Part shown: piece by piece, positions 1 through 64,000 of the stretch
Numbering within the stretch: position 1 is the first letter of the stretch
How the letters are laid out: the number at the start of each line of letters is the position of its first letter
From: Gemmatimonas sp.
GTDB taxonomy: Bacteria > Gemmatimonadota > Gemmatimonadetes > Gemmatimonadales > Gemmatimonadaceae
Length of the DNA: 64,000 nucleotides
Assembly (NCBI GenBank): GCA_965279375.1
Contig: OZ257156.1
Coordinates: 5,088,001-5,152,000 of the forward strand
Direction of reading: 5' to 3'
The notes under the pieces: model-generated
Told to the model about the DNA's origin: nothing
Database searches by the model: none
Seen by the model: the letters and a program-made list of their open reading frames with translations, nothing else
Position numbers and translations under genes: made by a program

Positions 1-381
1 GGCGATCCCACGGTCCCGCTCAACTCCTGCTACGTCCTCCGCACACCAGCGGTCGACGACGCCTGGGCACTCAGCGCACTCCTCGCCTCACCAGTCTGCC
101 AAGCCTGGCTCGACTGCCTCGCCGAACCCGCTCGCGGTGGATTCCGACGTTACCTCGGCTGGACAGTCGCCTCGCTCCCGCTGCCGCCCAACTGGCTTGC
201 GACGCGCGCCCCCCTCGCCGCACTCGGCCGACGCCTCCACGACTCGCGGATAGGGACACACGACGGACCACCACACGTCTCCGCCGAAGAACTCGTGGAC
301 GCCGCCGCCGACGCCTACGGCGTGCCCGTCTCATCGCTCCAACCACTCCTCGACTGGAACTCCCCGGAGCGCGACCCATGA
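1..381 (+). CDS. 3' end of a probable N6-adenine DNA methyltransferase / type IIG-like protein (TaqI-C-like specificity region), truncated by the window edge
   Basis: Frame +1 is open from base 1 to TGA 379-381 and is not in the ORF track. It reads ...VPLNSCYVL...ALSALLASP...EPARGGFRRYLGWTVASLPLP..., resembling the 'LLNS...GGYxR...LPIP' C-terminus of TaqI/Eco57I-type MTases. ATGA overlap with the next gene. Confidence 0.55.
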   Translation, partial: GDPTVPLNSCYVLRTPAVDDAWALSALLASPVCQAWLDCLAEPARGGFRRYLGWTVASLPLPPNWLATRAPLAALGRRLHDSRIGTHDGPPHVSAEELVDAAADAYGVPVSSLQPLLDWNSPERDP

Positions 382-2858
382 CGCGACACTCCCCTGCGAC
401 AGACAGCAAGTGGACCACAGGCGAGCTCCACGAAGTTCAACGCCTCATCGCCAACGCGCAAACACATCGCACGACACACACGTCCACGGCGACCCTCGGC
501 GAGATCACTCTCCGCCCTCACCAGACACACGCCCTCACACGCATTCGAAAGATCATCCGCGAATTCCACGGAGCCCTCCTCGCCGACGAAGTCGGACTCG
601 GCAAGACCTATGTCGCCCTCGCACTCGCCGCCGAATACGACCACACCGAGATCATCGCGCCCGCCCCGCTGCTCCCGATGTGGCGCAATGCCCTGCAACG
701 CACCGGACTCGCCCGGCTCACCCTGCTGTCCATGCACGCCTTCTCTCGACGCGGTGCTGCACCTCCCTGCTCGACAGACATCGATGCACCGCTCCACTCG
801 ACTCGCGACGTGATGAAGGCGGCCGCGCGCCGACTCGTCATCATCGACGAAGCACATCACCTCCGCACCCCCAACACACAACGCTATCGCGCCATCGCGG
901 ACCTCGTCGCCGGCAAAGACCTGCTCCTCCTCTCCGCCACACCCATTCACAACACCGCACACGACCTCAGACATCTGCTCGCACTCTTCGCGGGCTCTCG
1001 CTCGGACCTCCTCTCACCGACGATCCTCGCACAAGTCGTCGTTCGCTCGTCGACAGCACTCACAAGCACCGCCTCCACACCGCGCGTTCGCGAACACCCA
1101 GCCATTCGTGTCCCGCACGACCGCGCCACGCTCGACCAGATCCTGGCCCTCCCCGCCCCGCTCCCCGCACGCGACGGGGCCGTCGCCGGCGCCCTCATTC
1201 GACTCGGCCTCCTTCGCGCCTGGTGCTCCAGCGACGCCGCGCTCGCCAACCTGCTGCGCCGCCGTCTGCTTCGTGGCGATGCCCTCCGCGAAGCACTCCG
1301 CGCCGGACGACACCCCACCCACGCCGAACTCCGCACCTGGATCGTCGGCGATCACGAAGTCCAACTCGCCTTCCCCGAGCTCCTCACCACACACAGCACC
1401 CACAGCGAACCACTGCTGGCCGTGCTCGAAACTCACCTCGGCGCACTGCAATCACTCCTCGAACGCGTGCAGCGCACAGCCGTTGGTGACTCCGCGCGCG
1501 TACACGCGCTTCGCGACATCCTCGCAGATCACCCCAACACGCCCATCATCGCCTTCTCGCAGTTCACACACACGGTGCACGCGCTCTATCGCGCCCTCTC
1601 CGACATCGCCGGCGTCGGCGCGCTCACCGGAATGCACGCACGCATCGCCAGTGGACGCATCTCGCGCAGCGATGCCATCGCGCGCTTCGCCCCGGTTGCG
1701 CAGAACCGCCCTCCGCCCCCACCGCACCAAGCCATCCGACTGCTGCTCGCCACCGACCTGCTCGCCGAAGGCGTCAACCTCCAGGACGCAGGCGTCGTGG
1801 TCCACCTCGACCTCCCATGGACCGACGCCCTCACGCACCAACGCATCGGTCGGCTCGCTCCCATCGGTAGCCCACACCCGCTCATTCACGTCTATCGCAT
1901 CGCGCCACCGACGGCCGGTAATCGCGCACTCCGCCTCACGCAACGACTCCTGCACAAGGAGTCACTCGCTCACCAGCTCGTGGGAGCGCGCCTCGATCCC
2001 TCGGCACCCACACCACACCGCCTCCCTCACAGCCGCTCGGCGTTTCACGCGCAAAAGCCACCGCTCCGCACCAAGCACCCAAGTGCCGCTGACGCCGCGG
2101 CCGCACTCCACGACGTGCTCCGAACGTGGGCATCGCCACTGCACACTCCCGCCAAGCATGCGGAGACCAACGCTACAGCGATCGACCAATCGCCAACGCT
2201 CGTCGCGAGCGTCCCCGCTCGATGCGCTGGTTGGATCGCGCGTATCCATCGACACGGCGACACCGAAGTCATCACACACCTGCGCCGCACCGGCGCGAAT
2301 GACCTGCTGTTGTGGAAGGCGCTCTGCTCGCTGCACCCGCCCAATCCATCCCCACCATCCCCAGCGGCCCACAATCCATCCGCGCCGACGTCGTCTGCAG
2401 TGCAGAGGGCACTCGGCCAACTGCAACGCTTTCTCCGCGATCGCGAAACGTTGCATCTCGTCAGCGATCTGTCCGCTGGCATCACGCGCGACGCGTCACC
2501 GGCGCAGCTCGCCGCACGCACCTTACTGTCCGTCGTCACCTCTCGACTGCGTCCGCTGCAGCGGCGCATGCTCGCTGAGCCACTGCGCGACGCCAATGCG
2601 CTGATCGACCGCTGCATCGGCGTCGGCGCGGAGCGGGCGTTGGCGGACTGGATCGCATCGGCGCCTGCCGAAATCGGCGAGCTGCCTCGCTGGCTCGGAT
2701 CTTGGCGCAGTTCGCCCGTCCTGCGACGCATCGCGCCGCCGACGGGGAGGTACGGAGAATCGCCACCCGCTGACGGCGTCGTCAGAACGGATGATCCCGT
2801 CCGCGTGTCGGCCCTGCTGCTGCTGCGCCCCCTCTCCGGGCGGCGCCGAGTACGCTGA
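378..2858 (+). CDS. SNF2-like superfamily 2 helicase/ATPase
   Basis: Motifs LADEVGLGKT (I), IIDEAH (II), LLLSATP (III), FSQF (IV), TDLLAEGVNLQ (V), QRIGRL (VI). Confidence 0.85.
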   Translation: MTRHSPATDSKWTTGELHEVQRLIANAQTHRTTHTSTATLGEITLRPHQTHALTRIRKIIREFHGALLADEVGLGKTYVALALAAEYDHTEIIAPAPLLPMWRNALQRTGLARLTLLSMHAFSRRGAAPPCSTDIDAPLHSTRDVMKAAARRLVIIDEAHHLRTPNTQRYRAIADLVAGKDLLLLSATPIHNTAHDLRHLLALFAGSRSDLLSPTILAQVVVRSSTALTSTASTPRVREHPAIRVPHDRATLDQILALPAPLPARDGAVAGALIRLGLLRAWCSSDAALANLLRRRLLRGDALREALRAGRHPTHAELRTWIVGDHEVQLAFPELLTTHSTHSEPLLAVLETHLGALQSLLERVQRTAVGDSARVHALRDILADHPNTPIIAFSQFTHTVHALYRALSDIAGVGALTGMHARIASGRISRSDAIARFAPVAQNRPPPPPHQAIRLLLATDLLAEGVNLQDAGVVVHLDLPWTDALTHQRIGRLAPIGSPHPLIHVYRIAPPTAGNRALRLTQRLLHKESLAHQLVGARLDPSAPTPHRLPHSRSAFHAQKPPLRTKHPSAADAAAALHDVLRTWASPLHTPAKHAETNATAIDQSPTLVASVPARCAGWIARIHRHGDTEVITHLRRTGANDLLLWKALCSLHPPNPSPPSPAAHNPSAPTSSAVQRALGQLQRFLRDRETLHLVSDLSAGITRDASPAQLAARTLLSVVTSRLRPLQRRMLAEPLRDANALIDRCIGVGAERALADWIASAPAEIGELPRWLGSWRSSPVLRRIAPPTGRYGESPPADGVVRTDDPVRVSALLLLRPLSGRRRVR

Positions 2859-2920
2859 TCGGAGAACGCTGATCGGAGAACGCTGATCGGAGAACGCTGA
2901 TCGGAGAACGCTGATCGGAG
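2852..2920. repeat. Tandem repeat, about 5 copies of the 14-bp unit ACGCTGATCGGAGA
   Basis: Units at 2852, 2866, 2880, 2894 and 2908 (last one 13/14). The first unit supplies the helicase TGA stop. Confidence 0.95.
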
Positions 2921-2967
2921 GCGCTGAGTCGACGTGCCGTAGACGAAGGCGGTCGTTATGCTCCGGG

Positions 2968-3633
2968 ATGACACGAATCGCCTTGTTGTTCGACCTCGAC
3001 GGTACGCTGATCGACTCGATCGGGCTTCTACTCGAATGCGCGGAGTTCGCCTTCGAAGGACGCAATCCGGCCCCAACCCGCGAGCAGTGGGTCGCCGGCA
3101 TCGGCACGCCGCTGCGCACCCAGCTCGCCGAATGGGCAGTCGACGACGCCGACGCTGACGCGTTGGTCGCGAAGTACCGCGAGTACCAGGACCGCCACCT
3201 CGAGCGGCTCACCACGCCGTATCCCGGCGCGCTCGACGTGCTCGCGTGGGCGCGTGCCGCCGGCCACGCCACCGGCCTCGTCACCAGCAAGGGCCGCATC
3301 ATGACGACCCGCTCGTTGGCCCACGTCGGGCTGGCCGATGCCTTCGACACGGTCGTGACCTACGAGGAGACCACGCGCCACAAGCCGTTGGCCGATCCGG
3401 TACTGCTCGCCCTCGACCGGCTGGGCATTCCTGTCGAGCGCGCCCTCTTCGTGGGCGACTCACCGCACGACATGTTCTCGGGACGCGCCGCGGGAACCCG
3501 CACCGCCGCCGCCACCTGGGGGCCTTTCACCCGAGAGGAACTCGCCCCCGCGCAGCCGACCATCTGGCTGGGCAGCCTCGGGGAGCTCCCCGGAGCTCTC
3601 GCGGAACTGGACTTCAAACCCTTTGTTGGGTGA
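2968..3633 (+). CDS. HAD-superfamily hydrolase (PpaX/phosphoglycolate phosphatase-like)
   Basis: FDLDGTL motif I, VTSK motif II, HKP motif III, VGDSPHD motif IV. Confidence 0.9.
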   Translation: MTRIALLFDLDGTLIDSIGLLLECAEFAFEGRNPAPTREQWVAGIGTPLRTQLAEWAVDDADADALVAKYREYQDRHLERLTTPYPGALDVLAWARAAGHATGLVTSKGRIMTTRSLAHVGLADAFDTVVTYEETTRHKPLADPVLLALDRLGIPVERALFVGDSPHDMFSGRAAGTRTAAATWGPFTREELAPAQPTIWLGSLGELPGALAELDFKPFVG

Positions 3634-3669
3634 GCCGGTCCAACCCGGTGCACTCTCCACTGGGTCCTC

Positions 3670-4263
3670 ATGCTCGCGCTCCTCGTGACGTCACCTGTCG
3701 CTCCCAACCGCTCGATGTCAGCTCCGGTATCGGCCACTGTGCCGGCCCCGCTGCCGCCTGACGTCGCCGCGGCAGCCAGCGGCGATCGCGGGGCCTTCGA
3801 GCGGCTCTATCGGGAACACGTGGAGCGTGTGTTTTCGCTCGGGGTTCGCATGCTCGGCGATCGGATGCTGGCCGAAGAAGTCACGCAGGATGTGTTCGTG
3901 CGCGTCTGGCAGAAGCTGCCGGGGTTTCGCGGCGAATCCGCGTTCGCCACGTGGCTGCATCGGGTGGCGGTCAACGTCATCCTGACGCGTCGAAAGACCG
4001 CAGCAGGACGCATCGACCGCACGACAGACGACGACAGCGCGATCGACCTCGCGCCCACGCGGTCGGTCTCCGTCGGCGATCGGCTCGACCTCGAATCCGC
4101 CATCGCCTCGCTTCCGCGTGGTGCGCGACAGGTCTTCGTCCTGCACGACGTCGAAGGCTTTACGCACGAGGAGATCGGCGAGCAGATGGGCATCACTTCC
4201 GGTGGGAGCAAGGCGCAGCTGCATCGCGCCCGCATGCTCCTCCGCACGGCACTCTCGCGATGA
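3670..4263 (+). CDS. ECF RNA polymerase sigma-70 factor
   Basis: GDRGAFERLY, AEEVTQDVFVRVW, FATWLHRVAVN and region 4 VFVLHDVEGFTHEEIG...SKAQLHRAR. Start may be ATG 3715. Confidence 0.92.
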   Translation: MLALLVTSPVAPNRSMSAPVSATVPAPLPPDVAAAASGDRGAFERLYREHVERVFSLGVRMLGDRMLAEEVTQDVFVRVWQKLPGFRGESAFATWLHRVAVNVILTRRKTAAGRIDRTTDDDSAIDLAPTRSVSVGDRLDLESAIASLPRGARQVFVLHDVEGFTHEEIGEQMGITSGGSKAQLHRARMLLRTALSR

Positions 4264-4309
4264 CGACGATCCGCCGCCACCGCTGCTGCACCCTTGTTCC
4301 GGCCTCTCT

Positions 4310-5098
4310 ATGACCGAACTCAACGCACCCCCACAGCACACCGCGGACGACTGCCAGCGCTTCGAGCTCGAGCTGTCGGACTTTCTCGAAGGCACGCTCG
4401 CGCCGACGCAGCGCGACGCATTCGACGCGCACCGCCGCCGCTGTGCCGCCTGCGATGCACTGGTAAACGACCTCGAAGCGCTGGTGGTGAATGCGCGCGC
4501 GCTGCCGCCGCTCACACCGTCGCACGATCTCTGGAGCGGAATCGCCAAGCGTCTCGACACAGACGTCACACCGCTCCCACTCCGTACCACAGCCACCACC
4601 ACGACATCGGTCGCGCAGCGCTCCTTCTCCGTCCGCACACTCGCCATCGCCGCGGCGTTGCTCGTCGCGGTGACGTCGGGCGTGACCTGGCGTCTGGCGC
4701 GCGTGCAGCGCACACCCGGTCTGCGCACCAACACACTCGCAACGACACCCACGACGGTGCCGGCCGAGAACGCGATCCGCGCCGAGGATACGGTGAGCGC
4801 ACCGCCCGTGGTGGACGCGCCTGTGCCGACGCGTCTCGTGGCGAGCTCGCCTGCTGAAGTGGACGACATCTACGAGCGTGAGATCTCGGCACTCCGCACC
4901 GTGGTGGACGAACGCTTCACCGAACTCGACTCCGCCACCGTCGTCGCGCTGAGGCGCAACCTCGCCATCATCGACGCCGCCATCGCGGATAGCCGTCGCG
5001 CGCTGCGGCGCGACCCGCGCAGTCGGTTGCTCAGTTCGCAGCTCGACCGCGCCATTGAAACCAAGCTCGCGCTGATGCGGCGCGTGGCCTTGCTGTGA
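4310..5098 (+). CDS. Zinc-finger (zf-HC2) membrane anti-sigma factor
   Basis: HRRRCAAC (HxxxCxxC) motif, one TM segment, directly downstream of the ECF sigma. ATG at 4310. Confidence 0.8.
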   Translation: MTELNAPPQHTADDCQRFELELSDFLEGTLAPTQRDAFDAHRRRCAACDALVNDLEALVVNARALPPLTPSHDLWSGIAKRLDTDVTPLPLRTTATTTTSVAQRSFSVRTLAIAAALLVAVTSGVTWRLARVQRTPGLRTNTLATTPTTVPAENAIRAEDTVSAPPVVDAPVPTRLVASSPAEVDDIYEREISALRTVVDERFTELDSATVVALRRNLAIIDAAIADSRRALRRDPRSRLLSSQLDRAIETKLALMRRVALL

Positions 5099-6024
5099 TC
5101 GTCAACATGCGTCGATTCGTCTTCACCCTCGTCGGCCTGCTTGCCGTATCGATGCCAGCGCGCGCGCACGCGCAGGCCGCCGACACCTCCTTCTCGCTGC
5201 CACGCAACGCCGTCGTGGACATCACGCTTCGCAGTCGCGATCTGATCGTGCGCGGCACGGACCGGAGCGCTGCGGAACTGCGCGGAGGCGACGATCGCTA
5301 CAGCATCCGGGCGTCGGGCGTCGGCGTCATCATCGAACCGCGTGACGAACGCTCCCGATCGCGAGCCCGCGGTCGCGACAACAGCGACGGTGCACTCGAG
5401 CTCTTGGTGCCGCGCGGGGTGCGCGTCGTCATCTCCGCCGGCACCGCCGACGTTACCGTCGACGACATCGCGGGTGATGTCGAGGTGCATTCACTGAGCG
5501 GCGACGTCGAGCTGCGCGCGATCGGTGGCCGAGCGATTGTGGAAACGCTCTCGGGGGAGGTGCGCCTGTCCGAGGGAGCCAACGGCGCGCGCGTCACCAC
5601 GATGAGCGGTGACATCACGCTCGGCGGCGTTCGCGGCACGGCGGACCTGCACACCACCAGCGGTGACGTCTCACTCGGAGTCGTGCGCGCCACGCAAGTG
5701 CAGATCGAGACCGTCAGCGGCGAGATTGATCTCGATGGCGACCTGGCCGACGGCGCGCGCGTGCAGCTCACGTCGCACTCGGGTGACGTGTCGGTGCGCA
5801 TCCCCGAGAGCGCGCATGGCGTGATGGAGATGTCCACGTTCAGCGGCGATCTCTCCGCCAATCGCCCGCTCTCGATGATGGCCGGCACGGCGCTGTCCGG
5901 CAATCGGAGTGAGCGCGGAACGAAGCGCTACGAGTTCGGTGGCGGTGGTACCACGCGCGTGATCATCACCACGTTCAACGGGGACGTGCAGTTCGACCGC
6001 AGCGGCGCGCGCTCTCCAGACTAG
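5095..6024 (+). CDS. Secreted DUF4097 / adhesin-like beta-strand repeat protein
   Basis: Signal peptide (...AHAQ) and repeated T-x-SG-D/E-V/I motifs. Confidence 0.8.
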   Translation: MIVNMRRFVFTLVGLLAVSMPARAHAQAADTSFSLPRNAVVDITLRSRDLIVRGTDRSAAELRGGDDRYSIRASGVGVIIEPRDERSRSRARGRDNSDGALELLVPRGVRVVISAGTADVTVDDIAGDVEVHSLSGDVELRAIGGRAIVETLSGEVRLSEGANGARVTTMSGDITLGGVRGTADLHTTSGDVSLGVVRATQVQIETVSGEIDLDGDLADGARVQLTSHSGDVSVRIPESAHGVMEMSTFSGDLSANRPLSMMAGTALSGNRSERGTKRYEFGGGGTTRVIITTFNGDVQFDRSGARSPD

Positions 6025-6069
6025 CATCTCGACCGACCCGCACCGCTACCACTCACCTTCGAGCGTCTC

Positions 6070-6921
6070 ATGACTCTTGCATCGATCACGGCCCGCTTCA
6101 CTCCCCGTATGACATCGCGCGCACTCTGTGCGGCGCTCGCTCTGCTCGCTGCGACCGCGCCGGCGAGCGCGTCGGCGCAGGACCGCGACCAGAAGCGCGA
6201 CAACGCGTTCACCTGGACCGGGACGGTCGCCTCCGGCAAGCGCATCCTCGTCAAGAACATCAACGGCGCCATTCACGTGGAGCACAGCTCGAGCGGACGC
6301 GTGGAAGTCACGGCGGAAAAATCGTGGCGGCGCGGCAACCCCGAAGACGTGCGCATCGTGCAGCGACAGACAGACGGCAACGACATCCTCGTCTGTGCGC
6401 TCTGGAACGAAGAGAGTCGTTGCGATGAAAACGGGATTCACACCGAGCGGAAGTCCCGCTGGAACGATCGCAACGACGTGTCGGTGCGTTTCGTCGTGCG
6501 GGTGCCTGATGGTGTGCGCGTTGACATCTCCACCGTCAACGGCGGACTCGAAGTCAGCGGCGTCACCACCGACGTCCGCGCGTCCACCGTCAACGGCAGC
6601 ATCGACGCACAGAGCGCAGGCGGTCCCGTCCGCGCGACGACGGTCAACGGTAGCATTCGCGTCGCGATGGGCTCACTCGGCAGCGCCGACGATCTCGAAT
6701 ACGAAACCGTCAATGGCTCCGTCACCATCGAACTGCCCGACAACTTCGGGGCCCAGCTCGATCTCTCCACGGTCAACGGACGCGTGTCCACCAGCTTTCC
6801 CGTCACCATCTCGGGCACCGTGTCGCCTCGCCGACTTCGCGCCACGGTTGGCAACGGCAGCACCCGACTGCGCGCCAGCACGGTCAACGGCAGCATCACG
6901 CTGCGTCGCGGGGACCGATAG
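6070..6921 (+). CDS. Secreted DUF4097 beta-strand repeat protein
   Basis: Signal peptide (...ASAQ) and repeated STVNGSI motifs. Confidence 0.82.
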   Translation: MTLASITARFTPRMTSRALCAALALLAATAPASASAQDRDQKRDNAFTWTGTVASGKRILVKNINGAIHVEHSSSGRVEVTAEKSWRRGNPEDVRIVQRQTDGNDILVCALWNEESRCDENGIHTERKSRWNDRNDVSVRFVVRVPDGVRVDISTVNGGLEVSGVTTDVRASTVNGSIDAQSAGGPVRATTVNGSIRVAMGSLGSADDLEYETVNGSVTIELPDNFGAQLDLSTVNGRVSTSFPVTISGTVSPRRLRATVGNGSTRLRASTVNGSITLRRGDR

Positions 6922-6931
6922 CCGCACAACG

Positions 6932-7216
6932 CTACGTCGCGGCCAGCGCCTCGATCGCCTTCGCCAGTTCGAAATCCTTCACGGTGATGCCGCCTGCGTC
7001 GTGCGTGCTCAGGACGAAATTCACCTTGGTGTAGCGGATATCGATGTCGGGATGGTGCGCCATCTCCTCCGCGATATCCGCCACCTTGCCGATGAACGCG
7101 ATCCCATCGGAGAACGTCGCGAAGTGATAGCTCTTCTGGAGCGTATCGCCCTTGCGCGACCAGCCAGGCAACGCGCCAAGCCCCCGCTGTATTTCGATGT
7201 CGGAGAGGGGAGTCAT
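6932..7216 (-). CDS. phhB: Pterin-4-alpha-carbinolamine dehydratase
   Basis: HHPDI and LSTHDAGGIT.KDFELA signature, about 94 aa. Confidence 0.88.
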   Translation of the reverse strand: MTPLSDIEIQRGLGALPGWSRKGDTLQKSYHFATFSDGIAFIGKVADIAEEMAHHPDIDIRYTKVNFVLSTHDAGGITVKDFELAKAIEALAAT

Positions 7217-7328
7217 ATGCCGCATAGGTTAGAGCGTCCAGACGGCGATGACAATGCGTGCGACCAAACCAGAACGAACTCGTGCCGGATTCGTCGTCCT
7301 TTCGGGAATCCGCTGCGCACGCATCGGC

Positions 7329-9659
7329 TCATCCTTCCAGCACGCTCCGCACCTGCTCCTCGAGCTCTTCCGCGCGGAACGGTTTCTGAACGAACCCGGC
7401 GAGCCCCTTGCCGACAAAGTGTGTTGTCACATTCTGTGCGTTGTAGCCGCTCATCAGCAGCACACGCACAGTCGGATCGATCATGCGCAGCTGACGGAAC
7501 GTTTCCTCACCATCCATGCGTGGCATGGTCAGATCGAGCAGGGTCAGGCAGATGCGCTCTCGCTCCTGCCTGTACACCTCGAGGCCCATGATGCCGTCGG
7601 CCGCCTCGAGGACGTCAAAACCGCGGCGCTCCAGCACGCTGCGCGTCACACGTCGCACTGCCGGCTCATCGTCGATCACCAGCACGGTGCCCGCCCCGCG
7701 CCAGCCAGTCACCGGTGTCGAACTCCGACGCTCCGCTACCGGCTGATCGCTCGCCGGAAAGAACAGCTTGAACGTGGTCCCCTTGCCCGGCTCGGAGTAC
7801 ACGCGAATCGCACCCTGATGCCCCTGCACGATGCCGCGCGCCGCCGCGAGGCCAAGACCGCGCCCCGTGAACTTGGTCGTGAAGAACGGATCGAAAATGC
7901 GTCCGACGGTCTCGGCATCCATGCCGACGCCCGTATCGCACACTTCGAGGAACACGTACGCGCCATCGTTCAGCGGCTCCCCGCCCAGCATGCTCGCACG
8001 GTAGGTCGCATCGACCTCCTGTAGCCCTGTACGCAACACGATCGAGCCCGGCCGATCCTCCAGCGCATCGGATGCATTGGCGAGCAGGTTCATCACCACC
8101 TGCCGCACCTGTGTCGCATCGGCAGCAATCGACGGGAGTCCACGCGCCAGATCGAGATGCAACTCCGCCTTGCGACTCATCGCCGATCGCGCGAGGGTCA
8201 GCATCTCTTCCACCACCTGCGACATCGACACCGGTTCCACCACGAAACGGCCCTTCCCCGCGTACGCCAACAGCTGTCGCGTGAGATCCGACGCGCGCTG
8301 CGCCGCTCCTTCGATATCGACCAGCAAGCTGCGATTGGCCCCGTTCGGTGGGGACTCCACCAAGGCCAGACTCACATTGCCCAGGATGCCGACGAGCAGG
8401 TTGTTGAAGTCGTGCGCAATGCCGCCGGCGAGCACGCCCAGACTCTCGAGCTTCTGCGCGTCCTGCAGCTGCCGCTCCAACTGGCGCCGCTCCTCCTCGA
8501 TGCGCATCTCGTCGGTCCGATCACGCACACACCCCACCACGCGTCGCATCGTGCCATCGGCATCACGCTCGATATTCGCAATCGACGTGAAGTGACGCCA
8601 ACTCCCGTCGGCATGGCGCATCCGGTAGCGCATCTCGAAACCAGCTCCCGAGACGAACGCCGCCTGGCTCGCCTGTCGCACGCCCGGCAGGTCGTCCGGA
8701 TGCACCAATCCCAGCACGTTCGCGCGAATCGGATTGAATTCCGCCGGATCGAGTCCCAGCAGATCGTAGTACTCCGGCGACCAGCTGATCGCTTCCTTTG
8801 TCAGATCCCACACGTAGTTCGCCATACGTGCGATGCGGAACGCCTGCTGCAGGTCGCGCTTGTCGCGCTCCGCTGCTTGCTCCAGCATCACCCGCTCGGT
8901 GATGTCCTGCAGTGTGCCGAACAGCCGCACGACGCGCCCTTCGGCATCGTGTTCGATCGCGGCGAGCGCATGACAGATGCGCGTGCTCCCATCGCGCGGA
9001 CGCATGCGCAACACGATGTCGTAGGGCGCGCCCGTCTCCAGCGTGCGCGTAAGCGCGGCCCAGTTGGCGGCCACGTCATCCGGATGCACGAAATCATCCA
9101 TGCGCGCCGTTCGTGGCCGATAGTCATCCTCGAAGGCCAGCAGGCGGTATGTCTCCTCCGACCACTCCACCGTGTCGGTGGCGATCTCCCATGACCAACT
9201 GCCGACGCGCGCAATCTCCTGCGCCCGCGCCAGCTCACGCTCACCGCGCGCCAGCTTGACTTGCTGCGCCCGACGCTGCGTCACGTCTGTGAGCTGCACG
9301 GCCAGCCCGATGTCGATGGGATACGCCGTGATCTCGAACCAGCGATCCAGCGGCGCGAAGTAATCCTCTACGCGCACCAACTCCTGCTGCGCCACCGCGC
9401 GCCGGTAGGCCACCTCGAAGACGCTGCCTACGGCCCCGGGAAACTCGTGCCACAGGTTCTTGCCGATCAATTCCGCCGCCGTGCGCTGCACCAAGCGCGC
9501 ACCCTCGGCGTTGATGAACGCCACGCGCCACTCCCGGTCAAGCGCCAGAATTGCGACCGGCGCGAACTCCACCATTTGATAGAGCACGCGGGCATCGAGC
9601 CCGGTACTCGGCAGTTGCAGTGACTCCAATGCGGTGCGCCCTCTGGAATGGCCGGACAT
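7329..9659 (-). CDS. Multi-PAS hybrid sensor histidine kinase with C-terminal receiver
   Basis: Three PAS/PAC-like segments (VHPDD), H-box GIAHDFNN, FDPFFTTK and GRGLGLA ATP lid, receiver (VIDDE, LLDLTMP, QKPF). Confidence 0.92.
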   Translation of the reverse strand: MSGHSRGRTALESLQLPSTGLDARVLYQMVEFAPVAILALDREWRVAFINAEGARLVQRTAAELIGKNLWHEFPGAVGSVFEVAYRRAVAQQELVRVEDYFAPLDRWFEITAYPIDIGLAVQLTDVTQRRAQQVKLARGERELARAQEIARVGSWSWEIATDTVEWSEETYRLLAFEDDYRPRTARMDDFVHPDDVAANWAALTRTLETGAPYDIVLRMRPRDGSTRICHALAAIEHDAEGRVVRLFGTLQDITERVMLEQAAERDKRDLQQAFRIARMANYVWDLTKEAISWSPEYYDLLGLDPAEFNPIRANVLGLVHPDDLPGVRQASQAAFVSGAGFEMRYRMRHADGSWRHFTSIANIERDADGTMRRVVGCVRDRTDEMRIEEERRQLERQLQDAQKLESLGVLAGGIAHDFNNLLVGILGNVSLALVESPPNGANRSLLVDIEGAAQRASDLTRQLLAYAGKGRFVVEPVSMSQVVEEMLTLARSAMSRKAELHLDLARGLPSIAADATQVRQVVMNLLANASDALEDRPGSIVLRTGLQEVDATYRASMLGGEPLNDGAYVFLEVCDTGVGMDAETVGRIFDPFFTTKFTGRGLGLAAARGIVQGHQGAIRVYSEPGKGTTFKLFFPASDQPVAERRSSTPVTGWRGAGTVLVIDDEPAVRRVTRSVLERRGFDVLEAADGIMGLEVYRQERERICLTLLDLTMPRMDGEETFRQLRMIDPTVRVLLMSGYNAQNVTTHFVGKGLAGFVQKPFRAEELEEQVRSVLEG

Positions 9660-9755
9660 GCCTGCAGGTGCGATTGCAAGATACGTCCGGGCACTCCCGC
9701 CGGCTTATCCCATCCCAGCAGCTGCCGGCCGTCAAGGACTAGCCTTCGCCCATTT

Positions 9756-9773
9756 CTTCGGTATTTATTCGGT
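9756..9773 (+). promoter_or_regulatory. Direct-repeat box CTTCGGT-ATTTA-TTCGGT upstream of imuA (candidate DNA-damage regulator site)
   Basis: 18 bp before imuA ATG 9792. A 16/18 identical copy lies at 17121-17138. An extra TTCG half-site lies at 9745. Confidence 0.6.
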
Positions 9774-9791
9774 TGTCATCCAATACACCCC

Positions 9792-10991
9792 ATGCCTGCC
9801 GCCGCCCGCCTCTCTGCCACCCCCGCCGTGGACTCTCTCGCCGTCGCCCGCTCGCTCGAGCAGATCCGGGCGCAGATGGACGAGGTGGTCATTGGCAAGC
9901 GTCCGGCAGGACTCCCCATGCCAACGGGCGTCCCGCTGCTCGATGCCGCATTGGGCGGAGGCGTCCCGCGCGGCCGCATCACCGAAGTCGTGGGGATGCG
10001 CGGCGTCGGCAAGACGGCGCTGCTGCGGGAAGTGGTGCGGCGTGTGCTGGCCGCAGGAAGCTGGGTGGCGTGGGTGGATGCACGGCGGACACTGGCGGCT
10101 GCCCCTTGGGCTTCGCTGGGCTCGCGGTTGGTGATGATCCGCCCGCGCGATGCCGCGCGAGGCGCCTGGTGCGCGGATACGCTGCTGCGCAGTGGCGTCT
10201 TTGCGCTGGTGGTGCTGGATGGCGCCCCACCGCTCTCCCGGGTCAACGGCGTACGGCTGGCCCAACTCGCCCGGGAGCGCGACGCGGCGCTGGTCATCGT
10301 CGCCGACGGTACGCAGCCCAGCCGTGTGGGCGGTGCGGTCCGACTCAAGGTGACACCGCAGGCAGCCACGACTGCCCGACGACGATCACCGAGCACAGCC
10401 GAAGCAGCCCCCGGCCCTGCCCCGGGTTTCCTGGTGACCGTCGAAAAAGGTGGTGTCTTTCGTTCCGTCGAGGTGAGCAGTGCAGTCGTCGTGGCGCGTC
10501 GCGTGTGTACGGATCCCGAGATTCCCGATCGGCGCGGGGTGGCGCGAGGAACGCGTCATACCTGGACGCCGCACAGCCACGCCAACGACGCCACCAACAG
10601 CGCCCAGCCCATCACGTGGGGCGGGCTGGGTGCATCCGTCGAGAACGTCCGCAGCGCCGACGCCGTCCTCGCCACCGGCCACGCAGCTGGCGCTGCCGTT
10701 CCTGACGCCGACGCCAGCGAGCGACGCCGGCGCGACTGGAGCAGCAGCAAGGGGCGGAGGCGCGCCGCCGAGTCCGGGTATGGGAGACGGAGTCGCCGTG
10801 AGGCCGCCCGGGATCGGATCGGGGCCGCTCTCGCGACTCAAAGTGGGCAGTCGCATGGCAGCAACGGAACGCCGCGCCTCGGCCGCGACGGTGGGAGTCG
10901 AACACTCGGCGGCGGAGCCGCGCACGGCGTTCCAGCCGCCGGTACCCATGCGGGCGCCGCATTGGGACGCGTTCCCGCGGGCGTTGGCTGA
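9792..10991 (+). CDS. imuA: ImuA-like RecA/SulA-family protein
   Basis: PTGVPLLDAALGGGVPRGRITEVVG, Walker A GVGKT, VAWVD, LLRSGVFALVVLD. Lies upstream of imuB. Confidence 0.8.
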   Translation: MPAAARLSATPAVDSLAVARSLEQIRAQMDEVVIGKRPAGLPMPTGVPLLDAALGGGVPRGRITEVVGMRGVGKTALLREVVRRVLAAGSWVAWVDARRTLAAAPWASLGSRLVMIRPRDAARGAWCADTLLRSGVFALVVLDGAPPLSRVNGVRLAQLARERDAALVIVADGTQPSRVGGAVRLKVTPQAATTARRRSPSTAEAAPGPAPGFLVTVEKGGVFRSVEVSSAVVVARRVCTDPEIPDRRGVARGTRHTWTPHSHANDATNSAQPITWGGLGASVENVRSADAVLATGHAAGAAVPDADASERRRRDWSSSKGRRRAAESGYGRRSRREAARDRIGAALATQSGQSHGSNGTPRLGRDGGSRTLGGGAAHGVPAAGTHAGAALGRVPAGVG

Positions 10992-12819
10992 CGGCCAGCG
11001 GCTGCGCGTGGTGTCGCTGGCCGCCGGGCGCGCCGGTGTGCGGGCGGGGATGAGTGTGCCGGAGGCGCGCGCCTGTTGCGCCGCGCTCGAGGTGCGGGCG
11101 TGGGATGATGACGTGATGGCCGACGCGATCCTCGCGACGACGACGGCGTTGCTGGCGGCCAGTCCGCAGGTGACACCGGTTGCGGGGGCGCCGGGCATGT
11201 GGTGGGTGGGGGCGACCGGGTTTGGCGGATTGGGGGGCGAGGAGACGCTGGCGCGCACGCTCCTGGCGATCGCGCAGACGGTGCATCCGGACGCGCGGGT
11301 GGCCATCGCCGACTCGTGTGTGGCGGCGCGTGCCGCGACCTGGGCGCCCAAGCCATCGACAGCGCGTCCGCCTGCGACCCCCTATGCGAATCACCACGTG
11401 AAACAGAATGGGCGGGTGGCGGAGGCGGACCCACTGGCGTTGCCGGCAGGAGTGACGCTGATCCCGACGGGGTGCTGTGCGACGTATCTGGGGCCGGCGC
11501 CGCTGGGACTCGTGCCGATGGAGGAGGAGTTGCGCGACGCCCTCAAGGCGCTGGGGCTGCGCACGGTCGGGGCGTTGGCGGCCCTCGAGCCGGGCGATGT
11601 GGAGCGGCGCTGGGGCGCGGACGGGCTGACGGCGTGGCGGTTGTCGCGGGGCGAGGATCCCCGTCGGCCGGGATTGGTGCGAGTGGAAGCGGCGCGCAGT
11701 GCGAGCGTGGAGTTGCCGGCCCCGGCGGAGGCCGCGGCACCGGTGCTGTTCGTGGCGCGCGCGCTGCTGGAGCGGTTGGTGCGCGAGTTGGTGGAGGACG
11801 GCCGCGCCGCCGCGTCGGTGGCGATCACGCTGGTGCTGGACGCGGGTCGATCGTGGCCGCTGGAGGAGGAAGAAACGGCGCAGGAGAGCAGGCCGGAGGG
11901 CGCGCTGCGGGCGGACGCGCTGCGGGCGGACGTGCTGCGGGCGGACGTGCTACGCGACCATCCAGGAGCGACACCGTCCGAGCATTCCGCAAAGCAGCAT
12001 AGCCCGCTGCCTAACGCGCTGCCTAACCCACGACCGAGCGCGCTACATAACCCGCTGCATAACCCGTCGAGCTATCTCAACGCTGGGTTAGATGGGGTGC
12101 GCCCACCGGCACCGTCGCCCGATCGCCTGCAGCTGCTGGCGATTCCTCATCGCACGATCACGCGCGAGATCCGTCCGGCGCGGCCGATTGCGCGGCTGGA
12201 GCCGTTGTTCGATCAGTGTCGGTCGTTGTTGGAGCAGTGGGTGATTCCGGCGCCGGTGATCGGGGTGACGTTGAGCATTCCGGCCACCGCACCACTCGCG
12301 GCCGATCAGGGCGATCTACTGATCCCGTCGTGGCGTGACGCCGCGATGAACGCCGATGCGGTGTTCACGCGACTCCGCGCAGTGCTCGACCCGGAAAACA
12401 CGGGCGATATCGTGGTGCATCCCGTCGCCGGCGATGCGCACCGGCCGGAGGAAGCGGGGCGTTGGGCGCGTGCGGACGCGATGGAGTTGGGCGTAGCGAA
12501 CACCGCAGACGTGAAGAGTGCGGAGGCGAAAAGCGCAGAGGCGAAGACGGCCGGCGTGCTACGGTTGTTCGATGCGCCGGAGTCGGTGGAGGTGGAGGAG
12601 GCGTCGGGGATGCCGGACGCGTGCTGGTGGCGTGGGCGTCGGCTGAGCTTCAGCGCAGTGGATGGCCCCGAGCGACTGAGCGGCGATTGGTGGCGCACCG
12701 ATGCGTTCGCCCGCGATTACTGGCGCTGCACGGTGGCCAGCGAGGGGGAGTTGCTGCTGTATCGCGATGCGGTGCCCGGCCGCGCCCCGCGCTGGTTTGT
12801 GCAGGGGTGGTACGACTGA
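10480..12819 (+). CDS. imuB: ImuB, inactive Y-family polymerase scaffold
   Basis: N-terminal RVACVRIPRFP, AGVRAGMSVPEARA, LGLRTVGALA, and classic C-terminal GPERLSGDWW...ARDYWR...WFVQGWYD. GTG start overlaps imuA. Confidence 0.85.
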   Translation: MQSSWRVACVRIPRFPIGAGWREERVIPGRRTATPTTPPTAPSPSRGAGWVHPSRTSAAPTPSSPPATQLALPFLTPTPASDAGATGAAARGGGAPPSPGMGDGVAVRPPGIGSGPLSRLKVGSRMAATERRASAATVGVEHSAAEPRTAFQPPVPMRAPHWDAFPRALADGQRLRVVSLAAGRAGVRAGMSVPEARACCAALEVRAWDDDVMADAILATTTALLAASPQVTPVAGAPGMWWVGATGFGGLGGEETLARTLLAIAQTVHPDARVAIADSCVAARAATWAPKPSTARPPATPYANHHVKQNGRVAEADPLALPAGVTLIPTGCCATYLGPAPLGLVPMEEELRDALKALGLRTVGALAALEPGDVERRWGADGLTAWRLSRGEDPRRPGLVRVEAARSASVELPAPAEAAAPVLFVARALLERLVRELVEDGRAAASVAITLVLDAGRSWPLEEEETAQESRPEGALRADALRADVLRADVLRDHPGATPSEHSAKQHSPLPNALPNPRPSALHNPLHNPSSYLNAGLDGVRPPAPSPDRLQLLAIPHRTITREIRPARPIARLEPLFDQCRSLLEQWVIPAPVIGVTLSIPATAPLAADQGDLLIPSWRDAAMNADAVFTRLRAVLDPENTGDIVVHPVAGDAHRPEEAGRWARADAMELGVANTADVKSAEAKSAEAKTAGVLRLFDAPESVEVEEASGMPDACWWRGRRLSFSAVDGPERLSGDWWRTDAFARDYWRCTVASEGELLLYRDAVPGRAPRWFVQGWYD

Positions 12820-12845
12820 GATGGCGAGGAAACCGCGTGATGAGT

Positions 12846-13079
12846 AACCGGTCACCGCCAACGCCGTTCGCTCCACTGATCTCCCGCCACTCACCACCCG
12901 AGACCCGCGACAGGGTGGTGTCGGGTTGGCGGTCCTCGATCCCGCCTGAACTGAGCGAAAAACTCTGAACCGGGGACTGGCCACTGTACCCTGCCGCCGC
13001 GCTGACACTCCTCTGTTCCGGGTCGCGAGTGGTGAGTGGTCGGTCTTGAGTGGAGCGGACTGCGTCGTGAGTGACCGGC
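12846..13079 (+). repeat. ~220-bp self-complementary dispersed element, copy 1 (MITE/REP-like or structured RNA)
   Basis: Arms GCCGTTCGCTCCACT...AGTGGAGCG(G)AC. About 90% identical to copy 2 by manual count. Confidence 0.9.
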
Positions 13080-13106
13080 AACTGCAGTGCGTCTGACCAG
13101 ACAGGG

Positions 13107-13334
13107 CTAGTCGCGATCGTTCACGTTGTCGGTACGCTGCGCCGCCACGGCCGCGCGCCATTCCGGATCACTCCGCGACACAAGCCGACCGCCGATGTAC
13201 AACTTGGCCGTCGCCAATTCCTCATCCGTAGGCTCTGGAAGCTCGTCGTACTCCTCCGGCTGGATGACGTGCGCATCCACCCGGGCCAGATCAGAGCCGA
13301 TTTTGGGCAGCGAACCACGCTTGTTCTCTGGCAT
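13107..13334 (-). CDS. BrnA-like antitoxin, apparently lacking its C-terminal DNA-binding part
   Basis: GSDLARVDAHVIQPEEYDELPEPTDE resembles BrnA-family N-termini. Overlaps the toxin 3' end. No GRP...RHH segment follows. Confidence 0.6.
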   Translation of the reverse strand: MPENKRGSLPKIGSDLARVDAHVIQPEEYDELPEPTDEELATAKLYIGGRLVSRSDPEWRAAVAAQRTDNVNDRD

Positions 13335-13566
13335 TGGCCTTCCTCATGCTGAAGACGTGACGGGCATCGCCCCGCGGAGTGTAACCAACGAGCATCAGGC
13401 GACCGCGCAACAGCCCGAAGCAACGCACACGCCGTTCACCGTAGTCCCTGCGTACATCATCCAGCTCCGCGCACTGCCCAGCAAAGACGTGAAGGGCGTC
13501 CTCGAAGTCGAGGCCGCGTACAGTCAGCGTCCATGCGCGTTTGGCCGGATCGTACGTGATCCGCAG
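13291..13566 (-). CDS. BrnT-family ribonuclease toxin (non-canonical CTG start or pseudogene)
   Basis: Manual translation: (L)RITYDPAKRAWTLTVRGLDFEDALHVF...DDVRRDYGERRVRCFGLLRGRLMLVGYTPRGDARHVFSMRKANAREQAWF... An in-frame TAG lies two codons upstream. Confidence 0.8.
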   Translation of the reverse strand: MRITYDPAKRAWTLTVRGLDFEDALHVFAGQCAELDDVRRDYGERRVRCFGLLRGRLMLVGYTPRGDARHVFSMRKANAREQAWFAAQNRL

Positions 13567-13730
13567 CGGCTACGCCCCAAGATATACGAGCCGCCCGCTG
13601 TCCGGTGCCATGCAGACAGGCTACGACCGTGCGTACAAACGCCTGTCATCGAAATGACGCAGGGGAGTGAAAAAGCCCGCAAAGTCATGCACCCCCCTTC
13701 TCGTGCCCACGCGTGCCACGACCTAAGCCG

Positions 13731-15524
13731 CTACGGCGCCTGCCCCATCCCGCGCCCGCGACCATCCAGCACTATGTGCCGCCCCGTCGCCGACGACCGC
13801 AGCGCCGGCGCCGAAGCAATCTCGGCAGAGACCGAGATCAATTCCCCGCGCAGACTGCGCACATGCAGATCGCGGCCGGTGAGTCCGCGCATGACGACGA
13901 ATGGTGTTCTCAACCGCGTGGTGTCCTTGGCGGTCGCAGGTTGCCCAGGCCGCGGCGCCGCGTAGAGCAGCACCATCACCGGCTCGCCCGACTTCGAATC
14001 CACCTGCACCCGCGCACTCGGCGTCATCGGTCGTGCCGGCAACGACGACATTTCGGCGAGGGTGAGCACGCCACGCGTCCCGCGCGATGTCAGCGTCAGC
14101 TCAGTTCCGAACACCGCGCGCATGTCGAACACGACGCTGTCCGCGCTCTGGAACGTCAGCCCGCCCGAAGTGAGATCGACCGCCAGCGCAAACGGCGTGC
14201 GGATGCGCATCGTGTCCGTGCGAACGATCGGTGTCTCACCGCGCAGCACGACACGCGCCGAGTCGTTCAGGATGACGAACACGTCGGTCACATACCCGTT
14301 GGGAGTCGAGACCGAGACCGTACCCGTGCGAGGCACACGCGCGAGGAGTGCCGCTGAGCGCGAGGGCGACGACGCGGCCGGTGTCGCAACCGGCGGCCCC
14401 GCCGGAGACCCGGTCACCACCTGCGGCGGCGCCGGCATCGCGACCGCGAGCGACACCACCCCACACGCGCCCACACCAAGCAGCGCCGAGTACCAGACAC
14501 GAGGACGAGAAGATGGCGTGGTCATGGCAAGAATTCTCCGGGTGAGATGTGCGCGCGATGACTCCAGCGACACCAGCGCAACGTGTGCCCAACGAGGACG
14601 CGCAGCTGATCGACCGGCACGCTCGCCAACCAACAGCAACAGCGAGGCGTAGCGACGCACATCCGGCTCCGCGCGCAGCACGCGCGCATCGCAATCGAGC
14701 TCGATCGCCGCACGCAACCGTCGCGTCATCCACCACGCCGCGAGGTTCCATGGCATCAGCGCGAGCAGCAGTGCCGAATACAGCTGAAGCGCGGGATCGC
14801 GCGCCGCGAGATGCTCCCATTCGTGCTGCAGCACGAGTGCACGCATCGATGGTTCGAGCTCGAGCGCCCACTGGGGCAAGACAATCCGCGGACGGATGAT
14901 GCCGGTCGCGGCGGGGCCGAGGCTCGGCGTGAGGATCACCTCGACCGACACGTCACCAAGCGCGCGATCGTCACGTGCACTGTCGAGCGTAGTGCCGAAC
15001 GTGGTGTCGCACGAGGTCTCCCACGACACGCCCAACGCTGCATCGCGCCCGTGATCGATCGTCGCATGGGTCGCATCAGTGACACGCGCCGACCGCCGCA
15101 TCGCGAGTAGCAGTGCGGAGAGCATGAGCACCGACAGCGCGAGCCATGCGATGAGCAGAGCGCGATCGAATGGCGACGCCCACTCAGCCAACGCCGCAAA
15201 GCGATCAGCCACCACGTCGCGCCAGGCGAACGGCAGGGCTGTTCCATCCGTGTTGCTGTCTACGATGGACGGCTGCGCGACGGTCTCCAGCGCGTTCGGC
15301 TGCTGTACGATCGTCATCGTCACATCAACGGGCAGCGTCGAAGGCGAGGCCACACGCGATGAGAGCACAGCGAATATCGGCAGCACTGCCGCGCTGCACA
15401 GCAACACGAGCCACAGGCCGCGTGTTGGCAGCTTTCGCTGCAGCAGGATCGGCTCGATCGCGAGCCCTACCAGCACGAACAACAGCGTGATGAGCAGCGA
15501 GAACCCCATCCACGCGGCGATCAC
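13731..15524 (-). CDS. BlaR1/MecR1-type M56 metallopeptidase sensor with a non-PBP C-terminal region
   Basis: TM segments, GPAATGIIRPRIVLP, HEWEH (HExxH), ELDCDARVL, YASLLL. Overlaps the blaI-like stop. Confidence 0.88.
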   Translation of the reverse strand: MIAAWMGFSLLITLLFVLVGLAIEPILLQRKLPTRGLWLVLLCSAAVLPIFAVLSSRVASPSTLPVDVTMTIVQQPNALETVAQPSIVDSNTDGTALPFAWRDVVADRFAALAEWASPFDRALLIAWLALSVLMLSALLLAMRRSARVTDATHATIDHGRDAALGVSWETSCDTTFGTTLDSARDDRALGDVSVEVILTPSLGPAATGIIRPRIVLPQWALELEPSMRALVLQHEWEHLAARDPALQLYSALLLALMPWNLAAWWMTRRLRAAIELDCDARVLRAEPDVRRYASLLLLVGERAGRSAARPRWAHVALVSLESSRAHLTRRILAMTTPSSRPRVWYSALLGVGACGVVSLAVAMPAPPQVVTGSPAGPPVATPAASSPSRSAALLARVPRTGTVSVSTPNGYVTDVFVILNDSARVVLRGETPIVRTDTMRIRTPFALAVDLTSGGLTFQSADSVVFDMRAVFGTELTLTSRGTRGVLTLAEMSSLPARPMTPSARVQVDSKSGEPVMVLLYAAPRPGQPATAKDTTRLRTPFVVMRGLTGRDLHVRSLRGELISVSAEIASAPALRSSATGRHIVLDGRGRGMGQAP

Positions 15525-15934
15525 TTGCGTCTCCGTGCGTTCGCTTTACCCGCCGTGGGCGTGGTGTCAGCAGTCGCCAGTCGCGCATCGAGCAGCTGCT
15601 GCAGCGCGCGCACATCGTCGGTGGACAACGACGCATCCGTCACGAGATGCGTCAGCAGATCGAGCGGAGATCCGCGGAACAGCTTCTGCGTCAGTCGCGC
15701 CACCTGACTGCCACGCACGCGCTCTTCCTGCACGAGCGCGTGATAACGATGCAGCCGCCCTTCCTCGGCGTGCCCGACCAGCTCCTTCGCTTCGAGGTTG
15801 CGCAGGATGGTGAGCACCGTGTTGTAGGCGAGCTCCGCCGGCAACTGTTCGCGTACATCGGCCACCGTTCCGGGGCCATGTCGCCACAACACACCCAGTA
15901 CGTCGAGCTCGCGTTCGCCGAGCGATACGTCCAC
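15521..15934 (-). CDS. BlaI/MecI/CopY-family repressor
   Basis: LGERELDVLGVLW...LAYNTVLTILRNLEAKELV winged helix, paired with the M56 peptidase. Confidence 0.92.
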   Translation of the reverse strand: MDVSLGERELDVLGVLWRHGPGTVADVREQLPAELAYNTVLTILRNLEAKELVGHAEEGRLHRYHALVQEERVRGSQVARLTQKLFRGSPLDLLTHLVTDASLSTDDVRALQQLLDARLATADTTPTAGKANARRRK

Positions 15935-15942
15935 GGAACGGC

Positions 15943-16008
15943 TCCTGAACTATGAGGTTAGTTCAGGATAGGACGCAGACGAAGTTCTGTCAACTATCCG
16001 ATTAGTTG
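15943..16008. promoter_or_regulatory. Two palindromic operators AACTA-N6-TAGTT upstream of the blaI-like gene
   Basis: TCCTGAACTA-tgaggt-TAGTTCAGGA (15943-15968, perfect 10-bp arms) and CAACTA-tccgat-TAGTTG (15991-16008). Confidence 0.75.
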
Positions 16009-16039
16009 TTGGTCTTGGTCGGCAAGAGTTCCGGTGAGC

Positions 16040-16266
16040 AACCGCTCACCGCCAACGCCGTTCGCTCCACTGATCTCCCGCCACTCACCACCCGTAGCCC
16101 GAAACAGGGTTGTGTCGGGTTGGCGGTCCGCGACCCCGCCTGAGCTGAGTGAAAAACTCTGAACCGGGGACTGGCGACCGCGCCCTGCCGCCGCTCTGAC
16201 ACTGCTCCGTTCCGAGTCGCGAGTGGTGGGTGGTCGGTCTTGAGTGGAGCGAACGGCGTGACCGGT
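16040..16266 (+). repeat. ~220-bp self-complementary dispersed element, copy 2
   Basis: Same orientation as copy 1. Arms ACGCCGTTCGCTCCACT / AGTGGAGCGAACGGCGT. Confidence 0.9.
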
Positions 16267-16326
16267 CACCGATGGAACCCGATGGAGCGAACAGCATGGG
16301 GAGTTACCGCTGCTCTCGGCGATGCA

Positions 16327-17100
16327 TCAACGCGTGGGCGAGACCTTGCCGGTATCCATCGGTACTACCTTCGCCGATACAATCGAATCCAGCGCCGGAA
16401 ACCACGAGCGCAGATACGCATTGCCCTTCGATGCGAGCCGTCCCTGGTTGACCGTCTCGCCGTACTCGCTGTTCAACTTGTCGACGACCTCCATCCCCTC
16501 AATCACGCGACCGAACGGCGCGAAGTCGCGTCCGTCCAGCTTCTCGGCGTTGTCCACGAGGTTGAGAAAAAACTGGTTCGTGCGCGAGTTGGGCTCGGGC
16601 GTCGTCGCAAACACGATCGTTCCACGCGCGTTGCTCGTCTTGCGCGGCTCATCGGCAATCGTGCGCTCACGCCACACGTCGTTCACCTCCGGATCGCCGT
16701 GCATGCCGAACTGCGCCACGAATCCCGGCACCACACGAAAGAAGCGCGTGCCGCTGAAGTAGTTGGCCTGCACCATCTCGTAAAAACGATCCGCGCCCAA
16801 CGGCGACAACGACCGCTGCGCTTCGATGGTGAACACACCGGCACTCGTGGTGAACGCCACGCGATACACATCCGGACTGCGCACCGGTGTCTCCGCCGGC
16901 CCCTTGAGCAACGGATTGACGCTGTCCACCGCAGCACCCGTGGCCGCAGCGCTCGCTGAGGCACCGCTCGCAGAGCGATCGCCCGACCCACCACCACACG
17001 CGCTCAGCAACAACGCCGCCACGAGACACACCGCCGGCGACAGCGACAGTGGTAACGACACTAGCGCGACAGCGCGCGGATGATGGGCTCTGCATGTCAT
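16327..17100 (-). CDS. Cyclophilin-type peptidyl-prolyl isomerase, lipoprotein
   Basis: LLLSAC lipobox, FFRVVPGFVAQFG, NARGTIVFA, QFFLNL.DN, FAPFGRVIEGMEVVD. Confidence 0.9.
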   Translation of the reverse strand: MTCRAHHPRAVALVSLPLSLSPAVCLVAALLLSACGGGSGDRSASGASASAAATGAAVDSVNPLLKGPAETPVRSPDVYRVAFTTSAGVFTIEAQRSLSPLGADRFYEMVQANYFSGTRFFRVVPGFVAQFGMHGDPEVNDVWRERTIADEPRKTSNARGTIVFATTPEPNSRTNQFFLNLVDNAEKLDGRDFAPFGRVIEGMEVVDKLNSEYGETVNQGRLASKGNAYLRSWFPALDSIVSAKVVPMDTGKVSPTR

Positions 17101-17120
17101 GACGCGCGCTCTCCCCTCTG

Positions 17121-17138
17121 CTTCGGTGTATATTCGGT
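17121..17138 (+). promoter_or_regulatory. Second copy of the direct-repeat box, CTTCGGT-GTATA-TTCGGT
   Basis: 16/18 match to 9756-9773 in the same orientation. Lies 2 bp beyond the pyp stop and about 450 bp upstream of dnaE2. Confidence 0.6.
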
Positions 17139-17140
17139 AT

Positions 17141-17563
17141 TCATGATGTCGCCAGCGGCTGCCCCTGCTCATCCGAGATCAGCACCCACACGGTGCGCGT
17201 CCGCTTGGAGTAGAGCAGTCGAACGGTCACGTCGCGTGGGGATTGCTTGAACGCAAAGTGAAATCGGAACGACGTATCCAGCGACTCATGAATCACCCCT
17301 TCCTTGAAGCGCCCGTAAAACTCCTGGACCTTCGTGCACGGGGCGATCTCGGTGAAGAACTGCTTCCCGATCGCGTCTTCCTTGCGCAACGACGCGAGTT
17401 TCGACTCGACGGCGTTGTAATTCAGGATGCGTCCGGACCGATCCAACTGGATCATCCCGTAGGGCAGCCGATCGAGCTCCTCGGGGGCCATGGTGTCGGC
17501 CGCTTCGAGCACTTCGTTGACGGTGTGCTGGTGCCGCAGCTGCGGACTGATCGAGTTGGGCAT
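17141..17563 (-). CDS. pyp: Photoactive yellow protein (PYP) homologue
   Basis: LDRLPYGMIQLDRSGRILNYNAVES...IGKQFFTEIAPCTKVQEFYGRFKEGV aligns by eye with Halorhodospira PYP. Residues equivalent to Tyr42, Glu46 and Cys69 are retained. About 140 aa. Confidence 0.85.
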   Translation of the reverse strand: MPNSISPQLRHQHTVNEVLEAADTMAPEELDRLPYGMIQLDRSGRILNYNAVESKLASLRKEDAIGKQFFTEIAPCTKVQEFYGRFKEGVIHESLDTSFRFHFAFKQSPRDVTVRLLYSKRTRTVWVLISDEQGQPLATS

Positions 17564-17589
17564 CACACCACCGCATGGTCGGAGAGAGA

Positions 17590-20500
17590 ATGACGTCTCC
17601 GACCAATATCGACGGTCCGTACGTCGAATTGCACTGTCACTCCGCGCTCTCGCTCCTCGATGGCGCCTCGCTCCCCGAAGCGCTGGTCGCGCGCGCGGCC
17701 GAACTTGGCTATCCCGCGCTCGCACTCACCGACCATGATGAACTGGGCGGCATCGTCCGTTTCGGCACCGCCTGTGAAGCCACGGGCATCAACGGCATAC
17801 TCGGCGCCGAGCTCACGGTACTCGTTCCGGACCGACAGAACGCCAAGGACGCACGTCCCACACATCTCGTGCTGCTCGCTGAAACGCGCGAAGGCTACGG
17901 CAACATCTCGTCGCTCATCACGCGCGCACGCATGGACATGCCACGCGGCATGCCCTCGGTGCCGTGGTCGCTGGTGGCGTCGCACGCCCGTGGCGTGACG
18001 GCACTCTCCGGGTGCCCGCGGGGCTGGATTCCGCAACTCCTCGCCGAAGGACGCGACGACGATGCGTGGACGGCAGCCTGCGCCATGCGCGACGCGTTCG
18101 ACAACCATCTGGCCATCGAATGCTGGGACCACCGCCTCCCCGAAGAGCGCGCCCTCGTCCGCAAGCTGCGGCCACTCTCGGTTAAACTCGGCGTTCCCTG
18201 GGTGGTCACCAACGACGTGCACTACGCCAAGCCAGATGGCCGCATCGTGCACGATGTGCTGCGTTCACTGCGCTACGAACGCACGCTCGACGAGATGGGC
18301 ACCCGCCTGCGCCCCAATGCCGAATGGGCGCTCAAGGCACCGTCGCTCGTGCTCAAGCGCTGGCGCGGCGCGGAAGAAGGCGTGCACGCCACACGTGACA
18401 TCGCCGACCGGTGCGCGTTCCGCCTGCAGCAGCTCAAGCCCACACTGCCGGCGTTTCCGTTACCGCCCGGCATCACCGCCGACGAATACCTCGCGCGGCT
18501 GGTGGAACAGGGATCGCACGAACGATGGGGACGCGCGCGCACGCCAAAGCACGACGCACAACTCGCGCACGAACTGGCGATGATCGCCAAGCTCAAGCTC
18601 GCGGGCTTCTTCCTCATCGTCTGGGACATCGTGCGCTTCTCGCGGCGCGAAGGGATTCTCTGTCAGGGGCGCGGCTCTGCCGCCAACTCGGCCGTCTGCT
18701 ACTGCCTGGGCATCACGGCAGTAGACCCCATCCGCATGGAGCTGCTCTTCGAGCGATTCCTGAGTGAAGAGCGCACGGAGGCGCCGGACATCGATATCGA
18801 CTTCGCGCATCGCGACCGCGAGCGCGTGCTGCAGTACGTGTACGATCGCTACGGACGTGAGCACGCGGCGATGGTGTGCGAACAGATCACCTGGCGTGGC
18901 CGCAGTGCGGTGCGCGATGCCGCGCGTGTTCTGGGCTTTTCGGTGGAGCAAGGCGACATGCTGAGCGCCATGAGCGACCGCTTCAGCGCCAAGGCGACTG
19001 CGGCCGCACTACGCACCGGCAATGACTCACCCAAGAATTCCACGGCCGAGCAGTTAGGGCAGCAGATGATCGGCGGGACGGAGGCGACCACGAAGGCGCG
19101 TGTGGTGCGTGCCGAAGCGCGCAAAGTGGCGGCGAGTACGGCGACCAAGAGCGCCATCGTCGGCGCGCCGTTGGACGAACGGTCGAGTGTGCGTCCCCCC
19201 GAAGGATCACGCGGGAAGGCCACAAAGCAGGCGATGCTTGCCAAGACGGATTCCGCGCTGATTCCCGTGCTCAATTCTGCGCCCAATCCCGTGCTCAATC
19301 CTGTACTGCTCCCCAATGCACAGCGTCGTCCGGGGCAATCGCTCAACGAGCGCGATGCGACGTGGGCCGAGCGGTTGGATGAGCGCGCGGTGGCCAAGAT
19401 CGCAGCCGATGCGGCGCACAACATGGGGCCGTTGGCCAAGGGTGGTGATCGTCCATCAGCTGAGCGCCACTCGGCGGAGGCGATTCGCAACGGTGCGCCG
19501 TCGCATGAAGAGCGCCGCAACCCCACCACGGCCACGCGCGACAGTGCGGCGGGTGAGTCACTGCTCACGCGCGCCGGACTCGACGCCAACGACCCGCGCG
19601 TGCGTGTGCTGGCCGATGTCGTGGACGGACTGCATCAGCTGCCGAGGCATCGTTCCATTCACGTGGGTGGCTTCGTGCTCACCGAGCAGCCGCTGGGGTC
19701 TGTGGTGCCCATTGAACCTGCGTCGATGCCGGGGCGCACGGTGATTCAGTGGGAGAAGGATGATCTCGATCCTGTGGGGTTGGTGAAGATCGATTTGCTG
19801 GGACTCGGCATGCTTACGGTGGTGCAGGATTGTCTGCTATACATCAGGCACACGCGTGGCGTGCACATCGACCTCGGGCAGCTCGACATGACCGATCAGG
19901 CCGTGTACGACGTGATGTGTGCAGCGGATACCGTGGGGCTCTTTCAGATCGAGAGTCGCGCGCAGATGAACACGCTGCCGCGTCTCAAGCCGCGCTGCTT
20001 TTACGATCTGGTGGTGGAGGTTGCGCTCATTCGTCCGGGGCCCATTCAAGGCGAGATGGTGCATCCGTATCTGCGGCGTCGCGCGGGGCTCGAGCCGATC
20101 ACGTATCCGCATCCGTCACTGGAGCCGGTGCTCAAGCGCACGATGGGCATTCCGCTCTTTCAGGAGCAGGGGATGCAGGTGGCGATTGCGGCCGCGGGGT
20201 TCACACCGGGGCAGGCCGACGTGCTGCGGCGTGCGATGGGGCACAAGCGCTCACACGAGCGCATGGCCGCGATCTGCGAGGAGCTGATCGAGGGGATGAA
20301 GCGCAACGGCATCGAGGAGGAGATTGCGCGACGGATCTACAACCAGATCAACGCCTTTGCCGACTACGGTTTTCCGGAGAGTCATGCGGCGAGCTTCGCG
20401 CTGATCGTGTACGCGACGGCGTACCTGCGCCACTACTACGCGCCCGAATACGCCGCAGCGATACTCAACGCGCAGCCGATGGGCTTCTACTCGCCGGGCA

Positions 20501-21402
20501 CGTTGGTGGAAGATGCCAAGCGGCACGGCGTGGAGGTGCGTCCGATCGATCTTACGCGTTCGTCGTGGGATCATGTACTGGAGCTGGCCGACGGCCGCGT
20601 GCTCGTGCCCAACGATGGCACGGTCCAGTGGGGCGCACGGTGCCTGCCCTCGCCAGTCACGGGAAAGGATCGTGTGGCGGTACGTCTTGGCGTGCGACTC
20701 ATTCGTGGCTTGGGCGCGAAGGCGCGACGCGCGCTCGAAGCGGCGTTGGCGAAGGGGCCGTTCACGAGCGTGGAGGACGCGGTCGCGCGGGTGAATCTGG
20801 ATCGAGCGGCATGGCGACGACTGGCCGAGGCCGGCGCGTTCGATACGATGTTCGCGCATGAACCCGCCGATCGGCGTCGGCGTGTTGCACTCTGGGAAGT
20901 GCTGGCCGCGACGCGAGGACCACAGCTCCCGCTCGCACCGATGCGCCCACAACCGGTACCGGCGCAACTCCCTGCACTCGCGCCGGTTGAGCTCACCGAG
21001 GCGGACTATCGCATGACGGGGTTGTCGCTGGCCGGCCATCCGGTGTCGCATCTGCGCACGCTGCTCGCACCGAATGGCGTGCTCACGGCACGCGAAGCAC
21101 TCACGTTGGGGCGCGATGGGCAAAAGGTGGCGGTGGCCGGACTGGTGATTTGCCGACAGCGCCCAGGCACGGCCAAGGGGTTCGTTTTTTTGACGCTCGA
21201 AGACGAGACGGGGATGATCAACGTGATCGTCACGCCGGATCGGTTCGAGGAGCACGCGACGACGATTTCGCGGTCACCGCTGCTGCTGATTCGCGGCGTG
21301 CTGCAGGTGGAAGGATTGGTGGTGAATGTGCGGGCGAAGCAGTTCAAGACGCTGACGCTGGGTGCGGGAGAGGAGCACGCGCCGGGGCATAATTTCAGAT
21401 AA
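17590..21402 (+). CDS. dnaE2: Error-prone DNA polymerase III alpha subunit DnaE2 (ImuC)
   Basis: PHP ELHCHS..SLLDG, GRGSAANS, PDIDIDF, KIDLLGLGML, YGFPESHAASFA, OB fold RQRPGTAKGFVFLTLEDETG, terminal GHNFR (SRDFR-like). Purine-rich RBS before ATG 17590; ATG 17575 is the alternative. Confidence 0.96.
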   Translation: MTSPTNIDGPYVELHCHSALSLLDGASLPEALVARAAELGYPALALTDHDELGGIVRFGTACEATGINGILGAELTVLVPDRQNAKDARPTHLVLLAETREGYGNISSLITRARMDMPRGMPSVPWSLVASHARGVTALSGCPRGWIPQLLAEGRDDDAWTAACAMRDAFDNHLAIECWDHRLPEERALVRKLRPLSVKLGVPWVVTNDVHYAKPDGRIVHDVLRSLRYERTLDEMGTRLRPNAEWALKAPSLVLKRWRGAEEGVHATRDIADRCAFRLQQLKPTLPAFPLPPGITADEYLARLVEQGSHERWGRARTPKHDAQLAHELAMIAKLKLAGFFLIVWDIVRFSRREGILCQGRGSAANSAVCYCLGITAVDPIRMELLFERFLSEERTEAPDIDIDFAHRDRERVLQYVYDRYGREHAAMVCEQITWRGRSAVRDAARVLGFSVEQGDMLSAMSDRFSAKATAAALRTGNDSPKNSTAEQLGQQMIGGTEATTKARVVRAEARKVAASTATKSAIVGAPLDERSSVRPPEGSRGKATKQAMLAKTDSALIPVLNSAPNPVLNPVLLPNAQRRPGQSLNERDATWAERLDERAVAKIAADAAHNMGPLAKGGDRPSAERHSAEAIRNGAPSHEERRNPTTATRDSAAGESLLTRAGLDANDPRVRVLADVVDGLHQLPRHRSIHVGGFVLTEQPLGSVVPIEPASMPGRTVIQWEKDDLDPVGLVKIDLLGLGMLTVVQDCLLYIRHTRGVHIDLGQLDMTDQAVYDVMCAADTVGLFQIESRAQMNTLPRLKPRCFYDLVVEVALIRPGPIQGEMVHPYLRRRAGLEPITYPHPSLEPVLKRTMGIPLFQEQGMQVAIAAAGFTPGQADVLRRAMGHKRSHERMAAICEELIEGMKRNGIEEEIARRIYNQINAFADYGFPESHAASFALIVYATAYLRHYYAPEYAAAILNAQPMGFYSPGTLVEDAKRHGVEVRPIDLTRSSWDHVLELADGRVLVPNDGTVQWGARCLPSPVTGKDRVAVRLGVRLIRGLGAKARRALEAALAKGPFTSVEDAVARVNLDRAAWRRLAEAGAFDTMFAHEPADRRRRVALWEVLAATRGPQLPLAPMRPQPVPAQLPALAPVELTEADYRMTGLSLAGHPVSHLRTLLAPNGVLTAREALTLGRDGQKVAVAGLVICRQRPGTAKGFVFLTLEDETGMINVIVTPDRFEEHATTISRSPLLLIRGVLQVEGLVVNVRAKQFKTLTLGAGEEHAPGHNFR

Positions 21403-21419
21403 TGCCTGCCCTTCTTTGG

Positions 21420-21640
21420 TAACCGGTCACGCCGTTCGCTCCACTCAAGACCGGCCACCCACCACTCGCGACCCGGAACAGAGGAGTGTCAGAGCGGCGG
21501 CAGCACACAGTTGCCAGTGCTCGGTTCAGAGTTTTTCACTCAGATCAGGCGGGGTCGAGGACCGCCAACCCGACACATCTCTGTCGCGGGTTTCGGGTGG
21601 TGAGTGGTGGGAGATCAGTGGAGCGAACAGCGTGACCGGT
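21420..21640 (-). repeat. ~220-bp self-complementary dispersed element, copy 3 (inverted)
   Basis: Reverse complement matches copies 1 and 2. Terminal arms ACCGGTCACGCCGTTCGCTCCACT / AGTGGAGCGAACAGCGTGACCGGT (23/24 complementary). Confidence 0.9.
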
Positions 21641-21723
21641 AACCGAACGGCGAACTGCGTGACCGGTGACCAACTGCGAACTGCCAGCCCGGAAACCCAT
21701 AACGAAACGCACGGCCCAATCGG

Positions 21724-22302
21724 CTACCGATCAGCGATAACACCGTACGCTTGCGGCGGAGCGTCCAGCGGTCCCGCCACCCACACCCTCGCCCCCACCA
21801 TTCGCCGCAACGACGCCGGCAACATCGGCGCGGGCACCACGCGGCCATCCGCCAACCGCAGCGACAACACCCCACCGCTACTCACCACCAGGCCGTCCGT
21901 CGCGGGCACCCCATCCGCCGCGCGCACAACAAACGACGCTGCGTTAAACACCACCGCCCCACGCGGACCGGCAGCCGGATTGCGTGCGCCAGTCCGTCGT
22001 CCGAAGGCCACCACCTCCACGCCAACGGCGCGCGCGAGCATCACCGACTGCGCACCAACCAGCGACACCGCTTCACCGCCACCGCGCGGCGCAGTGATCA
22101 GCAATACAGCGCCGGGCTCATTGCCCACCAGCGTGAGAATGCCGCGGACGCTGTCGGCCGGTGTCGCGCCACCTGCCGTTCCACCAGCAGCGACAACTCC
22201 GCGTTGGCAGCCCGCAGTCGCCAACACCCCGATCAGCAGCATGCACGACGACATGGCCATCAGGCCACGGGGTGTGACGGCGTTGACGCGTCGCGTACTC
22301 AC
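21724..22302 (-). CDS. Hypothetical lipoprotein
   Basis: LATAGC lipobox. GTG start overlaps the upstream TGA (GTGA). Confidence 0.6.
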   Translation of the reverse strand: MSTRRVNAVTPRGLMAMSSCMLLIGVLATAGCQRGVVAAGGTAGGATPADSVRGILTLVGNEPGAVLLITAPRGGGEAVSLVGAQSVMLARAVGVEVVAFGRRTGARNPAAGPRGAVVFNAASFVVRAADGVPATDGLVVSSGGVLSLRLADGRVVPAPMLPASLRRMVGARVWVAGPLDAPPQAYGVIADR

Positions 22303-25247
22303 TGCAGTCTCGCGATGGCAATGCGCAGGTTGCTGGGCGGTGCCAACCCTGAAATCGAGCGCAATCCGAGCAGCTGCGCACCACTCGGCGTGCCGGAGAT
22401 CTCCACGTACGCATGCGCTCCGCCGCGCAATCCGGTCACGCGCGAGACGAAACTTCCGAAGCGCAGCTGCGCCGGTTCGATGGGATACAGCGTATTCCAG
22501 CGTGTACTCCACGCCGGCAGTGCGTTGAGTCCCGCGTAGATGCTGCGCAGGTTCCACGTCGGGAACTGCAGGTCGGCACTTGGCGCGACGAGTCCGGGGT
22601 AGTCGTCCGCGTACAGCGCCAACCCCCAGCCTCCGATGAGCTGATCGAGCGGCACGCCGGCCGTCGCCGAAAGGTTGTTGACGCCGTTGGTGGTGGAGTT
22701 GATGAGCGTGCGAAAGAACGTTGCATCGGAAGTGGCGTAGCGATCGATCGTGTAGCGCACCAGCGACCAGGCGGTCTGATAGAACGTGCTGGACGATTGA
22801 CCGTTGGCGTCACCGTACGGCGACCAATCCCAAGGTGCGAGCAACTTTTCGCGAATCTCGTTGAAGTGACGCCGCATGCCGTAGCCCGGCCGGCGCAGTG
22901 GATCGGCCGAGTTGCAGATGGCATCGTTGGGCGAGAAGTCGCAGAACACGCCGCCCGCCGCCGCTGAACCGAAGCCGGTGTTCCCCTTCCACGGCACCTT
23001 GTGCAGCGATTCACGCACCCAGAGTTCCTCGGCGTGTCGCGCCGTGCCCTCCTCCAGCCACGACTGCTCGAACTGTGAGACGTTGTTGGCCACCCGAGCC
23101 GACAACGAGGCGATGTGCTTGACCTCATGCACGACCGTGCGTGCCATGAAGTAGAACCAGCCGTCCGGTGACGCGGTGGAGTTGATGTTGAGCGTGGTCG
23201 CGGTGGGTACGAACCCGTAGAAGTACTGTCCGAAATTGCTCCCGCGCGACGTCGTGGTTGCGAACTGATCGCATGACGTCACGTACGCTGCCGCCCCCGA
23301 ACCGTTCAGTCGCTGCGAGAAGACCATATGCACGCGCCCATCGTTGTCGGTCGCGGCATCGCGGAGCAGCGGATCGCCGAAGTTCGTCTTGACAGACTCG
23401 TACTGGTCCTGATCGAAGATGACGCCGAGTCGTTGATAGTAGGCGGCCAACGTCGGATTCGTCGCCGACTGCAGCGTGTTGGCCGAGTCTTCCCAGACGA
23501 TCGCTCGCGTGCCGATGTAGATGGCTTTGCTGCGAATGACGCGCGTGGTGTCGTTGCAACCACCTGTGAAGGTGTAGTACATGCTCCGCATGTCATCGAG
23601 CGCGGGAAGGTCGGCAGCGCGTGCGGCCGGCCGTGGTGCGGGCGCGGGGTTGCGAGCCGCCCGCGCGCGCAGCTGCTCGTACTGCAGTCGATCACGCTCG
23701 AGAAAGGCGAAGTGCGCCGCGTCGCGCGCATCCTCCGGATCGGCCTCGAACGACGATCGCGTGCTTCCCAACCGCGCGTTGGCAAGGCGCGGCGCATCGA
23801 CACGGAGCGCGGTCGTTCCGGCCGGCGGTGTGTTGCCGGTGATCTCGAGATCCACCTGCGACGCCGCGGTAGTGGACGCGCTGAACACCGCGACGAGATA
23901 GCGCGCGGCGCTTCCGCTGCTCAACAGCTCGTTGCACACCGACGCGGTGTTGTTGGTCAGCACGAGGGCCTGACCAACCGCGATGGTCCGCTGCGGCACG
24001 ACGACGAGTCGTGTCACCGGCGTGCCTGCGACGCCGTCGCTCGTGACGCGGATAACGGCGTTGCCGCTCTCGACGCACGGCATCGCGATCGTGAGTTGCG
24101 TTGCGCTGGCATTGGTGATCGGCGCCGACACGCCACCGATGGTGACTGTATTGGCCTGGACGGTATTGGCGAAACCCACGCCCGTGAGCACCACAGATGT
24201 GCCGGGCTGCAACGCCGCGGGTGTCACCGCGGTGACGATCGGTCCGCCCGACCCCGGCGTAACGGTGATGACTGCGCTGCCCGCCTGCCCTTCGCTGGTC
24301 GCGGAGATGGTGGCGTTACCGGGCGCGACGGCGGTGACGACGCCCACGCCATCGACCGTAGCGATCGCTGGTGCATCGGAGCTCCACGCGACGAAGCGCC
24401 CGGCCAGTGTGGCTCCCGCGGCGTCACGAGCGGCTGCAACGAGCGCGCGTGTGGCGCCTGCGGCAAGCGTCGCGGTGTTCGGTGTGACGACGACGGAGGC
24501 CACCGGCACCGGCAGCACATTCACCTGTGCGGATATCGACCGTCCTTCACTCGTTGCCGTGACGGTGACCGAGCCGGGCGCGATCGACGTGAGCAACCCG
24601 GTCGTGTCGATAGTGGCGGTCGATGTCGCGCTCACACTCCAGGTGATTGCGCGTCCGACGAGCGCATTACCGTTGGCGTCGCGTGGTGTCGCGGTGAACT
24701 GGCTCTTGCCGCCCGCGATCAGCGTCACGGTACCCGGCGAGATGTTCATGCTGGCTACGGGAATCGGCAGCACCGTCACGGTGGACGTTCCGACCTGTCC
24801 ATCGGCGGTGGCCGAGATGATCGCCGTGCCGGGAGCAACGCCGGAGAGCAATCCGTTGGCGCTGATGGTGGCCGTGACGAGGCTATTGGAAGTCCACGTG
24901 ATGCTGCGTCCCGTGAGCGCATTCCCTGCGCCGTCGCGCGCCGTGGCCGCCAACTGAACAGTGCTGCCGGCGATCACCGTTGTCGTCGCAGGAGTGACGG
25001 CGACCGTTGCCGCACGCACAGGCGCCGCCGGCGAATCACAGGCCGTGATCAACAGTGACGCCATTCCTACGCCGCTTGCGGCAATGCGCAGGCAGCAGTG
25101 CGACAACACGCGCGAGATGCGCTGAACCCGCTGCGCGAGACCGTGATAGAGCGTCGCATTTTGTGCGGTCTGAACCACGCCGCACTGCACGCGTTCGCGC
25201 CAACGGCTCGGACGCGTTCGCGTCGCATTCTCAGGCAGCATCCGCAT
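22299..25247 (-). CDS. Lipoprotein with three Big_2 Ig-like repeats, an IPT/TIG domain and a zincin metallopeptidase domain
   Basis: LLITAC lipobox (true start is probably downstream of 25247), three ATARD..GN.L.GR.ITW.S repeats, VVHEVKH with a downstream EEGTA. Confidence 0.82.
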   Translation of the reverse strand: MRMLPENATRTRPSRWRERVQCGVVQTAQNATLYHGLAQRVQRISRVLSHCCLRIAASGVGMASLLITACDSPAAPVRAATVAVTPATTTVIAGSTVQLAATARDGAGNALTGRSITWTSNSLVTATISANGLLSGVAPGTAIISATADGQVGTSTVTVLPIPVASMNISPGTVTLIAGGKSQFTATPRDANGNALVGRAITWSVSATSTATIDTTGLLTSIAPGSVTVTATSEGRSISAQVNVLPVPVASVVVTPNTATLAAGATRALVAAARDAAGATLAGRFVAWSSDAPAIATVDGVGVVTAVAPGNATISATSEGQAGSAVITVTPGSGGPIVTAVTPAALQPGTSVVLTGVGFANTVQANTVTIGGVSAPITNASATQLTIAMPCVESGNAVIRVTSDGVAGTPVTRLVVVPQRTIAVGQALVLTNNTASVCNELLSSGSAARYLVAVFSASTTAASQVDLEITGNTPPAGTTALRVDAPRLANARLGSTRSSFEADPEDARDAAHFAFLERDRLQYEQLRARAARNPAPAPRPAARAADLPALDDMRSMYYTFTGGCNDTTRVIRSKAIYIGTRAIVWEDSANTLQSATNPTLAAYYQRLGVIFDQDQYESVKTNFGDPLLRDAATDNDGRVHMVFSQRLNGSGAAAYVTSCDQFATTTSRGSNFGQYFYGFVPTATTLNINSTASPDGWFYFMARTVVHEVKHIASLSARVANNVSQFEQSWLEEGTARHAEELWVRESLHKVPWKGNTGFGSAAAGGVFCDFSPNDAICNSADPLRRPGYGMRRHFNEIREKLLAPWDWSPYGDANGQSSSTFYQTAWSLVRYTIDRYATSDATFFRTLINSTTNGVNNLSATAGVPLDQLIGGWGLALYADDYPGLVAPSADLQFPTWNLRSIYAGLNALPAWSTRWNTLYPIEPAQLRFGSFVSRVTGLRGGAHAYVEISGTPSGAQLLGLRSISGLAPPSNLRIAIARLQ

Positions 25248-25513
25248 CGGGAGTGCGGGTGAGGATCGGATCAGGACGCACTCTGCGCACGCGCGAAGTG
25301 ACGTCAGGCAATACTCGGCGCCGGTGCAGGGCGCGTCAATGCAATTGACGCTGTCTCACACATACCTCGCGCAATCGCATCTGCGATGCACCGAGGTGGA
25401 AACGTTGCGTGAATGTTGCGGGAATAATGCCGATCAACGCCACGTCATCGCCGTAGTTGGCGGGAGCTGGACGACGAATCCACGTGCGATCCCACGCGCG
25501 CACGTTTCGCTGA

Positions 25514-26365
25514 CTATGCACGTGCGAGCGTGAACACCGTGACTTCAGGACGCGCATTGAAGCGCACCGGCAGCGCGTGGCCGATTCCACGATTGATGTA
25601 CAGCCGTCGGCCTTCGGAGAGCGCATACTCGCCCGCAGAGTAGCGACGATTGCGTACCGGCAGAATCGGTGGTGGCAGGAACGGCGCCTTGCACTGTCCA
25701 CCATGCGTGTGTCCGGAGAGCACCCATCCATCGTAAGCGCCCCATCCGGGAGAATCGACGGTGTCCGGATTGTGCGAGAGCACGATCGTCGCGAGCGCCG
25801 GATCTGCCGTGGCGAAGGCGCGCTGCGGCGCGAACTGATGCGCCCAGAGGTCACCCATGCCGACGATCTGCAGGTCGCCAAGCACCGCGCTTTCGTTCTG
25901 CAGAATACGGACTCCGGCGTTGCCCATGATGGACGCGACGCGGCGCGCGATGTCCGCTTCAGACCACATGCTGCCAAAGTCGTGATTGCCGAGCGTGCCG
26001 ACGGTGCCGATGCGCCCGCGCGGCGGATCGGCGTAGACGCGCTCCATCTGCGCGAACATGCCGCCGCGCGGATAGTGTGTGATGAAGTCGCCCGTGTACA
26101 CCACGATATCCGGCGCCAGCGCGCGAACCTGCGCAAAGACCTCCGCGATGTATTGGTCGGGAACAACGGTACCCACGTGCAGGTCGGAGAGCTGCACGAT
26201 CGTCTTCCCGATCAACGCCGACGGCAGATTGCGCACCGGCATCGGATGCCGTTGCACGTCCACCCAGTACGGCTCCCAGAACCGGGTGTAGAGACCGGTT
26301 GCCGTGGCGCCCACGAACGCGCTTGTTGCGGTGTACAGAAACTGACGACGATTCAGCATGGTCAC
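25514..26365 (-). CDS. Tat-exported calcineurin-like metallophosphoesterase (YkuE-like)
   Basis: NRRQFL Tat motif, DLH, TGDF, GNHD, SHNPD, SGHTHGGQ. Confidence 0.92.
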   Translation of the reverse strand: MTMLNRRQFLYTATSAFVGATATGLYTRFWEPYWVDVQRHPMPVRNLPSALIGKTIVQLSDLHVGTVVPDQYIAEVFAQVRALAPDIVVYTGDFITHYPRGGMFAQMERVYADPPRGRIGTVGTLGNHDFGSMWSEADIARRVASIMGNAGVRILQNESAVLGDLQIVGMGDLWAHQFAPQRAFATADPALATIVLSHNPDTVDSPGWGAYDGWVLSGHTHGGQCKAPFLPPPILPVRNRRYSAGEYALSEGRRLYINRGIGHALPVRFNARPEVTVFTLARA

Positions 26366-26413
26366 ACAAACTTAGCGATAGTGAATGCTCTCCCCAGCTT
26401 CGAGGATTTGGAC

Positions 26414-27337
26414 ATGACACATCAGGACGCCGAAGCCATCATCGCCATCGCGGCGATGGCCTCGATGGCAGACGGCCGTCAGGACGCGAACGAATTGTCG
26501 GCGATCGCCGACGCCGCCCGACGTCTTGGCCTCCCCACGGCCGAGGGTGCGCTGCAGCAGGTGACCGGCGGCCAGCTTTCGATCGCGCAGCTGGCCGATC
26601 AGCTGAGTGGCAGCGACGCGCGCCATGCCGCCTACGACGTGGCAATTGCCGTCTGTTCCACCGGTGGTGCCCCCAACCCGCAGGAAGACGAATTCCTCCG
26701 CTCTCTCGCCACGGCGCTGGGCGTCGACGTCAGCAGTTCCAACACCGCCGCAGGCGCCGCGATCCAGTCGGTTGCATCCATCGCCACTCCGCCGATGCTG
26801 GCGGCGCCGACCGTGGCGGGCGGAGTGCCCCCCGTCCTGGACGAACACATCCTCGATCAGGCGATGCTGACCGCCGCCCTCGAGCTGCTGCCGGACCGGC
26901 TGGCCAACATCGCCATCCTCCCGCTGCAGATGCGGCTCGTGCGTCACATTGGCCAGCAGTACGGGCAACAGATGGACGCCAATCAGGTGAAGGATCTGGC
27001 CGCGACCTTCGGTCTGGGCGCCGCCGCTCAGGTGATGGAGAGCGTCGTCCGCAAAGCCTTTGGCGGTATTGCCGGTGGCCTCTTGGGCGGACTCTTCGGC
27101 GGTGCGGCCGGCACGGCAGCCGGTGGCGCAGTGACCTTCGCCAGCACGTACGCGCTTGGACACGCGGCCCAGCAGTACTACGCGCAGGGGCGCGCGCTCT
27201 CGACGGCGGACATGAAGGCGCTATTCTCCCGCTTTCGCGGCGAGGCCGACACGATCTATCCGCGTGTGCAGGATCGCATCGGCACGTTGGCGCGCGGGAC
27301 GAATCTCAGCTCGTTGATGCGTACGATCACGGGCTAG
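26414..27337 (+). CDS. TerB-like domain protein with a C-terminal glycine-zipper (DUF697/DUF533-like) region
   Basis: AAMASMADGRQDANE and EDEFLRSLATALG (TerB-like); ILPLQMRLV..IG..YG and GGLLGGLFGG. Confidence 0.7.
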   Translation: MTHQDAEAIIAIAAMASMADGRQDANELSAIADAARRLGLPTAEGALQQVTGGQLSIAQLADQLSGSDARHAAYDVAIAVCSTGGAPNPQEDEFLRSLATALGVDVSSSNTAAGAAIQSVASIATPPMLAAPTVAGGVPPVLDEHILDQAMLTAALELLPDRLANIAILPLQMRLVRHIGQQYGQQMDANQVKDLAATFGLGAAAQVMESVVRKAFGGIAGGLLGGLFGGAAGTAAGGAVTFASTYALGHAAQQYYAQGRALSTADMKALFSRFRGEADTIYPRVQDRIGTLARGTNLSSLMRTITG

Positions 27338-27362
27338 GCATCGCTCGAATGGCGCGAATCTG

Positions 27363-28547
27363 ATGCCAAGCAAGTTCGGCAGGCTCCTGCTGCTCCTGAC
27401 GCTCGTTACCGGGAGCGCGTGTGCGAAGGCGGTATCGACAGCGACGCTCGATGCCGCCCCCGCCCTCTCCAGCCGTGTCGCGGATACGATCTTCTTCGTG
27501 TCCGCGCGCGCCAGAGACGGCGGACGCACGGAGCGGCGATTTTCCGATACACTCGAGTTCGGTCTCGCGATTCACACGCGTCGGCGCTCGGCGGACGTCC
27601 TGACTGACGGGCTCGACCTTGCGCTCGTCGACTCGGTGTCGCTCACGCAGCTGCAGTTCATCGAACAGCTGCGTCTGGCCGCGAGCGACGACACCACTTC
27701 GAACACCGAAATCGCGCGCAATGCGGACAGCATCGCGCTGCTCTATGTCCACGGATACAGCACCTCCCTGCACGAGTGCTGGCGCAATGCATCCGAATCG
27801 CGCATGCGTTCGCGTTCGGCCGTGCCTTGGGTCGCGTTCTGCTGGCCCTCGAACGGACTCGGCTTCGAACGGCCAGCGCGCGGAGCGATTCTGGACCGAG
27901 CCTACCGAGAGGATTCCGCCGCCGCTGCGGCAAGCGCTCCGGCATTCCTTCGCACGGCCGAAGTCCTGCTCGACGCCGTGCCACCGGCTCGACTACTCGT
28001 AATCGCGCACTCCATGGGGTCGCAATTGGTTGGCGGTGCCCTCGCCGATTCCACCTCACTGCGAGCACGTCTGGAGGCGGCGCCGGTGCGGGCGATCGTC
28101 TTCGCGGCCGCCGATATGGAAACATCGCATTTCACGAATCGTGTCGTGCCGGCAATGCGGCCGCTGTCGACGCGACTGGTGGCTTACGTCTCCGGGCGCG
28201 ACCGCATGCTGGCGCTCTCGCGCCAGCGCAGTGGCACCTCGCGCGCCGGATTACGCAAGGTCACCCCGCTCGTACTTCCGGGACTGGAGTCGATCGATGC
28301 CACCGAAGCGCTCGTCGCCGAAAACTGGTTCCAGGGCATTTTCGGAACCCACCACGCAGTGCGCCGTGCCTCGGCGGAGCTATACGATCTCGTGCACATC
28401 GTCGGCGCGAATCGGTCACCGGAGTGTCGCGCGGCGCTCGGCACCGGACAGTTAAACTCCGACAATGTGTGGCAGCTGCTCGACGTGCGCCCCGATCTCT
28501 CCGCGGTGGACCTCAGGTGTGCGCGTCACGACGTACGCCGCCGGTGA
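27363..28547 (+). CDS. Alpha/beta hydrolase (DUF900-like), exported
   Basis: LYVHGY, FCWPS, nucleophile elbow IAHSMG, AAAD, signal/lipobox. Confidence 0.82.
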   Translation: MPSKFGRLLLLLTLVTGSACAKAVSTATLDAAPALSSRVADTIFFVSARARDGGRTERRFSDTLEFGLAIHTRRRSADVLTDGLDLALVDSVSLTQLQFIEQLRLAASDDTTSNTEIARNADSIALLYVHGYSTSLHECWRNASESRMRSRSAVPWVAFCWPSNGLGFERPARGAILDRAYREDSAAAAASAPAFLRTAEVLLDAVPPARLLVIAHSMGSQLVGGALADSTSLRARLEAAPVRAIVFAAADMETSHFTNRVVPAMRPLSTRLVAYVSGRDRMLALSRQRSGTSRAGLRKVTPLVLPGLESIDATEALVAENWFQGIFGTHHAVRRASAELYDLVHIVGANRSPECRAALGTGQLNSDNVWQLLDVRPDLSAVDLRCARHDVRRR

Positions 28548-28775
28548 ACCTCGTCCTCGCGAACGACGAGCAGCAAACGCTGCACCGCAAAACCGAGTAG
28601 CGCACGACAAGCGGTGCATCTTAATACGGTTTAACGCACCGACGGTTTGCGGCAACGCGATCCCGGTACTTCGCGCGGGCCATGCGGTAGTTGACGGCAG
28701 CGGCTCAGGCGATGCACGTTCTGCCAAGCGTGGAGGTTCGCGCACAGCCACCATGGAGCCCGCGAGGGTATCGTC

Positions 28776-31700
28776 ATGCGCGCGGTTTGTGCGGCAACGG
28801 GAATGCTCATGCTGGCTGCCAGCGAACGCGTGGTGGCGCAGCCGAGGCTACCCGCCGACGGAGGCCAGACTGTTTCACTCGGTCAGCCAGGACCATGGTC
28901 GTGGTCTCTCGGCGTTGCACTGGGACTTCGCGACGATCGCGTCCGCTCCACGGCCGGAGTCGGCGAGGCGCGAATCGGCGTCTATCATGAGCTGTTCAGC
29001 CGCGCGCTCGGCGTCGGTGGCCTTCAGGGTGAGCTGTACTCGCAGTCGGTGAATGCGCGATTCGGCGCCGGTGGGCGCCTGCGGTTCGTGTCGCAGTTCA
29101 CCGGAGTTGCGCTCGGTGCTGACTACAGTGTGACGGAATCGCGACTGCGTCCGATTTTCACATATGTACATCCGATTCGACGGGGCGGTCTGTTCGGCGA
29201 CGGGAGCGTCGCGCGCCTGGATGTGATCACCGGACCGCAGCACTCGGCGATGCTTGGATTCGAGAAGCCGCTGCTGCGTCGCATTCCGATGGGAACGACG
29301 CGACCGCGCACCGACGTCGCGCCATTGCCGCGCGGCGTACGAGTTGCCGCCGAGTCCTCGTCAGCATGGACGACGCTGCGGGCGCCGCTGGCTGAGGCGT
29401 ACGAGGCGGCGCGCCACATTCAGCAGCTGTGCGTCCCTTGGGTCGATCACAAGGGCGGAGGTGGCGCCGAGAGCGATGAGGCGGTGCTCGACCGACTGCT
29501 GGAGATCAAGGGAGCTGCCAAGTCCGCGGTCGGAAACAGAACGGTGGAGGCGGAATCCCGTCGCCTGCACGATGCCATCGATCAGGCATTCACGATGGCG
29601 CTGGGCTCCGCGACGTTGGCCGGGAAGACCCCGCGCGAATCGGGCAACGCCATCGGCGCACAGGCGCGACGGCTGCTGCTCGTGGAGGTGTTGCTGCCGT
29701 ACAATCGGCTCCTGGGACAGTCCAAGGAGTTCGATTCAACACTCGGCCTCGACGTGCTCGCACGGGGGGCGTTCCTGCGCTGGCTGCAAGTGGAGGCGAG
29801 AGCGCCGTCGCAGTCGTCCGGTGCACTGATGTCGGTCTTCGATGCGCTGCTCGACATCGTCGAGGAGACGCGGAGCCGCACGCGGCAGGAGTGGGGCACA
29901 TCGCGCTTTGTGTGGCTACCACTGCAACTCGCGTTGCGCCCGGAACAGTACGACTCGCAGGCAGAACTCGATGCGCTCGTAGAGCTGGCGACGCAGACCA
30001 GCTTCACGGACAGCAACAGCGTCTCGTACATCATCAACGAGCAATTCCAGTCGCAGTTGCACCGCACCATTCTGGCCGCGCGGCAATATCACGTGCTGTG
30101 GACGCACGACTTTCGCGGCTACGACGCCAAGGGCGAGCCGGATGAGATGAGCTTTCGGCAGGTGCTGCTGTCGTACTTCGCGGCGATGACGGCACGCGTG
30201 CGCGCATACGACAGCACGGGCACGTTTCCCAGCTACTTCATCCTGCTCGACGAATGGTTCTACGAGATCAATCGCGGTCGACTTTGGATGGATTTGCTGG
30301 AGAATCCGACACAACACCGAATTCGACTACCCGCGCGCTACGCGTTCATGGGAGACTCCATCCGCGCGGCCCAGCAGCGACTACGCTCGGCGATTGACGC
30401 ATCGGTGCTTCTCACCGCACAACGCAAACAGTATGGGGAGGATTGGCTTCGCGATCTCGTGAAGGTGCAAGTCAGCATCACCAACGCGTCGGATCCGAGC
30501 TTCTGGAGCTGGGGGGTTGTCACGCACTTTCCGCTCCCCGACACGTGGATGCGCGACCATCGAAAGATCGTGTTCTACGATGTGACCGAAGCCGATCCGT
30601 TTCGCGGAGAAGGCATCCTGACCGGGGCGGGAATCGGGGAGCACTACGCCAACCTCTCGTGGGAAGACCGTTCGGTGCTGGTCCGCGGTCCGGTGCTCCT
30701 GTCGCTCAAGACCGCAGCACGCGAGTCGCTTCGCAAGCAGGGGCTTTCCGATCTGCGTATTCCTGCGGTGCTGCAGCCGCAGCGGAGCGATGGCGATTCG
30801 CGCGTCGCGCGTGCGGACGCGGACGTTCGAGCTCGCATGGACGCCGAACACTCGCGTGGGCTTCGCGCCGTGCAACTGCACAACGGCACGGGCTTCGACC
30901 GCAAGGACGTCAATGTGGCCAAGGCGGTGCTCTACACGCTCATGCCTGCCGGTTCGGTCATCAAAATCCCCGACTCGTTGTGGAACGGTACGCTCTGGGG
31001 CTCGGCGTTGATTGGTGCAGCGCTTCGAGGCGTGCGCGTGATCGTCATCGCTCCCTCGCTGCAGAATGCGCCGGCGCGCGCGTTTGGATCGATGGTGCGC
31101 AGCAGAGAGTTGCTCTGGCGCCTGGTGATGGCGTCGCGACTGCTGTCGGACGAAATCGCCGCCTCTGGCGGATTGCTGAAGGTGGGGATCTACACCTCTC
31201 GCCTGCCCATCAGCGACATCAAGGGTCGGCTCACCGCAACGAATCGCGTGTTCGTGCAACAGAACTGGCTACGCGACCTCATGCAGTTTCCTCCCGCGGT
31301 CTATCGCGCACTCGCCAGCGAAGTGCGTGACAACGAGGGAGTTCGCACCACGCGCGCGGATGCGGATAGCGCGTTCGACGACTTCAAGTCGGAGGGACGC
31401 GCACTGCTGCACCTCAAGGCCAACTTCTTCGCGTCGCGCGAAGCCTGGACACTGATGTCGCAGCCGGAGTGGTCGGAGGTGACGCGCGTTTTCACGCGGC
31501 AACGCGAAGCGCAGGTACGCGCGCATTCGGTCACGCTCATGGACGCCGGAGATCCACCCGACTCCACGATCGCACTCAGCGACGCGATCGTGCAGCGTTG
31601 GCGACAGCGCCTGTCAGCTGAATCTCGCGACCGAATCGTGTTCTTCACCGTGCTCGGCTCTGCCAACCAGAATGACCGGAGCATGGTCAGCGACGGTGAA

Positions 31701-31868
31701 GCGGCGCTTGTGCTGTCCAACTGGCCGGCTGTGGTGCCGTACCTCGATCTGCTTTCGCTCATCGGGCAGTGCGACTGGATCGACGAACCCAGCGCGCTCG
31801 ACGCGCTGCTGCCGAGGCAGGGGTCGCTGCGCACGCGCTTCGCACACTGGTTCAAGCACGTGTTTTGA
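28776..31868 (+). CDS. Large exported phospholipase D-superfamily protein
   Basis: DHRKIVFYD (HKD), a second LHLKANFF motif followed later by GSANQNDRS. Signal peptide and a beta-strand-rich N-terminus. Confidence 0.7.
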   Translation: MRAVCAATGMLMLAASERVVAQPRLPADGGQTVSLGQPGPWSWSLGVALGLRDDRVRSTAGVGEARIGVYHELFSRALGVGGLQGELYSQSVNARFGAGGRLRFVSQFTGVALGADYSVTESRLRPIFTYVHPIRRGGLFGDGSVARLDVITGPQHSAMLGFEKPLLRRIPMGTTRPRTDVAPLPRGVRVAAESSSAWTTLRAPLAEAYEAARHIQQLCVPWVDHKGGGGAESDEAVLDRLLEIKGAAKSAVGNRTVEAESRRLHDAIDQAFTMALGSATLAGKTPRESGNAIGAQARRLLLVEVLLPYNRLLGQSKEFDSTLGLDVLARGAFLRWLQVEARAPSQSSGALMSVFDALLDIVEETRSRTRQEWGTSRFVWLPLQLALRPEQYDSQAELDALVELATQTSFTDSNSVSYIINEQFQSQLHRTILAARQYHVLWTHDFRGYDAKGEPDEMSFRQVLLSYFAAMTARVRAYDSTGTFPSYFILLDEWFYEINRGRLWMDLLENPTQHRIRLPARYAFMGDSIRAAQQRLRSAIDASVLLTAQRKQYGEDWLRDLVKVQVSITNASDPSFWSWGVVTHFPLPDTWMRDHRKIVFYDVTEADPFRGEGILTGAGIGEHYANLSWEDRSVLVRGPVLLSLKTAARESLRKQGLSDLRIPAVLQPQRSDGDSRVARADADVRARMDAEHSRGLRAVQLHNGTGFDRKDVNVAKAVLYTLMPAGSVIKIPDSLWNGTLWGSALIGAALRGVRVIVIAPSLQNAPARAFGSMVRSRELLWRLVMASRLLSDEIAASGGLLKVGIYTSRLPISDIKGRLTATNRVFVQQNWLRDLMQFPPAVYRALASEVRDNEGVRTTRADADSAFDDFKSEGRALLHLKANFFASREAWTLMSQPEWSEVTRVFTRQREAQVRAHSVTLMDAGDPPDSTIALSDAIVQRWRQRLSAESRDRIVFFTVLGSANQNDRSMVSDGEAALVLSNWPAVVPYLDLLSLIGQCDWIDEPSALDALLPRQGSLRTRFAHWFKHVF

Positions 31869-31935
31869 GCACGTGTTTTGACGACGCACATCCTCGTCCG
31901 CTCGCACGCGGAGACGCCGCGTGCGAGCGTCGCGA

Positions 31936-33351
31936 TCAAGGCACCAGCGGCACCACGCGGGACGACGGAATGAGATAGAACGCCTCCTGACGGGGCCGGA
32001 AGAACCGGAACCCTTGCTCCGTCAGGTGCGCGTCGTCTTCCATCATCACGAACACTTTCTTGCCGCCCCACTCGGGCACGGCCGTCGCCGTATTCAGCTC
32101 GACGGAGATGTAAGAACCCAACCGCAGCCGCGCGTTCTGCGTGAGCGTGTCGGAGCGCAATGCACTCCGAAAGTCGATGGATGCGCCGAGTCCGTGCCCC
32201 TGCGCACCGATCGGATGCGAGTACACCATCGCTTCGATCCCCTGCTGCTTCATCTCGGCCATCGTCGCATTGAACACCGTGCCACCGGTGAGCCCCGGAC
32301 GTGCGGCGCGCAGCATCAGCGCATCCTGCAGTGCGTTCGTGTTGCGCAGCGCGGCCTTGAGGCCGGCGGGTGCATCCTTCTCCCCCGGCTTGAGCACGTA
32401 GGCCATCTTCTGCCAATCGGTATCGAAGCCCATGTAGCTGATGCCGAAATCGATGTGCACGAGATCGCCGGGCTGAATGACGATGCGCTCGGGCGCGACG
32501 GCGAGAAAGCCGCGCGACGTGGCCACTTCGCCCACCGCGCGCTGCACGCGGAGATCTGGCTGGAACCAGGTGCGCACGCCCGCTTGCCCGAGCATGTCGT
32601 AGAGCGCATTGCGCACGTCACCCACCGTGGTTTTGCCCGGCGTGATGAACTCGCGTGAGAGCGCGCGCTTGACGATCCCCTCGGTCACAGCGACGGCCGT
32701 CGTGTAGTGCGCCATCTCGTCGGGGAGGCGGGTGTCGAGGTACTCCTCGATCAGATCGCTCGCGCTGGTGAACTTGGCCGTCGCGTCAGGGCCCATCGCT
32801 TCGCTCAGGAAGCGGTGGGCGTCGTAGCCGAGCGATCGCGTTTGGCCGCGGCGGCCGCCGATGCCGAGTCCGATCGTCTTGGGCTGCCATTGGTCGTAGA
32901 GCGCCTTGAGCGTAGGCGCGGGGGGGCGCGGCTCGTCGGTGGGCGCATCAAAGAAGCGCGCGACGTTTTCCTCGGTGTAGGCGGTGATCGCGTACTTCTT
33001 GAGCCCCTTGTCGCCCCCGTCGATGAAGACGAAGAAGTCCCGATTGCCCGTGTAGGGTCGGGGCGGCGCGATGTACTGCGAGAGGGGATCGTCGTGGAAT
33101 TCCTCGTTGACCACGATCCACATGCCGATCCCGTGGCGGCGCATCATCGGAAGGAGCGCGGCGTGGCGCTGGGTGAGCCAGCCTTCACGTACCGCGATCT
33201 GTTGCGACCAAGGGAGCAGCGCCGGGGCGCCAGCGGTACGGGTGGCGGGCGCGGCGGGGCGTCCCTGCTGGGCCCGCAGGTCGGCGCGGGCGGTGGCCAG
33301 GCTCGCGCAGGCGAGCGCGGGGGCGAGCAGTCGAAGAGGAGTCAGGCGCAT
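31936..33351 (-). CDS. M24-family (Xaa-Pro) aminopeptidase, exported
   Basis: GDLVHIDFG, TDWQ, YSHPIG, SVE and MEDD metal ligands. Signal peptide from ATG 33351. Confidence 0.88.
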   Translation of the reverse strand: MRLTPLRLLAPALACASLATARADLRAQQGRPAAPATRTAGAPALLPWSQQIAVREGWLTQRHAALLPMMRRHGIGMWIVVNEEFHDDPLSQYIAPPRPYTGNRDFFVFIDGGDKGLKKYAITAYTEENVARFFDAPTDEPRPPAPTLKALYDQWQPKTIGLGIGGRRGQTRSLGYDAHRFLSEAMGPDATAKFTSASDLIEEYLDTRLPDEMAHYTTAVAVTEGIVKRALSREFITPGKTTVGDVRNALYDMLGQAGVRTWFQPDLRVQRAVGEVATSRGFLAVAPERIVIQPGDLVHIDFGISYMGFDTDWQKMAYVLKPGEKDAPAGLKAALRNTNALQDALMLRAARPGLTGGTVFNATMAEMKQQGIEAMVYSHPIGAQGHGLGASIDFRSALRSDTLTQNARLRLGSYISVELNTATAVPEWGGKKVFVMMEDDAHLTEQGFRFFRPRQEAFYLIPSSRVVPLVP

Positions 33352-33478
33352 GGCGGAAATAGAAGAGGCGGCGACGGCAGTGCGCCAGCGTACCGCCGAA
33401 CCGGCGCGTATTCTAGGGTTGCCCTCCGACGCCTCCACGTCCGGGCGGTTCCGGCCCATCTCCACCCCCGAGCCCCGC

Positions 33479-36181
33479 ATGACCACTCCGCTCCATTCCC
33501 TGCGCTGGCCTGCGCTGCTGTCGGCGATCGCGCTGTCTGCGACGTCGCTTGCCGCACAGAACTCCACCGGCGGCGCCAGCCCCGCAACGTCAGGCAACTG
33601 GGATCCGCAGGCCGTTCTCAAGACGGAAGCGTGGGTGAAGCCCCCCGCCAACGTGACGAGCATCATCACGGCGCCACGCGTCGACATCTCCTTTCCGTCG
33701 CCCAACGCGTCGCGCTCGCTGTTCCTGCGCACGACGGGCGACGCGCGCGGCGACATCGCGCTCTACGGCAAGGAGCACGTCTACCTGGGCGGCCTGCAGG
33801 TGGATACCAAGGCGAATCGCGCGCGCTCGCTGACGACCAGCAATCGCAAGGGACTCGAAGTGGTGGATCCCAAGACCGGCACCGCTCGCGCGTTGAGCAC
33901 GCCGGCGGGCGCGAGCATCTCGTCGCCCGTGTGGTCGCCACTTGGAACGCAGGTGGCGTTCATCGCGAACTACGACGCCGTCAGCCAGATCTTCATCGCC
34001 GACGTCGCCTCAGGAAAGTCCACGCTGCTCTCCAAGGCTCCACTGCTCGCCACGTTGAGCACCGATCTGGTGTGGACGGCGGATGGCAAGTCGGTCATCG
34101 CCGTGCTGGTGCCGGACGGACGCGCGCCGGCGCCGGAGAACGAATGGGATGGCGCGACGGATGGTCCGCTCGTGCATCTCACCAATGCGCGCGCGCTGCC
34201 GCAGCCGGTACACGCCAGCCTGATGCACAGCGTGCATGAGCAGAAGCTGCTCAAGTACTACACGACCGGCCAGCTCGCGTTGATCGACGTGAAGACCAAG
34301 GCAATCAAGAAGATCGGTGCGCCGCGCATGATCCGCGACGTGGACGCGTCGAGCGACGGCGCCTACATGCGCGTGACGATCATGACCGAGCCGTTCTCCT
34401 ACATCGTGCCGGTGTCGAGCTTCGGCACCGTGCAGGAGCTGTGGGATGCGTCGGGCAAGATGATCACCACGCTCGCCACCACGCCGCTGCGCGAAGGACC
34501 GGCGGCGGACGGCGATCCGACGGGTGGCCGTGGCGGCGGTGGCGCTGCACCGACGGATACCGGCAAGCGCAACATCCAGTGGAACCCGGTAGGCCCGGGA
34601 CTCGTGTACCTGCAGTCGGTCTTCGCCGCCGCACCGGCGGGTGGTAACGGTGCCGCCGGCCGTGGCGCAGGTCGTGGTGGTGCGCCGGCCGCTGGTCGCG
34701 CCGGTGCAGGCGCGCGTCCGCAGCCGACGAGCGTCAAGTACGTGCAGTGGCTCCCGCCGTTTGGCGCCAACGACACCAAGGTCATTTACGAAGGCGGTCC
34801 GCAGCTCTCGTCGGTGGCGTACAGCGCTGACGGCAAGACGATGTTCCTGAGCGACAGCGGCTCGACCTATGCCGTGCGCACGGCCGACATGACCAAGCGC
34901 TACAACCTCGGCCGCGGCGTGACCGTGGGCGGTGGACGCGGGTTTGGTCCGGCCGGCGGCGGCGGTCGCGGTGGCCCCGACACGACGAACGTGGGTGGCA
35001 CGCTCGCCACGAAGACGGGCCCGAACGGACAGACGTTCGTGGTCGTCACCAGCGACAACAAGTCGGTGATTCTGCAGGGCACGAAGGTGCCGGGCATCAA
35101 GTGGAACTCCGAAGCGCCGCGTCCGTGGGCGGACAAGCTCGACATCGAAACGGCGGCGCGCACGCGCATCTTCGAGAGCCCGGTCGACGGCTTCGATGAA
35201 ATCGTCGCACCGCTCAACGACGACTTCACGCAAATCCTCTATCGCCACGAGTCGCCGACGGTGATTCCTGATGTGTGGATGCGCGACGTGGCATCGAACA
35301 CGAACAAGAAGCTGACGAACAACAAGGACGTCAGCCCCGATGTCTCCAACGCCATTCGCAAGCGCCTGCAGGTGAAGCGCCCGCGCGAAGGGAACACGAT
35401 GTGGGTGGACGTGACGCTGCCGCGCGACTGGACGCCGGGCGTGAAGCTGCCCGGCATCATCTGGTTCTACCCGTACGAGTACACGTCGCAGGCGGAGTAC
35501 GAGCGCTCGCGCTTCAGCACCAACATCAATCGCTTCCCCGAGGTCCCCGCCACGCGTCCTGCCTCCAGCACCAAGCTGTGGGTGACGCAGGGCTACGCCG
35601 TCATCGAGCCGGACATTCCGATCTGGGGTGACTCGGGCCGGATGAACGACAACTACACGCGCGACCTCAAGGAAAACCTCGACGCGGTCATGGACGCGGT
35701 GGTGGAAGCGGGCTTTGTGGATCGCAACAAGATGGGCATCGGTGGCCACAGCTACGGCGCCTTCAGCACGGTCAACGCGCTGACCCTGACGCCGTACTTC
35801 AAGGCCGGCATCGCGGGCGACGGCATGTACAACCGCAGCCTCACGCCGTTCGGCTTCCAGAGCGAGCGACGGAATTTCTACGAGGCCCAGAGTACATACC
35901 TCGACATGTCGCCGTACTTCCGCGCCAACAAGATCGCCGGCGCCCTGCTCATGTATCACGGCACGGAAGACCAGAACACGGGCACCGCGCTGATCAGCTC
36001 GCAGCGCATGCTTCTGGCGCTGCAGGGACTGGGCAAGCAGGCGGCACTCTACCAGTATCCATACGAAGACCACAGCGTCGCGACGTACGCCAGCGACCTC
36101 GATCTGTGGGCGCGTTGGCTCGCGTGGTTCGACGTGTACGTCAAGAACCCCAAGGGCGACACGAAGGCCTTTACGCCGTAA
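33479..36181 (+). CDS. S9 prolyl oligopeptidase-family serine peptidase
   Basis: GGHSYG nucleophile, HGTED, YPYEDH, N-terminal beta-propeller-like region, signal peptide. Confidence 0.9.
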   Translation: MTTPLHSLRWPALLSAIALSATSLAAQNSTGGASPATSGNWDPQAVLKTEAWVKPPANVTSIITAPRVDISFPSPNASRSLFLRTTGDARGDIALYGKEHVYLGGLQVDTKANRARSLTTSNRKGLEVVDPKTGTARALSTPAGASISSPVWSPLGTQVAFIANYDAVSQIFIADVASGKSTLLSKAPLLATLSTDLVWTADGKSVIAVLVPDGRAPAPENEWDGATDGPLVHLTNARALPQPVHASLMHSVHEQKLLKYYTTGQLALIDVKTKAIKKIGAPRMIRDVDASSDGAYMRVTIMTEPFSYIVPVSSFGTVQELWDASGKMITTLATTPLREGPAADGDPTGGRGGGGAAPTDTGKRNIQWNPVGPGLVYLQSVFAAAPAGGNGAAGRGAGRGGAPAAGRAGAGARPQPTSVKYVQWLPPFGANDTKVIYEGGPQLSSVAYSADGKTMFLSDSGSTYAVRTADMTKRYNLGRGVTVGGGRGFGPAGGGGRGGPDTTNVGGTLATKTGPNGQTFVVVTSDNKSVILQGTKVPGIKWNSEAPRPWADKLDIETAARTRIFESPVDGFDEIVAPLNDDFTQILYRHESPTVIPDVWMRDVASNTNKKLTNNKDVSPDVSNAIRKRLQVKRPREGNTMWVDVTLPRDWTPGVKLPGIIWFYPYEYTSQAEYERSRFSTNINRFPEVPATRPASSTKLWVTQGYAVIEPDIPIWGDSGRMNDNYTRDLKENLDAVMDAVVEAGFVDRNKMGIGGHSYGAFSTVNALTLTPYFKAGIAGDGMYNRSLTPFGFQSERRNFYEAQSTYLDMSPYFRANKIAGALLMYHGTEDQNTGTALISSQRMLLALQGLGKQAALYQYPYEDHSVATYASDLDLWARWLAWFDVYVKNPKGDTKAFTP

Positions 36182-36193
36182 TCCGAGACGCCC

Positions 36194-37789
36194 TTGCATC
36201 ACCCGTTGCTGCTGGACACCACGCTGCTGACGTTCGACAATCGATTCACGACGCAGCTCCCGGGCGACCCTGACGGTCGCCCGGTTCCACGGCAGGTTGT
36301 CGGCGCGTGCTGGTCTCCAGCCGCGCCGACCGCCGTTTCAGCCCCTCGCCTGCTCGCCTATTCGCACGAGATGGCGAGTACGCTGGGCTTCACGCCCGAG
36401 TACGTGGCGTCGGACGAGTTCGCGCAGGTTTTTGGAGGCAATGCACTACTGCCGGGGATGGAGCCGTTCGCGATGTGCTACGGCGGCCATCAGTTCGGCA
36501 ATTGGGCCGGCCAATTGGGCGACGGCCGCGCCATCTCGCTCGGCGAGAGCATCAACGCCGCCGGCGAACGCTGGGAGCTGCAGCTCAAGGGCGCTGGACG
36601 TACACCCTACTCGCGCAGTGCCGACGGTCGTGCCGTCCTGCGCTCGAGCATCCGCGAGTTTCTCTGCAGCGAAGCGATGCATCATCTGGGTGTCCCCACC
36701 ACGCGCGCGCTTTCGCTCGTCGGCACCGGAGATCAGGTGCTGCGCGACATGTTCTACAACGGCTATCCCGAGTATGAACCGGGCGCGATCGTCTGCCGTG
36801 TCGCGCCGTCGTTCATTCGATTCGGCAACTTCGAGATCTTCGCCGCGCGCGGCGACATCGCGCTGCTCACGCAGCTCGCCGACTTCACCATCGCGCGCGA
36901 CTTCCCGCACATCGACATCACCGCACCCGACCGCATCGCCACCTGGTTTCGCGAGGTGTGCACGCGCACGGCAACGATGATCGTCGGCTGGATGCGCGTC
37001 GGCTTCACGCACGGCGTGATGAACACCGACAACATGTCGATCCTCGGCCTCACGATCGACTACGGGCCTTTCGGGTGGGTGGACAACTTCGATCCCGACT
37101 GGACGCCCAATACGACGGACAGTCGCGATCATCGTTACGCCTTTGCCAAGCAGCCTGCGGTCGCGCTGTGGAATCTGATGCGCTTGGGCGAGGCGCTCGC
37201 TCCCATCGCGCCCGAGGCCGAGGGACTGAGTGAAGGCATTGCCGCCGGTATCGATGCGTATCGCGAGGCATTCAATCGCGAGTATACGGCGATGATGGCT
37301 GCGAAGCTTGGACTGCCCTCGTGGGGTGCCGACGAACTCGAACTGGCCACCGATCTGTTCAACCTGATGGAGCAGAGCGAAGTGGACTACACCCTCAGCT
37401 TTCACGCGTTGGCGCAGCTCGACCTCGCCGCGCCTCGCATCGATTCACTTCGCGAGATGTCGTACGACACGGAGAAGTTCGACGCGCACTCGCCGCAGTG
37501 GGAGCGCTGGATCGAGCACTATGCGGCGCGTGTGCTGGCGGTTGGTGAAGCGGCACCGATTCGACTGGAGCGCATGCGCCTGACCAATCCGACGTACGTC
37601 CTGCGCAACTACATGGCGCAGCAGGCCATCGATGCCGCCACGGCCGGCGATCTCACGGAAGTGAACACGCTGCTGGAGCTGCTGCGTCGCCCATACGACG
37701 AACAACCGGGCATGGAGCGCTATCGGACGAAGCGTCCGGACTGGGCGCGTGACAAGGCTGGCTGTTCGCGATTGAGCTGCAGTTCGTAG
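36194..37789 (+). CDS. selO: Protein adenylyltransferase SelO (YdiU family)
   Basis: [50 protein letters not shown], terminal LSCSS. Confidence 0.96.
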
Positions 37790-37839
37790 CCAATCGCAGC
37801 ACACGCGCACAAACCGCGACAGTTTCGCGTTCTGTGTGC

Positions 37840-39072
37840 ATGACTTCTCCATCGCTCTCATATCGTCTCGCGTCGCGCCGGATCACGTACGCCCGCGCGC
37901 GACTGTTGCTTGGCATCTCCGGGGTCGGCACCTCCGTGCTCCTGGCCACGACGGTACTGGCCTTCGACCTTCCCGCTCGGCTCCTCTCGATCGACGCGCG
38001 TCAGCCTATCGGCGCGGCCGCTGCATCACTTATCGCCGCGCTCGCGTTTGGTGTACTTGCGTTCGTGCCCTTCGACCTGATCGGCGGCGCGTGGCTGGTC
38101 CGAGAAAAGTCGGCTCCCTCGGTGTTCTTCCGACGCTGGCTTCGCGGCGTCGCGGCGCAACTGTTGGTGTGGTGCGCCAGCATCGTCGTGCTGCTGGCGG
38201 GCACGCGTACGTGGGGAGCAGGCGGTGCGCTCCTCGCGTTCGTCTTGATGCAACTCGTGCTGGCCGGTACGCGCGGCTGGTTCGCGCAGCGCGTGGCCGC
38301 GATGCCCGTGCGCGCGACTCCCGCTATCGTGTCCCGCGCGGCCGAACGCGCGGGCCTCGATGCCTCACAGCTTCGCGTGTTGGACGTACCAGACGAAGGC
38401 TTCGTGGGCGGCTGGTCGGGCGTACGCGGAGGCACGCTGCTGATCCCGCTGCGCTGGTCGCTGTTGCCCGATCGAGCGCTCGAGGCGACACTCGCACGTC
38501 GGCGCATCATCCGCGACAGCGGCGCGCACCAGCGCGGCGTTCTCGCCGCGATCCTCTGGAACACGCTCGGCTTCGCGCTGGTGGTTGGGCTGTTGCCGTA
38601 CGTGACTGTTGCACCGCTCGCGTCTGCGGCTGGACTGTGCACCGCTGCGGCCGGCATGACGCTCTGGGCGTTTCTCGGGGTGCTCGTGCTTCCCACGCCA
38701 TCGCGTGCCGCTGTCTTCGCGATCGATGCGGCCAGCGTCGAGGCCGTTGAGCCTGCGACGACTCGCGCGCCCATAACGACGGCCGCTGCGCGCGATGCCA
38801 TCGAGCAGCTCGATCGGTGGCAGGACGACGAACCCGCGCGCTCGCGTCGAGTGGAGACGATTTTTCACCCCGTGCCAGCGCGGAGCGAACGTGTGCGCCG
38901 ACTCGCCGCGCCCCAGACAAGCGCACCAGCGATTCAGCGCTGGTACGCCAGCATCCATCACGTCGCACGACATGCACTCTGGCTCAACTGGGCGTCGTTG
39001 ACGCCGCTGTCACGTGCCGTGCACTGCAATGTGGGGCGACCGTCGCTGTGGGTCATGCTGCCGGGCGACTGA
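37840..39072 (+). CDS. Multi-pass membrane protein, M48/Ste24-like layout without HExxH
   Basis: Several TM helices, FAIDA and IFHPVPARSERV (HP...R-like), but no HExxH. Confidence 0.55.
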   Translation: MTSPSLSYRLASRRITYARARLLLGISGVGTSVLLATTVLAFDLPARLLSIDARQPIGAAAASLIAALAFGVLAFVPFDLIGGAWLVREKSAPSVFFRRWLRGVAAQLLVWCASIVVLLAGTRTWGAGGALLAFVLMQLVLAGTRGWFAQRVAAMPVRATPAIVSRAAERAGLDASQLRVLDVPDEGFVGGWSGVRGGTLLIPLRWSLLPDRALEATLARRRIIRDSGAHQRGVLAAILWNTLGFALVVGLLPYVTVAPLASAAGLCTAAAGMTLWAFLGVLVLPTPSRAAVFAIDAASVEAVEPATTRAPITTAAARDAIEQLDRWQDDEPARSRRVETIFHPVPARSERVRRLAAPQTSAPAIQRWYASIHHVARHALWLNWASLTPLSRAVHCNVGRPSLWVMLPGD

Positions 39073-39082
39073 GCGCGTACGA

Positions 39083-42000
39083 CTATCGCAGTAGCTGCTC
39101 CAACTCTTCGCGTCCAAGTCCCGCGATGGGACCTGAGTCGCCACCAAGGATTGCATCGGCTAACGCGCGCTTGCCGGCCTGCAGTTCGAGAATGCGCTCC
39201 TCGACGGTGTCCTTGGCGACGAGTCGCGTCGCGATGACATGACGGCTCTGCCCGATGCGATGCGCGCGGTCGATCGCCTGCGCTTCCGTCGCGGGATTCC
39301 ACCACGGATCGAGCAGGAACACGTACTCGGCGGCGGTCAGGTTGAGACCGGTGCCACCAGCCTTGAGGCTGATCAGGAACACGGGGCACTCGGCGTCGTT
39401 CTGGAAGCGATCGACCTTGGCCTCGCGATCGCGCGTCTTGCCGTCGAGATACTCGTAGACGATGCCGACGGCATCCAGACGGCGTTTGACGATCGCGAGC
39501 AACGACGTGAACTGCGAGAAGACGAGCGCTTTATGGCCCCCTTCGATGACTTCCTGCAGTTCGTCAACCAACGCGTCGAGCTTGGCGCTGTTCGCCTCGA
39601 TCTGCGACACGTCTGCCAAGCCACGATGACTGGCCGCTTGCCGCAGTCGCAGCAGCGCCTCCAGCACCTGCATCTTGGCCTTGCCCAAGCCGACCTTGTC
39701 GATGGTGGCGTTCAGATCGCTGCGCACACGCGCGAGCAACGCATCGTAACTCGCGCGCTCCTCGCCCTCGAGCTCCACGTACAACGTGCGCTCGGTACGT
39801 GCCGGCAAGTCGGTGGCCACCTGCGCCTTCGTGCGCCGCATCATGAACGGACGCAACGCCTGTGCGACGGCAGCGACGGCCTTGGCATCAGGCGCGAGCG
39901 GACCGCGCACGGCTGTTGACATGGCCGTCGGGGCGGAGAGCAATCGGCGGAACGCAGGTGCCGCACCCAACAGGCCTGGATTGAGGAACTCGAACAGGCT
40001 CCACAACTCGCCCAAATGATTCTCGACGGGCGTGCCGCTCAACGCGAGACGATGCGTACCGCGCAGCGCACGCACGGCGCGCGTGACATCGGCTGACGCG
40101 TTCTTGATCGCCTGGGCTTCGTCGAGGATGATGTAGTCGAAGAAGACCGTGGCGAGCTTGGTGACATCGCGACGCAACGTGCCATACGTCGTGATGACGA
40201 GATCGAAGTCGTCGAACTTTGGTGCCAGCTTTTCGCGCGACGCACCAAAGTGAATGCCCACGCGCAGCCCCGGCGTGAAGCGTTCGGCTTCACGCTGCCA
40301 GTTGAACACGAGTGAGTTGGGGACCACCAGCAGCGACGCGCCGTTACCCGTCTGTCGCTGTCCATCTAGCAACGCCAGCACCTGCACCGTCTTGCCCAAG
40401 CCCATGTCGTCGGCCAGCACACCGCCGAGGCCACAGCGCTGCAGCAGCTGCATCCAGCCGAGTCCGAGCTTTTGGTACGGACGCAGCGTACCGACGAACG
40501 ACTCCGGCGGCTCCACCGATTCCACTTCGGTGAAGCTTCGCAGCTCGTGACGAATGCGCTCGACCATCACCTCCACATCCACGGTCTGCGCCGAAGCCAG
40601 CAGCGCGTCAACCAATGCCGCCTGCGTGGAGCGGAAGCGATAGTTCTTCCCCTGCCGCTCGCCCAGCGCAATCACAGGCTCCATCTCGTCGATCCACTCG
40701 AACGGCACGCCGAGCAGCGAGCCGTCTTCCATGGTCAACATCCGAATGCCTTCAGCGCGCGCCGCGCGCAGGGCGGAGAGTGGCACCACCTGTCCGTCGG
40801 AGAACTCCACGCCGGCATCGAGATCGAACCAGTCGATGCCGGAGCTCATGCGCACGAACGTCTGCACATCGGCGCGCACGGTCGCACCGTCGAGCGTCAC
40901 CTGCCAGCCGGCCTGATTCATCGCCAGCGCCAGCATCATCGCGCGCGTGACGGGGATCTCGTGCGACGGCATGTTGGGCGCGTTCCAGCGCGTGCGCTGG
41001 GCCCCCTGCTCCTCCAGCAACGCCAACGCCTGCGACTCGGCCTCACGGTCACGGTGCGTTAGGGTGCGCGTGTCGTGCTCGAAGAAGCGGTCGCGTCCCG
41101 CGCCGGCGGGCAGCATGCGCGTGCCATAGGCGAACTGCAGGTTCACCGACGCGGTGGCGTAGGCGCCGACGGCAGTAGGCGCCACCACGATCGAGAGCTG
41201 CGGAACCGGTTGTCCGATGCGCTCGGCGATCACGATGCCCGCCGGCCAGCGCACCCGCATGTTGGGCGGGAGCTGCATCAGCGAGTCGATCAGCGCCGGA
41301 ATCTCGTGCGGGGCGGCGATGATCGGCGGTGCGTGCTTGAGGTATTCGAGAAAGCGCGTGTCCGTGCCCGGAGCGAGCGGTTCGACGGTGCCGCCGCTCA
41401 GGGAGTACGCGCCGCGCACGACCACATCGGCCAGCGCGCGGACCGGGCGTCCACTGGCATCGAGTCCGGGCGCGGTTGCGACCTCGTCCTCGATCACCAG
41501 TTCGTCGCCGTTCTCCCCCTCGAAAGTCTGCTCCAAACCGCGCACGAGACGCCCGGTGAAGCGCCACTGTTCGATCTCCCCCTCGGCGGCTTCGCGCACG
41601 CAAGACAGATCGAGGGACCAGGCCTCGTCGTCTTTCCAGCGCAGCGGCTGGTAGGCCTCATCGGAGGTGTAGCGAATGCGCGCGCGATCAGTATCGCAAA
41701 TGCGCCGCAACGTGACCGGCAGCGACGCGTCCGCGAGGATGAACCGGGCGCTCGGGCGCGTGGAGGCCGACGACACCGGGATGAACTCGTTCGCCGGACG
41801 AGCGCCAAGGAGGAGCTGGGCAATCATGCGGTCCTGCTCGTCGGCTGCGGCTTCCCATCCTTCGCTCGAGACGGAAATGGACTTGGCCGCCCCCCACTCG
41901 CCATCGCGCTGGCGACGCTTCTCCAGCGCCACCACGACGGACACCATCTGCTTCTTGCCGGATTCCGTGTTGGGATCGACGAGATACACAATCCGCGTCT

Positions 42001-42454
42001 CGTCCGGAACGGAGCGGCGGCGTGGCGGCTGCACGACCGGCTGTGTGCGGTCTTCGGCGGCCCACTGCTCGAACACCGCCGGAAGCGCGTGGCGCCACCA
42101 GGCGGCCGGGCCGAGCGGAGAGGTGAGGGTGGTGGCGTCCTCCACAGGCATGATCGTGGGTGGGAGAATCCCCGCCCGTACGAAATGCCGCGCCAATGCC
42201 CAGATATGCTTGCAGCAGTCGCCGTCGCGGCCGATGGGGCAGGAGCAATAGAGCACCGCCCGTGGCCGGTCGTCTTCCCAGCGGATAGAGACGTTGTACC
42301 AGTAGTCCCCACGCACGCTGGCCGCGATGGCGTAGTTCGTGACCTGCGGTTGGCGAAGCTGCAGGCCATTGGCCAGGAGTTCACCACGCTCGCGGACGGA
42401 GTCGGGGACTTCGTGGAGCTTGATACGTAGAGCGTCGTATCCGGAAAGCGGCAT
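39083..42454 (-). CDS. SWIM zinc-finger SNF2-family helicase
   Basis: CSCP..CCKH SWIM, LRPYQ, LADDMGLGKT, DEAQ, LSGTPVEN, FSQF, DPWWNPA..QAIDRAHRIGQ. Confidence 0.93.
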   Translation of the reverse strand: MPLSGYDALRIKLHEVPDSVRERGELLANGLQLRQPQVTNYAIAASVRGDYWYNVSIRWEDDRPRAVLYCSCPIGRDGDCCKHIWALARHFVRAGILPPTIMPVEDATTLTSPLGPAAWWRHALPAVFEQWAAEDRTQPVVQPPRRRSVPDETRIVYLVDPNTESGKKQMVSVVVALEKRRQRDGEWGAAKSISVSSEGWEAAADEQDRMIAQLLLGARPANEFIPVSSASTRPSARFILADASLPVTLRRICDTDRARIRYTSDEAYQPLRWKDDEAWSLDLSCVREAAEGEIEQWRFTGRLVRGLEQTFEGENGDELVIEDEVATAPGLDASGRPVRALADVVVRGAYSLSGGTVEPLAPGTDTRFLEYLKHAPPIIAAPHEIPALIDSLMQLPPNMRVRWPAGIVIAERIGQPVPQLSIVVAPTAVGAYATASVNLQFAYGTRMLPAGAGRDRFFEHDTRTLTHRDREAESQALALLEEQGAQRTRWNAPNMPSHEIPVTRAMMLALAMNQAGWQVTLDGATVRADVQTFVRMSSGIDWFDLDAGVEFSDGQVVPLSALRAARAEGIRMLTMEDGSLLGVPFEWIDEMEPVIALGERQGKNYRFRSTQAALVDALLASAQTVDVEVMVERIRHELRSFTEVESVEPPESFVGTLRPYQKLGLGWMQLLQRCGLGGVLADDMGLGKTVQVLALLDGQRQTGNGASLLVVPNSLVFNWQREAERFTPGLRVGIHFGASREKLAPKFDDFDLVITTYGTLRRDVTKLATVFFDYIILDEAQAIKNASADVTRAVRALRGTHRLALSGTPVENHLGELWSLFEFLNPGLLGAAPAFRRLLSAPTAMSTAVRGPLAPDAKAVAAVAQALRPFMMRRTKAQVATDLPARTERTLYVELEGEERASYDALLARVRSDLNATIDKVGLGKAKMQVLEALLRLRQAASHRGLADVSQIEANSAKLDALVDELQEVIEGGHKALVFSQFTSLLAIVKRRLDAVGIVYEYLDGKTRDREAKVDRFQNDAECPVFLISLKAGGTGLNLTAAEYVFLLDPWWNPATEAQAIDRAHRIGQSRHVIATRLVAKDTVEERILELQAGKRALADAILGGDSGPIAGLGREELEQLLR

Positions 42455-42494
42455 CCCTGCAATCTCAGTAACGACGCGCCGTTCTACAATCCTG

Positions 42495-42920
42495 CTATCG
42501 ATTCCCTGACGCGTGCCTGCAGCGCTCCAATGCGGCGCGCAGGTCGTCTGGCCACGGCTGCGAGCGCTGCCCGACGTAGTCGAAGTGGACGACGACCGCC
42601 TTCCCGTCCCCGGCCAGCACGTCATTGGCAAAGATCTGCTGCCGTAGCGTGGCGCTCGACTTGCCGATCGCTTCCACCCATGATCGGACCGTCAGCTGCT
42701 CTCCGTAGAGGATCTGGCGCCGGAAGTCCACCGCGACATGCGCCAGAATGAACGCTCGCGCCGGCGCCTGCATCGCATCGAACATCGCGATGCGCGCCGT
42801 CTCGATATAGGAGACGAAGCTCACATTGTTGATGTGCCCCAGGGCGTCGGTATCGGACCAACGCATCTGGATAGGGGTGACATGCACCCGACCGTCCTTC
42901 GGCTCGGAGGACTGGCTCAT
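42495..42920 (-). CDS. Acyl-CoA thioesterase (4HBT/YbgC-like hotdog fold)
   Basis: RWSDTDALGHINNVSFVSYIETAR. Confidence 0.9.
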   Translation of the reverse strand: MSQSSEPKDGRVHVTPIQMRWSDTDALGHINNVSFVSYIETARIAMFDAMQAPARAFILAHVAVDFRRQILYGEQLTVRSWVEAIGKSSATLRQQIFANDVLAGDGKAVVVHFDYVGQRSQPWPDDLRAALERCRHASGNR

Positions 42921-44170
42921 CGGCGGCGCGCCGTCACGAGCACCGCGATCTCGTCCGGGCGCGGATTGATGAAATCGAGTCGCACTCGACCATCTGGGAG
43001 CGTGCTGACCGTTGCCGGGATGGCGCTGTTGGTGAGGACCCAGCCGGCAGGGAGCACGACCGCATTTGCCGGCCGCCCGAACCCGCGATCCCACACGAGT
43101 TCGTCGCCCACGAGACGATAGCGCGCACTGTCGGTGTAGGTCTCGGACATACGCAGCCGCGCCGATCCTCCTGCGGTCACGGGAGCGAAGCGAAAGACGA
43201 CGGCTTCGGTGGTCGGGGTCACGTCCGTCGCGCCGACGTTGGCCTTGGTGATGGCGTCGCCCTTGAGCACATCGAATCGCAGCGATTCACCGGTGTCGAG
43301 GTTGCGCGCGGACGGATTGGAGACGCTGCTGCCGGCGCGCACGACGTTGACGTAGTAGCTCATGCCAGCGCGCGTCTCGGTGTAGTCGTGGTACAGGTCG
43401 AAGGCGTGCGTTTCAGGCTGCTGCAGAAAGTAGACGATCTCTCGCGACTGGCGCGCCCGTTCATCGAGCCGCGCGGCGACGCTGGATGGTTTGGCCGTCG
43501 CGCCGAGTGCCGCGACCGCACGCGCGCGCAGGATCAGCGGCGCCTCTGCCGGCGTAGCGTTCCAGAAGCTGATGGCGATCCGACCGTCCGACTCCTGCAG
43601 CACCTGCGACGGGTAGTTGCATGACACGAGTTCGTAGCCCTTGGGCAGCACCACCGCGTTGCGCTTGATGCCAAGCGGTCGATTGAAGACGATCTCGCTG
43701 CCCTCGACGAAGTAGCTCTTCGCGTCTTCGTAAGTCTTGTCGATCAGCACGCGCGCTTCACCGCCGTTGGCCGGCACGGGATGCGCCAGCGTCACGCGGA
43801 TGTACTGCTGCGTACTGTCCGACACGCGCACGCCGCCCGCGCGTGCGACCGCCGCTCCGACCACATCGAAGACGAGCGGCTTTCCCGTCGCGCGATCATT
43901 CACATGTTCGTCCGTCGCGATGCTGCCGGCACGAATTGGATTGAAGTAGTGCGTGGCGCCCGCCGTTGTGGCCGTGACGTCGTAGATGATGCGGAACTTG
44001 GCGGACCCGGGCGCCAGCAGTTCGTAGCGTGTGTAGGCGTCGGCTTCGGTCTGCCGCGCGGGAGTGGGCGCCTGCGCGCGCATCGTGGACGTGACGCAGA
44101 GCGTGAGCCCGAGGGCCGCGCCAGCAAGGCGCAGTCGACGTGTACGGATGGGCGTGAAGAAGCGAGACAC
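42917..44170 (-). CDS. Exported hypothetical protein made of two tandem homologous domains
   Basis: Signal peptide. The halves share N..RAGS, D..TG..L.FDV and NAVVLP.G motifs. Confidence 0.7.
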   Translation of the reverse strand: MSRFFTPIRTRRLRLAGAALGLTLCVTSTMRAQAPTPARQTEADAYTRYELLAPGSAKFRIIYDVTATTAGATHYFNPIRAGSIATDEHVNDRATGKPLVFDVVGAAVARAGGVRVSDSTQQYIRVTLAHPVPANGGEARVLIDKTYEDAKSYFVEGSEIVFNRPLGIKRNAVVLPKGYELVSCNYPSQVLQESDGRIAISFWNATPAEAPLILRARAVAALGATAKPSSVAARLDERARQSREIVYFLQQPETHAFDLYHDYTETRAGMSYYVNVVRAGSSVSNPSARNLDTGESLRFDVLKGDAITKANVGATDVTPTTEAVVFRFAPVTAGGSARLRMSETYTDSARYRLVGDELVWDRGFGRPANAVVLPAGWVLTNSAIPATVSTLPDGRVRLDFINPRPDEIAVLVTARRR

Positions 44171-44291
44171 GGTCGTGGCCTGAGGTCGATGGCGAGCGTG
44201 ACGACGGGAAGTAACTTTTTCGGTGTGCCCCAACTTGCAGTCCGGGTTGCCGATGCGAAACCATAGCGAAACCATTCACCGCTGAGTCGCC

Positions 44292-44837
44292 ATGCACGCC
44301 GAAGTCGAGTCGCTGGTCACGGCCGTCAACGCAGCGCGCGACACCCTCGTCGCGTCGATTGCCGATCTGGACGATGTGCAGGGCGCATTTCGGCCTGCGG
44401 AAGGTGTCTGGTCCATCGCCGAAAACCTCGAGCATCTCTGCCTCGCTGAGTTGTCAGGTATCACGAAGATCAGTGCGGCGGCATCGCAGTATCGACGGGG
44501 CGCGCGCTGGACCGATGCACTACCCAACGCCGGTCGCTCCGCGAGGGAGATCATCGCGGCGACGTGGACGGAACGGGTCGACGCACCGTCAATCGTCGTG
44601 CCGAACATCGGCGGTCCGTTGAGCGTGTGGGTCTCCACGTTCCGGGCGCTCGGCGGCGTGTTGCGCGAGGTCTGCGTCACCTTGGACGGGCTGCCGCTCG
44701 ACGAGATCATCTACCCGCACATCTTTTCCGGTCCGATGAGCGCGCGACAGCGTCTCGATTTTCTCCGTGTGCACATGGAGCGCCATCAGGCGCAGATGGC
44801 GCGTGTACAGCAGGATCCCCATTTCCCGAGCGCGTGA
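44292..44837 (+). CDS. DinB-family protein
   Basis: WSIAENLEHL, HIFSGPM, HMERH. Confidence 0.85.
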   Translation: MHAEVESLVTAVNAARDTLVASIADLDDVQGAFRPAEGVWSIAENLEHLCLAELSGITKISAAASQYRRGARWTDALPNAGRSAREIIAATWTERVDAPSIVVPNIGGPLSVWVSTFRALGGVLREVCVTLDGLPLDEIIYPHIFSGPMSARQRLDFLRVHMERHQAQMARVQQDPHFPSA

Positions 44838-45916
44838 TGCGACGACTTCGCGTTGACGTGACGGCGCGTCCCCAACGGCGCCTGTCCAACTGGTTCTTCC
44901 TTCTGGTCGCGCCATTCCTGCTGCTGGGCAACGTCGAACTCGTTGCGGCGCAGCAGGGACCTGCAAGGTTCGTGGTAACGTCCGCTGCAGCTGGTGCGCG
45001 ATGGTACAAGGGGAATACGCACACCCACACCACCAACAGCGATGGCGACACGCCACCCGAGGCAGTCGCGCGCTGGTACAAGGCGCACGGCTACGCCTTT
45101 CTGGTGCTGAGCGATCACAACGTATTCACCGATCCGAAAACGCTCGCATCGCTGATGGACTCCACGTACCTGCTGCTGCCGGGCGAGGAGGTCACGACCG
45201 GCTTTCAGAAGGCGGCGGTGCACGTGAATGCGCTTGCGGTCACGCGCGTCATTGCTGCGCCCAAAGACTCCACGCTACTGGGCACCGTACAGAAAACGGT
45301 CGATGCGATTCGTGCGGAAAACGCCATTCCGCACATCAATCACCCAAACTTTCTCTGGAGCGTCGACACGGCCACGCTCTTTCGCATGCGCAATGACAAG
45401 CTACTCGAGATCTTCAACGGGCACCCGACGGTGCACAATCTTGGTGGCGGCGACTGGCCGGGAATGGAGGAGGCGTGGGACGCACTCCTGACGCGCGGCA
45501 GGCCGCTGTACGGCATCGCCGTGGACGACGCGCACCACTTTCAGGGCGAGTTTGCGGCAGCGCGTGCGAATCCAGGGCGCGGCTGGGTGGTGGTGAAGGC
45601 GCCGGCACTCGAGACGCGCGCCATCGTCACGGCGATGGAGGCCGGCCAGTTCTACGCCAGCACCGGCCCCATTCTCGACGATGTCGTGACCACTGATCAG
45701 ACGCTACAGGTGCGCATCACGCGGCGCGGCGACTTCAAGTACACCACGCAATTCATCGGCGCCAACGGCACCGTGCTCGCGACCGACAAGTCGCTGACGC
45801 CCACATATCGTCTCAAGGGCAACGAGACCTACGTGCGCGCGAAAGTAATCGAGTCCGGCGGCGCGGCCGCGTGGGTGCAGCCGGTGTTTACGACGCGCTA
45901 CGGGGAGACGAAGTAG
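44837..45916 (+). CDS. Exported PHP-domain metallohydrolase (CehA/McbA-like)
   Basis: GNTHTHT..SDG, SDHN, GEE, NHP, DDAH. Confidence 0.85.
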   Translation: MRRLRVDVTARPQRRLSNWFFLLVAPFLLLGNVELVAAQQGPARFVVTSAAAGARWYKGNTHTHTTNSDGDTPPEAVARWYKAHGYAFLVLSDHNVFTDPKTLASLMDSTYLLLPGEEVTTGFQKAAVHVNALAVTRVIAAPKDSTLLGTVQKTVDAIRAENAIPHINHPNFLWSVDTATLFRMRNDKLLEIFNGHPTVHNLGGGDWPGMEEAWDALLTRGRPLYGIAVDDAHHFQGEFAAARANPGRGWVVVKAPALETRAIVTAMEAGQFYASTGPILDDVVTTDQTLQVRITRRGDFKYTTQFIGANGTVLATDKSLTPTYRLKGNETYVRAKVIESGGAAAWVQPVFTTRYGETK

Positions 45917-47144
45917 CGCTCGAATTGGCCGCAGCCGCGCCAACGCCGGCTGCGCGTCCAGTCGCCCACGACCACAAGAAGTTGTAGCCGCCGATCGGAC
46001 CGAACGCATCGAGTACTTCGCCACACAGGAACAGTCCTGAGTGGCGTTTGCTTTCCATGGTGCGCGGATCGATTTCCGCGAGGGACACGCCGCCGCCCAT
46101 CACCTCGGCCTTCTTGTAGCCTTCATCGCCGCTCCACGGCAATTCGCCGCGCACGAGCACGTCGATGAGCCGCAACCGCTCGTCGCGACGCAACTCGGTC
46201 AGCGGGCGATGCACATCGACATCGGCCATCTCGAGTAATACGGTCGCCAGCCGGTCGGGGAGTTCGTTGCGCAGTGCACCCGTCACGGTGCGCGCACCAT
46301 GCGGCTTGAGCGCGGCCTCCCACTCGGCCTCACCCAACGCCGTCCACTGCACCGTCATGCGCGCTGGTGACGTGCGCTCGTTGCGTGCGCGCACCAGTAC
46401 ATGCGACACGTTCAGCGCCGCCGGCCCGCTGTATCCCTGATGCGTGAAGAGAAATCCGCCGGTGTGCGTGGCGCTGCGCTCGGCAGACTTTGCGGAGAGC
46501 GTGACCGGCAGCGACACACCCGAGAGCGCGGCGAGCGCGGGCGAACTGCCAGTGATCGGCGTGAGTGCAGCGTACGTTCGATGAATCGTGTGACCCAAGG
46601 CTTCAAGCACGCGCAGTCCGAAACCGTCGCTGCCCGTGTTGGGCACCGAGAGTCCGCCGGTCGCGATGATCACGCGGTCGCACGTGAGGGGCGCCGCACC
46701 CTCGCGCTCGACCACCCAGCCTTGTGGCGTCGGTCGCACGCCCGTGACGAGCGTGTCCATTCGAATCTGCACGCCTTTGGATCGCGCGTGCGCCAGCAGG
46801 CCATCGCGCACGTCGCGCGCGCGGTGCGAGGCGGGAAAGACCTTGAGCGACTCCGTCTCTTCCGCAAGCGGAATGCCCAACTCCTGCTCGAAGAACTGGC
46901 GCTGCTGTGCGAGCGGCCACGAGCGTACGATCTTGCGGAGCGTATTTGGCGACGAGTCCGTGACGAATCGCGACTCGTCCACGCGCAGCGGAAGCACATT
47001 GCACCGTCCGCCGCCGCTGATCAGAATCTTTCGACCACCGTCCCGCGTGCGTTCGAGCAGTATCGTTTCTGCGCCCGCGTCGGCCGCGAAGATCGCGGCC
47101 ATGGACCCTGCGGCACCTGCGCCGATGACGATGACTCGTGGCAT
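45888..47144 (-). CDS. HI0933/YhiN/BaiN-family flavoprotein
   Basis: IGAGAAG, GRKILISGGGRCN, ATGG.S.P.TGSDG, LFTHQGYSGP, GE.LD..G..GGYNF. Confidence 0.93.
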   Translation of the reverse strand: MPRVIVIGAGAAGSMAAIFAADAGAETILLERTRDGGRKILISGGGRCNVLPLRVDESRFVTDSSPNTLRKIVRSWPLAQQRQFFEQELGIPLAEETESLKVFPASHRARDVRDGLLAHARSKGVQIRMDTLVTGVRPTPQGWVVEREGAAPLTCDRVIIATGGLSVPNTGSDGFGLRVLEALGHTIHRTYAALTPITGSSPALAALSGVSLPVTLSAKSAERSATHTGGFLFTHQGYSGPAALNVSHVLVRARNERTSPARMTVQWTALGEAEWEAALKPHGARTVTGALRNELPDRLATVLLEMADVDVHRPLTELRRDERLRLIDVLVRGELPWSGDEGYKKAEVMGGGVSLAEIDPRTMESKRHSGLFLCGEVLDAFGPIGGYNFLWSWATGRAAGVGAAAANSSATSSPRSAS

Positions 47145-47255
47145 GACTGGAAGTGTAGATTGCTGAAGGAACCTTCAGGCTGAAAGGTAGCGGGCTGCGA
47201 CGCGCACGACACTGCTCGACGATGCTACCACACGAAACTGCAACGGAGACTTCGC

Positions 47256-48281
47256 ATGCATGTGGGGATGATCGGTCTCGGTCGGATGGGCGCGAACATG
47301 GTGCGCCGCTTCATGCGTGGCGGCCACACCTGTGTGGTGCATGATCTCTCGGCGGACGCGATTCGCCAGATGGCGTCCGAGGGCGCGGTGCCCGGCGAGA
47401 CGCTCGAGACCTTCGTTGCCGCGCTGCCGACACCGCGCGTCGTGTGGATCATGGTGCCGGCGGCGGTGGTGCAGCCTACGCTCGACAAGCTGCTGCCGCA
47501 CCTCGAGGCGGGAGACATCGTCATCGACGGTGGCAACAGCTACTACCGCGACGACATCGATCGCGCCAAGGTGCTCTCGACCCGCGGCCTGCACTACGTG
47601 GACTGCGGAACGAGCGGTGGTGTCTTTGGACTGGAGCGCGGCTACTGCCTCATGATCGGTGGCGAGGTCGAGACCGTGCAACGACTGACGCCGCTCTTCG
47701 CAACACTGGCGCCGGGTGAAGGTACCGTACCGCTCACTCCGGGCCGCGCGCCCGCGGACGCCTCCGAGAGTTCGAGCAAGGGATACTTGCACTGCGGCCC
47801 GCATGGTGCCGGTCATTTCGTGAAGATGGTGCACAACGGCATCGAGTACGGCATGATGGCCGCCTTTGCCGAGGGACTCAACATTCTCAAGCACGCCAAC
47901 ATCGGCAAGCGCGATCACGCGGCCGACGCGGAAACGTCGCCGCTCAGGAATCCCGAGTACTACCAGTACGACTTCGATCTACCCGCCATCACCGACGTGT
48001 GGCGTCGTGGCAGTGTGATCACGTCGTGGCTGCTCGACCTGACCGCCGCCGCACTTGCACGCGATGAAGCGTTGTCGCAGTTCAGCGGACACGTGTCCGA
48101 CTCCGGCGAAGGACGTTGGACGATTCAGGCGGCCGTGGACGAAGCGGTACCGGCCCACGTGCTCACGGCCGCGCTCTACGAGCGCTTTGGCTCGCGCGGC
48201 GAAGACGAGTTCCAGAATCGCGTCCTCTCGGCGATGCGCTTCGGATTTGGTGGACACCTCGAACCGAAGCGCGCCGAATGA
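47256..48281 (+). CDS. gnd: 6-phosphogluconate dehydrogenase (decarboxylating, short type)
   Basis: [46 protein letters not shown]. Confidence 0.95.
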
Positions 48282-49651
48282 CTCCCCCGCACTCCGACGC
48301 GATGGTCTTCTTTGGCGGCACGGGCGACCTTGCGCGAAAGAAGATCTACCCAGCGCTGCTCGCGCTCTCGCGCCGCGGCAGACTCACGATGCCGGTCATC
48401 GTCATCGCGCGCTCCGGCTGGTCGGTGGAATTGCTGCGCGAACGAGTACAACACGAACTGGAACAGCGCGGCAAAGTGGATGCGACAGCACTCGCCAACC
48501 TGCTGGCGCGACTGGTCTATCTCGAGGGCGACTACAGCGATCCGAACACATACACGGCGCTGCGAACGACGCTCGGCGATGCCAAGCATCCGATTCACTA
48601 CTTGGCGATCCCGCCGGACATGTTCGCGACGGTCGCCGCTGGACTCGGCGCGTCGGGCTGCGCAACCAACGCGCGCATCGTCGTCGAGAAGCCGTTCGGA
48701 CGTGATTCCGCGTCGGCTCGGCGACTCAATGCAACGCTGCACGAAGTCTTCGCCGAAGAGAACATCTTTCGCATCGATCACTTCCTCGGCAAGGAAGCGG
48801 TGCAGAACCTGCTAGTTTTTCGCTTCGCCAACACGCTGTTCGAGCCGATCTGGAACAACCAGTTCATCGACAGCGTGCAGATCACTATGGCGGAATCGTT
48901 TGGTGTTGGGAGTCGCGGCAAGTTCTACGAAGAGGCCGGTGCGATTCGCGACGTGATTCAAAATCACCTGTTGGAGATCCTCGGCTTCCTCACCATCGAG
49001 GCGCCACGCACTGGCGGCACCAGCGACCTGAGCGACGAGCAGGCGCGGCTCTTCGCCAACGTGCGCACGCTCACCACCGACGATGTCGTGCGCGGACAGT
49101 GTCGCCAGTACCTCGACGAGAAGGGGGTTCCCGCGGGTTCCACCGTCGAGACGTATGCGGCGGTTCGACTCCACATCGATTCGCCGGGCTGGCAGGGCGT
49201 GCCATTTCTGATTCGCGCTGGCAAGTACCTCGCGGTGAGCGCCACCGAGGTCCTCGTCACGCTCAAGCCGCCCACGCATCACGCGCTGCACGGCGACACG
49301 CCAAACTATCTCCGATTCCGACTGGGGCCCGACGTAAAGATCACCATCGGCGCGCGTGTGAAGAAGCCGGGAGAAACGCTCGACTCGGAGCCAGTGGAGT
49401 TCGTGGTGATGCATCACCCCGACAGCAACGAGCTCGATGCGTACGAGCGACTGCTTGGTGATGCCATGGAGGGCGATCAAATGCTCTTCGCGCGCGAGGA
49501 TTTCGTGCAGGCCGCCTGGCGCATCGTCGACCCGGTACTCGGCGATGCAACGCCGGCCTTCTCCTACGAGGATGGCCAGTGGGGACCGCGCGAGGCCGAA
49601 CGTCTCGCGGTTGAGGCTGGCGGGTGGCATAACCCCGACGGGCCAACGTGA
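48278..49651 (+). CDS. zwf: Glucose-6-phosphate 1-dehydrogenase
   Basis: [44 protein letters not shown]. Confidence 0.95.
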
Positions 49652-50451
49652 GCGAGCTTCCCGTAGGTGCGCGGGCTCCGTTCACCGCGCACGAGCTTCG
49701 ACAGTTCGACGACGCCGCATCACTCGCGCTCGCGGTAGCCAACGCGGTCGTCGTACACGCAGAGCGGGCAATTGCCGACCACGGGCGTTTTGTGTTGGCG
49801 CTGTCCGGCGGTACCACACCAGCCCTGCTGTACGATCATCTGGCAAGCGCACCATTCGCGTCGCGTATCGACTGGACGCGCACGCATGTCTGTTGGGGCG
49901 ACGAGCGTTGTGTCCCGCCGAATGACGCGAGAAGCAACTATCGCATGGCGCGTGAGCGACTGCTCGACCACGTGCCGATTCCGGCGTCGCATGTCCATCG
50001 TATTCGTGGCGAGCAACCCGCTGCGGACGGTGCCCGTTCGTATGAAGCTGAGCTGCGAACGCTTTTCGAAACGTCGCATGGGCCACCCCGCACGGGTGCG
50101 CGCGAACGCTTCGATCTCGTGCTCCTCGGGCTGGGAGCAGACGGTCATACGGCGTCGCTGTTTCCCGGTGGCGATGCCCTGCTCGAGTTGGAGCGCTGGG
50201 TCGTGGCGGCCGAAGCGCCTGCTGCGTACGCCGCCGCATCGGGCGCCTGGCGCGTGACGCTCACGCTGCCGTTGATCAACGCCGCCGCGAGCGTGATGGT
50301 CCTCGCCGCAGGTGCCGACAAGTCGCACGTGCTACAACAAGTACTCACACAGCCACCTGACACCGATGCGCTGCCCGCGCAGCGCGTGTCGCCAACTGAC
50401 GGCCAAATGCTGTGGCTCGTTGACCGAGCGGCCGGAGCGCGCCTCGGCTAG
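49648..50451 (+). CDS. pgl: 6-phosphogluconolactonase
   Basis: [35 protein letters not shown]. Confidence 0.95.
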
Positions 50452-53400
50452 GTGCGCGTGGCGGGTTCAATCGAGACGACATGGCGCTCGCCGTCGTCTA
50501 CGAGCGGAATCACATCGTCGGAACGCAACACGCCATCGATCGTGACCCTACCCCCGGACCGTCGCACTGCGGCCGGATCGATGACCGAAATCTCGTACGT
50601 ACTCGCGCCGAATCGATACGCGATGTCATAGCGCGGCCACGCATCCGGCACGCACGGAGCTACGCGTAACGTGCTGCCGACTTTGGTGAAGCCGAGCAGT
50701 TGCTCGAGGCCCACGCGGTACATCCAGCTCGCACTGCCGGTGTACCAGGTCCATCCACCGCGCCCGAGTTGGCCAGCGGCCGTATAGACATCCGCGGCCA
50801 CGACATACGGCTCGACCCGATAGCGGGCCACACCGTCCGCCGAGTCGGTGTGCGTCAGCGGGTTGATCATCTGGAACAGTTCGAACGCGCGGTCGCCGTT
50901 CCCCTGCATGGCGGTCGCCATCACGGCCCAGAGTGCTGCATGCGTGTACTGCGCGCCGTTCTCGCGCACGCCGGGGAGATAGCCCTTGATGTATCCCGGA
51001 TCGTGCGTGCCCCGATCGAACGGCGGTGTCAGCAGCATGATGATACCGGCATCGTCGCGCACCAGCTCCGACTGCAAAGACTGCATCGCCAGCGACTGAC
51101 GTGCTGGCAGGCCGGCGCCGGAGATGACACTCCAGCTCTGCGCGATCGAGTCGATGCGACACTCGTCGCTGCTCGCCGAACCGATCGGCGTTCCGTCGTC
51201 GTAGAAGGCGCGCCGGTACCACTGACCATCCCACGCGTTGGCTTCGATGGCGACCACGTAGGCGTCGGCAAGAGCACGAAGCTGCGCCGACTCAGGGGCA
51301 TCGTGCCTGGCATCCGCGTACACAGCGAATCCGCGCAGCGTGGTGACCAGAAACCATGCCAACCACACGCTCTCGCCCGTGCCGCCGGCACCAACGAGAC
51401 TCATGCCGTCGTTCCAGTCGCCGGAACCGATGAGCGGCAGCCCATGCGTTCCTACGGTGCAGGCACGTCGCAGGGCACGCAGGCAGTGTTCGTACACACT
51501 AGCGTGCTCGTCCGATACCGTGGGCAGGTCGTACAGTTCGTGCTCGCCCGGCTTGAGTACGCGCATGTTGAGAAAGGGCACATACTCATCCAACACGGCT
51601 GCGTCGCCTGTCACCCGAACGTACTGGTCCACCACGTACGGCAACCACGCCAGATCGTCGGAGAATCGCGTGCGTACCCCACGTCCGCTGTGCGCATGCC
51701 ACCAGTGCTGCACATCGCCTTCGGGAAACTGCCGTGCGGCCGCGCGAAGCAGATGCGCACGTGCCAGACCCGGCTCGGCGTACACGAACGCCAGCACATC
51801 CTGCAGCTGATCGCGAAATCCATAGGCGCCACCGCTTTGATACAGCCCCATGCGCGCCCACATGCGCGATGACAAGGCCTGATACAGCGTCCACTTGTTG
51901 AGCATCGTGTCGAACGCGGGGTCGGGCGTGGCAACGCTGATCACGCTCAATCGTGCATTCCACTCCGCCGCCGAGTGCTCCACGGTCGCCTGCGCGGACG
52001 CGACCGGCTTCAACCGCGCGATGAGCCGCTGTGCATCGGCCTCCGTGCGCGCGGCACCCAGCAGAATGCTCATCTCCCGATGTTCACCGGGCGCCAGCAG
52101 AACGCGCCACTGAAGTGCGCCGCACGGATCGAGCCCCACCCCGGATCGCCCGTCCAGCGCGTCGAGGCCGAGCGCACGTGGATCACCAAGGTGTCCATCG
52201 CGTCCAATGAACGAGAGTCGGTCGCAAGAATAGGAAACAACGGGCTCACTCGTGGCCAAAAACGACGCCCACGCAGTGAAACGTTCATCGAAGTGATTCT
52301 GCGCAATGACGGCCTGTGAGTCGTCTGCATAGCGCGTGTACACCTGATGCTGCGTGTCTTCTCGCCGCGCGCCGAGCGCCCATTCCGCGTACGCCGTCAC
52401 GGTGATCTGTCGCGGACGATCGGTGGTGTTGGTCAGCGTCAGCAGCGACACCTTGACGGCCGCATCGCTGGGCATCGCCATCTCCAGCTTGGAGACGATC
52501 CCGTCGTGCACGTGCTCGAATGTCGAGCGACCCGCACCATGACGCACGCGGTACTGACCGGCGGTCGGAACGGGCGCAGGCGTGGCGCTCCAGAGCACAT
52601 CCGACTCATCGTCGCGCAGATACAACACATCGGTACACGGATCGGAGACAGGATCGTTGTGCCATGGAGTCACGCGATAGAAGTATGCGTTCTCGGCCCA
52701 CATGCAGCCAGCGCCGCGTTCTGACACCAGAAAGCCGCCATGTGGATTGGCGATGACGTTCGCCCACGGTGCTGGCGGCAGACGCGTGGCGTCGATGGTC
52801 ATCACGTAGTCGTTACTCCCGTCCACTCCACCGATGCCGTTGCCGAATCGCAGCGTGCTCTCGTCCACACTCAACGCGGTCGGGGAATCGTGCGCGCGCA
52901 AGCGCCCGCTGCGCGGAATGAGTGGCAGCACCAACGGGCGCAATACGGACACCAGCGACGCGAGCGCACTGCGCTCGCCGGGCAGCGCCGGGATCGGGAG
53001 ACCGCGCACACGCCGCAGCGCGATGTGATCGCCGACGTCTCGTTGCGCCAGCTGCGCACTGTCGGCGGCGGCGAGCACCCGTCCGACGGTCCGGCCGTCG
53101 CACGCGATCTCGACACGCGCAGTCGCCGAGAGCATGAGGTAGTCGTCCGCTGTGAAGGCCTCGCGCCGGCGGATGTGCACGCCACCCGGGAGATCCACGT
53201 GTGTCGCGTCATCCGCCGCGATCATCGACTCGACGATCGCATCCCGCAGCTCCTGGAGGTAGTCGTAGGAGTGCGTGTTCACGATCACGAGATCGACGGC
53301 CAAGCCGCGACGGCGCCAGAAGCGGTGCGCCGCGAAGAGATCGCGCAGTGTCTGCAGTCCATCAAGCGAGTCGATGACTGCCAAGACGATTGGCAGATCG

Positions 53401-56400
53401 CCCGAAATGCCGTACGACCACAGTCGAGGCTGCGCCCCGCGATTGCGCGAGCGTTCATCCCGCGGCGGCGCCAACGATCCATTGCCGAAGAGCACCTGCC
53501 CCGCCAAGTCCTGAAACACGGCCGCGTTCGTCGCCGACACGCCGAGCTCGGCGAGCTCGATTTGCGTGGACGTCCACGCAATCTCGAACGCGCGCTGCGC
53601 CGCGTGCGAATCATGGTAGCGACCGGCGAGTTCAAAGGCTGACTCGCGGCTGGCCGCCACGAGCGTGGTGAAGGCGACACTCACGGTCTGGCCGGGTGTA
53701 ACCCGCACGCACGTGCGCAACGACACGATGGGATCGAGCACGGCACCGGTGAAGCCGGACAGATCCCCGTCGGTGCGCAGCGCCTGCGGATCACGCACGT
53801 CGTGGCCACGGCCCAGAAAGCGCCCTCTATCCGTCTCGCATGAGGTTGCACCGACGCGATCACGTCCCGCATCGACCACGTGCACGCACCACAGGCGTGG
53901 CTCCTCCGGGGTACGCGGGCGTCGTGTAGCGGTCACGGCGGTGCACCACGCATGCCACTCGGTCTCGACGAAGAGGTTCGAGAACGCAGGATGCGCGCGG
54001 TCCGCGTCGGGAGAGGTGAGCACGACCTCGCCGTAGCTGGTCAGCTCGATGTCGTGCGATTCGCTGCCGGTGTTCGTGAGTGTGATGCGCCGGACTTCAG
54101 CGCCGTCGGCCGGCACGACGGTGAGCTCGGTGCGCGTCTCGATGTCACCATCGACGCGATGCCACAACACACGGTCCGTGGTCAGCTGCACGCGCATCCA
54201 GTCAGGCGTGGCGCGCACAGGTTGCTGCGCACTCGACCAGACCTTGCCGGTCGTGCGATCACGCAGGTAGCAGAACTGCCCGGTGTTGTCCGCGGTGCTG
54301 TCCGCACGCCAGCGCGTGACGGCCAAGGCTCCGTAGCGACTGTATCCGCTGCCGGTGTGGTTGACCATCACGGCGTAGCTCGTGGAACCGAGCAGTGCCA
54401 CGCGTGGTGTCGGCGATTGCAGCGGGTCGATCTCTCGCACCTTCGGATGCTCACGCTGCGCTTCGGATATCGAGTCTTCCGGACGCGCGCCTTGCGCTCG
54501 CTGCATGGTCAGACGTCGCGGTACGCGCTCGAAGAGCAGCAGCTCCGCCGACTTCACCAGTGCATCGCTGTGGAAGCGCTCCTGCCAGACGTCATCCAGC
54601 ACCACGTTCGTGAGGGAGACGAGCGTCATGCCGATGTGATGCGCCATGTATGTACGCACCAGGGCGAGACGGTCGCCCGGCACCGGCCGCGTGTAGTCGA
54701 GCGCATCGCAGAAGCCGTACTCATCCAGCGCACCCATCGACTCGAGCGTGCGCAGGTTGTCGAGCCCTCGCGTGGGGTCGATCATCGTGGCGAGCGCGGT
54801 TGCATATGGGGCGATGACGAGATCGCGACCGAGCCCGCGCTTGAGCGCGAGATCGGGAATGCCGAACGCGCGATACTGATACGTCTGATGGCGATCGCGA
54901 ACGTTGTAGGCACACTCGCTCACACCCCATGGCACATTCTTGCCGCGCGCGTACGCACGGTGTCGTCGCACGGCCGACTGGTACGTCTGATCGAGCAGCG
55001 TGTAGGGGAGCGAGCGCATGACCAGCACCGGCATCAGGTACTCGAACATGCTGCCACTCCAGGACACGAGCGCCGTCGAGCCTGCGGCCACGTTGAGCGC
55101 GCGCGACAGCCGGAACCAATGCTCCACGGGAACGTCGTTCTTCGCGATGGCGACAAAGCTCGCCAGGCGCGCCTCGGAGGCCAGCAGATCGTAGCACGAC
55201 GCATCCGGTGCGAACGTATCCGGCTGATACCCGATCGTGAACAGCTTCGCTTCGGCATTGTACAGGAAGACGAAATCCATCTCGCTGACGATGCGATACG
55301 ACTGGTCGGCGAGCGCGTGCAGACGCGGCGCCAGCGTCGGCTCCGCGTCGGCGAATCGCAAGCACGCTTGCCGCAGCGCGATGAGATGCCCGGCGATGTT
55401 GCCACTGTCGACGGTGCTGATGTAGCGTGGCTCGAGCACGCGCAAATCGTGCAGGTCGTACCAGTTGAAGAAGTGTCCGCGAAAGGTCTGGAGCTGCTGC
55501 ATGGTCGCAAAAGCGCGCTCCAGGCGCTCGACCATCTCGGCCAGCGGAATCAATCCCAGATCATGCGCGCTGGTGGTCGCGAGTAGCTGCAGCCCGATGT
55601 TCGTCGGCGACGTGCGCATGGCGACAATCGGGTCTGGTGTCGCCTGGAAGTTGTCTGGCGCCAACCAGTGTGTCTCTTCGCTGACAAAGCGCTCGAAGAA
55701 CTTCCAGTGCACGGCTGCGTAGCGCCGCGCTTGCGCGCGTGCACTTTCAGACAGCAGTTGCCGTGGTGCGGGTGCGGGCTTGCTGAGCCAGTCGGCGATG
55801 CTCGGTGCGGCAACCCACAGCAGCGTGGTGGCCCACAAGGCGATCGCCGACGGCACGAGTTCACTCAGCGGCGCGTGCAGCGACAGCTGGTGCCGCACCG
55901 CGAAGGCCGAAATGCCCGTCGCCAGCAACACGACCGCCGCCACCGTCCAACGCATGGCGCGCCAACTCTGCGCGCCCACCGCGGAGACCCGCTTCTCAAC
56001 AAGCGACGCCGACCGCCACTCGAGCAAGTGCTTGCGCGATACGGCCAGTCGGTAGAGCGTGCGGCCGATCGCATCGGCAGAAATCCACGCCTGATGCGGC
56101 AGGAATGTCAGCGCCGCACCGAACTGTTTCGCGCTGACGATCGCGTCTTGTCCGACGGCGGCGTAGTACGCTCGCCACGACTTGTCCAAGGGCGGCCGAA
56201 TCACGGCCAGCAGCAGCGACGTCACCCACGGCGCCACGATGGCGCCGAAACCCAATAGCGTCCACCGCACCGCCGATCCGGGAAGCAGCGTCCATCCCGC
56301 GACGAGCAGCATGAGCTGCGAGATCTCTACCGTGCTGCGGCGCAGATTGTCGAGAATCTTCCACTGCGAGAGCAACGACAGCCGATTCCGCTCAGGACCA

Positions 56401-58796
56401 TCCGGGCCCGGCACGTGGCGCCGCAGCCACGGCAACAGCTGCCAGTCACCGCGTATCCAGCGATGCTTGCGCTGCGTGCTGGCGACGTAGCTCGACGGAT
56501 AGTCGTCGTACACGATCACATCGGTCGCGAGACCAGCGCGCGCATAGTTGCCCTCGATGAGATCGTGCGAGAGCAGCGCGTTCTCGGGGAATCGGCCGTG
56601 CGTAGCCAGCTGAAAGGCATCCACGTCATAGATGCCTTTACCGGTGTAGCTGCCTTCACCGTACAGGTCCTGATACACGTCCGACACCGCGGTGGAGTAC
56701 GGATCAACCCCGGGGTAGCCAGACGCGATGGACGCGAAGCGGGAGTGATGCGCGCTGGGCAGTGACACACCAACGCGCGGCTGCAGAATGCCGTAGCCAC
56801 GTACGATCCGGCGAACCGACGGGTCGTACACGGCGCGATTGAGTGGATGCGCCAGCGCTCCCACGAGCGCGGGCGCGGCGTCCGGCGGAAGCACGGTATC
56901 GGAGTCGAGCGTGATGACGTACTTCACGCTCTGCAGCGGCCCGATGTCTCCGGAGATGGTGGAGAACGCCATCGTGGAGCCACCGCGCAGGAGGCTGTTG
57001 AACTCCGCCAGCTTGCCGCGCTTGCGCTCCCATCCCATCCACACGCCTTCGCGCGCATTCCAACGGCGTGGCCGATGCAGCAGATGAAAGGCGTCAGGCT
57101 CATGCGCCGAGTGTCGCTCGTTGAGCGCGCGCACACCGGCGACGGCCGCCGCAACCAAGTCCTCGTCGCCGGGCATGTTCTCTGCGGGCGCGTCGAGGAA
57201 GTCGCTGAGCACCGCGAAGTGCAGATGCGTTTCTCGGTTTGCCAGAAACTGCACTTCCAGATTGGCCAGCGCTTCCTGCACATCGTCCACGGTGCCAAAG
57301 AGCGTCGGCATCACCACGGCCGTCCGATATTCTGCCGGCACTCCGTGTTCGTGCAGATCCAACCGCGGCAGCAGGTCCGGCGCAAGCACCGTCGTGACCA
57401 ACTGATTCAGCGTATTGGCCGCCACGTCGAGTGCAGGCAACAGCGTGAAGAGCAGGACCAGCCAGAGCGAGCGCTCTGGATGCGACTCGAGCAACAGGGC
57501 CAGCGCCAGCAGTGCGATACCGGTACAGAGCAGCAACCCGCCGAGGAATACCATGTTGGGCGAGCCACGCACGGCACGGCCGACGCGTTCGCCGATGTGC
57601 GGGATGTAGCCCATCGCCTGTTCGGTCTCGAGGGCGCCGTCATCGATGAGGTAGTATCCCACATGACAGCGATGCGGTGACGCACTCGACTCCGGTACAC
57701 GCATCTCCTGCTGCGCGCGCGCGATGACCCACTGTGCCACAGCCACTTCGCGGCGGCCGGTACGCTTGGCGATCCGCTCGACCACGTGGCGGTAACGATC
57801 GCGCGTCGCAAAGGTCATCTGCGAATAGAACCCCGACGGATCGGTGCGCAGCACGGCTTCCATCGCGCTCTGCTGCTCCACGAACATGCGCCAATCGCAG
57901 CGCCCCACCTCGCGCAGGCTCATGATGCTGTTGGCCATCATGATCTGCGTCAGCGCCAGCCGTTGCGTGGAATGCGCGGCCGACTCCTCCGGGCTGACGC
58001 CCGCATCACGCAGCCAGTGCTCCAGCCACGCCAGCGCCGGTGACGCGCCTTCGGCACGCCGCAACGACTGCAGAAATCGGGAAACGAAGTGCGGCGTCAG
58101 CGCATGCTCCGCATCCGCAAACTCGCGCAGTCCAGCACGCAGCTGCGCGCCACCGCGCGCACTCGCCGCGACGACGCGTTCCGCCCAGTGATCGGCCAGC
58201 TCTGTCTCGTCGAGTCGCTGGATCGTGCGCAGCGCCATGCGTCGCACACTTTCGATCAGGCCGAGCCGCAGCATCGCCGGCATTGCCCACAACTCGCCGA
58301 TGGAGAGCGGCGTGACGCTCTGGAATGCCTCGACGTACGGATTGACGTTGTCGAGATCGATGCGCGCTTCGGTGTGCGAGATCAGCGAAATCGCGATCTC
58401 GTACACGCGCGGATAGCCGGCCAACGGGCCATGGCTCAGCTCGGGCAGCTCACGATAGAAGCCACCCGGTAGACTCGACCGGACCTCGAGCAAGTGCTCC
58501 TGCACGACGTGGTAGTTGTCGAGCAGCCATTCGGCAGCGGGTCCCGCATCGGCGATATCGATCGAGATCGTGAGCAGGCGGCCGTACGCCTCAGCCAGAA
58601 TGCCCCGCGTATCGGCCAGGCGCGCGAGCAAGCGAGCTGGACGTAGCGGAATCGTCCCGGACGCAAGGCGCTGGCTGCGCGCAACGGCGCGTGCGCGCGC
58701 AGCCAGATGCTCCAATCCAAGCAATTCGCCCCGAATGGGACCGACGAGCATCTCGTCGGTGGCCTGCGCGCGCAGCCGTGCGGCTCCGGTATTCAT
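50448..58796 (-). CDS. ndvB: Cyclic beta-1,2-glucan synthase (GT84 plus GH94 phosphorylase domains)
   Basis: EWLLDN, GWERKRGKL, ITLDSD, LLSHDL.EG, HRWIRGDWQL, RTSPTNIG, SWSGSMFEYLMP, QSGGAYGFRDQLQD, GDWNDG, GRGGWTWYTGSA. 2782 aa. Confidence 0.93.
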   Translation of the reverse strand: MNTGAARLRAQATDEMLVGPIRGELLGLEHLAARARAVARSQRLASGTIPLRPARLLARLADTRGILAEAYGRLLTISIDIADAGPAAEWLLDNYHVVQEHLLEVRSSLPGGFYRELPELSHGPLAGYPRVYEIAISLISHTEARIDLDNVNPYVEAFQSVTPLSIGELWAMPAMLRLGLIESVRRMALRTIQRLDETELADHWAERVVAASARGGAQLRAGLREFADAEHALTPHFVSRFLQSLRRAEGASPALAWLEHWLRDAGVSPEESAAHSTQRLALTQIMMANSIMSLREVGRCDWRMFVEQQSAMEAVLRTDPSGFYSQMTFATRDRYRHVVERIAKRTGRREVAVAQWVIARAQQEMRVPESSASPHRCHVGYYLIDDGALETEQAMGYIPHIGERVGRAVRGSPNMVFLGGLLLCTGIALLALALLLESHPERSLWLVLLFTLLPALDVAANTLNQLVTTVLAPDLLPRLDLHEHGVPAEYRTAVVMPTLFGTVDDVQEALANLEVQFLANRETHLHFAVLSDFLDAPAENMPGDEDLVAAAVAGVRALNERHSAHEPDAFHLLHRPRRWNAREGVWMGWERKRGKLAEFNSLLRGGSTMAFSTISGDIGPLQSVKYVITLDSDTVLPPDAAPALVGALAHPLNRAVYDPSVRRIVRGYGILQPRVGVSLPSAHHSRFASIASGYPGVDPYSTAVSDVYQDLYGEGSYTGKGIYDVDAFQLATHGRFPENALLSHDLIEGNYARAGLATDVIVYDDYPSSYVASTQRKHRWIRGDWQLLPWLRRHVPGPDGPERNRLSLLSQWKILDNLRRSTVEISQLMLLVAGWTLLPGSAVRWTLLGFGAIVAPWVTSLLLAVIRPPLDKSWRAYYAAVGQDAIVSAKQFGAALTFLPHQAWISADAIGRTLYRLAVSRKHLLEWRSASLVEKRVSAVGAQSWRAMRWTVAAVVLLATGISAFAVRHQLSLHAPLSELVPSAIALWATTLLWVAAPSIADWLSKPAPAPRQLLSESARAQARRYAAVHWKFFERFVSEETHWLAPDNFQATPDPIVAMRTSPTNIGLQLLATTSAHDLGLIPLAEMVERLERAFATMQQLQTFRGHFFNWYDLHDLRVLEPRYISTVDSGNIAGHLIALRQACLRFADAEPTLAPRLHALADQSYRIVSEMDFVFLYNAEAKLFTIGYQPDTFAPDASCYDLLASEARLASFVAIAKNDVPVEHWFRLSRALNVAAGSTALVSWSGSMFEYLMPVLVMRSLPYTLLDQTYQSAVRRHRAYARGKNVPWGVSECAYNVRDRHQTYQYRAFGIPDLALKRGLGRDLVIAPYATALATMIDPTRGLDNLRTLESMGALDEYGFCDALDYTRPVPGDRLALVRTYMAHHIGMTLVSLTNVVLDDVWQERFHSDALVKSAELLLFERVPRRLTMQRAQGARPEDSISEAQREHPKVREIDPLQSPTPRVALLGSTSYAVMVNHTGSGYSRYGALAVTRWRADSTADNTGQFCYLRDRTTGKVWSSAQQPVRATPDWMRVQLTTDRVLWHRVDGDIETRTELTVVPADGAEVRRITLTNTGSESHDIELTSYGEVVLTSPDADRAHPAFSNLFVETEWHAWCTAVTATRRPRTPEEPRLWCVHVVDAGRDRVGATSCETDRGRFLGRGHDVRDPQALRTDGDLSGFTGAVLDPIVSLRTCVRVTPGQTVSVAFTTLVAASRESAFELAGRYHDSHAAQRAFEIAWTSTQIELAELGVSATNAAVFQDLAGQVLFGNGSLAPPRDERSRNRGAQPRLWSYGISGDLPIVLAVIDSLDGLQTLRDLFAAHRFWRRRGLAVDLVIVNTHSYDYLQELRDAIVESMIAADDATHVDLPGGVHIRRREAFTADDYLMLSATARVEIACDGRTVGRVLAAADSAQLAQRDVGDHIALRRVRGLPIPALPGERSALASLVSVLRPLVLPLIPRSGRLRAHDSPTALSVDESTLRFGNGIGGVDGSNDYVMTIDATRLPPAPWANVIANPHGGFLVSERGAGCMWAENAYFYRVTPWHNDPVSDPCTDVLYLRDDESDVLWSATPAPVPTAGQYRVRHGAGRSTFEHVHDGIVSKLEMAMPSDAAVKVSLLTLTNTTDRPRQITVTAYAEWALGARREDTQHQVYTRYADDSQAVIAQNHFDERFTAWASFLATSEPVVSYSCDRLSFIGRDGHLGDPRALGLDALDGRSGVGLDPCGALQWRVLLAPGEHREMSILLGAARTEADAQRLIARLKPVASAQATVEHSAAEWNARLSVISVATPDPAFDTMLNKWTLYQALSSRMWARMGLYQSGGAYGFRDQLQDVLAFVYAEPGLARAHLLRAAARQFPEGDVQHWWHAHSGRGVRTRFSDDLAWLPYVVDQYVRVTGDAAVLDEYVPFLNMRVLKPGEHELYDLPTVSDEHASVYEHCLRALRRACTVGTHGLPLIGSGDWNDGMSLVGAGGTGESVWLAWFLVTTLRGFAVYADARHDAPESAQLRALADAYVVAIEANAWDGQWYRRAFYDDGTPIGSASSDECRIDSIAQSWSVISGAGLPARQSLAMQSLQSELVRDDAGIIMLLTPPFDRGTHDPGYIKGYLPGVRENGAQYTHAALWAVMATAMQGNGDRAFELFQMINPLTHTDSADGVARYRVEPYVVAADVYTAAGQLGRGGWTWYTGSASWMYRVGLEQLLGFTKVGSTLRVAPCVPDAWPRYDIAYRFGASTYEISVIDPAAVRRSGGRVTIDGVLRSDDVIPLVDDGERHVVSIEPATRT

Positions 58797-58912
58797 GAGC
58801 CGCCCGAGCCGTCGGCGAGTACGCTACACAGGGCGCCCCGCCGCTCTGTGGCTGCGCTCGCTGTCCTGCCTCGACGCCAGAGGCGTCGCATCGTCTGGTC
58901 CTGCCATCCGAT

Positions 58913-59062
58913 TCACAGGACCTTTCGGCCCTGAATCACCTGCACCAGGACGACAACGACCGCGACGACGAGCAGGATGTGAATGAAGCCACCCATCGTA
59001 TACGCACTGACCATTCCCAGGAGCCAGAGCACGATGAGGATGATGGCGAGAGTCATGAGCAT
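58913..59062 (-). CDS. lmo0937-family small membrane protein
   Basis: MLMTLAIILIVLWLLGMVSAYTMGGFIHILLVVAVVVVLVQVIQGRK, with a GAGG RBS. Confidence 0.85.
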   Translation of the reverse strand: MLMTLAIILIVLWLLGMVSAYTMGGFIHILLVVAVVVVLVQVIQGRKVL

Positions 59063-59167
59063 GGTATCACCTCGAAAGAGAGAGCAAACAACTGCGGCTC
59101 CACTCTCTGCTATCAAGTTCCGTACCGCGGCGCTCGCAGTGACGTACGACCACTCGCCACAAACACA

Positions 59168-59200
59168 ACGGGCCATCCACCGCGTCGGTGAATGGCCCGT
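59168..59200 (-). terminator. Probable intrinsic terminator after the SusC/SusD/DUF4397 operon
   Basis: Hairpin ACGGGCCATTCACCG / CGGTGGATGGCCCGT on the minus strand, followed by TGTGTTT. Confidence 0.6.
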
Positions 59201-59220
59201 GTGCCCGACAACCGCAGCGG

Positions 59221-60036
59221 CTACTGGTCGCTGAGCACAAAAGCGCGCAGCGGTGCGCCACCAACGTTGTTGTCTGCCGCGACGATGGTGCGTCCCGTCC
59301 CCGCCGTAATGGCGAGGCTGGCGACGTTGATCACCACGGCACCGGCGCGCGCCGCAGCCGCTGTACCAGCCGGTACCACGCGCACCTGATAGGTCCCCGC
59401 CGCCAGCGACAGGTAGGCCGACGCCGTCTGATACGCGACGTTCGCCAGTGTCGGCGTTGCGGTGGCGAGGTCCGCGCCGACCGCCGTGACGAAGATGTCC
59501 ACGGCGCCGGCGGTCGGACTGAGATGCACCACGCGCACACGCGCCTGTCCCGAGGCAGGAAGCGCGTTGTCATCGACGGTCTGATATCCCGTCACGGCGC
59601 TGCCCGCGGCACCGCCAATCGCGTACACGGTACGGTCCTGGCTCTCGGTCACCGTGAAGTTGATCGTGGCCACGGTCGTGTTGGTGTCCGCCGTGCGCTT
59701 GAGCACCAGCGACCGCGATCCCGACAACACCGCGGCGTACAACGCGGTATTGGGTGCCGCGAGCGTGGCCGGCGTGCTCTGCGTGTACGTCAGATTCACG
59801 CCGAACGGCAGCTTCTCCAGAATGGCGTTGACGCGTCCGCGTGTGGTATCGGTGATCACGTTGACGAATCGCACGCGCCCCTGAGCACCCGACGGCTGCA
59901 GCGGGCCAGTGGCATCCTTGGTTCCGCAGGCCGTGCTGATCACGGCGAGCGCTGCGAACAGCGCCACATTGAAGCGACGGGCCACGCGCACGCTCTCTGA
60001 GTTGATGGAGTTCATATGCATGATGGGCGCCCTCAC
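59221..60036 (-). CDS. DUF4397-domain lipoprotein
   Basis: ISTAC lipobox, RVRFVN, RVRVVHLSPTAGAVDIFV, YLSLAAGTY. Confidence 0.85.
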   Translation of the reverse strand: MRAPIMHMNSINSESVRVARRFNVALFAALAVISTACGTKDATGPLQPSGAQGRVRFVNVITDTTRGRVNAILEKLPFGVNLTYTQSTPATLAAPNTALYAAVLSGSRSLVLKRTADTNTTVATINFTVTESQDRTVYAIGGAAGSAVTGYQTVDDNALPASGQARVRVVHLSPTAGAVDIFVTAVGADLATATPTLANVAYQTASAYLSLAAGTYQVRVVPAGTAAAARAGAVVINVASLAITAGTGRTIVAADNNVGGAPLRAFVLSDQ

Positions 60037-61397
60037 TGCGCCGTGCAGCCGGCCGGGAACGTACTCGGCTCGGTTGGATCGGGAAGCGCGGCGAAGCTGG
60101 CGTTAGGGTTGGCGTTGCGGTCACCGATGGCGTACGGCAGCCAGCAGCGCTGCCCTTGCACCGGCACCGCCGGCGCGGCCGTCGGACCACGAATGGCGTT
60201 GCGACGACGCGCGTCTTCCCAACGCTGACCAGTGCCCAGCAGCTCGTAGCGACGCTGCGTGTAGATCTCCGTGAGCAAGTCGGCCTGCGACAGCGCCGCG
60301 GTCAGTGCCGGGAGGCACGCCTTGGGATCGTCGAGTCCGCGTCCGCCCGTGCAGTCGGTACGCACCGAATCGAGCACCGCCTGTGCCGATGCGAGGTTGC
60401 CCTGCACCGCGAGCGCTTCCGCCTTGATGAGCAGCGCCTCGTCGGGCATGTACACGGGCAGCGGCGCCTGCGGACTGGCCCAGCGGCTGAACGGATCGAG
60501 CAGCGCGCCGACACGACCCGTCAGCGTTGTGGACGGCGTGACGAAATACGCAAAGCGCTGATCCTGCGCCAGCATCGATGTGCGGAATGAACGACGGACC
60601 GCGATGCCGTTGACACCGCCGGTGACGGCCGCATACGGATTCACCGTAGGCGCCGGGAACGTGAGCACCGACAGCGCCGCCGTACCCGTACGTGCCACGA
60701 GGTTCGACGCAGACAGTGCCGTCGCCTGATCGTTGGCCATGCGGGCGTAGCGAGCGCGATAGAGCTGAATCACGTTCGGCAGACTCACACCCGGCGTCAG
60801 GATGCTGTTGTTGAAGAACGCACCCGGCGCCGTCGCCGAAACCGCCTGCGCCGCCGAGTCGAGCAGCGCACGCACCAACGTCAGCCCTGCCGTGCGGCTC
60901 TCGTAGGTTGGAGCAGTGACACCGTACGTCTGCAGCGGGATCTTCTGGTACGACTGCAACGCTTCACCGAGTGCTTCCGCCTTGAGCGTCCACGCCAGCG
61001 CCTTCAGTCCACTGCGCGTGCCCGGATCGATCTGCGCAGACAGGGCGTCCGCGCCAGCGAGCAGGTCGTCGGCCGTGCGGACCGTGCGGTACACCGAGTT
61101 GAAGACGTTGTCGGCGATGCCCGTGCCCGACGGAACGGCACCCTGTTCCGCGTCGCTGATGGAAATGAGCGCTGCACTCGTGGCCGCAAATTCATCGGTC
61201 ACGAGTCCCGCCGTGTACGCGTAATTGCCGTACGACGTCGCGAAGCGCGACTGCAAACCCGTGGCCAGCGCGATCACGCCATCCACGTTCGTGGTGACCT
61301 GCGCTTCGGTGGGGGAGTTGGGGTTCTGCAAGTCGAGGCTGCATGCCCCGAGGGAAACGGCGGCGACGAGCACCGCGCTCTGCTTGATCATGCGCAT
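60033..61397 (-). CDS. RagB/SusD-family nutrient-binding lipoprotein
   Basis: SLGAC lipobox, EALLIKAEA, QRRYELLGTGQRWEDARR. Downstream of SusC. Confidence 0.88.
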   Translation of the reverse strand: MRMIKQSAVLVAAVSLGACSLDLQNPNSPTEAQVTTNVDGVIALATGLQSRFATSYGNYAYTAGLVTDEFAATSAALISISDAEQGAVPSGTGIADNVFNSVYRTVRTADDLLAGADALSAQIDPGTRSGLKALAWTLKAEALGEALQSYQKIPLQTYGVTAPTYESRTAGLTLVRALLDSAAQAVSATAPGAFFNNSILTPGVSLPNVIQLYRARYARMANDQATALSASNLVARTGTAALSVLTFPAPTVNPYAAVTGGVNGIAVRRSFRTSMLAQDQRFAYFVTPSTTLTGRVGALLDPFSRWASPQAPLPVYMPDEALLIKAEALAVQGNLASAQAVLDSVRTDCTGGRGLDDPKACLPALTAALSQADLLTEIYTQRRYELLGTGQRWEDARRRNAIRGPTAAPAVPVQGQRCWLPYAIGDRNANPNASFAALPDPTEPSTFPAGCTAQ

Positions 61398-61416
61398 GAG
61401 TTCTGGTCTCCGCGGG

Positions 61417-64000
61417 TCAGTAAGTGAATCGCGCACTGACGGACCACACGCGCGGAATGGGATAGCCGCCAAAATCGAATCCACGGTCGGCGGCCGTAGT
61501 CTGCACCGAGCCGACGCCGCCGGCATTGGTGCCGAAGAGGTTGATCTCGGGATCGTAGCCGCTGTACTTGGTCCACACCGCGAGGTTGCGGCCCGAGACG
61601 GTTACGTCGATGCCGTCCTTGAACAGGCGTCGCGTCGTGGGAAAGTCGAGCGTGTAGGTCGCCGACAGTTCACGCAGCTTCACGAACGAGCCGTCTTCGA
61701 CCCAGTACTCGAAGATGCCCTGCGTTCTGGCGTTAAAGCCCGGCGGCAGCTTGTTCGGGTCGCCGTACGGCAACAGCTCGCGCTCGTACGTCTTCGAGTT
61801 GCTGGCCACGCCGGCGTTCTGCGCACGCGTGGAGAGGTTCATCACGTCGTTGCCGAACACGCCGTCGAGCAGCATGCGGAAGCGCAGCTTCTTGCCGAGC
61901 GTCACTTCGTTGAGCAACGAGCCAAGCCATGACGGGTTCGGATCGCCGATGACCTTGTTCAGCGAGTCGTTGCAGGTGCCCTGACTGATCGCCTGGCGCT
62001 GCGCCGTCGTGGCGCCCATGTCCACCGCTTGATTGCTGCGGCGGTAGCGGCCCAGCGAGTCGAGCAGCAGCGCACCCGTCACGCAATTGCGCGCCGCGTA
62101 CGAGCCATAGAACACACCGGCCGGCTGACCGGCGCGAATGCGGTTGGGATAGCCACCCGCCGACTGGAAGTCGAGGATGTCGAGCTTCTCGACCATGTTC
62201 TTGTTGGTCGAGTACGTCGCCGTGGTGGACCACTTGAAGTTGGCCTTATCCACGTTCTGCGTCTTCACCATCAGCTCCACGCCCTTGTTCGACATGCTGC
62301 CGATCGGGAAGAACTGACGCGAGAAGCCCGTGCTCGTCGCGAGCGGACGGAAGAACAGCAGGTCCGACACGAGGCGATTGTAGTACGTCGCATCCACGGA
62401 CACCTTGCCGTTGAGGATGCCCGCTTCCGCGCCCACTTCCCATTCGCGCGCGCGCTCGTTGCGCAGCGTGGGGTTGCCGTACACCACGTCGTTCACGAAG
62501 CCCGGACGACCCGCGAACGGGAGCTGCGTGTACGCGATGAACTGCGAATACGCATTGACGATGCCCGGCTGGCTGCCCGCCCATCCCAGTGCACTGCGCA
62601 CGCGGAAGTTGTTGACGAGACCATCGCGATTGTTCAGCACCACGAAGGAAGCGGACAGCTTGGGGAACGCCTGCCACCGCTCCGACGGCGCGAACGTGCT
62701 CGACGCGTCATAGCGCACCGCGCCGCTCAGGAACAGCCGATCCTTGATGGCCACTTCCTGCTGACCGAAGAAGCCGAGCGTGCGAAGTTCCACTTCCGTC
62801 TGGCCTGCACTGAAGACGGAGCCTGCGCCGACCAGCTCACCCACCGGCGCGAGTCCGTTGGCCACGGCGTTCGTGGTACGAACCTTCTGGCTCGTGTAGT
62901 TGAAGCCGCCCGTCGTGCGCAGTTCTACGGGACCCATCGGCTTCCACGAGTACGTGGCGATGCCGTCCTGGTTGACGATGCGGTTCGCCTGGAAAATCGA
63001 CTGAGCTCGCCCAGTGGAGTTGGGCGCCGTACCCAGCACCGCATTGCGCGGCAGAAACTGGCGCGCCTCGAACGACGTGTTGTCGACGCCGATCGTGTAG
63101 TCGAGAATGAGCTCGGGAATCGGCGTCCACGTCAGCTTGCTCGAACCAATGAAGCGGTCGATCGTCTGCGGATTCTTGATGCGATCGATCGCCAGGAGCG
63201 GATTGGTACCGAGCGCCGGCGGCAGCGGATAAATGCCGTTGACCGGACGGAAGTCGACGTTCGTGGGCGCGAAGAAGAGCGAGCCCATGATGCCGTAGTC
63301 GTTGTTCTCGCCGAACGCCTGAAACTGGTTCTGCGTCGTGACATAGTTGGCCGTCACGTTGGCGATCAGCTTGGGGTTGAGCGTCTGCTGTAGGTTGATG
63401 CGCGCGCCCTGGCGACGCGACGACGTGCTCTTGAGAATGCCGTCTTCCGCCGACGCATTCGCGCTCAGGAAATACCGCGTCTGCTCGTTGCCACCTTCGA
63501 CCGTCAGGTTCTGCTCCGTGCCCGCAGCGCGCGTGAAGATGTCGTCCTGATAGTTGAAGCGCTTGACCGGCAGTCCGTTCTCGTTGAACGGATACAGGTT
63601 GAACGGCTGCTGTTCGCGCAGTTCGTTGGACGAGTAGCGGCTCGAGAATGCGAAGCGCGGCTTGCCGATGCTGCCACGCTTCGTGAAGATCTGCACCACA
63701 CCGTTGTTGGCGCGCGAGCCGTAGAGCGCCGCCGCCGCCGCACCACGAATGATCTCGATACGCTCCACGTCTGCCGGATTGAGATCGGCCAAGCGATTCT
63801 GCGGGTTGGAGCGTCCGCCGAGATCGATGAGCTGCGTCGACCCGTTATCGATGATCACGCCGTCGATGATGTACAGCGGATCCGAGCCCGAGATGAACGA
63901 GTTCGTACCACGCAGGCGCACCGACATGCCGCCGCCACCCGGACCGCCCGAGTTCTGCGAGATCTGCGCGCCGGCCACCTTGCCCTGCAGCGCCTGATCG
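61417..64000 (-). CDS. SusC/RagA TonB-dependent receptor, 5' end outside the window
   Basis: PLYIIDGV, LNPADVERIEIIRGAAAAALYGSRANNGVVQIFTKRG, EDGSFVKLRE, YSGYDPE, terminal aromatic residue. Confidence 0.95.
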   Translation of the reverse strand, partial: DQALQGKVAGAQISQNSGGPGGGGMSVRLRGTNSFISGSDPLYIIDGVIIDNGSTQLIDLGGRSNPQNRLADLNPADVERIEIIRGAAAAALYGSRANNGVVQIFTKRGSIGKPRFAFSSRYSSNELREQQPFNLYPFNENGLPVKRFNYQDDIFTRAAGTEQNLTVEGGNEQTRYFLSANASAEDGILKSTSSRRQGARINLQQTLNPKLIANVTANYVTTQNQFQAFGENNDYGIMGSLFFAPTNVDFRPVNGIYPLPPALGTNPLLAIDRIKNPQTIDRFIGSSKLTWTPIPELILDYTIGVDNTSFEARQFLPRNAVLGTAPNSTGRAQSIFQANRIVNQDGIATYSWKPMGPVELRTTGGFNYTSQKVRTTNAVANGLAPVGELVGAGSVFSAGQTEVELRTLGFFGQQEVAIKDRLFLSGAVRYDASSTFAPSERWQAFPKLSASFVVLNNRDGLVNNFRVRSALGWAGSQPGIVNAYSQFIAYTQLPFAGRPGFVNDVVYGNPTLRNERAREWEVGAEAGILNGKVSVDATYYNRLVSDLLFFRPLATSTGFSRQFFPIGSMSNKGVELMVKTQNVDKANFKWSTTATYSTNKNMVEKLDILDFQSAGGYPNRIRAGQPAGVFYGSYAARNCVTGALLLDSLGRYRRSNQAVDMGATTAQRQAISQGTCNDSLNKVIGDPNPSWLGSLLNEVTLGKKLRFRMLLDGVFGNDVMNLSTRAQNAGVASNSKTYERELLPYGDPNKLPPGFNARTQGIFEYWVEDGSFVKLRELSATYTLDFPTTRRLFKDGIDVTVSGRNLAVWTKYSGYDPEINLFGTNAGGVGSVQTTAADRGFDFGGYPIPRVWSVSARFTY

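Follow-up and report, generated by a model that had tools for sequence, protein, structure and literature searches.

Conserved linkage of photoactive yellow protein genes with UV-repair genes in Gemmatimonadota

Described systems and the window locus

The downstream role of most single-domain photoactive yellow proteins (PYPs) is named as a gap in both surveys of the family (PMC9664959, PMC12826048). The gene contexts reported there are kinases, MCPs and GGDEF/EAL proteins, and a term search of the two main texts returned no mention of a polymerase or of DNA repair. The 2025 analysis (PMC12826048) covers predicted operons, so that a head-to-head pair would be missed. In Data Set S3 of PMC9664959, two rows left uncommented give a clade-A PYP of G. 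phototrophica with the neighbour 'error-prone DNA polymerase' (row 57) and a Longimicrobium PYP adjoining UvsE (row 118); a cultured Gemmatimonas thus has a dnaE2 neighbour according to this 2022 table. A blue-light receptor is tied to a UvsE-family enzyme in the White Collar complex/UVE1 system of Cryptococcus, as outlined in PMC3764193, although that receptor is a fungal LOV transcription factor whereas PYP carries no DNA-binding domain. PYPs of Rp. palustris and Desulfonema have been assigned to DNA repair by gene context in a table that names neither a translesion polymerase nor an SOS operator (PMC6273459). The present case resembles that table in its reasoning from neighbour genes. We take its abbreviation DPL to stand for photolyase.

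The imuA-imuB-dnaE2 mutagenesis cassette is LexA-regulated. The locus studied here, in a 64,000-nucleotide stretch of Gemmatimonas sp. DNA (the window), shares the gene set, the order and the upstream operator of this cassette. It departs from the cassette in two respects: dnaE2 is preceded by a photoreceptor gene in antisense, and the operator is a direct repeat, TTCGG-N6-TTCGG. The features are as follows.

9757..9772, plus strand: candidate LexA operator 5′ of imuA, found as the motif
9792..10991, plus strand: imuA-like RecA-fold gene (NF033429 59 bits, below the cut-off of 150; RecA Pfam above its cut-off)
10480..12819, plus strand: imuB-like Y-family polymerase homologue, IMS-like, start uncertain
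13731..17100, minus strand: cargo between imuB and pyp, encoding an M56 peptidase (BlaR-like), a BlaI-like repressor and a cyclophilin
17122..17137, plus strand: candidate LexA operator TTCGG-N6-TTCGG with an internal TATATT −10-like hexamer, 3 bp from the pyp stop
17141..17563, minus strand: pyp, PYP homologue of 140 aa, with Y49/E53/C76 as the equivalents of Y42/E46/C69 and Gln at the position of Met100
17564..17589, no strand: head-to-head spacer of pyp and dnaE2, 26 bp, containing the dnaE2 ribosome-binding site
17590..21402, plus strand: dnaE2 (ImuC), error-prone DNA polymerase of 1270 aa with an insert of ~190 aa (residues ~474-663), PRK05672

The polymerase is of the DnaE2 type (PRK05672, 1229 bits against a cut-off of 939), and a GGAG lies 5 nt 5′ of its ATG at 17590. 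The 26-bp distance between the opposed starts given in a preliminary description of this DNA holds with that ATG; an alternative in-frame ATG at 17575 would shorten the spacer to 11 bp. That description had also argued that the promoters must overlap the opposite genes, which agrees with the candidate LexA operator for dnaE2 at the 3′ end of pyp. A scan of 16900-17900 for sigma-70 promoters and terminators detected none, and the pyp promoter was not located. Two other candidate elements were discarded: a hairpin spanning the ribosome site of dnaE2 (about 17576-17605) was indistinguishable from shuffles (whole-region z −0.54), and an antisense ORF over pyp is interrupted by stops in several orthologues.

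The imuA-imuB...dnaE2 neighbourhood, likewise proposed earlier, was recovered as a RecA-fold and an IMS-like gene 4.3 kb upstream. Their HMM scores are weak; the gene order is conserved in relatives, the genes are often contiguous there, and imuB adjoins dnaE2 directly in many pyp-free relatives. The blaR/blaI-like and cyclophilin genes lie in between, the cyclophilin starting at about 17100, 40 bp past the pyp stop. The window cyclophilin was found in none of 53 related loci, in which blaR and blaI occur together only once (L035). The block is lineage-specific cargo.

The PYP homologue

The gene encodes the ~140-aa, chromophore-residue-retaining PYP that had been proposed. Both the NYNAVES and IAPCT motifs are present, and Y42, E46 and C69 of the H. 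halophila protein align with Y49, E53 and C76 (best PDB match E 7.6e-24), the residues that define a PYP in PMC9664959. The consensus residues Ser47, Leu49, Ala50 and Leu52 of the family (PMC9664959, PMC12826048) are shared as well. The AlphaFold model (pLDDT 81) has the PAS/PYP fold, with a TM score of 0.87 (to 1gsv) and an rmsd of 1.7 to PYP structures, and ranks 1-39 of the structure comparison are PYPs or PYP derivatives. Against TIGR02373 the protein scores 108 bits, under the curated cut-off of 143, and is therefore not assigned to that narrower equivalog model; the Gemmatimonas PYPs of the 2022 table (PMC9664959) likewise fall below it. The equivalents of Cys69 and Glu46 are invariant among 44 orthologues, and within the genus pyp is under purifying selection (pN 0.10 vs pS 0.58). 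The Gln at the Met100 position presumably gives a slow photocycle, judging from the behaviour of Met100 mutants.

The chromophore could come from scavenged p-coumarate and the AMP-binding ligase encoded beside a second pyp. This enzyme scores far under the TIGR02372 cut-off; elsewhere, homologues of it are found clustered with TAL-type lyases. A TAL-type lyase, a ligase and a second PYP were found together in only 5 of 49 hosts. Among 13 genomes with a pCL-like ligase, 12 carry the window-type PYP against a base rate of 32/250, kin in this comparison not being independent.

In one freshwater metatranscriptome (X1), a 375-nt contig with 23 differences covers 17135-17509. The contig is unstranded and places a relative's pyp in an RNA library at most; it comes from a small share of one study, and missing dnaE2 coverage carries no meaning.

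Conservation of the pairing and its operators

Orthologues were found at 80 GTDB loci, of which three at contig ends were left out. pyp is head-to-head with dnaE2 in 65 of the 77 assessable loci, across at least eight genera, which goes beyond chance, so the adjacency is not confined to one strain, the point on which the preliminary description had called for a survey. A frequent arrangement is imuA-imuB-(antisense pyp)-dnaE2. The remaining 12 loci are not adjacent and have unrelated genes alongside. Within the genus, the pyp-dnaE2 pair is retained in 19/20 loci, the imuB-pyp junction is intact in 3/20, and any other window neighbour is kept in at most one. The linkage of PYP and UV-repair genes is real, conserved and undescribed.

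The window-type PYP is present in only 32 of 250 family genomes and is patchily distributed inside genera. dnaE2 was found in at least 89 of them, plus most of 73 bearing the insert, the figure of 89 being a lower bound because genes split by the insert, that of the window included, escaped the search at E 1e-250. Since most dnaE2 cassettes are pyp-free, the cassette mostly functions without PYP. The PYP tree groups by genus, a pattern consistent with a single old insertion followed by vertical inheritance, so the linked loci are not independent.

The direct repeat TTCGG-N6-TTCGG occurs exactly upstream of lexA in 29/29 genomes vs 0/232 control windows. Of 38 pyp-free loci, 34 have it upstream of the cassette. 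recA of the window genome carries it with one mismatch, so that lexA and recA share the operator. Three of the 13 exact matches in the genome belong to lexA, imuA and the 3′ end of pyp. Further matches to an operator matrix lie at recA, ydjM, a UvrC-like gene and a DinB-family gene; the top two matrix matches are circular, as the matrix was trained on loci including the window, and shuffles gave 4 to 6 matches at a lower threshold. No description of this direct repeat as a LexA box was found in the literature searched. It is a candidate LexA box (SOS box) of Gemmatimonadaceae.

Three operator layouts were seen at the 65 linked loci. The operator most commonly lies between the two starts (41/65); of the other 24, 20 have no internal operator and 4 have it at the pyp 3′ end as in the window (4/80 GTDB loci). 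It lies within a few bases of the pyp stop in several species, and operators directly before dnaE2 occur in pyp-free loci too.

A separate PYP clade, mostly Y42F, was found in another order, directly upstream of the UV endonuclease gene uvsE in 25 of 30 loci, and one further PYP was seen downstream of a photolyase-like gene. The uvsE-linked clade was considered as sister of the dnaE2-linked one; the analysis gave no sister relationship. Tandem TnnACA 11-bp repeats, which follow the CarH consensus given in PMC9304148, reach a score of 10/12 or more in 9/29 uvsE-linked loci vs 1/290 shuffles, any TTGACA alone supplying one repeat. As a positive control, the surroundings of carH/crt loci were searched for these repeats and none were found. 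One of the genomes with pyp-uvsE also has a CarH-type gene. At the window pyp promoter region there are no CarH-type repeats (7/12) and no PpsR-type palindrome; across 78 loci the repeats are not enriched, PpsR sites show no enrichment at the dnaE2-linked pyp either, and the window genome gave two B12-binding matches and no MerR-B12 protein. Both marks of a CarH light regulon, the repeats and carH, are thus missing for the window pyp.

A model of the locus and its alternatives

We put at about one in two the probability of the following reading of the sequences as a whole, in which a LexA-controlled cassette contains an antisense pyp and PYP serves as the sensor of a UV programme. The cassette imuA-imuB-dnaE2, with pyp on the opposite strand before dnaE2, would be controlled by LexA through TTCGG-N6-TTCGG. 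Upon DNA damage, LexA would be cleaved and transcription would begin at the operator abutting the pyp stop. As this operator ends 3 bp from the stop, SOS transcription of dnaE2 would cross the entire pyp in antisense before entering dnaE2. In relatives lacking an internal operator, read-through from imuB would produce the same crossing; the gap between the imuB and pyp stops is at most 30 nt in 9/19 loci, which leaves no space for a terminator. Expression of pyp would in that case fall when dnaE2 is induced, and basal dnaE2 would be damped by transcription of pyp, as in an excludon or noncontiguous operon. The required geometry, an opposite-strand gene between a promoter and its downstream gene, is present in the window and in 24/65 linked loci. 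In the 41/65 with the operator between the starts, antisense read-through is unnecessary and the sign of the coupling could be opposite. An oppositely oriented gene within the span of one promoter is also seen in S. aureus, in its operon menE-menC-MW1733-ytkD-MW1731, as PMC7154746 presents it, whereas at the window co-transcription and reciprocal control are predictions and 41/65 linked loci are plainly divergent.

The trigger of dnaE2 is likely damage rather than light, and a light signal would pass from the PYP protein to some partner. The window PYP is likely to sense blue/UV-A light as part of a UV-damage programme, and UV-damage tolerance is the probable job of the proteins linked at PYP/dnaE2. 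The earlier proposal that light sensing is tied to the mutasome finds partial support, in the link to UV damage, which the uvsE-linked clade strengthens; light-driven mutagenesis finds none, the ordinary SOS-type operator being the sole control element found on dnaE2.

It is possible, if doubtful, that pyp is a passenger that landed once in the imuB/dnaE2 junction and has an unrelated output such as motility or c-di-GMP, the pairing persisting since a short promoter region common to both starts tolerates no insertions. The vertical pattern with frequent loss, the three layouts and a junction that accepts much other cargo in related loci would fit this, as would the close PYP relatives that are fused to MCP, kinase and GGDEF/EAL genes or lie next to them, and the count of 0/46 long homologues with a fusion to a repair domain. 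Against it speak the counterparts at uvsE, conserved there with CarH-type repeats, and at a photolyase-like gene, an operator that in several species abuts the pyp stop to a few bases, and a second copy placed co-directionally just before dnaE2 (L066, one genus). Rather unlikely is the broader proposal that Gemmatimonadota repeatedly recruited PYPs to gate the handling of UV damage by light (the dnaE2 mutasome, UvsE and photolyase), ambient blue/UV-A light setting the capacity for error-prone repair.

Direct gating, with light-activated PYP binding DnaE2, ImuA or ImuB and toggling translesion synthesis, is improbable. The PYP surface is unusually conserved across genera (80% mean column identity), including a basic RLxYS[KR]RTR hairpin, and within the genus pyp follows dnaE2, not imuB; unlinked orthologues are however equally conserved, and no fusion proteins were found among the 46 long homologues. 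The one sequence hint of the protein contact suggested earlier, the DnaE2 insert, is not PYP-specific. This conserved GTEATT insert was rejected as a docking site because it occurs in 73/250 genomes, most without the window-type PYP, and 19 of 20 fetched loci with it have no pyp; some pyp-linked DnaE2s lack it, and an early correlation had come from a sample biased against insert-bearing genes. Least probable is a protein that is no photoreceptor in most hosts, being apo or sensing p-coumaroyl-CoA or phenolics, that is plant compounds, through Cys69. The window genome, like most hosts, has no tyrosine ammonia-lyase, its single aromatic lyase being a histidine ammonia-lyase (HutH, above cut-off) in a hut cluster; most of the 49 hosts have a single lyase, and a pCL-like gene was not found in 20/32 PYP-positive family genomes at E 1e-45. 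Against this, eight of the nine pCA-pocket residues of PMC12826048 are identical (V66 is I), the same study reports that just 5% of pyp operons include TAL and proposes pCA uptake, and UV-repair neighbours suit light sensing.

The two links to UV-damage genes, each conserved separately, offer a concrete, testable PYP output. Were light gating true, the single-domain PYPs concerned would have their first known output, and mutagenesis would here be tuned by light; with DnaE2 under such a gate, sunlight would tune the supply of mutations in bacteria common in soil and freshwater. Further yields are the SOS box candidate and a possible excludon in a mutasome operon.

The pyp-dnaE2 locus and its conservation

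The preliminary description placed a PYP homologue with its chromophore residues 26 bp from the dnaE2 start, within an imuA-imuB...dnaE2 neighbourhood, and all of this held on closer analysis. The two genes are as follows.

17141-17563, minus strand: pyp, an ORF of 140 aa with NYNAVES and IAPCT motifs
17590-21402: dnaE2, PRK05672 score above the cut-off

Tyr42, Glu46 and Cys69 are retained in alignment with H. halophila PYP and the predicted model matches PYP structures with TM 0.87, while the TIGR02373 score is 108 bits (cut-off 143). The 26-bp gap applies to the ATG at 17590; the alternative in-frame ATG at 17575 leaves 11 bp. Imu genes (imuA-like, imuB-like) lie upstream, with blaR/blaI-like and cyclophilin genes between them and pyp. 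Three fold-back repeats of ~225 bp, 88-90% alike (12841-13083, 16035-16272, 21415-21647), flank cargo genes and dnaE2.

The survey of relatives called for earlier establishes that the pyp-dnaE2 linkage is real and conserved. Of 36 same-genus genomes, 21 have an orthologue of 62-95% identity, partial in two cases. At E 1e-30, 32/250 Gemmatimonadaceae genomes matched, which with the source genome makes 14/77 genera; this tally, like 13/250, 73/250, 39/68 and the two-lexA observation below, may include the unpublished-flagged genomes G067, G094 and G579, on which no locus-level count depends. Among the best 80 GTDB loci, pyp is head-to-head with dnaE2 in 65 (one via a second pyp copy), is otherwise placed in 12 and stops at a contig edge in 3. 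Of 20 loci from the same genus, 19 retain the pyp-dnaE2 junction and 3 the imuB-pyp junction; the window's other neighbours are retained in at most one. Outside the genus the usual order is imuA-imuB, antisense pyp, dnaE2, with imuB and pyp stops at most 30 nt apart in 9/19 loci examined. The gene is under purifying selection (pN 0.10, pS 0.58). Since the PYP tree clusters by genus, a single insertion followed by losses is the probable origin of the dnaE2-linked loci, which are not independent cases. Most dnaE2 cassettes lack pyp (present in 0/38 of one locus set and 1/20 of another), and in the phylum sample close orthologues are confined to Gemmatimonadaceae except on one short contig, L325. 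Two divergent pyp copies stand between imuB and dnaE2 in loci L064 and L066, the second copy of L066 being co-directional with dnaE2; in L154 (genome G035) pyp is cut after ~58 codons, its 5′ part and the operator remaining in front of dnaE2.

A candidate LexA operator

Comparison of the spacers revealed a direct repeat, TTCGG-N6-TTCGG, which in most relatives of the same genus stands immediately before the dnaE2 start.

Window 9757-9772 and 17122-17137: TTCGG-N6-TTCGG sites
Source genome, G000:C1:3875989: TTCGG-N6-TTCGG site
Loci L156-L185: TTCGG-N6-TTCGG sites

An exact match lies no more than 250 bp upstream of lexA in 29/29 genomes tested (a thirtieth locus, belonging to an unpublished genome, was set aside) against 0/232 control windows, and the repeat precedes the cassette in 34/38 pyp-free loci. 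The source genome has 13 exact matches, among them one each at lexA, at imuA and at the 3′ end of pyp. A matrix scan, noisy at the threshold used, adds sites at recA, ydjM, a UvrC-like gene and a DinB-family gene. The repeat is taken as the candidate Gemmatimonadaceae LexA box; the literature searched, including a term search of PMC8565304, gave no match for it. Two lexA-like genes occur in many genomes of the family.

In the 65 linked loci the operator lies between the starts in 41, is not internal in 20 and is at the pyp 3′ end in 4. The window has this last layout, and there, as in locus L040, exactly 3 bp separate operator end and pyp stop. In the latter two layouts transcription from a known operator could reach dnaE2 only by crossing pyp in antisense, resembling the noncontiguous operon described in PMC7154746; an undetected promoter inside pyp may be another source of dnaE2 transcription. 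The window operator is contained in the 40-bp pyp-cyclophilin spacer (17101-17140), so that bound LexA could also block read-through from pyp to cyclophilin.

Chromophore supply and readings of the linkage

The only aromatic lyase of the source genome is a HutH. Its second PYP (G000:C1:2884994-2888031; L002, L194) has an AMP-binding ligase alongside and lacks the TAL-type lyase found there in relatives. In 5/49 hosts a lyase with a His-Leu motif, which we take to be of the tyrosine ammonia-lyase type, clusters with the ligase and second PYP. The ligase is present in 13/250 genomes, 12 of the 13 carrying the window-type PYP. The majority of hosts would depend on p-coumarate taken up from outside, which PMC12826048 suggests for PYPs in general. 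At L363 (G000:C1:3092863-3096057) a B12-binding gene adjoins a multi-PAS gene and a further ORF. These are presumably PpaA/AerR-like, PpsR-like and BchF-like, respectively, and the group suggests a phototrophic host.

We favour, at a probability of about 0.5, an SOS-controlled mutasome with which pyp is interlocked. DNA damage would be the trigger that switches on dnaE2, and PYP would serve as the light sensor of a UV-stress programme; in the window layout the pyp and dnaE2 transcripts would oppose each other. A passenger linkage is a serious if lesser contender. Mutagenesis driven by light is possible but rather doubtful. Direct light gating of the polymerase by PYP is improbable, its candidate docking site having been rejected:

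19012-19566: insert of ~190 aa in DnaE2, with short conserved motifs (GTEATT helix, ERDATW, EERRNPTT)

The insert occurs in 73/250 family genomes with no tie to PYP. Least probable is a PYP sensing something other than light.

PYPs beside UV-repair genes

Separate parts of the locus are already known. An earlier gene-context survey, Meyer et al. 2012, may touch on Gemmatimonas. No described PYP-dnaE2 or PYP-UvsE system was found in the literature, subscription papers being mostly outside coverage. The supplement of PMC9664959 lists an error-prone polymerase (row 57) and UvsE (row 118) as PYP neighbours, and a term search of the main text found neither mentioned. The pairing of pyp with dnaE2, the candidate SOS box and the repeated occurrence of PYP next to UV-repair genes seem not to have been described before.

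L227, L228, L326-L353 (family of another order): pyp and uvsE as a conserved pair, with CarH-type repeats at the promoter

In this family a PYP of about 47-57% identity, mostly Y42F, occurs in 39/68 genomes, and in 25/30 loci examined the next gene downstream, on the same strand, encodes a UvdE/UvsE endonuclease. The pyp promoters there often carry TTGACA between 11-bp TnnACA repeats, the CarH consensus of PMC9304148. Scores of at least 10/12 were obtained for 9/29 promoters vs 1/290 shuffles, although the -35 hexamer itself provides one repeat and related promoters are not independent. One pyp-uvsE genome has a MerR-B12 gene adjoining phytoene synthase. A positive control near carH/crt loci found no such repeats, and dnaE2-linked pyp promoters had them in 0/78. 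The analysis gave no support for the uvsE-linked and dnaE2-linked clades being sisters, so the UV link looks convergent. UvsE had no match in the source genome. A third PYP, its 5′ end possibly frameshifted, lies downstream of a photolyase-like gene. The source genome has a photolyase-family match with an internal TGA stop (G000:C1:4512848-4513321; L354). In the genus, a third clade of PYP-like proteins (L023-L032) carries Ser in place of Cys69.
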